Origin: Octopus sinensis
Taxonomy: Eukaryota
DNA: 64,000 nt
Direction of reading: 5' to 3'
NCBI RefSeq assembly: GCF_006345805.1
Contig: NC_043019.1
Location: 5,455,360 to 5,519,359 of the forward strand
Shown here: one piece after another, positions 1 through 64,000 of the stretch
How positions within the stretch are numbered: the stretch's first letter is position 1
How the letters are laid out: each line of letters begins with the position of its first letter
Made by a program: the position numbers and the translations under genes
Notes under the pieces: model-generated
Databases searched by the model: none
What the model saw: the letters and a program-made list of their open reading frames with translations, nothing else
What the model was told of the DNA's origin: nothing

Positions 1-235
1 TATATATATATATGTATGTGTGTGTTTGTGTGTCTGTGTTTGTCCCCCTAGCATCGCTTGACAACCGATGCTGGTGTGTTTATGTCCCCATCACTTAGTG
101 GTTCAGCAAAAGAGACCGATAGAATAAGTACTAGGCTTACAAAGAATAAGTCTTGGGGTCGATTTGCTTGACTAAAGGCGGTGTTCCAGCATGGCCACAG
201 TCAAATGACTGAAACAAGTAAAAGAGTAAAGAGTA
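1..235 (+). mobile_element. SINE family S1 (tRNA-like head, internal (TA)/(TG) tract, AAGAGT tail), 3' part
   Basis: Near-identical to about 18 other copies in the window. Confidence 0.85.
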
Positions 236-286
236 TATTACTGAAATTCCTAAATAATTTATTTCTCTTTTACCATTCTGTTACAG

Positions 287-384
287 TGATGTGGTGACAG
301 CAGCTGATTTTCAAGTCATTCCTGATTTCTGTGGTCATGGAATTGGTCGATATTTCCATGGTTTACCTGACATATTTCATATTG
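287..384 (+). CDS. METAP1D: Methionine aminopeptidase 1D (mitochondrial), internal coding exon
   Basis: AG at 285-286, GTGAGT donor at 385. Translates (x)DVVTAADFQVIPDFCGHGIGRYFHGLPDIFHI, matching the MetAP1 GHGIG..FH metal/substrate motif (human FQVCPHFVGHGIGSYFHGHPEIWH). Splice phases are compatible with the next exon. Confidence 0.95.
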
Positions 385-409
385 GTGAGTATACTGTTGC
401 TGTATATAG

Positions 410-695
410 CAGTGGTTTCCTAACTTTGTGAAGGGGGCTGCTGCTCCCTTGGTACTCCCCTTCCTATGCATCACCACAAACATAGACCACCTCCTGAAGC
501 AAATTCACAAATGTAAAACAGCTGTGTTTCACAAATATGTCATAGATTATGTTTTATTAACCCATTATTTTGTTGTTTTTACATCTATCGCCCCCTTTTG
601 GCCACCCCATTATTGCCTCCATTTTTCTTCAATGCACCCCCTGGGTCTTTCCACTACCCCCAGGGGTGCAGTACTACCCACTTTATGAACCACTG
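410..695. mobile_element. hAT (Charlie-like) MITE in a METAP1D intron
   Basis: Ends CAGTGGTT.. and ..AACCACTG. Flanking 8-mers GTATATAG / GTTTCTAG match at 6/8, consistent with a decayed 8-bp TSD. Confidence 0.6.
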
Positions 696-937
696 GTTTC
701 TAGTGACTGTAGTGTATACAGCGAGTGTATGTTAACCCTTTTGATACCAATGAGCCTGACACCACCCCCAGTTCTATGACATAAACTTGCTGTTTTGAAG
801 TCGTCAAAATTATAATTTTTCCATCAAAATTTATGTTGGTTTGTTGCAGACCCCGGCTTAATAACAAGAAAGTTATTTTACTAAATACTTCATTGTTTTA
901 AAAATCAACTGAAAGGCAGCATTCATTGACAGAAATC

Positions 938-1505
938 CTCATCATCATCGTTTAACGTCCGCTCTCCATGCTAGCATGGGTTTGATGGTTCGACCGGGGA
1001 TCTGGGAAGCCAGAAGGCTTCACCAGGCTCCGGTCTGATCTGGCAGTGTTTCTACAGCTGGATGCCCTTCCTAACGCCAACCACTCCGTAAGTGTAGTGG
1101 GTGCTTTTTACGTGCCACCGGCACAGGTGCCAGACGGGTCTGGCAAACGGCCACGGTCGAATGTTGCGTTTTATGTGTCACTGGCACGGGGGCCAGGCGA
1201 GGCTGGTGACGGCCACGATCGGATGGTGCTTTTTACATGCCACCAGCACGGGGGCCAGGCGAGGCTGGCAACGGCCACGATTGGATGGTGCTTTTAACGT
1301 GCCACCAGCACGGGGGCCAGGCGAGGCTGGCAACAGCCACTATCGGATGGTGCTTTTTACATGCCACCGGCATGGAGGCCCGTCGGGGCGGCACTGGCAA
1401 CGGCCATGTTCGGATGGTTCGCTTACGTGCCACCGGCACTGGTATCACAGCTACAATTTCCATTGATGTTGATGGATTTTGATTTTGATTTCCACTTGCC
1501 TCAAC
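938..1505 (-). mobile_element. Retroposon with (GAT)n tail and internal ~61-65 bp GC-rich tandem array (about 6 units, 1109-1440)
   Basis: The module CATCATCGTTTAACGTCCGCT..GGATGCCCTTCCTAACGCCAACCACTCC recurs at ~2376, 6175, 33925, 46430 and 60110, and in the opposite orientation at ~37545-37985 and 38200-38480. Unit: TACGTGCCACCxGCACGGGGGCCAGGCGAGGCTGGCAACGGCCACGATCGGATGGTGCTTTT. Confidence 0.75.
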
Positions 1506-1989
1506 AGGTCTTCACAAGTAGAGTTTTGTGTCCCAAGAAGGAAAGGTATGTATAAGTGGACTGGCTACATCCCAGGTAGAGGCCATGGGTTATGGTCTCA
1601 CTTGTCCTGCTGGATCTTCTCACGCACAGCATACTTCCATATATATATATGTGTGTGTGTTTGTGTGTCTGTGTTTGTCCCACAACATCACTTAACAACT
1701 GATGCTGGTGTGTTTACATCCCCTTATCTTAGCGGTTCAGCAAAAAGAGACCAATAGAATAAGTACTAGGCTTACAAAGAATAAGTGCTGGGGTTGATTT
1801 GCTCAACTAAAAGGTGGTGCTCCAGCATGGCCACAATCAAATGACTGAAACAAGTAAAAGAGTAAAAAGTAAAAGAGTAACTTAGCAGCCCAACAATTGA
1901 TAAAATTGATAAAGTAATTGTGATGTTGTTAATGTTGTTTGTTCATTAATTAAAATGTCAAAGTACATTTATTTATTTTTCTTAATTAG

Positions 1990-2037
1990 ATTTGGGCTGT
2001 AAAACGCGGATGAAGGAGAATATGGTGTTTACAATAG
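1990..2037 (+). CDS. METAP1D: METAP1D penultimate coding exon
   Basis: TTAG acceptor and GTGAGT donor. The 48 nt encode DLGCKTRMKENMVFTI(E), aligning to human ANDSDLPMEEGMAFTIE; phase 1 at both ends. Confidence 0.93.
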
Positions 2038-2764
2038 GTGAGTGGATAATTGTTCGTTAAAATATTTAATTAAAATTTTATGCAGTTATTATTTTTCTTC
2101 TCATTGTTTTTGCTGTGTGACCATTAACATAGAGATGGTCAATAGGGAGGATCAAATACCACAAGGTATTTTTGTTCAAAATCTCCTGTTTCTCAGTTTT
2201 CTTACTGATGTTTACACTTCTTAGCAAAAAGCTGTTGTGACAGACATGCACACATACATACACACTTATATGCAGAGTGTGTGTATGTGGTATGTATATG
2301 CAACATGTGTGTCTGTGTGTGAATATATGTGCGTATACATGTATATATACACACACATGTAAACGCAGACATACGCATCATCATCATCATTTAACGTCCG
2401 CTTTCCATGCTGGCATGGGTTGGACGATTTGACTGAGGACTGGCGAACCAGATGGCTGTCATATATGTGTGTGTGTGTACATTACACACTTGTGTGTGTG
2501 TAATTGTGACTATTTGTCCCCCACAACTGCTTGACAACTCGTGTTGGTGTGCTTACATCCCTGTAACATTTATTTAATATCATTTAGTAATATAATAACT
2601 AAAATATTATTATATTACTTAATAGTTGTATAATCATAAAGGCAGTGAACCTGCAGAACTGTTAGCAAAATACTTCTAAGTATTTTGTCCATCCTTACAT
2701 TCTGAGTTCAAATTCTGCTGAGGTTGACTTTGCCTCTCATTCGTTTTGGTGTTGATAAAATACG

Positions 2765-3155
2765 AGTGGCTGTGTGGTAAGTAGCTTGCTAACCAACCAC
2801 ATGGTTCCGGGTTCAGTCCCACTGCGTGGCACCTTGGGCAAGTGTCTTCTACTATAGCCTCAGGCCAACCAATGCCTTGTGAGTGGATTTGGTAGACAGA
2901 AACTGAAAGAAGCCTGTCATATATATATATATATGTATGTGTGTGTCTATGTTTGTGTGTCTGTGTTTGTCCTCCCACCATTGCTTGACAACCGATGCTG
3001 GTGTGTTTACGTCCCCATCACTTAGTGGTTCGGCAAAAAGAAACCGATAGAATAAGTACTGGGCTTACAAAGAATAAGTCCCGGGGTCGATTTGCTCGAC
3101 TAAAGGTGGTGCTCCAGCATGGCCGCAGTCAAATGACTGAAACAAGTAAAAGAGA
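2765..3155 (+). mobile_element. SINE S1, near full length
   Basis: GAGTGGCTGTGTGGTAAGTAGC A-box-like, GGTTCAGTCCC B-box-like, GGCACCTTGGGCAAGTGTC core, then the shared 3' body. Confidence 0.85.
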
Positions 3156-3271
3156 GTACCAGTTTAGCACTGGGGTCAAATGTAATCGACTTATCCCCTG
3201 CCCCTGAAATTGTTGGCCTTGTGCCAAAATTTGAAACCTTTATATAATGATTATATTATTTCTCTTTTTAG

Positions 3272-3414
3272 AACCTTTGGTATGTGAAGGATCACCTGCA
3301 ATAAAAGTCTTATCCGATGGCTGGACTGCAGTGACCAGAGACTTCAGCCGATCGGCTCAGTTTGAACATTGTGTTCGAGTAACACAACACGGAGCAGAGA
3401 TTCTTACACAATAA
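3272..3414 (+). CDS. METAP1D: METAP1D terminal coding exon
   Basis: Polypyrimidine tract + AG. Translates EPLVCEGSPAIKVLSDGWTAVTRDFSRSAQFEHCVRVTQHGAEILTQ*, with the TIEP and AQFEH metal-ligand Glu motifs; TAA at 3412-3414. Confidence 0.96.
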
Positions 3415-4144
3415 CATATGGCATCTGTGGCTGTGGCTACAAATATGAAAACTCAATGTAGATGTTCTGATTTGAATCAAACTTAATTTATTTTCAAATC
3501 CCTTCACTGTGTCCTCTCTTTCTGTTACTCCAACTGTTACTACAACAGCCCCTGCTTCACTCGATCTTTTGGCTGTAAACTGCCAACACTTAAACTTACT
3601 CAACACCTCTCACCAACCTTACAGTCTTTTCTCAAACCCTTAATTTTATACTGCATACATATTTATACATATTTCCCACAAAACATGTTTCCCACAGAAT
3701 GTGTTTCCCACAAAACATGTTTCCCACAAAAACAGCATTTCTCTGGAATTGCTTCTTTGCTTCCTGATTTTCTTGCAACCAGTGATCTTCAAAAGGTCAA
3801 ACAGTGGATTAATGTCATCCAGCTATTGTTAATCCTTAGTCTGGGTGGAACTGATCAATATAAAAGAAATATATACTTGCATTACTGTTGTTGTTGTTAT
3901 TTTGCACCGTGTCAGACCAGATTGAGTTGACTTCTGAGAAAATCCTTACCTGCCAGAGCCATCCTATCTTTTGTTTATAGTCGTGCATCTAGGACTACAC
4001 TCATCTTCTGTGTCCTTCATTTTATGATGGTACTATAGTGCAGTGCTTCTCAAACTATCTGATGTGGCGTACCAGCAGTTTTTTTTCTTCAAATGTACCA
4101 GGGACTGGTAATATTTCTTATTTATTTTATTTATGCACCCTTTT

Positions 4145-4552
4145 CAAGCCTAGTCAGACTCATGGGACGCCAGTCCATCGCCGTGGAGCTTTAGGTGTTT
4201 TCACTCGATCAACACACACAACACCCGGTCTGGGAATCAAAACCGCGATCCTCTGACCGCGAGTCCGCTGCCCTAACCACTAGGCCATTGCGCCTCCAAA
4301 ATAAACACGCCCTTCTAAAGCCTAGTCAGGCTCATGGGCCCGGTTTCCCGATTTCAATGGCGTATGTGTTCCCCAGCTGGACAGGACACCAGTCCATTGC
4401 AGCGTTACTCATTTTTGCCAGCTGAGTGGACTGGAGCAACGTAAAATGAAGTGTTTTGCTCAAGAACACAATGCGTCGCCCGGTCCTGGAATCGAAACTA
4501 CAATCTTACGATCATGATGCTGACACGCTAACCACTAAGCCACGTGCCTCCA
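4145..4552 (-). mobile_element. Two adjacent tRNA-derived SINEs (head A with deleted body; head B with tail 3)
   Basis: Reverse complement gives GGAGGCGCAATGGCCTAGTGGTTAGGGCAGCGGACTCGCGG and GGAGGCACGTGGCTTAGTGGTTAG heads. Confidence 0.75.
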
Positions 4553-4609
4553 CAGTAATATTTCTTAGTAATATTAATTTATACCGTAAACAATATATAT
4601 AATGAATAT

Positions 4610-4615
4610 AATAAA
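4610..4615 (+). promoter_or_regulatory. Possible polyadenylation signal for METAP1D
   Basis: AATAAA followed by a T-rich tract about 1.2 kb after the stop codon; not verifiable without transcripts. Confidence 0.3.
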
Positions 4616-4865
4616 AGTTGATAATTTTTTTTTTTTATCTTACATTTATTTTGTAAACAAATAATACAAATATTACATAAGCATTTTATAATGTTTCTTT
4701 CTTTTCTGGAAACTCTGTGTACTGGCAGCTGATAGCTCGCAGACCACCACTTTAAGTAGCACTGGTATAGTGTATTAGAGGTAGATTTGTGCTGTTTCTA
4801 GCATGTTGAGGTTCCTTCACTGATCTCAATTGTAATCTTATCAGACTAAACTAAAACGTCATTTC

Positions 4866-5464
4866 TTAACCTTTTAGTATTGAAACTGACCAACTCCCGC
4901 CTAGATATTCCATCTGTTTTATCTTGAAACTGGTCGGATCATGTCTCTCACACCTACCCTATAGTATCATTCTAAAAATAAACAATCACATCATTGAAAC
5001 CTCAAAGCTATGAGATAATTAATGATTAATTCAAAACAATAGGCGCAGGAGTGGCTGTGTGGTAAGTAGCTTGCTTACCAACCACATGGTTCCGGGTTCA
5101 GTCCCACTGCGTGGCACCTTGGGCAAGTGTCTTTTACTATAGCCTCGGGCCGACCAAAGCCTTGTGAGTGGATTTGGTAGACGGAAACTGAAAAGAAGCC
5201 CATCGTATATATGTATATATGTGTGTGTGTGTGTGTTTGTCACCCTAGCATTGCTTGACAACCGATGCTGGTGTGTTTATGTCTCCGATACTTAGCGGTT
5301 CGGCAAAAGAGACCTATATAATAAGTACTGGGCTTACAAAAAGAATAAGTCCCGGGGTCGAGTTGCTCGATTAAAGGCGGTGCTCCAACATGGCCGCAGT
5401 CAAATGACTGAAACAAGTAAAAGAGTAAAGAGTATTTGACGGTAATGCAAATACTAAATGTTAA
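4866..5464. mobile_element. TTAA-flanked (piggyBac-like) MITE interrupted by an S1 SINE at ~5041-5435
   Basis: TTAACCTTTTAGTATT ... AATACTAAATGTTAA ends; the internal sequence is related to the MITE at 34379-34611. Confidence 0.6.
5041..5435 (+). mobile_element. SINE S1, full length
   Basis: Complete head-to-tail copy. Confidence 0.85.
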
Positions 5465-5649
5465 ACAATTCCTTATTTTAGAACCTTTAATTATTGAAGG
5501 ATTATTAAAAGCCCTTTAAACCTGCCCTCAGTCCATACAATTGATAGAAGTAATTCTCTCCTGAAGACTCCACATAAAAGTTATTGAGATTGAGTTAATG
5601 GAAAGACCCGCTTGTTCTTGTTGGTTGAGTTTATCAAGATTATTTTCAG

Positions 5650-5975
5650 GGACTGAGCAAATCGACCCCGGGACTTATTCTACCGGTCTCTTTTGCCGAA
5701 TCGCTAAGTGACAGGGACGTAAACACACCAGCATCGGTTGTCAGGCAATGCTAGGGTGACAAACATAGACACACAAACACACACACACATATATATATAT
5801 ACATATATATGACGGGCTTCTTTCAGTTTCCGTCTACCAAATCCACTCACAAGGCATTGGTCGGCCCGAGACTATAGCAGAAGACACTTGCCCAAGGTGC
5901 CACGCAGTGGGACTGAACCCGGAACCATGTCGTTGGTAAACAAGCTACTTACCACACAGCCACTCCTGCGCCTAT
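5650..5975 (-). mobile_element. SINE S1, inverted relative to 5041-5435
   Basis: Reverse-complement match to the S1 body and head. Confidence 0.85.
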
Positions 5976-6412
5976 GACTTTTAAATATAACTTTTGTTCC
6001 CCATCAACATTCTGGTTAAGGAGATGGCATAGTTTTTTCTTTTTTTTTAAAGGTTTTTCTAAACAAATCAGATTGCTTGAAATAATAGAATTAAAAATTA
6101 AAGAAAATATATATATCTATATTGACTTTCATAGGCATACCTGATGTCTAACTACCATATATATATATATATATCATCATCATCATCGTTTAGCGTCCGC
6201 TTTCCATGCTAGCATGGGTTGGACGGTTTAACTGGGGTCTGGGAAGCCCGAAGGCTGTACCAGGCCAGTCAGATCTGGTGGTGTTTCTACGGCTGGATGC
6301 CCTTCCTAACGCCAACCACTCCGTGAGTGTAGTGGGTGCTTTTTATGTGCCACCGACACAGGTGCCAGACGAGGCTGGCGAACGGCCACGCTCGGATGGT
6401 GTTTTTTACGTG

Positions 6413-6449
<37 letters not shown>

Positions 6450-7056
6450 GTAAATGTAATATGTGACAATTATTCGGTAGCCAAGATAAAACTCTGAGTT
6501 TTGGATGCCGAGGTGGAAATCCACGCCACCATCTCTTCATTTATCCGGCGTTTTTCCGATTTTCGACCTCGGCGGAAGTTGAACTAAGAACACCTAATAA
6601 AATATTAGTTTCAAATTTTCGTTCAAAGCCAACAATTTCGGGGAGCGGGGTTAAGTTGATTATATCGACCTTAGTGCTCAACCGGTACTTATTTCATCGA
6701 CCCCGAAATGATGAAACACAAAGTTGACATCGGCGTAATTTGAACTCAGAACGTAAAGTCGGAAGAAATGCCGCTAAGCACTTTTCCCCTGCGATTTTGG
6801 CAAATGTTGATATCTTTATATTTAAAGCATTCTATATGTTTAAACATGGGAGACTACTTGTGGGTAAAGCCTATAAGAGTTCACTCCCTTGATACTTGGC
6901 GTGAACTATAGTTATGGTTTTAATAATTCTTACAATTGGATAAGATTTAAAATTTTGGATCAGGGATTCGTCGATTGCATCGACTCCAGGACTCAACTGG
7001 TTCTTATTTTATCTACCCCGAAATGTGAAATATATATATATATATATATATATATA

Positions 7057-8868
7057 GTTGAAATTTACAGAAAGACAAAAGACGAAGACAGGTGTATGAA
7101 CAACAAGCAGGTGTATTAGTTTGACGCTCGGGAAATTGAGGAAGTCTTTTACGTTTCGAGCCTACGCTCTTCAACAGAAAGGAATTAGAAAATAAACAGA
7201 GAGAGAATAAAAATCTTGTAGATTTAGCGATCCAGCATGGCGGATGGTTGGGAAAAATGGTTTGAATGGAGAGGTAGAAAGAAGGGGAGATAATAAAGTA
7301 TTGACGATCACAAAACGATGGTGGGCGTGCGTGTGTATGTAAGAAAGTGCAAGTGTATGTGCCTGTGTGGATAGAGGCTAGTGACTATGACGTGTGGATG
7401 TGTGCATCTGTAATGTGGGTATGCGGATGATAGCGTGTGAGTGGTGTGGGTGCTGGGAAGTGGTCAGTGCTAGTGCGTGTGGAGTGGTGTGATTGGTGTA
7501 GTGGTGTGGGGTATGCAGGAATTGGGGTGGGAATGGAGGGCGTATCAATGAAGAGAAGGTGGGTAGGTGTCGGAGCAAGAGAAGTCGGTAGGAGTGAAGA
7601 GAAGAAGTGTCAGATGAAGAGAGGAGAGGAGGGGAGTCAGATGAAGAGAGGAAGGGAGTTGAGCCCATGTGGCGCAAAGGAGTGGAGAGAGAAGATTAAT
7701 TTCTGTTCATGGCAAAGGCGGGAGTTCGGATGGACCCTGTGCAAAGACAATCCGAACACAGAGAGGTGTTGTAGTGCATGACCGGTAGAGCGGAAATGGT
7801 GCGAGACTAGGGTGTCATTGCCGATTCTAATGTCTCGGAGGTGCTCCGCGAACCAGTCAGCCAAGTGACGTCCCGTTTGGCCTATGTACAGAGAAAGAGC
7901 AAGAGATGAAGTAAATGACGTTGCTAGAAGTATCGGTGATATGACAGGGACCATGATGGATTCTTGTGAGGATGGTGGTGTTGAAGAGGTAGAGGCAAGT
8001 GCGGCAGCGTGGGTGGGAGCAGGAGAACGAATCAGTTTGAGAGGTAAGGAAACTGTGGACCAGGAGTCACGCAGGTTGTGGGCTGATTTTGAAGGAGGGA
8101 AAGGGTAGGTTGGGGAAGATGTGCGAGATGGAGTGGTTGGACTGGAGTCGCCGGAAAGCTCGGGGAAGGGTGCGTTTGATAGGTAGGGTGGAGGGTAGTA
8201 GATGACAGGAAGAGAGACCAGAGGCACAGTCCACGGAACGTGCTCTGGCAAGGGCTGTGTGGATAGTGGTGAGGGGAGGTCGCACCGATACAGTCGTCAA
8301 TATAACAACCGTATAGTTCGGGAGTGGGACTAGTGAATCGTGAGAATATTTGGGCCTCAACATAGCCAACGAACAGCTTCGAATAGTTGGGACCTATTTT
8401 CGTTCCCATGGCCACTCCCGAGACTTGTTGGTAAAAAAAAATCCCGCGAACGAGAAGCAGTTGAGGGAGAGGACAAGTTTGGCCAGACGAAGTGTGGAAG
8501 TATCAGGTTAAGGGTTGGGTCGAAGGTCTAGGAAGTGTTGGAGTGCAAGAAATCCTTCGTTGTGTGGGATCCCCGTATATAGACTCTTGATATTAAGAGT
8601 GAAGAGAAGTTTAGAGGGGCCAGCAGGGAAGGAGAAAGAGTTGAAGAAACGGAGAGCATGGTTAGTGTCGTGGATGTGAGCGGGGAGGGAAGCCACTAGG
8701 GGGAAAGGACACAGTCGAGGTATTTTGAGATCAATTTCGTGGGGCAGTTACAGGCGGAGACGATAGGGCTTGTGGATTTTGGGAAGAAGTAAATGGTGGG
8801 GGTTCGTGGAGTGCGGACAATAAGGTTGGAAGCAGTGGGAGGTTGGAACGTAGCGGCAGGCGAAATAT
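7057..8868 (-). mobile_element. Decayed, 5'-truncated Penelope-like element (RT + GIY-YIG) with hammerhead-bearing 3' terminus
   Basis: Frameshifted RT pieces LFTLNIKSLYTGIPH, AMGTKIGPNYSKLFVGYVE and YIDDCIGA. GIY-YIG piece LYIGQTGRHLADWFAEHLRDIR..VSHHF..EQKLIFSLHSFAPHGLN. The 3' end abuts (TA)n. Confidence 0.9.
7145..7182 (-). ncRNA. Minimal hammerhead-like motif, type B (CUGUUGA core variant)
   Basis: CCUUU-CUGUUGA-A-GAGC(GUAG)GCUC-GAAA-C-GUA-AAAGA on the minus strand, downstream of the PLE ORF. Confidence 0.6.
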
Positions 8869-8869
8869 C

Positions 8870-9290
8870 TATTTCTTTACTACCCACAAGGGGCTAAAGA
8901 CAGAGGGGACAAACAAGGACAGACAAACGGATTAAGTCGATTACATCGACCTCAGTGCGTAACTGGTACTTATTTAATCGACCCCGAAAGGATGAAAGGC
9001 AAAGTCGACCTCGGCGGAATTTGAACTCAGAACGTAGCGGCAGACGAAATACCTATTTCTTTACTACCCACACGGAGCTAAACACAAAGAGGGACAAACA
9101 AGGACAGACAAACGGATTAAGTCGATTACATCGACCCCCAGTGCGTAACTGGTACTTATTTAATCGACCCCGAAAGGATGAAAGGCAAAGTCGACCTCAA
9201 CGGAGTTTGAACTCAGAACGTAGCGGCAGACGAAATACCACTAAGCATTTCGACCGCCGCACTAACGTTTCTGCCAGCTCGCCGCCTTAC
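8870..9290 (-). mobile_element. SINE family S2 (GGCGGCGAGCTGGCAGAAACGTTAGC head) with internal ~175 bp tandem repeat
   Basis: Also at ~9630-9860, 14762-15375, 18015-18240, 21830-22225, 29245-29450, 36170-36785, 60759-61850 and 62370-63330. Confidence 0.8.
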
Positions 9291-10384
9291 CATACAAGCT
9301 TCTTACCATACAACCACGCTTGCGTTTACATATATTCCAAAAATGATTACAAGGAATTTCTACATTTTAGCTGATGTTTGGTGGTGATAGTAATTAATTT
9401 TGTAAAATGAATTTATCGATGTGTTTGCAACCACCGTATGTTTCCAATATTGGTTTTCAAAAAATATTTCCCTGATTTCTTTAAGATTAGTATTATTTCC
9501 CCACGTTTTCTTCTGACCATTTACGAGAGGTTAATATTTCTAACCAACACTCTGGCGAATTTTATAATTTTGATAGTTTACGAACTTACAACGACCAGAT
9601 GTAGTTTACTAGTTTTGTTATATACCTATTTCTTTATTACCCTCAAGGGGCTAAACACAGAGGGGACAAACAAGGACAGACATAGGTATTAAGTCGATTA
9701 CATCGACCCCAGTGCGTAACTGGTACTTAATTTATCGACCCCGAAAGGATGAAAGGTAAAGTCGACCTCGGCGGAATTTGAACTCACAACGTAACGCAGA
9801 CGAAATACCGCTAAGCATTTCGACCGCCGCACTAACGTTTCTGCCAGCTCGCCGCCTTAAAACGCCGCCGTTTTGTTATCTACCGTTTCTCAACTTCCCT
9901 CAAGGAAGAGACGAGGATGGGAAACTTTTTGAATGCCCTTTCTGTCATTTGTGGTATACCATTCACATCTAAAAGTTTGACTTTTTTACCTGATACACGT
10001 TTGTTCCTGCGTTTCATCTTAGTGATACTGCTACAAAAATGGACCCATTGAACAATATTCTTCGTGGGATGGCGCTTACCTGTAAATCTCGAGAAGGCCT
10101 TGCTCGTGTTAGACTAAACCTTGAGGGAGAAGAGAAGAAGGATGCGAATGAAATGATAGTATAATATTGTTCCTTTTAGAAAAGCTGCGGTTGTGGTGAG
10201 TGGAAGTGATGTTTTATCTTTGTATTCGCCCGCTTTAAGCGCATCATTGTAGTAAGAGATCTGTGATAGAGTTGCACTATCACAGATCTCCGTTTTATGA
10301 CAGACTCGAAATTCATCTACAAATATTACTAGGAATTAACGAGTGGCAGGAACCGACAATTATGTTACAGAGCTTTTTGTTATA

Positions 10385-10800
10385 CTCTTTACTCTTTTAC
10401 TTGTTTCAGTCATTTGACTGCGGCCATGCTGGAGCACCGCCTTTAGTCGAGCAAATCGACCCCGGGACTTATTCTTTGTAAGTTCAGTACTTATTCTATC
10501 GCTCTCTTTTGCCGAACCGCTAAGTGACGGGGACATAAACACACCAGCATCGGTTGTCAAGCAATGCTGGGGGGACAAACACAGACAGACAGACACACAC
10601 ACACACACACACACACACACCACACATATATACATATATACGACAGGCTTCTTTCAGTTTTCGTCTACCAAATCCACCCACAAGTCTTTGGTCGGCCCGA
10701 GGCTATAGTAGAAGACACTTGCCCTAGATGCCAACGCAGTGGGACTGAACCCGGAATCATGTGGTTGGTAAGCAAGCTACTTACCACACAGCCACTCCTA
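10385..10800 (-). mobile_element. SINE S1, full length
   Basis: Reverse-complement match. Confidence 0.85.
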
Positions 10801-10832
10801 CGCCGGAAAACTTTTTTATGTGCTAGCGCTTA

Positions 10833-10917
<85 letters not shown>

Positions 10918-11196
10918 AGTTGTTATTGTTGTATGTTGACTCAAGCGAACGAACGTCTCTCAAAGAATCTCCGTGAAAAAAATAATTGTTACCCAATTGA
11001 AAATATTTGTTTCCTGATAAACAGAAGACTTTCAGGTTGTTTTAAATTCCGTCTCATTACGAAGACAACTACGTGAGATATTTTAACTGTTTATATATTT
11101 TTGAGAAATAACTATTTGGATTGTCAATACTTGTTCAAAATAGTTTCAGGAGTGGCAGGAAAAGGTGTCCACCACAGTGATAGCAGCAGCAGCAGT

Positions 11197-11530
11197 GGAG
11201 GCACAATGGCCCAATGGTTAGGGCAGCGGACTCGCGGTCGGAGGATCGCGGTTTCGATTCCCAGACCGGACGTTGTGTGTGTTTATTGAGTGAAAACACC
11301 TAAAGCTCCACGAGGCTCCGGTAGGGGACGGTGGCGACCCCTGTTGTACTCTTTCGTCCCAACTTTCTCTCACTCTTTCTTCCTGTTTCTTGTTGCCGAC
11401 TTCCTACGCAATCGCCGAGCCTGGATGCGCATTCATCCATCCGTCGATGCTCTCAGTGTCGGGGGTTGACCTGCTTTCTCTTCTGCGGGTCTTACGAATG
11501 GCAAAGGACCACGTTTCGGACTTCTCTCAC
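11197..11530 (+). mobile_element. tRNA-derived SINE, head A + tail 1
   Basis: tRNA-like head (TGGCCCAATGGTTAGGG..GGTTTCGATTCCC); a second copy lies on the minus strand at ~63400-63768. Confidence 0.8.
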
Positions 11531-11794
11531 GAAGACCATTCACTCAACAGCAACAGCAACAGCAGCAGCAGCAGACTACGTAATCATTAAAGAAATTCTT
11601 GAGGACTTCTTTGCAAATCATTTGTAATATTTAGACTCAACTGCGGAATGGAAAATACAAAAAAGAATAAGTTTGAAGACATTAATTTGAAAAAAAGCCA
11701 AAAAAACAAAACTAGTTGGAACAGCGGCAGTAACGAAAGCTGTGGAAGAAATCGTCGTAAATCACAGTTTTAGCGGCATTAAGGGCCACTAAGT

Positions 11795-12118
11795 GAAGGC
11801 GCGTGGCTTAGTGGTTAGGGCATTCGTCCACGATTGTAAGGTCGTGAGTTCGATTCCAGGCGACGCGTTGTGTCCTTGAGCAAGACACTTTATTTCATGT
11901 TGCTCCAGCCCACTCAGCTGGCAAAAATGAGTTGTACCTGTATTTCAAAGGGCCGGCCTTGTCACACTGTGTGTCACGCTGAATCTCCCTAAGAACTACG
12001 TTAGGGGTACGCGTGTCTGTGGAGTGCTCAGCCACTTGCACGTTAATTTCACGAGCAGGCTGTTCCGTTGATTCAGATCAACCGGAACCCTCATCGTCGT
12101 AACCGACGGAGTGCTCCT
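11795..12118 (+). mobile_element. tRNA-derived SINE, head B + tail 2
   Basis: GGCGCGTGGCTTAGTGGTTAGGG, GAGTTCGATTCC and TGTGTCCTTGAGCAAGACAC core; similar copy at ~34845-35162. Confidence 0.8.
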
Positions 12119-12374
12119 ATCCTATAAGGGCCACCAACATGGTTTACGTTATTAAGGCTCCTGTTACGATTACTATAACACAAAACTCTTCTTGTTATTT
12201 CCTAAACACCGCCAGAATGAACTCATTTCCTTTCATCTGCACCTTCTTATGTGTTGTTGTTTGATCTCTTGTCGCTCTTCATCATCATCATCCTTTCGTC
12301 ACCTCTTGGCGTCTTGGCCATCGACTCCCAGCGATGAGGGTGGAGTCGTGACTGATGGAACTTCTAGAATCAGC

Positions 12375-12395
12375 TGTTGTTTATGTTGTTGTTGT

Positions 12396-12427
<32 letters not shown>

Positions 12428-12452
12428 ATGATGATGATGATGATGATGATGA

Positions 12453-12485
<33 letters not shown>

Positions 12486-12495
12486 CGTCGTCGTT
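12375..12495. repeat. (GTT)n/(GAT)n compound microsatellite
   Basis: Direct inspection. Confidence 0.9.
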
Positions 12496-13119
12496 ACCAC
12501 AGATATTGTCCGTCCCTGTCCACCTACTGCAACTACGTCACCTCTGACTGTTACTCTCACGCCATAAACGACCGTATTTTCTGCCCTTCGTCACATCTCA
12601 TATCACTTTTCTTTCTGCACCCATGACGGGATATAGTTATATATTGTAGTCATGCATACACACACTCACAATATATATATATACATACATACGCAAACAT
12701 ATATACGCATACACACACAAACACACACACAATGTATATATGTGTGTGTGTGCATGTGTGTGCACGTGTGTATGAGTGTGTGCGTGCATGTGTACGCTTG
12801 TATATATGCATGGGTCTCTCTCCCTCTCTCTGTCTCTCTCTTTATATATATATTTATATATCATCATCATCATCATCATCATCATTTTAACATCCAATGT
12901 TCCGTGTTCGCGTAGATTGGGCAGAATTTTGTTGGAATGGATTTCTTCTACGGCTCTATACAACTTCCTGACACATGCCCTCACCCGTTTCCAAGTAAGG
13001 AAACATTTTTCCATGATCAGACATATTTTCAGAGAAGATTGGAAACGAAGGACACCGCTTCCATAACGGGGACATTCGTTTCCGACTGACACACGTTGTC
13101 AAAGCAAGGAGACAATAAC

Positions 13120-13348
13120 ACACACTTATACACACACGCGCGCACTGATGCACACACATAAACACATACACACATACATACATACATACATACACACACA
13201 TATATATATATATACATACATACATACATACATGCATACATACATACACACACATATATATATACATACATACCTACATACCTACATACATACACACACA
13301 TACATACATACATTACATACATACACACACACATATATACACATACAA

Positions 13349-13381
<33 letters not shown>

Positions 13382-13740
13382 CATACACACACACATACAT
13401 ACATACATACATACATACATACATACATACATACACACACACATACATACATACACACACACACATACATACATACACACACATATATATACATACATAC
13501 CTACATACACACATACATACATACATACATACATACATACATACACACACATACATACATACATACATACATACATACATACATACATACATACACACAC
13601 ATATATATACATACATACCTACATACATACACACACATACATACATACATACATACATACATACATACATACATACACACACACATACATACATACATAC
13701 ATACATACATACATACATACATACATACATACATGTGTGT
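13120..13740. repeat. (TACA)n/(CA)n compound microsatellite
   Basis: Direct inspection. Confidence 0.95.
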
Positions 13741-13892
13741 ATGAGTGAAGGAGAGAGAGAAAGAAAAAGAGAGAGGGAGGGAAAAAGGGAGAGAAAGAGA
13801 GAGAGAGAAAGAGAGAGAGAGAGGTGAACTATTTCGAAATGGACACAGAAATCAACGAAAAATTTGATGTAGTAGTGAAAATTGATATTAAC

Positions 13893-14490
<598 letters not shown>

Positions 14491-14761
14491 TTTGTAGGAG
14501 CAAAATTGGAGCAATTATAAATCAATGGAATGAAATCAAGCGAAAAACGTTTAGGCCAGACAGAAATACAACAACAACAACAGCAGCATAAAATGTACGA
14601 ACACGCACTGTCCGAGTTGCACATGCTTGCATTATGAGCACCAACTGCATTTCTCACTGACCAACCAATTGGCAGCAATATTAACTCCTCCATAATATGG
14701 TTTTGTTTGTCTGGCCGTACACAGCCACACATTGATCCATCTTACTGAATATAACTGTTTC

Positions 14762-15375
14762 ATGGCGGCGAGCTGGCCGAGTGGTTAGCGCGCCGGGCGA
14801 AAAGCTTAGCTGTATTTCGTCTGTCGTTACGTTGTGAATTCAAATTCCGCCGAGGTCGACTTTGTCTTTTATCTTTTGGGGGTCGATAAATTAAGTACCA
14901 GTTACGCACTGGGGTCGATATAATCGACTTAATCCGTTTGTCTGTCCTTGTTTGTCCTCTCTGTGTTTAGCCCCTTGTGGGTAGTAAAGAAATAGGTATT
15001 TCGTCTGTCGTTACGTTCTGAGTTCAAATTCTGCCGAGATCAACTTTGCCTTTTATCTTTTGGGGGTCGATAAATTAAGTACCAGTTACGCACTGGTGTC
15101 GATGTAATCGACTTAATCCGTTTGTCTGTCCTTGTTTGCCCCCTCTATGTTTAGCCCTTGTGGGCAATAAAGAAATAAGAAACGTTAGCACCGCGGGCGA
15201 AATGCTTAGCGGCATTTCGTCTGTCTTTATGTTCTGAGTTCAAATTCCGCCGAGGTCGACTTTGCCTTTCATCCTTTCGGGGTCGATAAATTAAGTACCA
15301 ATTGCGTACTGGGAGCGATCAAATCGACTAGCCCCCTCCCACAAAATTACGGGCCTTGTACCTAGAGTAGAAAAG
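14762..15375 (+). mobile_element. SINE S2 with three internal units
   Basis: Full head plus repeated body; GAATATAACTGT on both sides (possible TSD). Confidence 0.8.
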
Positions 15376-15446
15376 AATATAACTGTATCACATAACCATA
15401 TTAAATATAACTGTTTTATGTAGTTTTGCTGGTCACACTGTCTAAC

Positions 15447-15506
<60 letters not shown>

Positions 15507-15552
15507 TCGGAAAGTATCTTAGCAATGAGAACCCAGTTTCGAAATACCCCAA

Positions 15553-15598
15553 GACACCTGAAGAAGGTTGGAGGGTATATCAGCCGAAACGTTGTGTT
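15553..15598 (+). ncRNA. Minimal type I hammerhead ribozyme, type A, copy 1
   Basis: GACAC-CUGAAGA-A-GGUUG(10 nt loop)CAGCC-GAAA-C-GUU-GUGUU. Stems I and II close; stem III is the palindrome AACGUU. Confidence 0.75.
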
Positions 15599-16304
15599 TA
15601 CAATAAACAAGATGAGGACAAATATCTGTCAAATGTAAATAATGTAAATAATGTACAACCTGAATAACAGCAACAACTATAATAATAATAATAAATGCCC
15701 TGATGCAGTACTAGACAGTGGCTCTTGTGGCTTCTGATCTTAACTGATTGGAAGTGTTATCATGGACATTGTTTTGTCTTGGTATAAAAGATGGGCTACA
15801 GCAAATATTCTGCTCAATGACCTTAACCAGTTGACCATATCCCTTAGTGGCTGACGATATATGCATCTCTGATCACAAGAAGAAGTAGTTGGAGAGCATC
15901 ATAGCCATGTGTTGAGAGGGATTCTTTGGGGTTTGAATAATTCACCTCTGGAAACATGGGTGTTTCGTTCAACATCCTGAAACAACCCTTATTGAGGGAC
16001 CTTTTGAGCGAGATAGGCTACTCGACCAGAAGAAAATTCTAACTGGGCCCCACCTGCAAGGTCATGCACTGCTTATCTGATATTAGATCACCATGTCGCG
16101 CACATATGGTTGTGATGCATGTGCCTAGTGCAACCTTATAAGACGGGTAGTCATGATGGGTATACTGGGCTTCGTATATTTTACCCCAGTGTCACTTTAA
16201 TGGCATGCACTGCTCTCTCACTCAATAATAATAATAATAATAAATAATAATAATAACATCGGAAAGTATCTTAGCAATGAGAACCCAGTTTCGAAATACC
16301 CCAA

Positions 16305-16350
16305 GACACCTGAAGAAGGTTGGAGGGTATATCAGCCGAAACGTTGTGTT
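16305..16350 (+). ncRNA. Hammerhead type A, copy 2
   Basis: Identical to copy 1. Confidence 0.75.
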
Positions 16351-16960
16351 TACAATAAACAAGATGAGGACAAATATCTGTCAAATGTAAATAATGTAAA
16401 TAATGTACAACCTGAATAACAGCAACAACTATAATAATAATAATAAATGCCCTGATGCAGTACCAGACAGTGGCTCTTGTGACTTCTGATCTTAACTGAT
16501 TGGAAGTGTTATCATGGACATTGTTTTGTCTTGGTATAAAAGATGGGCTACAGCAAATATTCTGCTCAATGACCTTAACCAGTTGACCATATCCCTTAGT
16601 GGCTGACGATATATGCATCTCTGATCACAAGAAGAAGTAGTTGGAGAGCATCATGGCCATGTGTTGAGAGGGATTCTTTGGGGTTTGAATAATTCACCTC
16701 TGGAAACATGGGTGTTTCGTTCAACATCCTGAAACAACCCTTATTGAGGGACCTTTTGAGCGAGATAGGCTACTCGACCAGAAGAAAATTCTAACTGGGC
16801 CCCACCTGCAAGGTCATGCACTGCTTATCTGATATTAGATCACCATGTCGCGCACATATGGTTGTGATGCATGTGCCTAGTGCAACCTTATAAGACGTAT
16901 ATTTTACTTCGTATATTTTACCCCAGTGTCACTTTAATGGCATGCACTGCTCTCTCACTC

Positions 16961-17024
<64 letters not shown>

Positions 17025-17071
17025 TCGAAAGATACCTAAGGAATGAGAACCCAGGTTCGAAATTTCCCCAA

Positions 17072-17117
17072 GACACCTGATGAAAGCTGGAGGGTATATC
17101 AGCCGAAACGTTGTGTT
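17072..17117 (+). ncRNA. Hammerhead type A, copy 3 (canonical CUGAUGA core)
   Basis: GACAC-CUGAUGA-A-AGCUG..CAGCC-GAAA-C-GUU-GUGUU; one stem II mismatch. Confidence 0.7.
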
Positions 17118-19509
17118 AACAAACAAGATGAGGACAAATATCCACCAAATGTAAATAATGTACATAATTCCTCATCTCTTAAATATAGAACTGCATGATT
17201 TTTGTCGTTGAGTAGCAATTGTTATTTCCTATTTGCTGACCCCTAGAAAGTGTGAAAAATGGCTAATATTTTCTTCAAACTTTGCTTTTGTTACATTTAT
17301 TCAAACCCCTCAAAATTCCTCTCAACACATACCTATGATGCTCTGCCACTACTTCTGCTTATGATCAGAGATGCACATATTGTCAGCCATTAAGGGACAT
17401 GCTCAACTGGTTACGGTCAAGCAACTAACAAGTAAATCTGTGGTTTTGAGCAGAATATTTGCTATAATGATATTTCTGCTTCAGCAACTCAGCGCTGAAT
17501 CTGTCTGAAATGTAATGGAAAATAGGTCAGTTTCAAAAAATTTGATGTCCAATTCAGAAAAGCAAAGTTTGAAGAGAATAATTGTCATTTCCTCTCATTT
17601 CTAGATAGAATAAAATAGGAAATAACATTTACTGACCAAAGACAAAAAAAATTTGTTACCTTGATACATGTAATTGCTTCATATAGACTCCTGAATATAA
17701 TTGTTTTACACAGCCGCGTTCATTTTGTCTTTATTATATAGTTTTGACAGCACATCACTTGAACGTAGCCTCGTAAGACTTGTACACATAACTATTTTAT
17801 AAAATTGCTGAACGTATTTGTAATACGAAGCCTTGAGGATTAAAAGCATTTTCTTCAACGTTTTATTCAACCTTACCTCATAACAGAACTGGTACTCCAT
17901 CGGTGACGACGACGTGTGTTCAAGTTGATCTGACCTACGGGACAGCCGGCTCGTGAAATTAACGTGCATGTGGCTGAGCACTCCACAGACATGCATACCC
18001 TTAATATAGTCCTCATATGGCAGAAACGTTAGCACGCCGGGCGAAATGCGTAGCAGTATTTCGTCTGCCGTTACGTTCTCAGTTCAAATTCCGCCGAGGT
18101 CGACTTTGCCTTTTATCCTTTCGGGGTCGATAAATTAAGTACCAGTTACGCACTGGGATCGATGTAATCGACTTAATCCGTTTGTCTGTCCTTGTTTGTA
18201 CTCTCTGTGTTTAGCCCCTTGCGGGTAGTAAATAAATATATAGTTCTCATGGAGATTCAGTTTGACAGCTGAATAAACTGTAACAACGTGAAATAAAGTG
18301 TCTTGCTCAAGGACACAACGCACCGCCGGCATCCGAACTCACGACTGTGCGATCGTGAGCCGAATGCCCTAACCACTAAGCCACGCGATAACATTGCAGA
18401 ACAATAATTTCAACGTAGCCTTGTTGTTGATAAGTGCTTTTATTTTTCTATTGCTGAGACCCCGTTCAGTCATGACTGACCATGGGATTGCACCTAGAAA
18501 GTTACCCTCAGAGGCACAAGTCAGGGCAAGGTTGTTTATGGAAGACCAGCAGTCGCCCATGCATACCAGCCCCGCCTCTCCACACCGCCAGTGTTATCCA
18601 AGGGAAAGGCACCTGTGATGTTGCAACTCATTTCTACAGCTGAGTGAACTGCATCAACGTGAAATAAAATGTCTTGCTCAAGAACACAACACGCAGCCCA
18701 TTCCGGGATTTGATCTCACAACCTCACGATCGTAAGTTCAATGCTCTAACCACTGAGCCATGCGCCTTCACACATACATATATAGGAAGGGGTGCTGAGA
18801 ACTTCCTGATTTTAAGGGTATTGCGTGATGGCATAATCATCCAAGTTTCTAAGTTCTTTTACAGGGCTTAGAAAATCTGAAGGACTGCTGCAATAAGTGT
18901 ATAAATCTGAGAGGGGGATAAAATCACAATTAATTGATCCTCCTGTATTTTCTTTTATCCAAAGTAAAACACGCAGCCGTGTCCGGGATTCGAACTCACA
19001 ACCTCACGATCGTAAGCTCGACGCTCTAACCACCGAGCCATGCACCTCTGCTATTTTTCTGTATAAACTTCACATAATATAACTGTTTTACATAGATTTA
19101 TAGAATACGAGCCATGTCACTTTGCTGAGCATAACTGTCTTTCATTGCTTTGCGAAACACAAATGTTTATAACAGACTTGCTGGACATAATGTTCCTTAT
19201 AGCCATGCTGAATACAAGCTTGATATAGACTTGCTTGATATAACTGTTTCGTATTGCCTTGTTGTACATAACTTTTATATATTGTCCTGCCAAATCTGTT
19301 TACAGAGCTCTAGAGCCCTGCTGAATAATCTGTTTGTAGAGCCCTGCTGTTTATAAAGCCTTGTTGTTTATAACAGCTTTATGTAATCTTCCTGGATATA
19401 ACTGCTTTATATAGCTTTGCTAAATATAGCTGTTTTAATCTTTGCAGAACATAAATCATTAATGCATCTTCGCTTACCGCGACTGTTAGTTATATCTTTG
19501 CTGAATATC

Positions 19510-19910
19510 GGTGCAGATGTGGCTGTGAGGTTAAGAAATTTGTTTCCCCGCCACTTGATTCCTGGTTCAGTCTCGCAGCGGGGCACCTTCAGCAAGTGTC
19601 TTTTACTATTGCCCTTAGCCGACCAAAGCCTTGTGAGTGGATTTAGTCGAAACAGGAAGAAACCCGTCGTGTATACATACATATGTGTGTGTGTGTGTGT
19701 GTGTGTGTGCGTGCGTGCGTGCGTATGTTTGTGTTTGTCTCCCACCACCGCTTGACAACCGATGTTGGTATGTTTACGTCCTTGCAACTTAGCGACCAAC
19801 AGGATGAATATCAAGCTTAAATAAATAAGCCCTGGGGTCAATTCATTCAACTAAAGCCCTTCGAGGCGGTGCCCCTACATGGCCACAATCCAGTGACTGA
19901 AGTAAATAAA
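19510..19910 (+). mobile_element. SINE S1, diverged
   Basis: Recognisable head and body. Confidence 0.75.
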
Positions 19911-20315
19911 AAAAATATGGGATACCTTTTTTATATCCCCCTTTGCTGATTATCACAGTTTGATATCGCCTTGCATAATATAACGTTTTAAAGTAGCCTT
20001 GGTTAATAGAACTATTCTATACAGTTTTGACGAACCGTGCTTATTTAATAAGGCCGACTGAATATAGCTGTTTTATATTACCTTACTTTACAGAATGTCT
20101 TATGAAATATGGTTGTATGATGTCCCCTTTTGCTATTATATAGCTGCACTTAACCATGAATAGCTACACGTGGCTACACATTGCTACTTTCAACTATATA
20201 TAGATGCATTTCAATATATAGCTACAGTATCGGCTATACATGTATAGTTAAATTACGAATTAAAAACAGCGTAAACATTATAGGTCGCACATACATAGTG
20301 TATGTGTTTTATTTA

Positions 20316-20799
20316 CCGTAAATCCTCGAGTATAATCCGCATTTTCCCCCAAAACCCCTAGAGCGTACTATTTTCGAGGTTAAAAATGAAAAATATTTTC
20401 TAAGTAATGTCCGAGTCTCTATTTGCTGTCCGGCAATGTTTATTCAGATGCATTTTGTGATGTCGGGCGCGAAAATACCTTAAGCTAAGCCTGAAAGCAA
20501 TGAAGTCATTAAAGAATCATCCATAACTTGCAGTAAGCAACATTTATTAGAATAAAAGTATTCAGAACACAGAATAACATGTAACAAAAACAATTTGCAA
20601 ACATATTCCCATATAACAGTTAAGAACATCACCATTATTGTATTACGCATGCACGGAAGTGTTTGTTCGACTAGGTGCTGCTGGCTTAATTACGCACGAC
20701 TCAAGTTAGAGAAGGAGTGCGTATTATACACAAGGTTTAGGTTTTTCAGAGGTACATCCCCCTAAAAATCCCCTGCGTATTATACTCGAAGATTTACGG
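20316..20799. mobile_element. Tc1/mariner-pogo-type MITE
   Basis: TIRs CCGTAAATCCTCGAGTATAATCCGCA / TGCGTATTATACTCGAAGATTTACGG, with TA on both sides. Confidence 0.85.
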
Positions 20800-20809
20800 T
20801 ATGTGCTCA

Positions 20810-21650
20810 TTTGTTGCGGGATAGCGTCAAGGGAAAGCTCCCTACACGGCGCTGAGTGTTAAAGAACAGATGAGATAACTCACTTCGAATCAACAAGAAT
20901 GATAGATATAGATCTTTCGTCGTTATTTTGGCTTATCAATACCAGGTATTCGGATCACCTCGAAACGAAGTGAATCGCTGGACTGGGGCTTATACCCAAA
21001 TAGATTGAAGTCTATTTTCTGATGAGCTTTGGCGCGGCACAAATGAAAGAAAATTACCGTCGCGCATTCATAGTAATGTTTACATTACTAGAGTTACTTT
21101 TAAATCGTAATTTAATTTTCTTTCACATGTGCTACGCCGGAGCTTATCAGTAAATAGGCTTCACTCTCTTTGCGTATAAGTTCCAGACCAGCGATTCGCG
21201 TCGTTTCAAAATGATCAGACCACGTGGTATTGATTCTCGGTCATCCAAGGCGAGTTGCTTCGCCTGGTCTGGGGCATTCCGTATTCTTTAACACACGGCG
21301 TCGTGTAGGGAACTTTCCCACAACGCCCTCCCCGCAGCAAATGGGCCGCATAATGCATACACATGGGTATATATCGTCTCCTAGACTATTATCTCCTACT
21401 CAATACCCTCCTTAACCTCGTCTTCACGGTCAATTGTTTCCTAATTTTTTGGTAAATTTCCTGGATCCTGAGGTGGTCTTAAATTACAAAAGCCTCTTTT
21501 TAGCCCCCCCCCCCACCCCGGGCCATAGAGCTGAACAGTCGTTACATTAACGTCTCCATTGGCATCACTCACCAGATGGCAGCTTAATAACTTCATTTCT
21601 TGCATTAGCTCCTTTCACTACCGTATTTGATCCCTCTATCAGCTCCTTAG
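20810..21650. promoter_or_regulatory. CpG-retaining, repeat-free segment with promoter/insulator-like motifs
   Basis: Visibly higher CpG density than the flanks. CACGTG at 21221, GGGAACTTTCC at 21308, CTCF-like CACCAGATGGCAG at ~21570. Confidence 0.4.
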
Positions 21651-22237
21651 ATACTTAGCTTGCTTACCAACCACACGGTTCCGGGTTCAGTCCCACTGCG
21701 TGGCACCTTGGGCAAGTGTCTTCTACTATAGCCTCGGGCCGACCAAAGCCTTGTGAGTGGATTTAGCAGACGGAAACTGAAAGAAGCCCGTTGTATATAT
21801 AGTATGAAAATCAAATATAATAATAATAGTCTTTTCTACTCTAGGCACAAGGCCCGGAATTTTGGGGGAAGGATGCAGTCGATTAGATCGACCTCAGTAC
21901 GCAACTGGTACTTAATTTATCGACCCCGAAAGGATGAAAGGCAAAGCTGACTTCGGCGGAATTTGAACTCAGAACGTAAAGACAGACGAAATACCTATTT
22001 CTTTACTACCCACAAGGGGCAAAAAACAGAGGACAAATAAGGATAGACAAAGGGATTAAGTCGATTATATCGACCCCAGTGCGTGACTGGTCCTTAATTT
22101 ATCGACCCCGAGTGGATGAAAGGCAAAGTCGACCTTGGCGGAATTTGAACTCAGAACGTAACGGTAGACGAAATACCGCTAAGCATTTTGCCCGGCGTGC
22201 TAACGATTCTGCCAGCTCGCCGCCTTAGTATATAATA

Positions 22238-22300
<63 letters not shown>

Positions 22301-23933
22301 GTAAGTTTGGACTTGAGAAGTGTGCCAAGGCCACTTTCCAGAAAGGGAAAGTGAAGACCCACAATTCAGTCGTGTTAGATGTTGACACAGTCATAAGAGA
22401 GCTTGAGCAAGAACAAACATACAAATTTTAGGGATAAATGAAGGCTCTGGTATTCAGCATGCAAGCATGAAAGAGAAGATCAGGAAGGAATGTTATAGGA
22501 GAGTTCGTGCAGTCCTGAAATCTGAACTAAATGCGCGTAACAAGGTGTTAGCTATAAATTCCTTAGCAGTTCCAGTTGTTACTTATAGCTACAATGTGTT
22601 GAACTGGAATATGAGTGAAGTAAAGAATATAGATAGGAAAATACGCAAGCTGCTGAGTTGTAATAGGATGCACCACCCAAAGGCAGACGTAGATCGCCTT
22701 TACCTTCCCAGAGCCCAAGGAGGTCGAGGCCTGATCCAATTTGAACTAGCTTACAAAACAACCACAATTGGACTGGCCAAATATCTTGAAATATCGAATG
22801 ACTGGATGCTAAAGCTCGTGGAAAATCACGAGAGACGAAAGAAGCTTCATTCTATCATAAAGGAAAGCAAAAAATTTGCTATTGATCTCGTGCAGGATAC
22901 CCAAACTGAACAACCCGAGGGAAGTACGGCAACTATTGTTGCAAAGAAGGTGAAAATGATGGCAATGAAAAAAGCGCACGAGCAATTGGCTGATAGGTGG
23001 GAGGAGAAACCTCTGCACGGCAAATATGTGACCCGCAGCAAACAAGCTGATGTTGACCAGAAGCAAACCCATCAGTGGCTACGGAGCTCAGGGCTAAAAG
23101 CAGAGAGCGAAGGTTTCATCATCTGGCTGCTCAAGATCAAAGCCTATTAACCCGGAACTACCAGGCCAATGTGATGAAAAATGGAGCAGACCCAAAATGC
23201 CGATTCTGCAACGACATGATTGAAACAGTGGACCACCTAATCTCTGGATGTAAAGTCTTAGCACCAGTGGAGTATAAATTAAGACATGACAGAGTTGGCC
23301 AATATCTCCACTGGCTCATAAGTCGGCATTACAATATCAAAACTGCCGACAAGTGGTATAATCACCACCCTGAGGCTGTAACTGAAGGAGAAAATGTAAC
23401 CATTCTGTGGGACTTTCCAGTACATACAGACCGAACCATCAAGGCCAATAAACAGATATTGTTGTGAAAGACCAAAACAATAAAGTTTGCTTATTGATCG
23501 ACATGAGCATCCCCTGTGATCATAATATCTCAGCGAAAGAGTTTGACAAGCTCAGAAAATATAAAGACCTACTCATTGAAATTGAGAAAATGTGGCATCT
23601 CAAGCGGTTACAATACCAGTGATCGTAGGAGCACTAGGAATGATCAAGAAGGGAACCGAAAATTATATGAGAATGATCCCTGGCTTACCATCCCTGCAAG
23701 AAGTGAAAAAGATTGTCTTAACTGGTACATCACACGTATTGAGAAGAGCATTGTCGATGTGAGAACTGTTGCTGCTCATGTATTTTAATTTAACTTCAAA
23801 AAAAAAAAAAAATGAACGAACTATTGAGTTTGGTTTAATGGCCTACCAATGTATACTATGAGTTTCTTTGCCCTAGGAGTCGGGAAGACACTCGGCAAGA
23901 AATGGAAGCAAATTTGAAAGAAGAAAAAAAAAG
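22301..23933 (+). mobile_element. R4/Dong-clade non-LTR retrotransposon, 5'-truncated and frameshifted
   Basis: RT end (KFGLEKC..YK.LG, HPKADVDRLYLPRAQGGRGL), CCHC knuckle (CRFC..ETVDHLISGC) and RLE endonuclease (NKPDIV..LIDMSIP..K..KY). Embedded in (AAT)n on both sides; about four 1-2 nt frameshifts. Confidence 0.9.
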
Positions 23934-23954
23934 TAATGATAATAATAATAATAA

Positions 23955-24515
23955 TAATGCCCTGATGCAGTACCAGGCAGTGGCTCTCATGGCTTCTGAT
24001 CTTAACTGATTGGAAGTGTTATCATGTACATTGTTTTGTCTTGGTATAAAAGATGGGCTACAGCAAATATTCTGCTCAATGCCACAGATTTGCTTGTCAG
24101 TTGTTTGCCCTCAACCAGTTGACCATGTCCCTTAGTGGCTGACGATATGGGCATCTCTGATCATGAGCAGAAGTAGTGGGGGAGCATCATGGCCATGTGC
24201 TGAGAGGAATTCTTTGGGGTTTGAATAATTTACCTCTAGAAACATGGGTGTTTCATTCAACATCCTTAAACAACCCTTATTCAGTGACCTTTTGAGCGGA
24301 ATGGGTTACTCGACCTGAAGAAAATTCTAACTGGGCCCCACCCGCAAGGTCATGTGCTGTTTATCTTGTTATGAGATCACCATGTCGCGCACATATGGTT
24401 GTGATGCAAGTGCCTGGTGTACCCTTATCAGACGGGTAGTCATGATGGGTATACCGAGCTTCGTATATTTTACACCAGTGTCACTTTGATGGTATGCACT
24501 GCTCTCTCACTCAAT
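23955..24515. mobile_element. ~560 bp interspersed repeat bounded by (AAT)n
   Basis: Same element as in the 15.7 and 16.4 kb units and at ~55075-55660; inverted fragment at ~17295-17470. Class not identified. Confidence 0.75.
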
Positions 24516-24959
24516 AATAATAATAATAATAATGACAACAGCAACGACAACAACGTAATCATTTCTTTATGCCACAAGATGGACAGATGACTTGTCATTA
24601 CAAGTACAAAGTACCTTGATGATGGTCACAACGGTGATGGTGTTGGTGTTGGTGGTGGTGGTAACGATGATGATGATGAAGAGGAGGAGGATGAGACAGA
24701 TGATGAAGACGATGAGGATGAAGATGACGATTAAAATACAGTACAATCAGGAGACACTTGATGTAGGTGGACCAAATCTTCAGGTAAGAAACGCTGCCAT
24801 TAAAACCATTCTCCTCCTTGGAACCTTATTAATTCTACTGAGTACCTTAATTCTACCGTTTTACTCACCAAGTTCTTTGAAAGTCTATTCAAAATCTTCC
24901 TCTTCTTCGGGAAAGAATTTCTTCTTCATTACGTGATGAACAGTTAACAAAGAAAAAGT

Positions 24960-25344
24960 ATAAGTGTGTGTGTATGTGTGTGTGTGTGTGTGTGTGTATG
25001 TGAGTATGTATGTGTGTGTGTATATATATTATACAAGCACACACATATGCATGCATATGTACATTCACACACACGCATATATATATACATACATAATACT
25101 TATATATATATATATATATACATACATATATATATATATATATCGATATGTATATCGATATGTATAAGTATATAGATATTGATACATACATATATTCACA
25201 CCACACATATATATATAATACTTATATATATATGTATATAATGTATATATAGATATATGTATGTATATATATGTATATATATACATATATATATATATAT
25301 AATATATAATATATTATGTATGTATTATATATATATAATACATA

Positions 25345-25381
<37 letters not shown>

Positions 25382-25453
25382 TACATATATATATATATAT
25401 ATTATATATATATACTGATACGCACACACACATATGATGTGCGCTCATATATA

Positions 25454-25496
<43 letters not shown>

Positions 25497-25645
25497 TTAT
25501 ATATAATACTTATACATATATACACTGACATATATATACATGTATATATATACTTATACATACACACACACATATATATGTATATATATAAAATGAATGT
25601 ATACACACGCACACAACACATAATATATGTATGTATGTATGCATC
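24960..25645. repeat. (TG)/(TA)-rich compound microsatellite
   Basis: Direct inspection. Confidence 0.9.
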
Positions 25646-25904
25646 TACATGTATGCGTATACTTTGCTATCAGAAGCAAGAAATTTTTCTGAAAGAAGAA
25701 AGAAGAAGACGAAAAAACAGAACAATCAGAGAGAATCTAAGCAAAAATAAAGAATCTTTTGATGTTTAGCGAAATATTTTTCTCCATCTATCGATCTTGG
25801 CGCCATTTTGTGAAGTCTGCCAGAATGTTCCCTGTATTAGACATTATACTGGCATGGCGCTCTTACCCTCGACCACCACCACCACACTTCCAATGGTTTA
25901 TATC

Positions 25905-25946
<42 letters not shown>

Positions 25947-26679
25947 ATTTGTTTGTTTGTTTGGGGAGGGGGTTCCTTTTGTCTTGAAACATTGATTCCA
26001 AAAATGGTAAGGAGAGCAGCGATCGATAACTACGGTTAGTTTCAAATGGGAAATGGCTTTAAAAGACTGCAGGTTGAAAGGCAACTCTTTTGGATTCACC
26101 ATTTGCATGTCTGCTCTGCCTGTCTTCGTGAAAAAGCGAGGGAAAGATGTGTGAATATATGTGTGTATGTCTTGTATGTATATGTGTATTGTACCTGTGT
26201 ATATGGCTGTGCAGTGTGTTGTTTCTGTGTGTGTATGTATGTATGTATGTATGTATGTATGTATGTATGTATGTATGTATGTATGTATGTATGTATGTGT
26301 GTGTGTGTGTATGTATGTGTGTGTGTATGTATGTATGTATGTATGTATACACGTGAGGAATGCTGAAAATTCCTGGCTTTGGGTTAAAGAAAATACACAA
26401 TAATCAATAATGATTTTTTTTTCAGTATATCGCCCTCTAAGATTCACTCATTGCAGCGGTCCTTCAGTTTTTCTAAGCCCTTTAAAAGAATTCGGAAGTT
26501 TGGGCCTCCAGCCAGACCTTTCGCGTACCCTTGAAGCCAGGAACTTTTCAGCACCCTCTCCTTATGTATGTATGTATGTATGTATGTGTGTATGTATGTA
26601 TGTATGTATGTATGTATGTATGTATGTATGTATGTGTGTATGTATGTATGTATGTATGTGTGTATGTATGTATGTTATG

Positions 26680-27225
26680 TCAGGTCACTTGCGAGTGCTG
26701 CTGGTAACATGTAACCCAGTACAACCTGTTGCATGGTCAGGTCGTCGGGGACTAAACCGGCAACCCCACGAAGCTTGCTTGGTGAGGAGGGTGCTTATTG
26801 GACACCCTGCGGGATGAAAAACAAAACCCATCAAAGGATGGAGGAAATCTTGAGAGTCAACGGTCATCTAATAAATGTCTTATGGCTGCATCATGCGCGG
26901 GGACATAGAAATAATCGGACTGAATACCCGATCGCGCGGTTAACCATTGGGAGTGAAGGACTCCAAGCCTTTGTTAGGGCATCCTTCTAGGAGAAGGTAA
27001 CTCAGGTAACTGGGATAACTCCGACATAAAACCTGCGGCTCAGTGGTTACCGATGATGTTGACTTGTTCTTCTTTTTGGATTATGGCTGCTGTTGCTTAG
27101 TGAGTGGGATTGACTCAGTGCACAGCCTTTCCTCACTTTAAAAAAATCTTCTTGCACAGGCATTGCACGATAACAACATTGATTAAGCTTCGCGCAATGG
27201 CCATACTCGATAACGAGGGGGCAGC
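26680..27225 (+). mobile_element. Probable LINE (RTE-like) 5' UTR fragment between (TATG)n tracts
   Basis: GC-richer segment with GGAGAAGGTAACTC..AAAACC, reminiscent of RTE 5' UTRs; no coding support. Confidence 0.35.
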
Positions 27226-27397
27226 CACCATGTATGTATGTATGTATGTATGTATGTATGTATGTATGTATATTGTATAGAATTGTAAAATCGACACCGC
27301 TTACCAAATCATCGCAGAAAACGCAGATGTATGTTTGTTTAGATAAACAACACTATGAAATTATAGTTCTTAACTCTGGAGGAGTGCAGCGAGGGGA

Positions 27398-27465
27398 GTC
27401 GTTGGTGTAATGGTAGCATAGTTGTCGGGAAAGCATAGAGGTCTGGGCTCGAGTCGAACGCGTGC
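27398..27465 (+). pseudogene. Degenerate tRNA-Gly-like sequence or SINE head
   Basis: CGTTGGTGTAATGGTAGCATAG resembles the tRNA-Gly 5' half, but the anticodon and T arms do not fold. Confidence 0.35.
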
Positions 27466-28014
27466 TGAAAACCCTAATGTTTTTTTTCCATTTAGGGGCT
27501 TATATACCCCAATATTAGACTACCTTATTTAGTCAATGCACGGTGATCACTTATAAATTTTAAGCTTATAAAATATTATTATTATTATTATTATTATTAT
27601 GAAATATTATCATTTGGAAATATTATATATATAATCATTAATATGGTTAAGAGCTCTCTTGTTTAAGAACTTCCAGTTGTTCAATCGACTGAACAACCTA
27701 CTCACTGAATTTGCATATTGTTGCTTGAGGATGCCATAGATGTGTGCACGCAATCCTTGGATAGAATCAGCGTGACATGACATGACACGGCATGTTATGA
27801 CACTGGATAGTACCGTGTAATACAATGTGATAGTCATGAGACTTGGGATTGAACCAGCAGTATGGCACCTAGGGACCGGATTTTACCATAATTTCTGTTT
27901 GTCCCACAACTTGCCAATGTGGGTTGTGTGTGTGTGTTTTATGTGTATACAAAATGTTTGTGTAGCTGTATTTTATGAATCTGTCTATACACATACATAG
28001 TTAATCCAAACAGT

Positions 28015-28395
28015 GGAGCTGCAATGACACAGTGGTTAGGGCAGCGGACTCGCGGTCATAGGGTCGCGGTTTCGATTCCCAGACCGGGCGTTGTGAGTGT
28101 TTATTGAGCGAAAACACCTAAAGCTCCACGAGGCTCCGGCAGGGGATGGTGGTGATCCCTGCTGTACTCTTTCACCACAACTTCCTCTCACTCTTACTTC
28201 CTGTTTCTGTTGTACCTGTATTTCAAAGGGCCGGCCTTGTCACTCTCTGTGTCACGCTGAATATCCCCGAGAACTACGTTAAGGGTACACGTGTCTGTGG
28301 AGTGCTCAGCCACTTACACGTTAATTTCACGAGCAGGCTGTTCTGTTGATCGTATCAACCGGGACCCTCATCGTCGTAACCGACGGAGTGCTTCC
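28015..28395 (+). mobile_element. tRNA-derived SINE, head A + tail 2 (chimeric)
   Basis: Head as at 11197; tail from TGTACCTGTATTTCAAAGGGCC onward as at 11935. Confidence 0.8.
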
Positions 28396-28500
28396 ATCCA
28401 TAATCCAAACATGAAGACACAAAGAGAAAACACAACAACGCGAGGACGTGGAACAAATATAGTATTATTGGACGCTCAGGAAGGAAGAGAAGAAGGAGGG

Positions 28501-28535
28501 TGTAACGTTTCGAGCGGAGCTCTTCGTCAGAAACA
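28501..28535 (-). ncRNA. Minimal hammerhead, type C (canonical CUGACGA)
   Basis: UGUUU-CUGACGA-A-GAGC(UCC)GCUC-GAAA-C-GUU-ACA; stem I imperfect in this copy. Confidence 0.55.
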
Positions 28536-29452
28536 TAGGAAAAGGAAAGATCCAAGGAAGGGAAGACGGAGGAACTAATCGCCAACGGTACACACGCGGT
28601 CACATACATTCAGGCCCTGGAATATATAGCACACTGCCTAAATACCAATCTTGAGAAATGAGGCTTCTTAAAACCAGAAAGGAGAGAGCTGATTCGAAGA
28701 CTACAGATCCAATCCATCACTGGAACTGTAAAAATCTGTAAAACTTTCCAGAAGTTTATCATTTAAGTTTATATGACCTTGTCTAGATATGCAACTATAT
28801 GCATGAGAATAGATACATAAAATATACAAATCTGCGCATACATACATACATACATGAATCCATGCATACATATATATATATATACATAATACACTCAAAC
28901 AAAATTACCCCTGCCGTTGGTGTTGAAATTCCAATGAAGGAGCTTTGGATCTAGGTTAGAAACCGGTTCTTCCTCTATTGGCAAAAAAATCTTCAAATAA
29001 TCTGAATAATGACATACCTACATGCATACATAAATATGCAGCACAGAATTTTGTCAGTGAACAGATGGCGGTTTCGAAGCGGCGAAAATATTTTGACGAA
29101 TGAGATTTGATTGTTGAAGTGAATCTAACGGTTTTTATGTATTTTTAAACGGCTTATAAACACCTTTCACGCTGCAATTGTTTTGGTTTCGGCACACGAT
29201 CTCAGATCAAGTCAGCTGCTATGCAAGTACATCTCCATAATAATGGCAAGTTGGCAGAAACTTTAACACGCAGGGCGAAATCTTTAGCGGTATTTCGTCT
29301 GTCTTTATGTTCTGAGTTCAAATTCCGCCGAGGTCGACTTTGCCTTTCATCTTTTCGGGGTGGATAAATTAAGTACCAGTTGCGTACTGGGGTAGATTTA
29401 ATCGACTGGCCCCCTCCCCCAAAATTTCGGGTCTTGTGTCTAGAGTAGAAAA

Positions 29453-29503
<51 letters not shown>

Positions 29504-29894
29504 CTTTATAAAAAAGCTTACTCCTTTTTATTCTTTCATACTTTTATTTGTTTCAGTCATTTTACTGCGACCATGCTGGAGCACCGCCTTTAGTCGAACA
29601 AATCGTCCCCAGGGCTTATTCTTTGTAAGCCTAGTACTTATTCTATCGGTTCCTTTTGCCGAACCGCTAAGTTACGGGGACGTAAGCGTACCAACCTCGG
29701 TTGTCAAGCGTTGATGGGGGACAAACACAGATACATAAACACACATGCACACTCACACTTACGATGGGCTTCTTTATATATATATATATATCCATAGTGT
29801 CATATATACTTATTTTTTTTATTACCCACAAGGAGTTAAACATAGAGGGGACAAACAAGGACAGACAAACGGATTAAGTCGATTACATTGACCC

Positions 29895-29994
29895 NNNNNN
29901 NNNNNNNNNNNNNNNNNNNNNNNNNNNNNNNNNNNNNNNNNNNNNNNNNNNNNNNNNNNNNNNNNNNNNNNNNNNNNNNNNNNNNNNNNNNNNN
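29895..29994. other. Assembly gap (100 N)
   Basis: Run of N; contiguity across it is not guaranteed. Confidence 0.99.
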
Positions 29995-30310
29995 CAAGAC
30001 ATTGCTGCTATGATGTGATCAGACAGGAATCTAGTGATCCAAGAGATGAGAGGTGGGTAGAGTCATGGATGGGAATTTTTGATTAGAAAGTCATATGCAA
30101 GACGTGGTCAAAGGCTTTGCTGTTGTATAGAATAACAATATTGCTTTTACCTTATTTCTTCTATAAAATGAGAACTTACTGGTGGGGGACATAAGTAAGT
30201 AGATTCCTTGTGGATCTGGTTCTGTGGGGGCTGTAGCAGCAAGGCCAAAAATAAGGATACTCTCCTCAAGATGAAAATCAGAACAGTGTTTTCAGCTTCA
30301 CTTCATGGGA
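29995..30310 (-). mobile_element. LINE RT fragment (CR1/L2/Jockey-like)
   Basis: The minus strand gives a degenerate SKAFDHV.H..L..KI....P.LISWITRFLSD RT motif. Confidence 0.6.
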
Positions 30311-30384
30311 ATCTGCAGAATTCAACAGTTGTTCACACACTCATGCACTTCCCTAACCTTTGACCTGACAAACCGAATGAAACA

Positions 30385-30429
<45 letters not shown>

Positions 30430-30614
30430 CAACGAACTTCTGTCAGTTTCCGTCTACCAAATCCACTCAAACTGCTTTGGTGGGCCTAAGGTTATAGTGG
30501 AAGACACTTGCTCAAGGTGACATACAGTGGGACTGAACCTGGAACCATGTGGTTGGGAAGCAAGCTTCTTACCATGCAGCCATGCCTGCACCTATCCTTC
30601 TCTCTATATATATC

Positions 30615-30822
30615 TATATTCTCTTTTACTCTTTTACTTGTTTCAGTCATTTGACTGCGGCCATGCTGAAGCACCACCTTTAATCGAGCAACTCCACCCC
30701 GGGACTTATTTTTTGTAAGCCTAGTAGTTATTATATTGGTCTCCTTTGCCGAACCGCTAAGTTACGGGGACGTAAACACACCAGCTTTCGGTTGTCAAGC
30801 AATGCTAGGGGGACAAACACAA

Positions 30823-30853
<31 letters not shown>

Positions 30854-31015
30854 CACGACAGGCTTCTTTCAGTTTCCATCTACCAAATCCACTCCCAAGG
30901 TTTTGGTCGGCCCGAGGGCTATAGTAGAAGACACTTTCCCAAGGTGCCACGCAGTGGGATGAACCCGGACCATGTGGTTGGTAACAAGCTACTTACCACA
31001 CAGCCACTCCTGCAC
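30615..31015 (-). mobile_element. SINE S1, full length
   Basis: Reverse-complement match; a second head fragment lies at ~30420-30590. Confidence 0.85.
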
Positions 31016-31809
31016 CTATATATCTATATATATAATATATATATATTTATTATATATATATATATATAGTATGCATGAACATATATATTATACATAAGTA
31101 TATCCATATCCATCCATCCATACATCCTACATATCCATACCCAAACACAAGATATGTATACAATTAAATGAACTTTTCAAGGTCATAAATCGAAAAAGAT
31201 GTTTACTACAATTAAATGATTTTTTTTCTTTTATCATTTTTACAAAATATAAAACTCTGTTACATTAATGGTTTAGAATTGTATAAAATTACTCAGATTT
31301 TTATGTTTTGGTGTCAAAATTGCTGTAATCTTTTAAAGGAAAATATTTTTATATTTATGTAGTGCAAAAAAAAAAATTAAGGGTTTCATTCCATTATCTT
31401 GTTTTTGTTTTTTGTTTTTTTTTTTTCTATTCAGTCCTCTTCACATCTATCTTCTATCTTCTCCCCATCTCTCCTCTTCCTCTCTCTCTTTTTCCCTCTC
31501 CCTCTCTATCTATTTATCTATATCTCTAAATCTATCATTATATCTTACTTCCACCTTCTCTATATTTCTTACTCTCCCTACTCTCCCTACTTCACCAGTT
31601 CCCTCTCTCTATCATCCGTCTGTCTTTCTATCTCACCTCTATCTCTCTCTCTCTCCTCTCATCTTATCTCTGTATTTGTCTCACTCACTCCACCTATCAC
31701 CCTTTCTCCCCACTACATCTTCCACCCCTTCTCTCTCACTTTTTCTATCGCTCTATCTGCTACAAAAGAAACTCCATCAGCCTCTACCTTCTCCCGTGCT
31801 CTGGTGTGT

Positions 31810-31836
31810 GCGAGTGTGCGAGTATGCATTGTATAC

Positions 31837-31876
<40 letters not shown>

Positions 31877-32370
31877 TGCGTGTATGTGTGTGTGTGAGTC
31901 TACATTGTATGCCTATGTGTGTGTGTGTATTTGCGTGTAAGTGTGTGTGTGTTTGCGTGTGTGTGTGTGAGTATACATTGTATGCCTATGCCTATGTGTG
32001 TGTGTATTGCGTGTATGTGTGTGTGTGTGTGTGTGAGTATGCATTGTATGCCTATGTGTGTGTGTATTGCGTGTATGTGTGTGTGTGTAAGTGTACATTG
32101 TATGCCTATGTGTGTATGTGTTTGTTTGTGAGTATGCATTGTATGCCTATGTGTGTGTGTATTGCGTGTATGTGTGTGTGTGTGTGTGAGTATGCATTGT
32201 ATGCCTATGTGTGTGTGTATTGCGTGTATGTGTGTGTAAGTGTACATTGTATGCCTATGTGTGTATGTGTGAGTATGCATTGTATGCCTATGTGTGTGTG
32301 TATTGCGTGTATGTGTGTGTGTGTGAGTATGCATTGTATGCCTATGTGTGTGTGTATTGCGTGTGTGTGT
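31810..32370. repeat. ~45-55 bp minisatellite (GAGTATGCATTGTATGCCTATGTGTGTGTGTATTGCGTGTATGTG..), about 10 units
   Basis: Direct inspection. Confidence 0.9.
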
Positions 32371-32734
32371 TGTACTGTTCAATAAAACCCGTCCAACAAA
32401 GCGCCATCATCATCCTGCCCTACATTTCCATCAATGGCAGTTGCTGCTTTCCTTCCAGTCAATATCGATGCCAACAACACAACGACGACGACGACCACCA
32501 CCACCATGGCGACGGCGACGCGAAGAAACGGCTGCTGCTGCTGTTGCTTACGCCGCCATGATGGCGTCACTGACAACAGAGAAAAAGGAGAGACACAGTT
32601 ACCTCCCTTCTGCTACATTTATCTCCATTTTTGAGTGGCTTCTTCACTTCTCACCCCCCCCCCATCGTTTCATAGCTAATTAGCTTAATGGCAAACCATA
32701 GATGTGGGTGTACCTTTATAATATGTGCAGGGAT

Positions 32735-32837
32735 ATATGTAAATACATACGTATGTATGTGTGTATATGTATGTATGTATATAATTATATATATTATATA
32801 TATATATATTACATACAATATATATCTACATACATAT

Positions 32838-32869
<32 letters not shown>

Positions 32870-32997
32870 GTATGTATATATATATATATTATATATATAA
32901 ATATATATATACAAATGCATACATATATATACATATACACATACACATACACATACACCACACATATATATATAAGGATACATATTATGTATGTATA

Positions 32998-33035
<38 letters not shown>

Positions 33036-33196
33036 CACATGCATACATACATACATGTATATACACATACACACGCATATATATAAGAATACATATATGT
33101 ATGTATATGTGTGTGTATATATATATATATATATAGACATTTGCTTGTTGTGTTGTTCCTACACCTGTCTGTCTTTGTTTTTCTCTAAATTTGAAC

Positions 33197-33282
<86 letters not shown>

Positions 33283-33340
33283 CATATATGTATCCATATA
33301 TATGTGTGTGTATGTGTATATATATGTATGTATGCATAGA
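32735..33340. repeat. (TA)/(CA)/(TG) compound microsatellite
   Basis: Direct inspection. Confidence 0.9.
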
Positions 33341-33455
33341 GAGAGCAATAAGAAAATGGAGGGGATTAATAGGTGGTTCATCAACTTTTAGACATTATAT
33401 TATGTCAACTTATTTATTTATTTACTAAAATGACAATTACAAGAATATACATACA
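33340..33455. repeat. ~115 bp dispersed repeat with an inverted copy at ~40460-40570
   Basis: GAGAGCAATAAGAAAATGGAGGGG..AAAATGACAATTACAAGAATATAC and its reverse complement. Confidence 0.7.
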
Positions 33456-34378
33456 TGTATAACATATTATGCTTTACATATAAAATATAAAATATATTGA
33501 TATATAAAGATACCAGTAATTATTACAATATAACATACAGGAATATAAATTGGGAAAATAAAAAATATATATATATGTATGTGTACATACATATATGTAT
33601 ATACATTTAGTATATATACATGTATCTATACACACAGATAAAGGGTGAAATATAATTAATTTAATAAAATCAACAAATTTCACCAAGTAGTGTTTCGGTA
33701 TGGAAAAGGACCATATTCGGTAAAATTATATATAATTATAACAATGAGGGTTTTTGAAACAGGTTGCTAGACCACATACCGAAAGTATTAGAAATAGCAG
33801 CCAGACAACTATTATTTCTTTTACTACAAAAATATGTCCCACAAACAACAGTATTTGCAACACACTATGGCAAAAAAAAAACGAAGAAAAACAACGAAAT
33901 CAAACGTGTGTGTATATTTATACCATCATCATCTTCATCATCCTTCAATGTCCCTTGTTTCATGCTGGCATGGGTTGAACAGTTTGATAAGAACTTAAGA
34001 ACTGAGAAGCCAGAAGGTTCTGCCAGGTTCTTTGTGTGGCTTGGCATTGTTTCTACAGCTGGATGCCCTTCCTAACACCAACCACTTAACAGGGTGTAAT
34101 GGGTTCTGTCTATGTGGCACCAACACCAGTGAGATCACCAGGTACCCATAAAATAAGACCCCCCAACTGAGTAGGGTATAAACTGGAGAAAGAAACTATG
34201 ATTGAGTGAGAGTAGTAGGTGTCTTGCTGAAGATGTGAATACATGGCTTGCTTACCTGGAAAATAAGGGAGAGAAAGAGAGAAAGAGAGAGAGAGGGGGG
34301 GGAGATGTGAGGTCCAAGTATAACCTGAGTACGAGAGAAAGTGAAAGGTGCTCTTTGTTGAAATGGTGTGACAAATGA

Positions 34379-34611
34379 TTAACCTTTTAGTGTTCGCATT
34401 ATTCTGCCAAAATTAATCCCTTTTTATCCACATTGCCTTGAACTAATCATGCATTAATCTTGGTGCTATGAGATTTTGATGAGGTAGCTGTTAATTTTTA
34501 GAATGATATTGTAGGGTTGGTGTGAGAGACCAGATCTGGCCAGTTTGAACATAAAACAGGCAGAATACTTTTGGCCAGATATGGGGGCCGGTTTAAATGC
34601 TAAAGGGTTAA
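34379..34611. mobile_element. TTAA-flanked (piggyBac-like) MITE
   Basis: TTAACCTTTTAG ... CTAAAGGGTTAA. Confidence 0.7.
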
Positions 34612-35169
34612 AATAGGGAAAGAGTTAGATGCTGAGGGATATCAGTTCGGTATTGCTAGAAGTGAGGAAAACAGACGATAAATTATGGGGGAAGGTTTGA
34701 CAGACCCTCAATTCTGCTGAAATGTATGTGGGTCTTCTCAAGCAAAGCATTGATCTTGGTCCTTCTTCATCTCCTCCAACAGGCTCAACATTTTGAAGTC
34801 AGTCTTCACCACTTCATCTCTCATCTCTTCCTAGCTCTGTGAGGGCATGTGGCTTAGTGGTTAGGGCATTCAGCTCATGATCGTAAGGTTGTGAGTTCGA
34901 TTCCCGGCAACGCGTTGTGTCCTTGAGCAAGACACTTTATTTCACGTTGCTCCAGTCCACTCAGCTGGCAAAAATGAGTTGTACCTGTATTTCAAAGGGC
35001 CAGCCTTGTCACACTCTGTGTCACGCTGAATCTCCTTGTGAACTACGTTAAGGGTACATGTGTCTGTGGAGTGCTCAGCCATTTGCACGTTAATTTCACG
35101 AGCAAGCTGTTCCGTTGATCGTATCAGCTGGGACCCTCATCGTCGCAACCGACGGAGTGCTCCTTTCCC

Positions 35170-37269
35170 TAGCTCTACCTCTTCCCTATATTCCTTCTGT
35201 ATTTAGCAACTGGCACTTCTTTATATAGTTGTCTTCATCCATTTGCATCCCATGACCATACCAGTGCAATCTTCTCTCTTGTATACCACATATGATGCCT
35301 CTTATGCCCAATTTTTCTATATATCCTTTGTCGTGCATGAACACCAACATTGCACATCCATCACAACATAGCCATTTAATTTCTTTCAAGTTTTCACTTG
35401 TCCTTTGCATTCACAGCCCAAGTTTCGCAGCCATGTAGCATTGCTGTTCACACAGCAGCATCATACAATCTGCCTTACATTCTGAGAGAGAGGCCTTTTG
35501 TTACCAACAGAGTTAAAAGTTTGTAACAGGATGAGAAGGACTGTAACCCTGGATGGGTGCAGCTCTCATCCTTTACCGTAAAATATTAATCGAAGGAAAG
35601 AATCAGGACTTCCGATTAACTTCTACAGCATAAATATTTTATTTCTGGATTTGCAATATATATATTCTTCTTCAGGGCGAATCGGCAGCCTAGGAGCTTA
35701 TCGCAGTAGTCCCGTGGAATGAGCCAAATCCTGTCCATTCAAGCATAGCGGAGATATGCCATGAGGTGACAGCTTGGAGAGAGCTGTTAAAACATGACCA
35801 TCCTGTTTGACTGTCAGCATTTGAGAGAGGTCGATACGCGGGAAATTCTGCTGCTGCTAGTTTTCTGCGCATGCGCATGAGGGAACTTCCAGCAGGCCTC
35901 CCGGAAGAATCCAAACTCTGCACATGTGTGCTGAAGATTTCCAGAATGGCATCACTACACATTCATAGCTCAAGTTTTGCAGCCATGTAGCATTGCTGTT
36001 CACACAGAGGCATCATACAATCTGTCTTTCATTCTGAGAGAGAAGCCTTTTGTTACCAACGGAGTTAAAAGTTCTCTGAATGTTCTTCAGCCAATTTGTA
36101 TTCTGGCACCTATGCTTTCAGAGCATCCTCTTTCACTGTTAATTAGACTACTTAGGTAGCAGAAACTATCAGCGAGCTGGCTAAGGCGGCGAGCTGGCAG
36201 AAACGTTAGCACGCCGGGCGTTATGCTTAGCTGTATTTCGTCTGCCACTACGTTCTGAGTTCAAATTCCGCCGGGATCGACTTTGCCTTTCATCCTTTCA
36301 GGGTCGATTAAATAAGTACCAGTTGCGCACTGGGGTTGATATAATTGACTTAATCCGATTGTCTGACCTTGTTTGTCCCTTCTGTGTGTAGCCTCTTGTG
36401 GGCAGTAAAGGAATAGGTATTTCATCTGCCACTACGTTCTGAGTTCAAATTCTGCTGAGGTCGACTTTGCCTTTCATCCTTTCAGGGTCGATTAAATAAG
36501 TACCAGTTGCGCACTGGGGTTGATATAATTGACTTAATCCGATTGTCTGACCTTGTTTGTCCCTTGTGTGTGTAGCCTCTTGTGGGCAGTAAAGGAATAG
36601 GTATTTCATCTGCCACTACGTTCTGAGTTCAAATTCTGCCGGTCGACTTTGCCTTTCATCCTTTCAGAGTCGATTAAATAAGTACCAGTTGCGCACTGGG
36701 GTCAATATAATCGACTTAATCCGAGTGTCTGTCCTTGTTTGTCCCTTCTGTGTGTAGCCCCTTGTGGGCAGTAAAGGAATAAGAAACTATCGACCACTTC
36801 TAGGGATCCTCCTGAGCATATCAGAACCGTTATTTCTCATGTGCTCTTACCATTTATTGCTCCTGCACATCTGCTACAAATAAATTCTTTCTCTTTAGTC
36901 TTCTTTTGATTCCACTGCACCTCTTATGTGTCCATAATTTGCACTGAGCACACTGTATGGAATTTCTACCTGCACCTTGTCTATATATGGAACAGGGCCA
37001 TTTATCTAAAGGGATTAGTGTTTTGTCTGTTTTCCTGCTAATTAGAACTTGATACTACTCCTTGGTGTGGTCTTCCTCTGTTAATAATAATATTCAGAAA
37101 ATTGAAGAATTCCAAGGTATACTCTCTCTTTTACTCTTTTACTTATTTCAGTCATTTGACTGCGGCCATGCTGGAGCACCGCCTTTAGTCGAGCGAATCG
37201 ACCCCGGGACTTATTCTTTGTAAGCCCAGTACTTATTCTATCGGTCTCTTTTGCCGAACCGCTAAGTGG

Positions 37270-37319
<50 letters not shown>

Positions 37320-37490
37320 TCAATCATCTCAGTCCTTTGTCGTCTCTTTCATAAGGTTCAGCACTTTGAGATCGGCCCTTGCTACTTCAACCCATGTCTT
37401 CCTAGGTCTCTCTCTTCCACAAGTTTAATCCACTTTAAGTGATCAGTACTTCTTTATACAGCTGTCCTCATTCCCCATCCATATGCTGCT
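35170..37490 (-). mobile_element. Fragmented RTE-clade LINE, interrupted by several insertions
   Basis: Pieces KWPCSIYRQG.GRNSIQCAQCKLWTHKRCSGI (~36850-37010), GIQERRLHWYGHGMQMDED (~35190-35330) and RPRKTWVEVARADL (~37340-37420). Confidence 0.7.
35522..35959. mobile_element. 438 bp TGTAA...CTACA insert (solo-LTR-like) flanked by a 114 bp duplication
   Basis: TG..CA ends; direct repeats at 35408-35521 and 35960-36073. Confidence 0.45.
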
Positions 37491-37979
37491 TGCGAAGACC
37501 TGTCGAGGCAAGTGAAATCAAAATCAAATTCAATGACGGCACTGCATGACTGGCATCTGTGCTAGTGGAGCGCTAAGAGCGCCACCCGAGCGTGATTGTT
37601 GCCAGGGCCAATAACTTGGCTCCCCATGCCAGTGACACGTAAAGAGCACCATTTGACCTTGATCGTTACCAGCGTCACCTTACTGGTACATGAAAAACAA
37701 TATTCGAGCGATAGTGTTGCCAGTGCCGCTGGACTGGCTCCTGTGCAGGTGGCACATAAAAACCACCATTTGAGCATGGCCGTTGCCAGTACTGCCTGAC
37801 TGGCCGTCGTGCCAGTGGTACATAAAAGCACCCACTACACTCTCGGAGTCGTTGGTGTTAGGAAGGGCATCCAGCTGTAGAAACTCTGCCAGATCAAGAT
37901 TGGAGTCTGGCGCAGCCATCTGGTTCACCAGTCTCCAGTCAAAACCACCCAACCCATGCCAGCATGGAAAGCGGACGTT

Positions 37980-38029
37980 AAACGATGATGATGATGATGA
38001 TGGTGATGGTGATGATGGTGATGGTGATG

Positions 38030-38061
<32 letters not shown>

Positions 38062-38095
38062 GATGTTGATGATGATACTGATGATGATGATGATC
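37980..38095. repeat. (GAT)n/(GGT)n microsatellite; a similar tract at 38470-38655
   Basis: Direct inspection; tails of the (GAT)n retroposon. Confidence 0.9.
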
Positions 38096-38920
38096 TAATT
38101 CCTCTTATGTCTAGCTTTTCTCTCATTACATTTGCATGTCATACATGCACACTGGCATTGCACATCCACTGCACATCCAGTGAAGCATATCATCTCGAAA
38201 TCATAGTTGTAGCCAGTGCTGGTGTCCTGTAACAGGCGCCCATGCCAGTGGTATGTATAAGCAGCCATGCCGGTGGCACATAGAAGAAGCACCCATACCA
38301 GTGGGCACATAAAAAGCACCCATTGCACTTTTGGAATGATTGGCATTAGACGGGGCCTCCAGCTGTGGGCACCAAGCCAAACCAGACTGGGACCACCTGG
38401 TGCAGCCCTCTGGTTTACCAGTTGCAGTCAAACCAGCTAACCCATGCCAGCATGGAAAGCATACGTTAAATGATGATGATAATGATGATGATGATGATGA
38501 TGGTGATGGTGATGGTGATGGTGATGGTGGTGGTTTTGGTGGTAGTGGTGGTGGTGCTGGTGGTACTGGTGATAGTGGCGGTGGTTTTGGAGGTGGTGGT
38601 ACTGGTGGTAGTGGTGGTGGTTTTGGTGGTGGTGCTGGTGGTGATGTATGATGATGTAATATATAAAATAAAAAAATACTAATTTATTGTTGCCTCAAAG
38701 TCAGACATTTGTTGGAAATAGCTGTTGTTGAAACCCTGTGTGTGTGTGTGTGTGTGTGTATTGATATGTATATATGAAACTTGTATTCCCTGTCAAGGTC
38801 AACTTTACCTTATAGGTTGTCTTCTGCCAGCTCTTTTGCCACCACCCTCATCATTACCACCACCAACACCGCCAGCAACATTTTCATTGTTTTCTTTCTC
38901 TCCCTCTTCACTCTATTTAG

Positions 38921-38982
38921 TCTCTGCCGATCAGCTGAGTTCACCTTCATCATCAGAGTCCCCCCCACCATCCCTCCACCAG
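38921..38982 (+). other. Candidate 62 nt internal exon
   Basis: About 40 nt polypyrimidine tract + TAG acceptor, CAG|GTAACT donor; two of three frames are open. Confidence 0.4.
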
Positions 38983-39299
38983 GTAACTCCCTTCTCTCTG
39001 TTTACCCCACCTCCACACATAGGAAAACGATTTTGTGTGTGTGTGTGTTGAAACCTGGCGGGGGTTGGTGATGACACTAATAAAACAATGGAACCCCTCA
39101 ACCTTGTAGGAAAGGGATTATTTTTCTGTGGCATATTATGAAGGGATTATAGGAGCTAGTTACTAAAACTGGACAGTTGTTGTTAATCCAACATCAATGG
39201 ATGAAGTCAGTCAGCAGATAATCCTGGTCAAGTCTGGTCTTGCACAGGTATTTCTCCGCTGATGTCGTTAACCTTAATTCACTCCAGTATTCACACACC

Positions 39300-39494
39300 T
39301 TTTGTATCTTACTTGTTTCAGTCATTAGACTACGACCATGCTGGGGCACTGTGGTCAAACAGTTTTGGCTGAATGAATCAACACTTTCAAATTTCTTTGT
39401 AAGCCTAGCACTTATTTTATTGGTCTCTTTTGCTAAACCACTAAACAGGGATGTAAACACACCAACACAGATGCAAAGACACACACACACACAA

Positions 39495-39525
<31 letters not shown>

Positions 39526-39990
39526 TATATGACAGGCTTCTTTCAGTTTCCATCTACTAAATAGGTGCAGGAGTGGCTGTGTGGTAAGTAGCTTGCTAAC
39601 CAACCACATGGTTCCGGGTTCAGTCCCACTGCGTGGCATCTTGGGCAAGTGTCTTCTGCTATAGCCCCGGGCCGACCAATGCCTTGTGAGTGGATTTGGT
39701 AGACAGAAACTGAAAGAAGCCCGTCGTATATATGTATATATATGTATATGTATATATATATGTGTGTGTGTATGTGTGTTTGTGTGTCTGTGTTTGTCCC
39801 CCTAGCATTGCTTGACAACCGATGCTGGTGTGTTTACGTCCCCGTCACTTAGTGGTTCAGCAAAAAAAAGGGACCGATAGAATAAGTACTGGGCTTACAA
39901 AGAATAAGTCCCAGGGTCGATTTGCTCTACTAAAGGCGGTGCGCCAGCATGGCCGCAGTCAAATGACTGAAACAAGTAAAAGAGTAAATC
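39300..39990. mobile_element. Abutting inverted S1 SINE pair (minus 39300-39555, plus 39565-39990)
   Basis: The minus copy is cut at GTTTCCATCTACTAAAT and followed directly by a plus-strand head. Confidence 0.8.
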
Positions 39991-40563
39991 CACTCTCATG
40001 GTTTTGGTTGGGCCAAGGGTACAGTAGAAGTCACTTTCCCAAGGTACCATGCAGTGGGATTGGACCTGGAACTATGTGGTCAGGAAGCAACTTCTTATCA
40101 CAGAGAATTACTGGATTTGTAAATAATTATTTTATTTAATCTTTTAAAATAATTTAAGAGTCTTTGGGGTTAAGATTTCTCAGAATATTTCCAACCATCT
40201 CCAATGGAGAATTCCATTGGCTCATTATGCAGCATCATTGACAGAAGGGGAACTCATTCATGTTTAGACAGGGAGGCTGACGTCCCTTTATCCACACAAC
40301 CAGCAGTAAACTCTCTGACACGGATCATATAAAATGCACACACACACACACACAACATATGCACTTAAACTCATATACACACTGCATGCACACACACACA
40401 CATACACACACTACATTGCACATACACATACACGGATATATATATGTGTGTTATATATGTATGTATATTCTTGTAATTGTCATTTTAGTAAATAAATAAA
40501 TAAATTGACATAATATAATGTCTAAATGTGATGAACCACTTATTGACCCCTCCATTTCTTATT

Positions 40564-40603
<40 letters not shown>

Positions 40604-40611
40604 GATATATA

Positions 40612-40655
<44 letters not shown>

Positions 40656-40683
40656 TTATATATATATGTATTATATATAGGCA

Positions 40684-40965
40684 GAAAATAATAGTTATCG
40701 CCATGCTAATATGGCATTCTTATAAAAATAAGAATAAAGCTGTCCGCTTATTAGCTCCATGAGGCCATCGCCTAAGTTAGCTATTTGATACACAAACTGT
40801 ATCCATATAACCTTCGAACAAGGGAGGTCAGTCGCTCCACACTACTTGACCGACAGCTACAGACGAGCTAACTTAAGGCGATGGCCTCATGGAGCTAATA
40901 AGCGGACAGCTTTATTCTTATTTTTATAAGAATGCCATATTAGCATGGCGATAACTATTATTTTC
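40684..40965. repeat. Long inverted repeat, ~100 bp arms around an 83 bp spacer
   Basis: 40684-40782 vs 40866-40965, complementary except for one indel. Confidence 0.9.
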
Positions 40966-41029
40966 CAGGAATGCTGCCGTGATCTCTTTTAGAGAGACTT
41001 AGGAATTTTAATATTTCTATTATATAGGC

Positions 41030-41210
41030 AGAGTTTACGAAAAAACAAAGGACGAAGACAGGTGGTGTACAAAACAAACAGATGTATTAGTATAAAGCTC
41101 AGGAATAGAAAAAGTCTTTTGCATTTCGAGCCTACGCTCTTCTACAGAAAGGAACACAGAAAAAACAAGGAGAGAAAAAAATGTGTGTAGAGGCTAACGA
41201 TCTATCATGG
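41030..41210 (-). mobile_element. Solo Penelope-like terminus with a degenerate type B hammerhead (41115-41152)
   Basis: Homologous to 7057-7240; core CUGUAGA, and GAAAUGC instead of GAAACGU. Confidence 0.7.
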
Positions 41211-41354
41211 CAACTAGTGCCAGACAGAAGGGTCAAACATGAGGAGGAAAGTAGGGGATATATATATATGTATGTATACCGGAGTAAACACATAAATGTG
41301 AAACAAGGTGGAAAAAAGAGTACTCAAATACCAGTGGTAGAGTAAGGTAGAGTA

Positions 41355-41520
41355 ATATGCTTTATTTAAAGCAGCAGAAAATTCAACAAAACCTGTTACT
41401 CTGAGTTTCACGTTGCCGTTCATTGGACAGTTTTTCTAGCAAAAACTGTCCGATGAACGGCAACGTGAACTCAGAGTAACAGGTTTTGTTGAATTTTCTG
41501 CTGCTTTATATAAAGTATAT
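41355..41520. repeat. Near-perfect fold-back (~80 bp arms, 5 nt loop), each arm carrying a hammerhead-like motif (type D)
   Basis: Plus arm: CUGU-CCGAUGA-ACG(GCAA)CGU-GAA-CUC(A)GAG-UA-ACAG. Confidence 0.85.
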
Positions 41521-41539
41521 GTATGTATATATATATATA

Positions 41540-41577
<38 letters not shown>

Positions 41578-42179
41578 CACACACACACATACATATATAT
41601 TCTCTCTTTTCTCTTTTCAAAGAAAATATTTCTCCCAGCATTCACTATTTTCCTCTCGTTCTGGTCTAACGACCCTCCGTGTTTGTTTCTTTCGGTTTCC
41701 TTGTATGTCTCCACTATCCTGTTTTTGTTCCCAACTTTGACCCTCCATAAAATCCTAAATTTATTTTGGAAGTTATGGGAGCAACTGTCTTCGAAGACTC
41801 ATATTATCGTTAAATGCTCGAAATGATGAGGGGTCTTTCTTTGTGTTACTTGTCCTGTTTTCAATTTTTGTCTCTTGTTGTTTGCATATTTAACTTGCTT
41901 GTTTTCATACCTTATGTTGTTTACAGTCGGTGACGTCCTCTACCCATATATGCCAAAAGGTTTGCAAATTCACTTGAGGCCTCAAAAGACATTTTAAGAT
42001 CCACAAAGATCAGAACTTATCTGCAGCTCTTGGTGGTCCAAATCAGAGTTGTAATCTATGTGGGTGTCTTTTCAGAACATTGTCTGGTTTTAAAAGCCAC
42101 ATCAGATGCCTTGTTGGTGCTAGAGGAGGTGGTCAAACTCTGCATAAGGAGTAGACAACCACCATATATATATTATTTA

Positions 42180-42219
<40 letters not shown>

Positions 42220-42224
42220 TACTC

Positions 42225-42436
42225 TTTTACTCTTTTACTTGTTTCAGTCATTTGCCTGCGGCCATGCTGGAGCACTGCCTTTAGTCGAGCAAATCGACCC
42301 CGGGACTTATTCTTTGTAAGCCCAGTACTTATTCTATCGGTCTCTTTTGCCAAACCGCTAAGTGACGGGGACGTAAACACACCAGCATCGGTTGTCAAGC
42401 AATGCTAGGGGGACAAACACAGACACACAAACAAAT

Positions 42437-42487
<51 letters not shown>

Positions 42488-42655
42488 TATGACAGGCTTC
42501 TTTCAGTTTCCGTCTACCAAATCCACTCACAAGGCATTGGTTGGCCCGGGGCTATAGCAGAAGACACTTGCCCAAGGTGCCATGCAGTGGGGCTGAACCC
42601 GGAACCATGTGGCTGGTTAGCAAGCTACTTACCACACAGCCACTCCTGCGCCTAT
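42225..42655 (-). mobile_element. SINE S1, full length
   Basis: Reverse-complement match. Confidence 0.85.
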
Positions 42656-43904
42656 TTATATATATATATAATAACAAAATAATAGATAAAACATGCATAT
42701 ATGCATACATATATGTACATACCTACATCTATATGTATATATACATGTATATATGGGTACAGGACACCAAAAAAGACGTCGAACATAATGAGAAACGAAA
42801 ACATAAAAACAAAACCATTTTTTAAGCAACGAAAAACAGCGTAAAAGACATACAACACAAGGAAATTTCCCTTCTTCAGCCACCTCTGTTTCGTCTACTC
42901 CGTGTTATATACATATATTGGATTGCCTATGATTAGTCCACTGAAGGATGAAGGCCTCAGCATGTTCTCTCCATCAACCTCCGTCTGATGTGGGGGCTCT
43001 GAATTTGAGTTTGAGATCATACTGCTCTGATGAGCCTCCTCTGCTACACTGGGGCTCGACATGTTTTGGCAGAGACGTGGCAGTTCTTATACTCTTTTCC
43101 AGTAGTTAAATTGATTACAATGATGCCAGCATTCAACTTGTACTTTCTTTATTGACCCTCAAGAGAATGAAAGGCAAAGTTGGTCTTGGCGGAAAGGGAC
43201 AACAAAACATCCAGATAGAGGATACAAAGAAAACAAGGACGGGTCATTCAGAGTTTTCTTTCCTCAGTCGAGTTCCAGATTATCTTTGCAATTTCAGCTG
43301 GTTATACTCAAGAATGCTCCAATCTGGCCAGCCCCAAGGAAAAACTAAGCTAAGAGCATTAGATTCCTTGGAAAAAGGCAGCAAATGTATATGAAAACAA
43401 GGACGGAAAAAACAGAGAAGGTTACACAAATACAAATAACAGGACATAACAACAGGTGTCTTTCGACTAAAGATGAATTAAATTAAGCTGGTGTGTGTGG
43501 AAGTAAAGCATTATACCAAGGATACAAGATTTCACAGGCACAGGGAAGAAAATAGATATTACATGGACAGCGGCCGAACCAAGAAAGAAAGGTCAGGCTT
43601 GGCCGAACACCGTCCACGTGGGGGGAGAAAAGAGAGAGAGGCAGAGGGACAGAAGAAATAAGGAGGGGCAAGAAAAAATGACAGGGACACAGTGAAGTGA
43701 ATGGGATGTTTTGCGTTCATGTCCCATTTTGTATTTATATATATATACATATTAGAGGGAAACCACTTTCAGTTTTTTTATATGCTAGACCACTGTTGTG
43801 AAATCGATGTTAATTAAATTAATATCTAATTTCTCACACTCATCTTAAATTCATATATATATATATATATATATATAGATCGCCATGTTGATTCGCTAGC
43901 CTCT

Positions 43905-44089
43905 GCACGCATTTTTTTTCTCTCCTTGTTTCTCTCCGTGTTTCTTTTCTGTGTATCTTTCTGTTGAAGAGCGTAGGCTCGAAACGTAAAAGACTTGTTT
44001 TATTTATATTCCTGAGCACCATACTAATACAATTATTTGTTTGTACTACACCTGCCTTCGTCTTTTGTTTATTTTCATAAAGCTTCCCG

Positions 44090-44092
<3 letters not shown>
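43905..44092 (+). mobile_element. Solo Penelope-like terminus ending in (TA)n
   Basis: Reverse complement of 7057-7240. Confidence 0.7.
43956..43993 (+). ncRNA. Hammerhead-like type B, fully paired copy
   Basis: UCUUU-CUGUUGA-A-GAGC(GUAG)GCUC-GAAA-C-GUA-AAAGA. Confidence 0.6.
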
Positions 44093-44123
<31 letters not shown>

Positions 44124-44410
44124 GACCAGTGTTGGACTCCTCATTTGAACCTGGAGCTTAATATAGTCTGTCCATAGCCCTTACTCAGCATTACCTGACC
44201 TCTTTGGGTCTTCTTGACACCAGTACCTCTCATACCTTGATTTCTCACTGTGCATGTTTGTATGTTATTGGAACTTAACTGGGAGCTTATACGATATCTG
44301 ACGAGATAATATATCCTTCCAAACTCATTTTTATGTTTACACACTCACACGCACACACGAGTATACATATAGCCGTACAGAGTATGTGTATAACAATAAT
44401 GCTTCTATAA

Positions 44411-44443
<33 letters not shown>

Positions 44444-45374
44444 ATGGTACACTGCTTGTGTAAATGTTGTGTGCCATTGAGACAGTAAGTGAGAGACATT
44501 ACGTGAGAAGAGAGAAGTGTTGAGATTTTGATAAGAGAATCGTTGGATGTTGAAATAAGATGAAAAAGCTGCATTAGTTTAATTTATGGAGTGAAATGGT
44601 TGAAGTCGTGTCACGGTTCGGTGATTTCAGGCTGAGAGGGAAAGACACATCATTACATCTTCAACTGATGTTTGAAAGGCAAGCAAAAAAAAAAAAAAAA
44701 AGAGAGAGAGAGAGGAAGAAAGAAAGAACAAGTTTTTCAATTCATTTTGAAATGATGAAAGAATCGACCGTTTGCGCATCGGTTGCTGTTACGGTTTTGA
44801 TGCTCATTAAAATGCACATTAAATGCACTTTTATCATTCTGATGCAAATCTTTTGACATGTGATAGGGTCTTAAGAGTTATGATTATGAATATAATTAGA
44901 TTTTTCATTAAATACAATTACACTAATTAAATCAACTATTTCTCTTTTTTACTGGTTTAAATCGATTTTCTTCATCTCTATGTTGTTGTTGTTGTTGTTG
45001 TCCTCGATGTTGATGTTGTTGTAGCAATAGGTTTTTACAACTTATTACGACATTATTGCATCTGACCACTCAACCATTACATATAGGGTTTGGAGCCCCT
45101 GTATTCCTGCTTCGGTCAGTCAAAGTGCTCAGTTATGTACCTTGGTCACTGTCCAGCTACAATAAAGTTTGAACTCGCAAACATTTGGCCAATGGTCTTT
45201 CGTATGAACCCCCCTGTTTCTATCCTTTACCAAAAATCTCATAGCAAGTTGTAAAATATTTATCAAAAGATAATTGCCTATAAAGATGGTGTGTGTGTGT
45301 ATGTGTGTGTGTGTGAATGCATGTGTGTGTTTGTGTGAATGTATGTATGTGTGTTTATATATATATGCCGTTTA

Positions 45375-46400
45375 GGTGCAGGAGTGGCTGTGTGGTAAGT
45401 AGCTTGCTTACCAACCACATGGTTCCGGGTTCAGTATCACTGTGTGGCTCCATGGGCAAGTGTCTTCTTCTTTTGCCTCGGGCTGACCAAAGCCTTGTGA
45501 GTGAATTTGGTAGACGGAAACTAAAAGAAGCCCGTCATATATATATATATATATACATATATGTGTATTTGTCTCCCCAACATCTCTTGACAACCAATGC
45601 TGGTGTGTTTATGTCCCCTTAACTTAGCAGATTGGCAAAAGAGACTGATGAAATACATACTAGGCTTGCAAAGAATAAATCCTGGGGTCGATTTGCTTGA
45701 CTAAAGGTGGTGCTCCAGCATGACTGCAGTCAAATGAGTGAAACAAGCAAAAGGATAAAAGAATATATATATATGTATATTTATATAACCTGTGTGTGTG
45801 TGTGTGTGTGTGTGGAGCCAAAACCCTTATACGTTCACCAAAACAGGGTAGTATTGATTTTCAATTTAAACACTTACTGCAAGGAATGTCAAGGTATTAT
45901 AGTAGTCTTTGGGGTTATTCCCTACTTCCACAAAAAGTATCGAAGGGCCATACTAAGTTAACAGGGCCCTATCATTAAGAAGTTCTGAGAGAAAGGCTTA
46001 TGAAGGGACAATATTCAGAAGTTGGACTTTGGTCTTATCAAATATCACACTCACCATAAATACTTTGTAAGGATTCAATCATTAAATGAGAAGGGTTTAC
46101 TAGAAAATTGGACCTTTAAAACATTAGTTATATTATCTCTATAAAATGGTAGATTGAAGAAGCTCTCTAAGTATCTGTTAATCTCTGGTTTACTCTTTTA
46201 CTTTTTTACTTGTTTCAGTCATTTGACTGTGGCCATGCTGGAGCACCGCTTTTAGTCGAGCAAATCAACCCTAGGACTTATTCTTTGTAACCCTAGTACT
46301 TATTCTATCGGTCTCTTTTGCCGAACCGCTAAGTTACAGGGACATAAGCACACCAGCATTGGTTGTCAATCGATGTTGGGAGGACAAACATATACACACA
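45375..46400. mobile_element. Inverted S1 SINE pair (plus 45375-45760, minus 46190-46400)
   Basis: Opposite-orientation copies of the same body, 0.6-1.7 kb upstream of the transposase-derived exon. Confidence 0.75.
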
Positions 46401-47064
46401 TGCATATATATATATATATATATATATATCATCATCATCATCATTTAGCGTCCGCTTTCCATGCTAGCATGGGTTGGACAGTTCAACTGAGGTCTGTGAA
46501 GACAGAAGGCTGCATCAGGCCCAGTCTGACCTGGCAGTGTTTCTACGGCTGGATGCCCTTCCTAACGCCAACCACTCCGTGAGTGTAATGGGTGCTTTTT
46601 ACGTGCCACCCGCACAGGTGCCAGATGGAGCTGGCAAACGGCCACGAACGGATGGTGCTTTTTACGTGCCACTGGCACGGGGGCCAGGCGAGGCTGGCAA
46701 CGGATGATGGGCTTCTTTCAGTTTCTGTCTACCAAATCCACTCACAAAGCCTTGGTTGGCCCAAGGTTATAGTGGAAGGCACTTGCCCAAGTTGCCATGC
46801 AGTGAGACTGAGCCAGGAACCATGTGGTTGGTAAGCAAGCTACCTACCACGTAGCCTACCATCATTAATTTCATCAAAATCTACTTGTTCCTTAAAATTT
46901 AAAAATCTTGGCTAATTAACAAATTTCTGTAAAAGACTTTGTGTTATGTTTCGTGTTTTCTTTTCAATTGTTTTCCCCAAAATTAACCTTTCTTTTCTTT
47001 AAATTTATTTTTTGATATTCATTTTATGTTTTTGTTTTTCTTTCTAGTTCAAGATAACAACAAC

Positions 47065-48846
47065 ATGTTCCCGGTCTTCAACCCCGTGCTGCAGTCACCA
47101 GCGACCAACCATGTCTCATCTCCAGTCTCTCTGGCGCCATCCTTCACTCGTCCCAGCCGTGGAGTCGCTACAGCTTTTCCATTGCCCCAGCTGCAGTCGC
47201 TCAACCAAACGTCGGTGCCACAAGCTGCTGCCAAACTTCGCCATTCTCAACCTCAACATTCTTATTATCACCATCAACTGCAGCATTTTCCCAAATCATC
47301 CCAGCAGCAGCAACAGCAGCAACAACAACAGCAGCAGCAGCAGCAACAACTCCAGCATCACAGACAACAGCAACAGCAGATACAGTTGCCACAAATACAT
47401 CATCTACAGCAGTTGAAGCAGCAACAACAACAGCAGCATCATCTGCAGCAGCAGAAACATCAACAAGAAGAACATAAGCTACTCTCACAGTCACCCCATC
47501 ATGTGTCACTACCATCACAGCATCATCAACAGCATCATCATCAACAACAACAACAACAACATCACCATCACCAACAACAACAACAGCAGCAGCAACAACA
47601 ACAACAGCAGCAGCAGCAGCAACCAATGTTTCGAGTGTATTCTCCTATTCAAGAACCAGGTGAAATCTTGTTACCTCCCCTGCAGCCAGTCAACCAGAAA
47701 CATCTGTTATCATCGGTGCATGAAAATGTATTGATGCCTCACCAAGACCAGCCACAGCAATGTCAAGATGGCCAGAAGAAAGCTATACCTCAGACAAACC
47801 CTGAACCACAATCAAAAGAAATTGAGAAGGACCACAAGAGTACCCAGGTACAATCCCATGTCAATACGACAGTTGGCTATCAAAAGGTGGAGAAGACATG
47901 TCCAATGCGATTCATTGATTTATTGAAGAATTTAAGCCACGTTGAAGGTACAATTGCTTGGTGCATGGACCTAGGCCTGATTCCGTCATCTCATACGTGT
48001 CACCGGTGTGGTGCAGTGATGCAGCTAAAATCTTGTCCAGCTTCTGTGACAACTGATGGTTACATATGGCAGTGTAACAAACAAAAATCTGGTATCAAGT
48101 GCGACACTTCTCGGTCACTGCGAGCGGGCAGCTGGTTCTCCCAGAGCAATCTGACTCTTGAAGAGGTTCTACAGATCACGTATTGGTGGACCCAATGTGT
48201 TTCTGAAGACTTCCTTGTTTACCAAACTGCAGTTAGTAAACCATCTGTTCTTGATTGGTGCAACTATTGCCAGGAACTCTGTTTGACCTACTTGATGAAA
48301 CAGAGCCAATGCATCGGAGGACCAGGGACAGTTGTAGAAATTGATGAAGCCATGTTTTATGGTCGGAATGGTCATCGTTTGTCTGGTCAGTGGATTTTCA
48401 GTGGCATTCAACAGAAAAGTAACTGGTCTTGCTTTATCTTCCCTGTTGGAGAAAAAACAGATGGAACTGGTCTTATAGAGGTTATTGAACGCTGGGTGAA
48501 ACCTGGCACGACAGTCCTGTGTAACTGGAACCCTACTGACCGCCTCACTGACGACGGACATACATACCTGAAGTTTACATACAATATGACCTTCAAGTGT
48601 GTGGAGGAGATGGAGGTGAATGATGGATGCATCAATGAGAATGGTGATTTGTCTCTGAAGGACACCCCTGTGATTGCAAAGAATTTCTGGAAGGAAATTC
48701 GTGCATCTTCCACATCAACAGATAATGCGACCTGTGAAACGATAACATTTGATAGTGCAATGGCAGAAAGTATCTGGCGTAAACAACAAGGAGAAGAAGA
48801 TATCTTTCTTTCATTTATCAAAGCTGTTAAATTTGCCTATAGTTAG
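47065..48846 (+). CDS. PolyQ/H-rich protein fused to a Merlin/IS1595 (ISXO2-like DDE) transposase domain; probable domesticated gene, 593 aa from the first in-exon ATG
   Basis: Uninterrupted ORF behind a strong acceptor (TTTTTCTTTTTCTAG, 47047). From ~47905: Zn ribbon CHRC..DGYIWQC..C, SLRAGSWF..SNL, DWCNYC.E.C, IGGPGTVVEIDE, GQWIFSG, PGTT, MAESIWR and DIFLSFI, all colinear with eukaryotic Merlin transposases. The true N-terminus may lie in upstream exons. Confidence 0.9.
   Translation: MFPVFNPVLQSPATNHVSSPVSLAPSFTRPSRGVATAFPLPQLQSLNQTSVPQAAAKLRHSQPQHSYYHHQLQHFPKSSQQQQQQQQQQQQQQQQLQHHRQQQQQIQLPQIHHLQQLKQQQQQQHHLQQQKHQQEEHKLLSQSPHHVSLPSQHHQQHHHQQQQQQHHHHQQQQQQQQQQQQQQQQQPMFRVYSPIQEPGEILLPPLQPVNQKHLLSSVHENVLMPHQDQPQQCQDGQKKAIPQTNPEPQSKEIEKDHKSTQVQSHVNTTVGYQKVEKTCPMRFIDLLKNLSHVEGTIAWCMDLGLIPSSHTCHRCGAVMQLKSCPASVTTDGYIWQCNKQKSGIKCDTSRSLRAGSWFSQSNLTLEEVLQITYWWTQCVSEDFLVYQTAVSKPSVLDWCNYCQELCLTYLMKQSQCIGGPGTVVEIDEAMFYGRNGHRLSGQWIFSGIQQKSNWSCFIFPVGEKTDGTGLIEVIERWVKPGTTVLCNWNPTDRLTDDGHTYLKFTYNMTFKCVEEMEVNDGCINENGDLSLKDTPVIAKNFWKEIRASSTSTDNATCETITFDSAMAESIWRKQQGEEDIFLSFIKAVKFAYS
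47265..47625 (+). repeat. Coding CAG/CAA/CAT repeats (polyQ/polyH)
   Basis: In frame within the 47065 ORF. Confidence 0.9.
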
Positions 48847-49359
48847 TGACTAGGTTAAGCTGGATAATCCTTCCAAAGGTGAGACTTTGAGGTCAGTTGT
48901 GAGGAAAAAAGAACAAATAAAAAAAAATTATTGCACAAATTTGGTCATGATTTGAGGGGAACATTGAAGAGAAAGTGACATTTGGCATCGTGTGATGGGA
49001 GAAAGAAATAGAAGGAATTCCTCAAAGATTCCCACTTCTTAGCCATTGATGCCACTGTCTGTCGGCGGCATTCCCCACCCCTAGGAAATGTCATCATGTG
49101 TCCCCCCCCCACTACTTTCAATATTGGTGGAAAGGCATGTTCATCACCAGACATTCTTCACATATTGTTTTGGAAACAAACAAAAAAAAAATATATTACA
49201 TAAACTTACCAAATCTCTATGACTTCTTCAGACTTTCCATTACCTGACATTTTATGAAGAGAATGGTAGATTTTTGGAGGTGGATGAATAATGAAGAGGA
49301 GACAAAGACATCCTTGCCAAATTCATTATCAAGGTCATTCAGTACAGTTTCTCACTCTA

Positions 49360-49399
<40 letters not shown>

Positions 49400-49609
49400 C
49401 TTTCTTTCTCTCTCTCTTTTACCATGCACAGAAACATTCCAAGTGCATGCACTGGTGAAAAAAATGGATAAAAGCACACATTTTACACATGTATGTATAT
49501 ATGTATAAACACACTCACATTCACACAGACACATACACACACTCATATACATACATACATACATGCATGCATACATATATATATATACATATATATATAT
49601 ATGTATATA

Positions 49610-49651
<42 letters not shown>

Positions 49652-51014
49652 ATATATGTTCATACACACTCACACGAAGTCCCATATCGCCTTATAAGTA
49701 TATTTTTAGGTAAAAAAGAGACAAAATATATGAGATATTCTGAAAAATTAAATAGAAATAGTTCTGTATTTATGAATATATATATATAAGAAAAGAAAAT
49801 GGAGATAAGGAAGTTAATAATTGTTTATTATTAACAAATATATATATACATACATATATACATATATACATGCACACTCACATACACACACACACATATA
49901 TATGAATATATTTATCCCTGGAGTCATAATAGATTTGAATGTATCACAATATTGTGTTTGAATAAAAGTATTGTGTGTGTGTTTGTGTGTGTGTGTGTTG
50001 GTGTGTGTGTATGTGTTCTGTCTGTGTGTCTGTTCTGTACATATCTTCCAATGACTGTAAATTACTCCATTCTAATAGGGCAGCAAAGGTTACTGCTGCG
50101 AATGTTTCCACTGTCTACAGTAACAGCAGCAGTAACAACAACAACAACAACAACAGCACCAACAAATACGACAACAACAACAGTAAAAACTACAACAAAA
50201 ACATCAATAACAACACTAAAAATTGAAATAGATCAGTTTGGTGAGGGCTGACCAGGGGTTAAACAACAACAACACAAACAACTCTGACAATAAAATAAAA
50301 ATAAAAAACTATTGAAAAACAAAATAAAGAAACCAAATATAATTGTTATGTATTGGATTTAATTATTGTTGTGGACTGGCAGAACGATTAGAGTTCTTGC
50401 TCTTTATGTTCTGGGTTCAAATCCTGCTGAGGTTAGTGTTGTCTTTCGTTTTTTTTCTGAAGTTCATAAAATTCAGTACCAGTTATATACTGGGTCAATT
50501 TCCTGGACTATGTAAGAAATAAATTGTTGTTGTTGTCTTTTGGTTTTACCTGGAAAATATTTTAATAAGACATACTAATATGTAATATATGTGGCGTGTG
50601 TGTTTGTAAGGGTGTGTGCTGTTAGCTTTGTTATGAAGAAACTTTGTTGTAAAATACCCTGGGCTGCCTATTTCATAAAATATTTATAGTTAAGTGGTTG
50701 GTAACATACTTAATGTAGTGATTCAATAAATGTAAGTTCATTAAAATTACTTTGCTTGTAATGAGATCAAATGATTCTATTAGTGCTCAATAATTGTCAT
50801 CTATGAAAACATGGAGAGGCAACCATATAAATGAAATCTAGAATGTAATGAGGTGTTGGTCTAAGGTTCAGCTGTGGGGACGCTGTGTGTCCCTAAATAC
50901 TCATTGCCACTCACTGGTTCTTGGTTATTCCATATATCACTTCTCTAGTCATTATATTTGAAGCTATCAGGTTAGTCTTCACTGAGGAGGCTTAATTTGC
51001 CTGAAACATGTCCA

Positions 51015-51179
51015 GAGTGGCTGTGTGGTAAGTAGCTTGCTAACCAACCACATGGTTCTGGGTTCAGTCCCACTGTGTGGCATCTTGGGCAAGTGTCTTC
51101 TGCTATAGCCCCGGGCCGACCAATGCCTTGTGAGTGGATTTGGTAAGCGGAAACTGAAAGAAGCCTGTCGTATATATGC

Positions 51180-51213
<34 letters not shown>

Positions 51214-51415
51214 TTGTGTGTTTGTGTTTGTCCCCCTAGCATTGCTTGACAACCGATGCTGGTGTGTTTACGTCCCCGTAACTTAGCGGTTCGGCAAAAG
51301 TGACTGATAGAATAAGTACTGGGCTTACAAAGAATAAGTCCCGGGGGCGATTTGCTCGACTAAAGGCGGTGCTCCAGCATGGCCACAGTCAAATGACTGA
51401 AACAAGTAAAAGAGA
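51015..51415 (+). mobile_element. SINE S1, full length
   Basis: Head, internal microsatellite and body present. Confidence 0.85.
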
Positions 51416-51734
51416 GTTATCAGTACATGACCAAAGATCATTGTATTCTATTTGGGATTTATATTACTTTCAAAATTACCTGCCTTGTCTTTGTTGACCA
51501 GAACTAATCAATGCGATAGCAGTAATCCTCATTAGTGTGGGATAACGAATTATTTAAGATAACTCCACTCCCAATATCAGGTCTGTTATAATCATACTGA
51601 TGGTGGGGGGGGTCGCTGTTGTTAGGGCTAATGAGGAAAGTTTATAACGAATTTTTGTTTTCTAATGAGAGGATGAAAGAGAGAGTGTGGGTGCTAGAGA
51701 GAGAGGGAGGGTGGTGTTGGTGCTGGTGGTGGTG

Positions 51735-51790
<56 letters not shown>

Positions 51791-51919
51791 ATTTAATGAC
51801 AAATAATACTTTGTTGTTTTATTCTTGTTTTTGTCCTTTTATTGAATATTTTTCTATTTTCCTTCATTTGCCCCACCCACACCTACACACACATAACACT
51901 TTGTTTCACCATTTGCGCG

Positions 51920-52028
51920 CGTGCATACACACACACACACATGCACACACATATACACACACACACTCACACACACATATACACACTCACACACACACAC
52001 ACACATACACACTCACACACACATACAC

Positions 52029-52065
<37 letters not shown>

Positions 52066-52415
52066 ACACACACACATATACACACACACATACAAACACA
52101 CATACACACACACATGCACACACACACACACACACTCACACACACATATACACACTCACACACACACACACACACACATACACACTCACACACACACACA
52201 TATACACACACACATACAAACACACTCACACACACACATGCACACACACACACACACATACACACTCACACACACACACATATACACACACACATACAAA
52301 CACACATACACACACATGCACACACACATGCACACACACATATACACACACACTCACACACACACATACACACACACATGCACACACACACACATGCACA
52401 CACATGCACACACAA
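51920..52415. repeat. (CA)-rich complex repeat
   Basis: Direct inspection. Confidence 0.95.
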
Positions 52416-52820
52416 TAAATGTGCAATACGAAGCTGCTGCTGCTGCTGTAGAGAAAGTTGTAAATTCTATCTTTTTTTTCTTTTTTTTTTTTTTTTCTTG
52501 TTTTGTTTTGTTTTGGAACCATTTCTGAAGAGATTCACACCTCAACCCCTCTATTCACTCATTAAATGGATGTAGAATTACTATTTATTGATGTTACATG
52601 TGTGTATATATATATATATATATTATATAATATATATATATATATACATACACACTCACACATATATATATACATATAGATATACATATAAAGATATAGA
52701 TGCATACATTTACATACATATATATATAATGTATATATATAATAACGGGAAGGTTTACGAAAATAAATTTATTTATTTATATATATATGTATACATATAT
52801 ATATATATAGATGCATACTT

Positions 52821-52859
<39 letters not shown>

Positions 52860-52867
<8 letters not shown>

Positions 52868-52900
52868 CACATATAAAGATATAAATGCAAACATATACAT

Positions 52901-52947
<47 letters not shown>

Positions 52948-53131
52948 ATAAAGATATAAATGCAAACATATACATACATACATGTATATATATATATATA
53001 TATAGTATATATATATATATACACACATATAAAGATATAAATGCAAACATATACATACATACATGTATATATATATATATATATAATATATATAACAACA
53101 CATATAAAGATATAAATGCAAACATATACAT

Positions 53132-53179
<48 letters not shown>

Positions 53180-53225
53180 TAAAGATATAAATGCAACATA
53201 TACATACATACATGTATATATATAT
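52860..53225. repeat. ~55-70 bp minisatellite (AAAGATATAAATGCAAACATATACATACATACATG(TA)n), about 6 units
   Basis: Direct inspection. Confidence 0.85.
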
Positions 53226-53593
53226 ATATGTATATATACATACACATGTATGTGTGTGTGGGGGGGTGTAGTAAATGTAACTTTGATTCCAACTGTCTCG
53301 TTCCTGTGTCCATCCACCCGTTTCATCCTGTCCCTGGTGAGAGTAAGAGTGGGGGAGTGGTGGGGGGGGACAACTGTTGAAGTTAAATTTACATTAAATA
53401 TTGTGTGTGTATGTGTATGTGTGTGTGTTTGTGTGTGTATGTGTGTGCGTGTGTGTCTATGCTTACATGTATGCGTGTGCATGCATTTCTTCAAATTTAT
53501 CCGAATATTTTTTCCTCTTTCTGCACACACACAGATATACAAGCACATACGTATATCAGATTAATTATTCTAAACATGCACACAGGTACACAC

Positions 53594-53625
<32 letters not shown>

Positions 53626-54149
53626 TCACACACACATGTACATAAACATATACACATATAGACATCTGTACATATACAAATACAAATATGCATGTGTGTG
53701 TATATATGTTCATACCCTTATACACATATGCCACACATATATGTATATAAACATACATATATCATCTATATATATATATATATATATTATACATACATAA
53801 TACAAAATATATATATACATTATATACATATATATAATATATATATATATATATGCATATGCATACAGTCATTTATGCGTTTGTGTGTACATATATACGT
53901 ATGTATACGCACACACACAAATCTTAATTATTTTCCACTCTGTTTTTTTCTTGATCTCATGGGTGACAAAAGAGTCTATTATGTATGCAAGTTAATAAAG
54001 CATTTCTCTGACATCAACAGAAACCTTTTATGTATTTCATTTTCTCATGCTAATCAATTTTATTTCTTACAGCAAAATAATTTTCTGTTTACCTTCTGTC
54101 CACTCTTATCAGGTATGATGCCCAACACTGGCTGACCCCTGTAGCTAGT

Positions 54150-54710
54150 TCCTTCTCGAGTCATGCCTGGCTCATAAGGGCCGGTTTCCTGGTTTCCTTG
54201 GCGTATAGGTTCCCCACTTGGACGGGACGCCGGTCAGTCGCAGGTGAGCTGCAAGATGCAGGAGGAAAGAGTGAGAGAAAGTTTCTGTGAAAGAGTCAGC
54301 AGAAGTTTGGCATTAACTTCTGCCGGAGCCACGTGGAGCTTAGGTGTTTCGCTCATAAACACACACATCGCCCGCTCTGAGATTTGAACCTGCGATCCCT
54401 CAACCGCATGTCCACTGTTGTTTGTTTGTTCCTTCTCGAGCCATGCCTGGCTCATAAGGGTCGGTTTCCTTGGCATATAGGTTCCCCACCTGGACAGGAC
54501 GCAGGTGAGCTGCAAGATGCAGGAGGAAAGAGTGAGAGAAAGTTGTGGTGAAAGAGCCAGCAGAAGTTTGCCATTAACTTCTGCCGGAGTCGCATGGAGC
54601 TTAGGTGTTTTCGCTCATAAACACACACATCACCCGGTCTGAGATTCGAACCTGTGATCCCTCGACTGAGAGTCCACTGCTCTAACCACTAGTCCATGTG
54701 CCTCCACACC
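54150..54710 (-). mobile_element. Two tandem SINEs, head A + tail 3
   Basis: TTCCTTCTCGAGxCATGCCTGGCTCATAAGGG occurs twice about 280 bp apart; head A on the minus strand. Confidence 0.8.
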
Positions 54711-55461
54711 CTGTGGCTAGTGTCTCTGCTGTTCTTCATACGGACCACCATGGTCATTCCAGCTCATAACCCTCAACTACCATTGAAAGAACTGACATTA
54801 TTTGGAAGATTCCACTGAGATTTTCAAACAGTGAGAGTGACTCATTCAACTCAGCCCCTTCCTCTTTAAGTGTTTGGTATTGAGCCAATCTTAGGAATAA
54901 TAATAATAATAATCCTTTCTACTATAGGCACAAGGCCTGAGACTTCTGGGGAGGGGACTTGTCAATTACAGCAACACCAGTGTTTCATTGATACTTAATT
55001 TATCGACCCTCAAAAATAGAAAGGCAAAGTCGACCTTAGTGGAATTGAACTGAAAACATTCAAATTCTGCCAGGATGGGCTACAGCGAATATTCTGCTCA
55101 ATATCACAGATGTGCTTGTCAGTTGCATGACCTTAACCATTTGAGCATGTCCTTTGGTGGCTGACAATATGTGCATCTCTGACTGCGAGCAGAAGTAGTG
55201 GGGGAGCATCATAGCCATGTGTTGAGAGGAATTCTTTGGCGTTTGAATAATTCACCTTTGGAAACATGAGTATTTTGTTCAACATTCTTAAACAACCCTT
55301 ATTAAGGGACCTTTTGAGCAGTATGAAGAAAATTCTAACTGGGCCCCACCTGCAAGTTTATGCGCTGTTTATCTTGATATGAGGTCACCATGTCACATAT
55401 ATATGGTTGTGATGCATGTGCCTAGTGTACCCTTATCAGACAGGTAATCAAGATGGGTATA

Positions 55462-55608
55462 CTGGGTTGGCCCAAAAGTAAGTTCACAGTTATCACATAG
55501 GCACATTAAGTTTCTTTTAAAACATTTTAATACATTTAAATTTCTATCTTACAAACTGAAAAGGGAGCTTGACAAAATTAACTGTAAACCTACTTTTGGA
55601 CCACCCTG
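55462..55608. mobile_element. Mariner-type MITE nested in a copy of the ~560 bp element (55075-55660)
   Basis: CTGGGTTGGCCCAAAAGTAAGTT / AACCTACTTTTGGACCACCCTG TIRs, TA flanks. Confidence 0.75.
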
Positions 55609-55861
55609 TATTTGGACCTCATGTCACTTTGAAAGCATGTACTGCTCTTTTACTCAATGATAATAATAGTTTCAAATTTTGGCACAAGGCCAGCAATTTC
55701 AGGGGAGGGGTTAAGTTGATTACATCGACCCCAGTGCTCAACTGGTACTTATTTTATCAACCCCAAAAGATGTAAAATATAGTTGAACTCAGAATGTAAA
55801 GTTGAACAAAAACCACTGAGCGTTTCATCCAGTGTGCTAACAATTCTGTCAGCTCACCGCC

Positions 55862-55894
<33 letters not shown>

Positions 55895-56463
55895 GTTTAA
55901 AATTTTGGCACAAGGCCAGCAATTTCAGGGGAAGGGGTAAGTCGTTTTCACAACCCTTCTATCCTCATGCTCAACTGGTAAAGTCAACCTTGGTGGTATT
56001 TGAACTCATTTTGCCCAGCATGCATACAGTTCTGCCATCTTGTCACCTTAATAATAATAATAATCCTTTCTATTATAGACACAAGGCCTAAAATTTGTGA
56101 GGAGGGGATAAGTTGATAACATCAACCCCAGTGCATAACTGGTACTTATTTAATTGACCCCCAAAAGGACGAAAGGCAAAGTCAACCTTGGCAGAATTTG
56201 AACTCAGAACGCAGCGGTAGATGAAATACTGCATTTAGCCTTGAGTGCTAACGATTCTGCCAGCTCAATAATGATAATAATAATAAGAAGAAGAAGAAGA
56301 AAAGGAAGAATGTTTTCGTTACTAACCATTAAGGGTTCATAAAAGATACTGCCTGCCCTTCCCGGCCAAAGGTAAGTGGCAGGACAATCTTCATGATGGG
56401 CTTAGCCAATAGCCAAATCTGTCTTACATGTGACAGGAGGTGTTCAACATAATCATGATGATG

Positions 56464-56505
<42 letters not shown>

Positions 56506-56512
56506 GTAATAA

Positions 56513-57106
56513 TTCCAGTACATACAGACCGAACCATCATTCCAGTACATACAGACCGAACCATCAAATGTAACGATTCTGTGGGACTTTCCAGTACATA
56601 CAGACCGAACCATCAAAGCCAATAAACCGGATATTGTTGTGAAAGACCAAAACAATAAAGTTTGCTTATTGATCGACATGAGCATCCCCTGTGATCATAA
56701 TATCTCGGGGAAAGAGTTTGACAAGCTCAGAAAATATAAAGACCTACTCATTGAAATTGAGAAAATGTGGCATCTCAAGGCGGTTACAATACCAGTGATC
56801 GTAGGAGCACTAGGAATGATCAAGAAGGGAACCGAAAATTACATGAGAATGATCCCTGGCTTACCATCCCTGCAAGAAGTGCAAAAGATTGTCTTAACTG
56901 GTACATCACACGTATTGAGAAGAGCATTGTCGATGTGAGAACTGTTGCTGCTCATGTATTTTAATTTAACTTAAAAAAAAAAAAATGAACAAACTAGTGA
57001 GTTTAGTTTAATGGCCTACCAATGTATACTATGAGTTTCTTTGCCCTAGGAGTCGGGAAGACACTTGGCAAGAAATGGAAGCAAATTTGAAAGAACAAAA
57101 AAAAAA
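56513..57106 (+). mobile_element. R4/Dong 3' fragment, copy 2
   Basis: Nearly identical to 23395-23933 but with an open RLE frame (NKPDIVVKD..RRALSM*); follows (AAT)n. Confidence 0.9.
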
Positions 57107-57184
57107 TAGTAATAAAAATACAATGTGGGGTTACATGAAAGGTGTGTAAAAAGTAAAAAAACAGTAACAATACAAAATAACAAT

Positions 57185-57635
57185 GAATAATTCCTCAAAA
57201 GGAGACTTTCTATAGGTGCTCATGGAGACCCTACATAACCATGGTCACCCTGATCGCTAGGGAAAGGTGCCCTCTCCACAGTGTCCTCCTTCAGCCTACA
57301 GATGCATGTATAGTGTAGGTCCATCTATTCAGACCATTCTTGTAACATTCACCCACCCCTCAACAAAATTGCTGCGAGGCAACCCTTCCCTCTCTACCCT
57401 CACTTTCCTTTTCAAGTGAAACTTGAAAAATTTGATGAGGGTTTGGCCAAAGAGGAAAGGATCTGTCTTCAGCTCTTTCAGTCTGGTCCACCACACAACC
57501 TCTTCTGCTTAGGCCACCAGGCAAAGAAACACTGCCTGCCCTTCCCGGCCAAAGGTAAGTGGCAGGACGATCTTCATGATGGGCTTAGCCCATAGCCAAA
57601 TCTGTCTTACATGTGACAGGAGGTGTTCAACATAA
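57185..57635 (-). mobile_element. L1/Tx1-like ORF2 3' fragment
   Basis: The minus strand reads ..TRLKELKTDPFLFGQTLIKFFKFHLKRKVRVERE..GWVNVTRMV, typical in style of Tx1-type ORF2 C-termini. Confidence 0.5.
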
Positions 57636-57652
57636 GAATGATAATAATAATA

Positions 57653-57951
57653 ATATTGTTGTATTTAGGGATGGTCATGTTGCCAGTTTAGCCAATAAAA
57701 ACACACGCACTATATATTTGGTGTTACTTTGCTTCAGCTTTATATATTTTTTACTCTAATCTTAATCTTATTTCGGCTAGAGTTCTTTCGTCACACTCCT
57801 GTGACCTCATCAGTGGTCCTTTGCTTTCTTCTTTCTTATTTGTGATTAATGTAAAAAATAAATAACACTGAAGCAAAGTAACACCAAATATATAGTGCGT
57901 GTGTTTTTATTGGTTAACTGGCAAAATGACCATTCCTAAATACAACAATAT
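57653..57951. repeat. Inverted-repeat cassette (85 bp arms) enclosing a hammerhead-like motif (type E, minus, ~57775-57819)
   Basis: Arms 57653-57737 / 57868-57951; core GGACCA-CUGAUGA-G-GUCAC(AGGAGU)GUGAC-GAAA. Confidence 0.8.
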
Positions 57952-58409
57952 CTGTTTCAACACACGATTTCACAAAACAAATATATAAACATAATAATAA
58001 TTATTATTTCTTTACTACCCACAAGGGGCTAAACACAGAGGGGACAAACAAAGATATACAAACGGATTAAGTCGATTATATCGACCCCAGTGTGTAACTG
58101 GTACTTAATTTATCGACCCCGAAAGGATGAAAGGCCTGAAATTTGTAAGGAGGGGACTATTTGATTACATTGACCCCAGTGTTTCACTGGTACTTAATTT
58201 ATCGACCCTGAAAGGATGAGGGGCCAAGTCCACCCTGACAATATTTGAAATCAGAACATAGTGACTGGTGCAATACTGCCAAGCACTTCATCCGGTATTC
58301 TAAAATAACGATAATAATAATAATAGTAGTAATCTATTAATTATTGGCAGAAGGCTTGGAATTTGGTCGGGGTGGAAGATAGGGGATTACATCGACCCTG
58401 AAAGGATGA

Positions 58410-58595
58410 AAGTAGTAGTGGTGGTGTTATTGGTAGTGGTAGTGGTAGTAGTAGTAGTGGTGGTGGTGGTGGTGGTGGTAGTAGTAGTAGTGGTGGTGGT
58501 GGTGGTGGTGGTGGTGGTGGTGGTGGTATAGTAGTAGTAGTAGTGGTGGTGGTGGTGGTGGTGGTAGTAGTAGTAGTGGTGGTGGTGGTGGTGGT
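58410..58595. repeat. (GGT)n/(GTA)n microsatellite
   Basis: Direct inspection. Confidence 0.9.
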
Positions 58596-58802
58596 CTATT
58601 TATTGAAGCTTTGTGATTGGAAATCAAAGAAATCACTGATTGGCAAATATAAATTTATTAATGAATCACTTCAAATGCAACGTCCCTCACTTTGATCTCC
58701 AATAATGTATCACCACTAAATAACAAACACAATACAACGTGGTACATCACACAGATATTGCAGGTCCAGCGAAGAAGAGTGTGATATCCGTCTGTCTATG
58801 AG

Positions 58803-58846
<44 letters not shown>

Positions 58847-59101
58847 CCTCTCACACACAACAACATATATATATATATAGGAAAGAATGATGGCTTTGTT
58901 ACCACCTGAGAATCCATTTCCGAGATATGGCCTGTATCCAAATAATATATTTTAAATTCTTTCTTGGTCAGACTTGGTGGATTTTAATTGCTCTTCACCA
59001 AAATTGGTCAAATGCAAACCTTGGAATGCCTCAACTGCCATTAATAGATCTTTATGCCAGCAGCAGCTGCAATAATAATAATGATAATAATAACAACAAC
59101 G

Positions 59102-59139
<38 letters not shown>

Positions 59140-59242
59140 CCTTTCTACTATACAAACGAAGTCTGAAATTGTGGCGGAGGGGGCTAGTCAATTACATCGT
59201 CCCCAGTATTTTACTGGTACTTAATTTATCAATCACAAAAGG

Positions 59243-59881
59243 TTTTTAGGGTTTTTTCAATCAAGGCCATGCTGCCAACAAAAAAGCACGCGGAGTTCTG
59301 TTTTTGATTCGACGGTCATTCGGAATGCTCACAGCCGCTATATTCCTACTGCTCTATGTCACGCAGGTGAGACCCATATTGGAGTATGGGATTCAAGCCT
59401 CTTCTCCTTATCTCCTCAAAGACATACAGCATCTCGAAAAAGTCCAGAAGCTGGCTACCCGCATGGTTCTTGGTCTCAAGCATTTGTCTTATGAAAAAAG
59501 GCTGAAGACACTCGACCTTTATTCTCTAGAAAAACGCAGCCGCCATGGTGACATCATAAGCGGTAAGTGTAACCTCTCGAAAGAGCTGTTCTTCACTCCT
59601 GCTCCAGAGCGTTGGCTGCGGGGTCACTCCGAAAAGCTCTATCTGCGATGATTTCATCTCAATTGAAAGAGAGGGGCTTTCTCCGTCCGGGTTGCGGATC
59701 TGTGGAATAAGCTACCGGACGAGATAGTGAAGATGCCAACGACCGCTCAGTTCAAAGTCTCCCTTGACCACAAGTGGCCTGAACTCTTTACATGAACACC
59801 ACCCTGTACATAACTCCATGTTCCACTACATGGCCTTGCTTTTTGCTTTTTGAGCCAAATAATTAACTAACTAACTAACTA
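59243..59881 (+). mobile_element. CR1-clade LINE 3' end with (TAAC)n tail, nested in an S2-related SINE
   Basis: LYVTQVRPILEYG..LEKVQKLATRM..LSYEKRL..LYSLEKR..RGHS..FSVRV..WNKLP; TSD ACAAAAGG at 59235-59242 and 59882-59889. Confidence 0.9.
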
Positions 59882-59998
59882 ACAAAAGGATGAAAGGCAA
59901 AGTTGACCTTGGTGGAATTTGAACTCAGAACGTAGTGGCAGGCGGAATACCATTATACATTTTGCTTGGTGTGAAAACGATTCTGCTTGCTTACCACC

Positions 59999-60043
<45 letters not shown>

Positions 60044-60758
60044 GTAGTAGTAATAATGATTTCATTTATTTGCCACCAATGCAAAGGATGAAGTGGACAA
60101 TACAAAACATCATCATCATCATCATCATCATCGTTTAACATCCGCTTTCCATGCCAGCATGGGTTGGACGATTTTGACTGAGGGCTGGCGAACCAGACGG
60201 CCGCACCAGGCTCCAATCTTTATTTGGCAGAGTTTCTACAGCTGGATGCCCTTCCTAACGCCAACCACTCCGTGTAAGTATGCATGGTATAGTGTGAAAA
60301 AGGGAAAATTATATAATATATAAAGGTTAACAAAAAGAAAAAAAGGGATTAGCCCTAGAGGTCTTCCTGTATCAGGAGAACTACATCAATAATGATAGTA
60401 ATAATTTTAAATTTTGGCACAAGGCCTGTAATTTCGAGGGAGGAAGTAAGTTGACGATATTGACCCCAGTGTTCTGCTGGTACTTATTTTATTGACCCAA
60501 AAGGATGAAAGGTATAAAGTGATTGATGATGATGATGTGGTATATAATTTTTTGTGCAGGGGTTCCTTGAGAAATGTAATTTATTTTAAGGGTTACGTAA
60601 GGGTAAAAAGGTTGAGAAACATTGGTAGAGATGAATGAAAGGTCCCTAAGTATTTTGTCCAGCCTGCTAACCATTCTGTCAGCTCACTGCCTTATGATAA
60701 CAATAACAGCGATAACAGTAAAGGTTGTCCCTGCTGTTATTGGAGCATTGGGTTCCGT

Positions 60759-61850
60759 ACCTATTTCTTTACTACCCACAAGGGGCTAAACACAGAGGGG
60801 ACAAACAAGGGCAGACAAAGGGATTATGTCGGCAGACGAAATACCTATTTCTTTTCTACCCACAAGGGGCTAAACACAGAGAGGACAAACAAGGACAGAC
60901 AAAGGGATTATGTCGGCAGACGAAATACCTCTTTCTTTACTACCCACAAGGGGCTAAACACAGAGGGGACAAACAAGGACGGACCAAAGGGATTAGTCGC
61001 AGACGAAATACCTATTTCTTTTCTACCCACACAATGGGCTACTACACACACAGGGGGGAGGACAAACAGGACAACAGACAAAGGGATTATGTCGGCAGAC
61101 GAAATACCTATTTCTTTCTACATACAAGGGGCTAAACACAGAGGGGACAAACAAAGACAGACAAAGGGATTATGTTGGCAGACGAAATACCTATTTCTTT
61201 ACTACCCACAAGGGCTAAACACAGAGGGGACAAAGAAGGACAGACTAAGGGATTATGTCGGCAGACGAAATACCTATTTCTTTACTACCCACAAGGGGCT
61301 AAACACAGAGGGGACAAACAGGGACAGACAAACGGATTAAGTCGATTATATCAACCCCAGTGCGTAACTGGTACTTATTTAATCGACCCCGAAAGGATGA
61401 AAGAAAAAGTCGACCTCGGCGGAATTTGAACTCAGAACATAATGGCAGACGAAATACCTATTTCTTTATTACCCACAAGGGGCTAAACACAGAGAGGACA
61501 AACAAACGGATTAAGTCGATTATATCGACCTCAGTGCGTAACTGGTACTTATTTAATCAACCTCGAAAGGATGAAAGGCAAAGTCGACCTCGGCGGAATT
61601 TGAACTCAGAACATAATGGCAGACGAAATACCTATTTCTTTACTACCCACAAGGGGCTAAACACAGAGAGGACAAACGGATTAAGTCGATTATATCGACC
61701 CCAGTGCGTAACTGGTACTTATTTAATCGACCCCGAAAGGATGAAAGGCAAAGTCGACCTCGGTGGAATTTGAACTCAGAACGTAGCGGCAGACGAAATA
61801 CTGCTAAGCATTTCGCCCGGCATGCTAACGATTCTGCCGGCTTGCCACCT
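60759..61850 (-). repeat. Expanded S2 SINE: about 7 x 83-84 bp units followed by ~175 bp units and the head
   Basis: ACCTATTTCTTTACTACCCACAAGGGGCTAAACACAGAGGGGAC starts at ~60759, 60843, 60927, 61010, 61106, 61189 and 61272. Confidence 0.9.
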
Positions 61851-63399
61851 TGGGTTCAGTACCACCCAACCTGAAGAAAGATCTTGAACTTTAGAAATAC
61901 CCTACAATCTAGGTGTATTGCAGAAATCAGCATTACTTGGAACTGCATGCATATTGCATAAAGTAGTGTCTGTCTGAGGTCCTTGCTGTGACTTGACAAA
62001 CAGTACAAAACCCTGGTAGACACTATATCTTCAATCAACATCACAATATTGGATACTGTGTGATGTCTTAAAAAATAATAATAATGATGGCTTCAAATTT
62101 TGGCACAAGGCCAGTAATTTTGGGGGAGGGATGCTGCCTTCGTTAATGATGATAATATTAATTAGAAGTAGCAGTAGTGGTGGTGTTGGTGATAGTGGCA
62201 GTAGGTGTGACATAGATTGTTGGACTAGTAGTAGTAGCAGTAGTATTTAACAGTTGTGGCTGTAGTATTTTTATTAGTTGTACAAAAGCTCAGTGGTTTT
62301 CACAGTGACCCCTGTGGGTTATTTCATGGTCATAAATACATTACAATATTATATTTATACTGATCGTGGTGAGCTGGCAAAACGAGTAGCACACCAGGCA
62401 AAATATACACTGGTATTTCATCCATCTTTACGTTCTGAGTTCAAATTCCGCTGAGGTCAACTTTGCCCTTCATCCTTTCTGGAGTTGATAAAATAAGTAC
62501 CATTTGAACTCTGGTGTCAATGGGGTCGACTTACCCACCACCTTGGAACTTGCTGGCCTTGTACCAAAATTTGAAACCAATATTATAAGACACTTCTCCT
62601 TTCCATATCTCTACATCAGTATTTACTCAACCACTGTGCCATTCTATAAGATTCAGAAGACTGCGAGATGGCAGAAACATTAGCCCGCCAGGCAAAATAC
62701 TTAGCGGCATTTCATCTACCACTACGTTCTAAGTTCAAATTTCGCCAAGGTCGACTTTGCCTTTCATCCTTTCGGGGTCGATTAAATAAGTACCTATTTC
62801 TTTATTACCCACAAGGGGCTAAACACAGAGGGGACAAACAAGGACAGACATAGGTATTAAGACGATTACATCGACCCCAGTGCGTAAGTGGTACTTAATT
62901 TATCGACCCCGAAAGGATGAAAGGCAAAGTCGACCTCGGCAGAATTTGAACTCACAACGTAACGCAGACGAAATACCGCTAAGCATTTTGCCCGGCGTGC
63001 TAACGTTTCTGCCAGCTCGCCAATTAAATAAGTACCAGTTCCGCACTGGGGTCGATATAATCGACTTAATCCATTTTTCTGTCTCTTTTTGTCCCCTCTG
63101 TATGTAGCCGCTTGTGGGCAGTAAGAAATAAAAAAACATTAGTACACTGGGTAAAATGCTTAGTAGTATTTCGTCTGTCTTTATTTTCTGAGTTCAAGTT
63201 CTGCTGGGGTCGACTTTGCCTTTCATCCTTTCAGAGTCGATAAATTAAGTACCAGTTGCATACTGGAGTTGATGTAATTGGCTGGTCCACTCACCCAAAA
63301 TTTCGGGCCTTGTTCCTGGAGCAAAAAATATTCTATAAGATTCAGGTGAAATCTACAGTGGAATACAGCTCTCTTGTCCATCATGGTGCTGTTGCTGTT

Positions 63400-63768
63400 G
63401 AGCGAAGCGGTCTTCGTCCCAGAGCTCGCAGTGGGAGAAGTCCAAATTGTGGTCCTTTGCTATTCGTAAGACCTGCAGAAGAGAAAGCAGGTCAACCCCC
63501 GACACCGAGAGCATCGACGGATGGATGAATGCGCATCCAGGCTCAGCGGTTGCATAGGAAGTCGGGGGACAAGAAACAGGAAGAAAGAGTGAGAGAAAGT
63601 TGGGGCGAAAGAGTACAACAGGGGTCGCCACCACCCCCTGCCGGAGCCTCGTGGAACTTCAGGTGTTTTCGCTCAATAACCACACTCAACGCCCGGTATG
63701 GGAATCGAAACCGTGATCCTCCAACCGCAAGTCCACTGCCCTAACCACTGGGCCATTGTGCCTCCACT
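63400..63768 (-). mobile_element. tRNA-derived SINE, head A + tail 1
   Basis: Reverse complement of 11197-11530. Confidence 0.8.
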
Positions 63769-64000
63769 GCTGTTGCTGCTGAATAAATTTGGTCGACCAC
63801 TTCCAAAAAGAAATTCTATCCAACAAACGTATTGTCACCTTTCTCTCTGCCAATTTTACTGCTCCTCTCATAGTGGGGGTGGGCTGGGGGCACGTGGCTT
63901 AGTGGTTAAAGTATTTGGCTCATGATCATAAGATTGTGGTTTCAATTCCTGGATTGGGTGACACATGTTCTTAAGCAAAACACTTCATTTCATGTTGCTC

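What the first reader, a model, noticed from the sequence alone, without database searches (positions are those of the whole stretch)
47048..48846. Probable domesticated Merlin/IS1595 transposase fused to a polyQ domain as a spliced host exon
Seen: a 1.8 kb stop-free exon behind a strong splice acceptor, in a window where every other TE coding remnant is frameshifted or truncated. About 280 aa of Q/H/P/S-rich sequence precede a complete ISXO2-like domain. The Zn ribbon (CHRC..C..C), the helical DNA-binding region, the first catalytic Asp (EIDE, 48343) and the C-terminal AE..WR motif are kept. The SDxW and IExxW positions read CNW and AKNFW, the RKYxRG and HxTVNH motifs are degraded, and about 17 aa are inserted. 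I found no TIRs or 8-9 bp TSD nearby by eye. Known: Merlin is the eukaryotic branch of IS1595/IS1016; domesticated DDE transposases often keep DNA binding and lose catalysis, and polyQ tracts are common in activation domains. Inference: a transposon-derived transcription/chromatin factor; I do not recognise it as a named gene.
Basis: partly seen in the sequence, partly recalled or inferred. Interest (0 to 1): 0.85.

Follow-up and report, generated by a model that had tools for sequence, protein, structure and literature searches.

The report
Domesticated dead Merlin transposase gene, cephalopods
This octopus exon encodes a former "jumping gene" enzyme (a Merlin/IS1595 transposase) that has lost its cutting site, kept its DNA-binding part and gained a long glutamine-rich tail; it is conserved as an ordinary spliced gene between octopus and cuttlefish, so it is most likely a cephalopod-specific DNA-binding regulator.

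Summary
Window 47048-48846 (+) is a stop-free 1.8-kb terminal exon behind a strong acceptor. It encodes about 284 aa of Q/H/P/S-rich sequence followed by a 314-aa domain. Pfam does not recognise the domain directly. Exhaustive phmmer finds 3885 homologues, and 56 of 60 aligned members are PF12762 (DDE_Tnp_IS1595). The AlphaFold model is confident and matches DDE integrase/transposase cores. The catalytic triad reads D-N-x in octopus, Sepia and a third species. The DNA-binding signature is kept (16/18 family-conserved positions) and the catalytic signature is eroded (24/45). Sepia esculenta and a third cephalopod have spliced mRNAs that use the homologous acceptor in the same phase. dN/dS of the domain is about 0.03-0.05. 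The three sequences form one clade with a long stem and very short tips. The inverted repeats flanking the ORF are copies of a dispersed SINE-like repeat, not TIRs. The exact protein occurs once in the Octopus sinensis assembly. So this is a domesticated, catalytically dead Merlin transposase gene at least as old as the octopus/cuttlefish split. I found no described animal counterpart. The transcription or chromatin function is inferred. The 5' exon and octopus transcripts were not found. The pure polyQ runs are octopus-specific.

The parts
46975..47047 (+). Intron end: pyrimidine-rich tract and AG acceptor (AG at 47046-47047).
   Evidence: Sequence read. The homologous acceptor in the Sepia unspliced contig L001 (ctttcag|TTCAAGAAAAC) is spliced in mRNAs L007-L016 and L017.
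47048..48846 (+). Large terminal coding exon, entered in phase 1, with the stop TAG at 48844-48846 followed directly by TGA.
   Evidence: The 593-aa product from ATG 47065 is on record once, in Octopus sinensis CM016881.1. Nucleotide similarity to the Sepia mRNA ends at the stop codon.
47050..47901 (+). N-terminal low-complexity region (aa 1-284), Q/H/P/S-rich and presumably disordered. It evolves fast (about 25% identity to Sepia).
   Evidence: Composition, alignment, and dN/dS of 0.33-0.42 between Sepia and species C. No Pfam domain.
47302..47349 (+). PolyQ tract 1 (16 Q, aa 85-100), mixed CAG/CAA codons.
47518..47622 (+). Poly-Q/H tract (aa 157-191). Absent as such in Sepia.
47902..48843 (+). 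Merlin/IS1595 transposase-derived domain (314 aa).
   Evidence: phmmer finds 3885 hits, and the homologues carry PF12762. The AF2 model has pLDDT 83.7, and Foldseek matches integrase/transposase cores. dN/dS is 0.03-0.05.
47998..48102 (+). C4 zinc ribbon (CxxC...C...C; Cys codons at 47998, 48007, 48073 and 48100).
   Evidence: C47 and C50 are at least 90% conserved and C72 is invariant in alignment A2. C81 is in the TE consensus. Beta strands are modelled at residues 55-86.
48145..48309 (+). Helical (HTH-like) DNA-binding region. It is the most conserved segment (87% identity octopus to Sepia).
   Evidence: Helices 100-148 in the model. Conservation. For the DNA-binding part as a whole (residues 1-150, this segment plus the zinc ribbon and N-terminal helices), 16/18 family-conserved residues are kept.
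48310..48843 (+). RNase H-like former catalytic core plus C-terminal helices. The fold is kept and the active site is dead.
   Evidence: A beta-beta-beta-alpha-beta core is modelled, with Foldseek hits. Only 24/45 family-conserved positions are kept. Even so, residues 151-224 are 97% identical between Sepia and species C.
48343..48345 (+). First catalytic Asp, retained (EIDE).
48523..48525 (+). Second catalytic position: Asp replaced by Asn (CNW) in octopus, Sepia and species C.
48610..48747 (+). Degraded third-residue (Glu) region with a 12-aa octopus-specific insertion. It is the only relaxed, low-pLDDT segment of the domain.
48916..48921 (+). Candidate polyadenylation signal AATAAA, 70 nt after the stop codon.
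   Evidence: The Sepia contig L001 has AATAAA shortly after its stop and ends in poly(A). Its use in octopus was not tested.

Best explanation
This is the main, terminal coding exon of a single-copy host gene of coleoid cephalopods that arose by domestication of a Merlin (IS1595-like) DNA transposase.

Shown:
- The transposase-derived domain keeps its zinc ribbon, its helical DNA-binding region and the overall RNase H-like fold.
- Two of the three catalytic carboxylates are lost (D-N-x).
- It has no TIRs.
- In Sepia it is spliced to a short upstream exon.
- It has evolved under strong purifying selection since before octopus and cuttlefish diverged.

Inferred:
- The protein no longer cuts DNA. 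It acts as a sequence-specific DNA-binding nuclear factor.
- The Zn-ribbon/HTH module recognises DNA, possibly motifs descended from Merlin terminal repeats.
- The conserved dead core and C-terminal helices provide dimerisation or a protein scaffold.
- The fast-evolving Q-rich disordered N-terminal region (polyQ/H in octopus) provides activation or multivalent interaction.
For: - Homology: phmmer of aa 271-598 gives 3885 hits at E<=1e-3. All 10 tested top hits and 56 of 60 aligned members match PF12762.
- Fold: AF2 pLDDT 83.7 and pTM 0.82. The best PDB matches are retroviral integrase cores and the ISCth4, TnsB and IstA transposases.
- Dead site: the triad reads D-N-G/Y/C in the three orthologues, against DDE in 46 of 86 transposon-like homologues.
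- Selective retention: 16/18 family-conserved positions are kept in the DNA-binding part, against 24/45 in the catalytic part. The DDE-intact TE homologues never fall below 73% there.
- Gene structure: the unspliced Sepia contig L001 has an acceptor at the homologous site. mRNA contigs L007-L016 (Sepia esculenta) and L017 (third species) are spliced there in the same phase. L001 and L007 are colinear from the acceptor to past the stop codon.
- Selection: domain dN/dS is 0.03-0.05 between Sepia and species C (dS about 1.0-1.5). Against octopus dN is 0.15-0.17 with dS saturated.
- Tree: one clade with 100% support, stem 1.15 and tips 0.05-0.22, against a TE median of 0.8.
- Not a mobile copy: nucleotide similarity to Sepia is confined to the CDS, the flanking inverted repeats are dispersed SINE-like copies, and the domain occurs once in the window with the exact protein once on record.
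Against: - No direct Pfam or NCBIfam hit for the protein itself.
- No transcript evidence from octopus. The upstream exon was not found in the 47 kb upstream and no octopus fragments were found in the protein collection.
- Synteny could not be examined, because the related contigs are at most 5 kb.
- Copy number in the whole genome was tested only for the exact protein sequence.
- The L017 contig has one frameshift in the low-complexity part, which may be an assembly error or real.
- DNA binding, nuclear localisation and any regulatory role are untested inferences.
- 40 of the 86 transposon-like homologues also lack a perfect DDE triad, so a broken triad alone is not diagnostic.
Confidence: 0.8

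Rival explanations
1. It is an old but not domesticated Merlin transposon copy whose ORF has stayed open by chance. The similar sequences in other cephalopods are copies of the same transposon family rather than orthologues.
For: Merlin elements are abundant in octopus (191 sequences in O. bimaculoides, PMC8101967). Many transposon-like homologues also carry mutated triads. Synteny was not tested.
Against: dN/dS is 0.03-0.05 with dS around 1 or more. The intron position and phase are identical, with spliced mRNAs in two other species. There are no TIRs. Nucleotide similarity stops exactly at the stop codon. The clade has a long stem and very short tips. The D-to-N change is shared by all three sequences. 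The next relatives are at most about 39% identical over the full domain (short fragments reach 42-47%), so no recent family exists.
Confidence: 0.03
2. It is a domesticated transposase whose role is genome defence rather than gene regulation. The dead protein binds the ends of active Merlin elements and blocks their transposition, acting as a transposase-derived repressor or dominant-negative partner.
For: It keeps the DNA-binding signature at the level of active elements (16/18) and a conserved core that could heterodimerise. Merlin is unusually abundant in octopus.
Against: The closest transposases are only about 30-40% identical, and the stem branch is long. Recognition of present-day Merlin ends or partners is therefore not expected without co-evolution. 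Very slow evolution of the DNA-binding part fits a fixed set of host targets better than an arms race. There is no direct test either way.
Confidence: 0.12
3. It is a domesticated transposase that still acts on DNA enzymatically, or serves as a non-catalytic subunit of a recombination or repair complex, rather than as a transcription factor.
For: The first Asp is retained. The whole RNase H-like fold, including the dead core, is under strong constraint (97% identity between Sepia and species C for residues 151-224).
Against: Two of the three metal-binding carboxylates are replaced. The third position is not even conserved among the orthologues (G/Y/C), and its surroundings are the most relaxed, low-confidence part of the protein and carry a 12-aa indel.
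Confidence: 0.05

Closest known systems
Merlin superfamily / IS1595 (IS1016, ISXO2-like) DDE transposases
   Same: Clear sequence homology (E about 1e-40 to PF12762-bearing proteins). The architecture is the same: N-terminal helices, C4 zinc ribbon, helical DNA-binding region, RNase H-like core and a C-terminal WR...F..F helix.
   Different: The triad is D-N-x instead of DDE. The GKRKYxRG, SDxW, VNHS and HTNxIE motifs are eroded. There are no TIRs or TSD. It is single copy and spliced, carries a 280-aa low-complexity N-terminal extension, and falls below Pfam's threshold.
Domesticated DDE transposases that keep DNA binding and lose catalysis (for example pogo-derived CENP-B and the POGK/POGZ/TIGD genes, or Harbinger-derived HARBI1/NAIF1). 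These examples are cited from general knowledge, not tested here.
   Same: The evolutionary pattern is the same: an intronless transposase ORF taken over as one exon, loss of TIRs, loss of catalytic residues, retained DNA-binding domain, strong purifying selection and orthologues across a large clade.
   Different: The source is a different superfamily (Merlin). I found no described Merlin-derived host gene in animals. The gene is restricted, as far as seen, to coleoid cephalopods.
Putative Merlin domestications in protists (Perkinsela, Symbiodinium, Perkinsus and others; PMC8101967)
   Same: Merlin-related ORFs without TIRs or TSD that are conserved as ORFs.
   Different: Those cases keep the DDE_Tnp_IS1595 domain and the DDE motif, and they were proposed without orthology or selection tests. 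Here the active site is dead, and orthology, splicing and dN/dS are documented.
Host-transposase fusion transcription factors (KRAB-, SCAN- or BTB-transposase fusions of vertebrates; from general knowledge)
   Same: The transposase exon is entered through a splice acceptor from an upstream host exon, with the DNA-binding domain reused.
   Different: The upstream exon in Sepia encodes only 34 K/E-rich residues with no recognisable domain. The Q-rich region lies in the same exon as the transposase part and has no Pfam domain.

Membership tests
Merlin / IS1595 transposase superfamily (homology) | Direct match to the family profile (PF12762 DDE_Tnp_IS1595; PF12760 Zn ribbon) | tested here: not met
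   There is no hit for the full protein or for the C-terminal 328 aa, even at E<=10. None of the three cephalopod sequences matches.
Merlin / IS1595 transposase superfamily (homology) | Significant sequence similarity to bona fide family members | tested here: met
   phmmer gives 3885 hits at E<=1e-3 and 33 at E<=1e-30. 10 of 10 tested top hits and 56 of 60 aligned members match PF12762.
Merlin / IS1595 transposase superfamily (homology) | N-terminal C4 zinc ribbon plus helical DNA-binding region | tested here: met
   C47, C50, C72 and C81 are conserved. 16 of 18 family-conserved positions are kept. A beta ribbon and helices are modelled with pLDDT above 90.
Merlin / IS1595 transposase superfamily (homology) | RNase H-like DDE fold | tested here: met
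   The AF2 model matches integrase cores and the ISCth4, TnsB and IstA transposases at E of 2e-4 to 5e-2, with probability 0.8-1.0. TM-scores are low because the match is domain-level.
Active Merlin transposon | Intact DDE catalytic triad | tested here: not met
   The triad is D-N-G in octopus, D-N-Y in Sepia and D-N-C in species C.
Active Merlin transposon | Terminal inverted repeats and an 8-9 bp target-site duplication flanking the ORF | tested here: not met
   The only flanking inverted repeats are copies of a dispersed ~400-bp repeat with at least 12 copies in the window. Short, degraded TIRs cannot be fully excluded.
Active Merlin transposon | Multiple similar copies in the genome | tested here: inconclusive
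   There is one copy in the 64-kb window, and the exact 593-aa protein is on record at one place in the O. sinensis assembly. Diverged copies elsewhere in the genome could not be searched. No representative lies between about 47% (short fragments) and 73% identity.
Domesticated transposase (host gene) | Orthologues in distantly related species with conserved gene structure | tested here: met
   Octopus sinensis, Sepia esculenta and a third species share the intron position and phase, a single large terminal exon and the same stop position. They form a clade with 100% support.
Domesticated transposase (host gene) | Purifying selection on the transposase-derived part | tested here: met
   dN/dS is 0.03-0.05 (NG86, YN00 and ML) between Sepia and species C. 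Against octopus dN is 0.15-0.17 with saturated dS.
Domesticated transposase (host gene) | Transcription and splicing as a host mRNA | tested here: inconclusive
   Met in Sepia, where the 587-aa product is on 25 RNA-seq-derived contigs, and in species C. It is not shown for the octopus locus itself.
Domesticated transposase (host gene) | Conserved synteny of the locus | not testable with these tools
   The related contigs are at most 4.9 kb, and no cephalopod genome collection can be searched.
Host-transposase fusion (transposase captured by a host domain) | A recognisable host protein domain encoded upstream and spliced to the transposase exon | tested here: not met
   There is no Pfam domain in the N-terminal 284 aa. 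The Sepia upstream exon encodes only 34 residues.

The most novel reading that the evidence does not exclude
A coleoid-specific transcription regulator born from a Merlin transposase. Its binding sites would be Merlin-derived terminal repeats or MITEs scattered through cephalopod genomes, so one domestication event would have supplied both a new factor and a ready-made, lineage-specific cis-regulatory network. The octopus polyQ/H expansion would tune its activation or condensate behaviour. It would be the first documented Merlin-derived host gene in animals.
Probability: 0.15. Interest if true: 0.75.

Novelty: new member of a known kind. Interest (0 to 1): 0.55.

Why it matters
Domesticated transposases are a recurrent source of new DNA-binding regulators. 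The Merlin superfamily has no established domesticated descendant in animals in the literature I could search; only tentative protist cases have been reported. This gene is conserved between octopus and cuttlefish under very strong constraint. No relative of intermediate similarity appeared in a 1.8-billion-protein library, so it looks like a coleoid innovation. Cephalopod genomes are known for lineage-specific gene novelties and heavy transposon loads. A conserved, catalytically dead, DNA-binding transposase with a variable Q-rich tail is a concrete and testable candidate for a lineage-specific regulator. It also shows a practical point: Pfam-based screens miss such genes, because the catalytic signature that dominates the profile is the part that has decayed.

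Tried and rejected
- Direct Pfam and NCBIfam scans of the whole protein and of the C-terminal 328 aa gave no IS1595 hit. phmmer against PDB sequences gave nothing.
- I searched for the 5' exon in window 1-47047 with tblastn of the Sepia 34-aa leader, blastn of the Sepia 5' end, and a donor-aware phase-1 peptide scan plus a CpG/CRE scan. Nothing was convincing.
- I searched for octopus transcript fragments with the unique N-terminal 85 aa and found none. Cluster look-up of the 593-aa product showed it is not in that collection. The 606-aa form from ATG 47026 is not on record.
- TIR hypothesis: inverted repeats I2 and I8 flank the ORF. I rejected them as TIRs because the same ~400-bp element occurs at least 12 times in both orientations across the window.
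- The word-index homologue searches found only the Sepia cluster and one TE-like protein, P0155. More species could not be added that way.
- P0005 and P0006, the top-scoring hits with 10-12 matched stretches, turned out to be 4-5 concatenated ordinary Merlin transposase units and not relatives of special interest.
- I considered and dropped the idea that P0036 or P0038, which also have Asn at the second catalytic position, are distant orthologues. They group with transposon-like sequences elsewhere in the tree.
Full report
**1. What is in the sequence**

Window 47026-48846 (+) is the only long, non-repetitive ORF in the 64-kb window. A roughly 70-nt pyrimidine-rich tract ends in AG at 47046-47047. 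The exon therefore starts at 47048 and is entered in phase 1, with in-frame codons from 47050. It ends in TAG at 48844-48846, followed directly by TGA.

The first 284 residues are low-complexity: Q 31%, H 10.6%, P 8.8%, S 7.7%. Q/H runs lie at aa 85-100, 124-131 and 157-191, encoded by a near-equal mix of CAG and CAA codons. The last 314 residues are of ordinary composition.

The exact 593-aa product from ATG 47065 is on record once, on chromosome record CM016881.1 of assembly GCA_006345805.1. That assembly is Octopus sinensis.

**2. Is the C-terminal domain a Merlin/IS1595 transposase?**

Direct profile searches say no. Neither the whole protein nor the C-terminal 328 aa hits PF12762 or PF12760 in Pfam, or anything in NCBIfam, and no PDB sequence matches.

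Homology is nevertheless unambiguous.
- An exhaustive phmmer search of 1.84 billion representatives gives 3885 hits at E<=1e-3, 1190 at E<=1e-10 and 33 at E<=1e-30.
- The typical hits are roughly 300-aa proteins that are 30-39% identical.
- All ten that I tested, and 56 of 60 members of alignment A2, match PF12762.
- The three cephalopod sequences are among the four members that do not match.

An AlphaFold2 model built on A2 is confident (pLDDT 83.7, pTM 0.82). It shows N-terminal helices, a beta ribbon at the Cys cluster, a helical bundle, a beta-beta-beta-alpha-beta core and C-terminal helices. Its best PDB matches are retroviral integrase catalytic cores and the ISCth4, TnsB and IstA transposases, which share the DDE RNase H-like fold. 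No closer solved relative exists.

**3. State of the active site and of the DNA-binding part**

I aligned the protein with 86 transposon-like homologues. The first catalytic Asp (EIDE, 48343-48345) is kept. The second (SDxW in the transposons) is Asn (CNW, 48523-48525) in octopus, Sepia and a third species. The HTNxIExxW block that carries the catalytic Glu is replaced, reading G, Y and C at the Glu column in the three species. Octopus has a 12-aa insertion there.

I then took the columns that are at least 75% conserved among the 46 homologues with an intact DDE triad.
- In the DNA-binding part, octopus keeps 16 of 18. The transposons themselves keep 86% on average.
- In the catalytic part, octopus keeps only 24 of 45 (53%). 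No intact transposase falls below 73% there.

So the DNA-binding signature is intact and the catalytic signature has decayed selectively. A broken triad alone is not diagnostic, because 40 of the 86 transposon-like sequences also deviate from DDE.

**4. Orthologues, splicing and selection**

A word-index search found one cluster, P0001-P0004, that is 69% identical over the domain.
- P0002 (587 aa) sits on 25 RNA-seq-derived contigs. One run, SRR20545809, is Sepia esculenta (PMC9538352).
- The mRNA contig L008 reads ...TTTGAAG|TTCAAGAAAAC. The unspliced contig L001 reads ...CTTTCAG|TTCAAGAAAAC and the window reads ...TTCTAG|TTCAAGATAAC. So the intron position and the phase are the same.
- In Sepia the upstream exon supplies the start codon and 34 K/E-rich residues.
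- L001 and L007 are colinear from the acceptor to beyond the stop codon (98.7% identity, no gaps). Sepia therefore also has one large terminal exon.
- L017, from run SRR27666070 of an unnamed species, is another mRNA spliced at the same junction. It is 91% identical to Sepia over the domain and has one apparent frameshift in the low-complexity part.

Nucleotide similarity between the Sepia mRNA and the window covers only 47880-48847 and ends at the stop codon.

For the domain, dN/dS between Sepia and species C is 0.03-0.05 by three methods, with dS of about 1.0-1.5. Against octopus dN is 0.15-0.17 with dS saturated. The low-complexity half is much freer. Its dN/dS is 0.33-0.42 between the two decapodiform-like species, and it is about 25% identical and barely alignable between octopus and Sepia.

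By subdomain, every part is tightly constrained except residues 251-296, around the lost Glu. This includes the dead core (residues 151-224 are 97% identical between Sepia and species C) and the C-terminal helices (100% identical).

In a tree with 86 transposon-like homologues, the three cephalopod sequences form one clade with 100% support. The stem is long (1.15 substitutions per site) and the tips are short (0.05-0.22), against a median tip length of 0.8 for the rest.

**5. Is it a mobile element?**

Inverted repeats do bracket the ORF (46201-46856 against 51015-51414). They belong to a ~400-bp dispersed element with a central microsatellite that occurs at least 12 times in both orientations across the window. 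They are not TIRs of this ORF. The domain occurs once in the window. In the representative library nothing lies between about 47% identity (short fragments; at most 39% for hits spanning most of the domain) and the 73% of the orthologue fragment, so no recent transposon family stands behind it.

**6. Interpretation**

Shown:
- The gene is transposase-derived, catalytically disabled, and conserved between an octopus and at least one cuttlefish. By general knowledge that divergence is a few hundred million years old.
- It is spliced and expressed in Sepia and in a third species.
- It is under strong purifying selection along the whole fold.

Inferred:
- It works as a sequence-specific DNA-binding nuclear protein.
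- The Zn ribbon and HTH provide DNA recognition.
- The dead core and C-terminal helices provide dimerisation or scaffolding.
- The Q-rich disordered N-terminus provides activation or multivalent interaction.

The pure polyQ/H runs are an octopus-lineage feature. Sepia has a Q/S/T/P/A-rich repeat region instead. What the species share is a long low-complexity N-terminal region, not polyQ as such. That region lies in the same exon as the transposase domain and carries no recognisable host domain. The gene is therefore a stand-alone domesticated transposase with an added disordered region, not a classical host-domain/transposase fusion.

A genome-defence role, binding Merlin ends, is a live alternative. 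Residual catalysis is unlikely.

**7. Comparison with what is known**

The 2021 survey of Merlin (PMC8101967) reports 191 Merlin sequences in O. bimaculoides. It proposes domestication only for some protist ORFs that keep the DDE motif. [quoted passage not shown] My other searches found no Merlin-derived host gene in animals and no paper linking this domain to cephalopods. I therefore rate this as a new member of a well-known kind: a domesticated DDE transposase, from a superfamily not previously documented as a source in animals.

**8. What remains open**

- The octopus 5' exon and any octopus transcript.
- Synteny.
- Genome-wide copy number beyond exact matches.
- Presence in Nautilus or other molluscs.
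- All biochemical function.

Noticed in passing
window 46201-46856, 51015-51414, 42230-42645, 39571-39984, 30629-31009, 10392-10797, 5049-5425, 2764-3154 and others: A ~400-bp dispersed SINE-like element made of two conserved halves around a dinucleotide microsatellite. It has at least 12 near-full copies (82-92% identity) in both orientations within 64 kb. The copy at 46201-46856, just upstream of the exon, carries extra sequence between its two halves.
   Followed up: partly
window 1100-1442 and 46591-46700: A unit of about 62 nt from that repeat family is tandemly amplified. This produces spurious ORFs such as MLFTCHRHRCQ...HWHGGQARL at 1101-1466 and 46592-46834.
   Followed up: no
window 13029-14732: A 567-aa 'ORF' made almost entirely of trinucleotide and dinucleotide microsatellites (poly-Thr, poly-Ser, CA/TG runs). 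It is not a gene. Microsatellites of this kind fill much of the window (also 25-26 kb, 31-33 kb and 51.6-54 kb).
   Followed up: no
window 22467-23467: Two overlapping ORFs in different frames. The second has a weak zf-RVT match (E 1.7e-4, below the Pfam cut-off). This is the frameshifted tail of a non-LTR retrotransposon. Other RT-like ORFs at 7637-8415 (-) and 59304-59651 (+) gave no Pfam hit.
   Followed up: partly
L017:200-260: The third-species mRNA contig changes reading frame once inside the low-complexity N-terminal region, while the transposase-derived domain stays open. It is a single contig, so assembly error and a real lineage-specific change cannot be told apart.
   Followed up: no
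P0005 (1611 aa) and P0006 (1750 aa), hits: These predicted proteins consist of 4-5 consecutive Merlin transposase units (PF12762 in 4-5 stretches plus HTH and Zn-ribbon hits). They are tandem element arrays or gene-model fusions in some unidentified genome.
   Followed up: partly
L001 against L007 (Sepia contigs): The short form ends in poly(A) about 80 nt after the stop codon, behind an AATAAA signal. The L007-L016 mRNAs carry 2-3 kb of 3' UTR, which suggests alternative polyadenylation. The window has AATAAA at 48916.
   Followed up: no
L008:100-180: The Sepia 5' UTR/promoter-proximal sequence contains a palindromic TGACGTCA (CRE-like) site and CpG-rich sequence. No TGACGTCA occurs anywhere in the 64-kb octopus window.
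   Followed up: no
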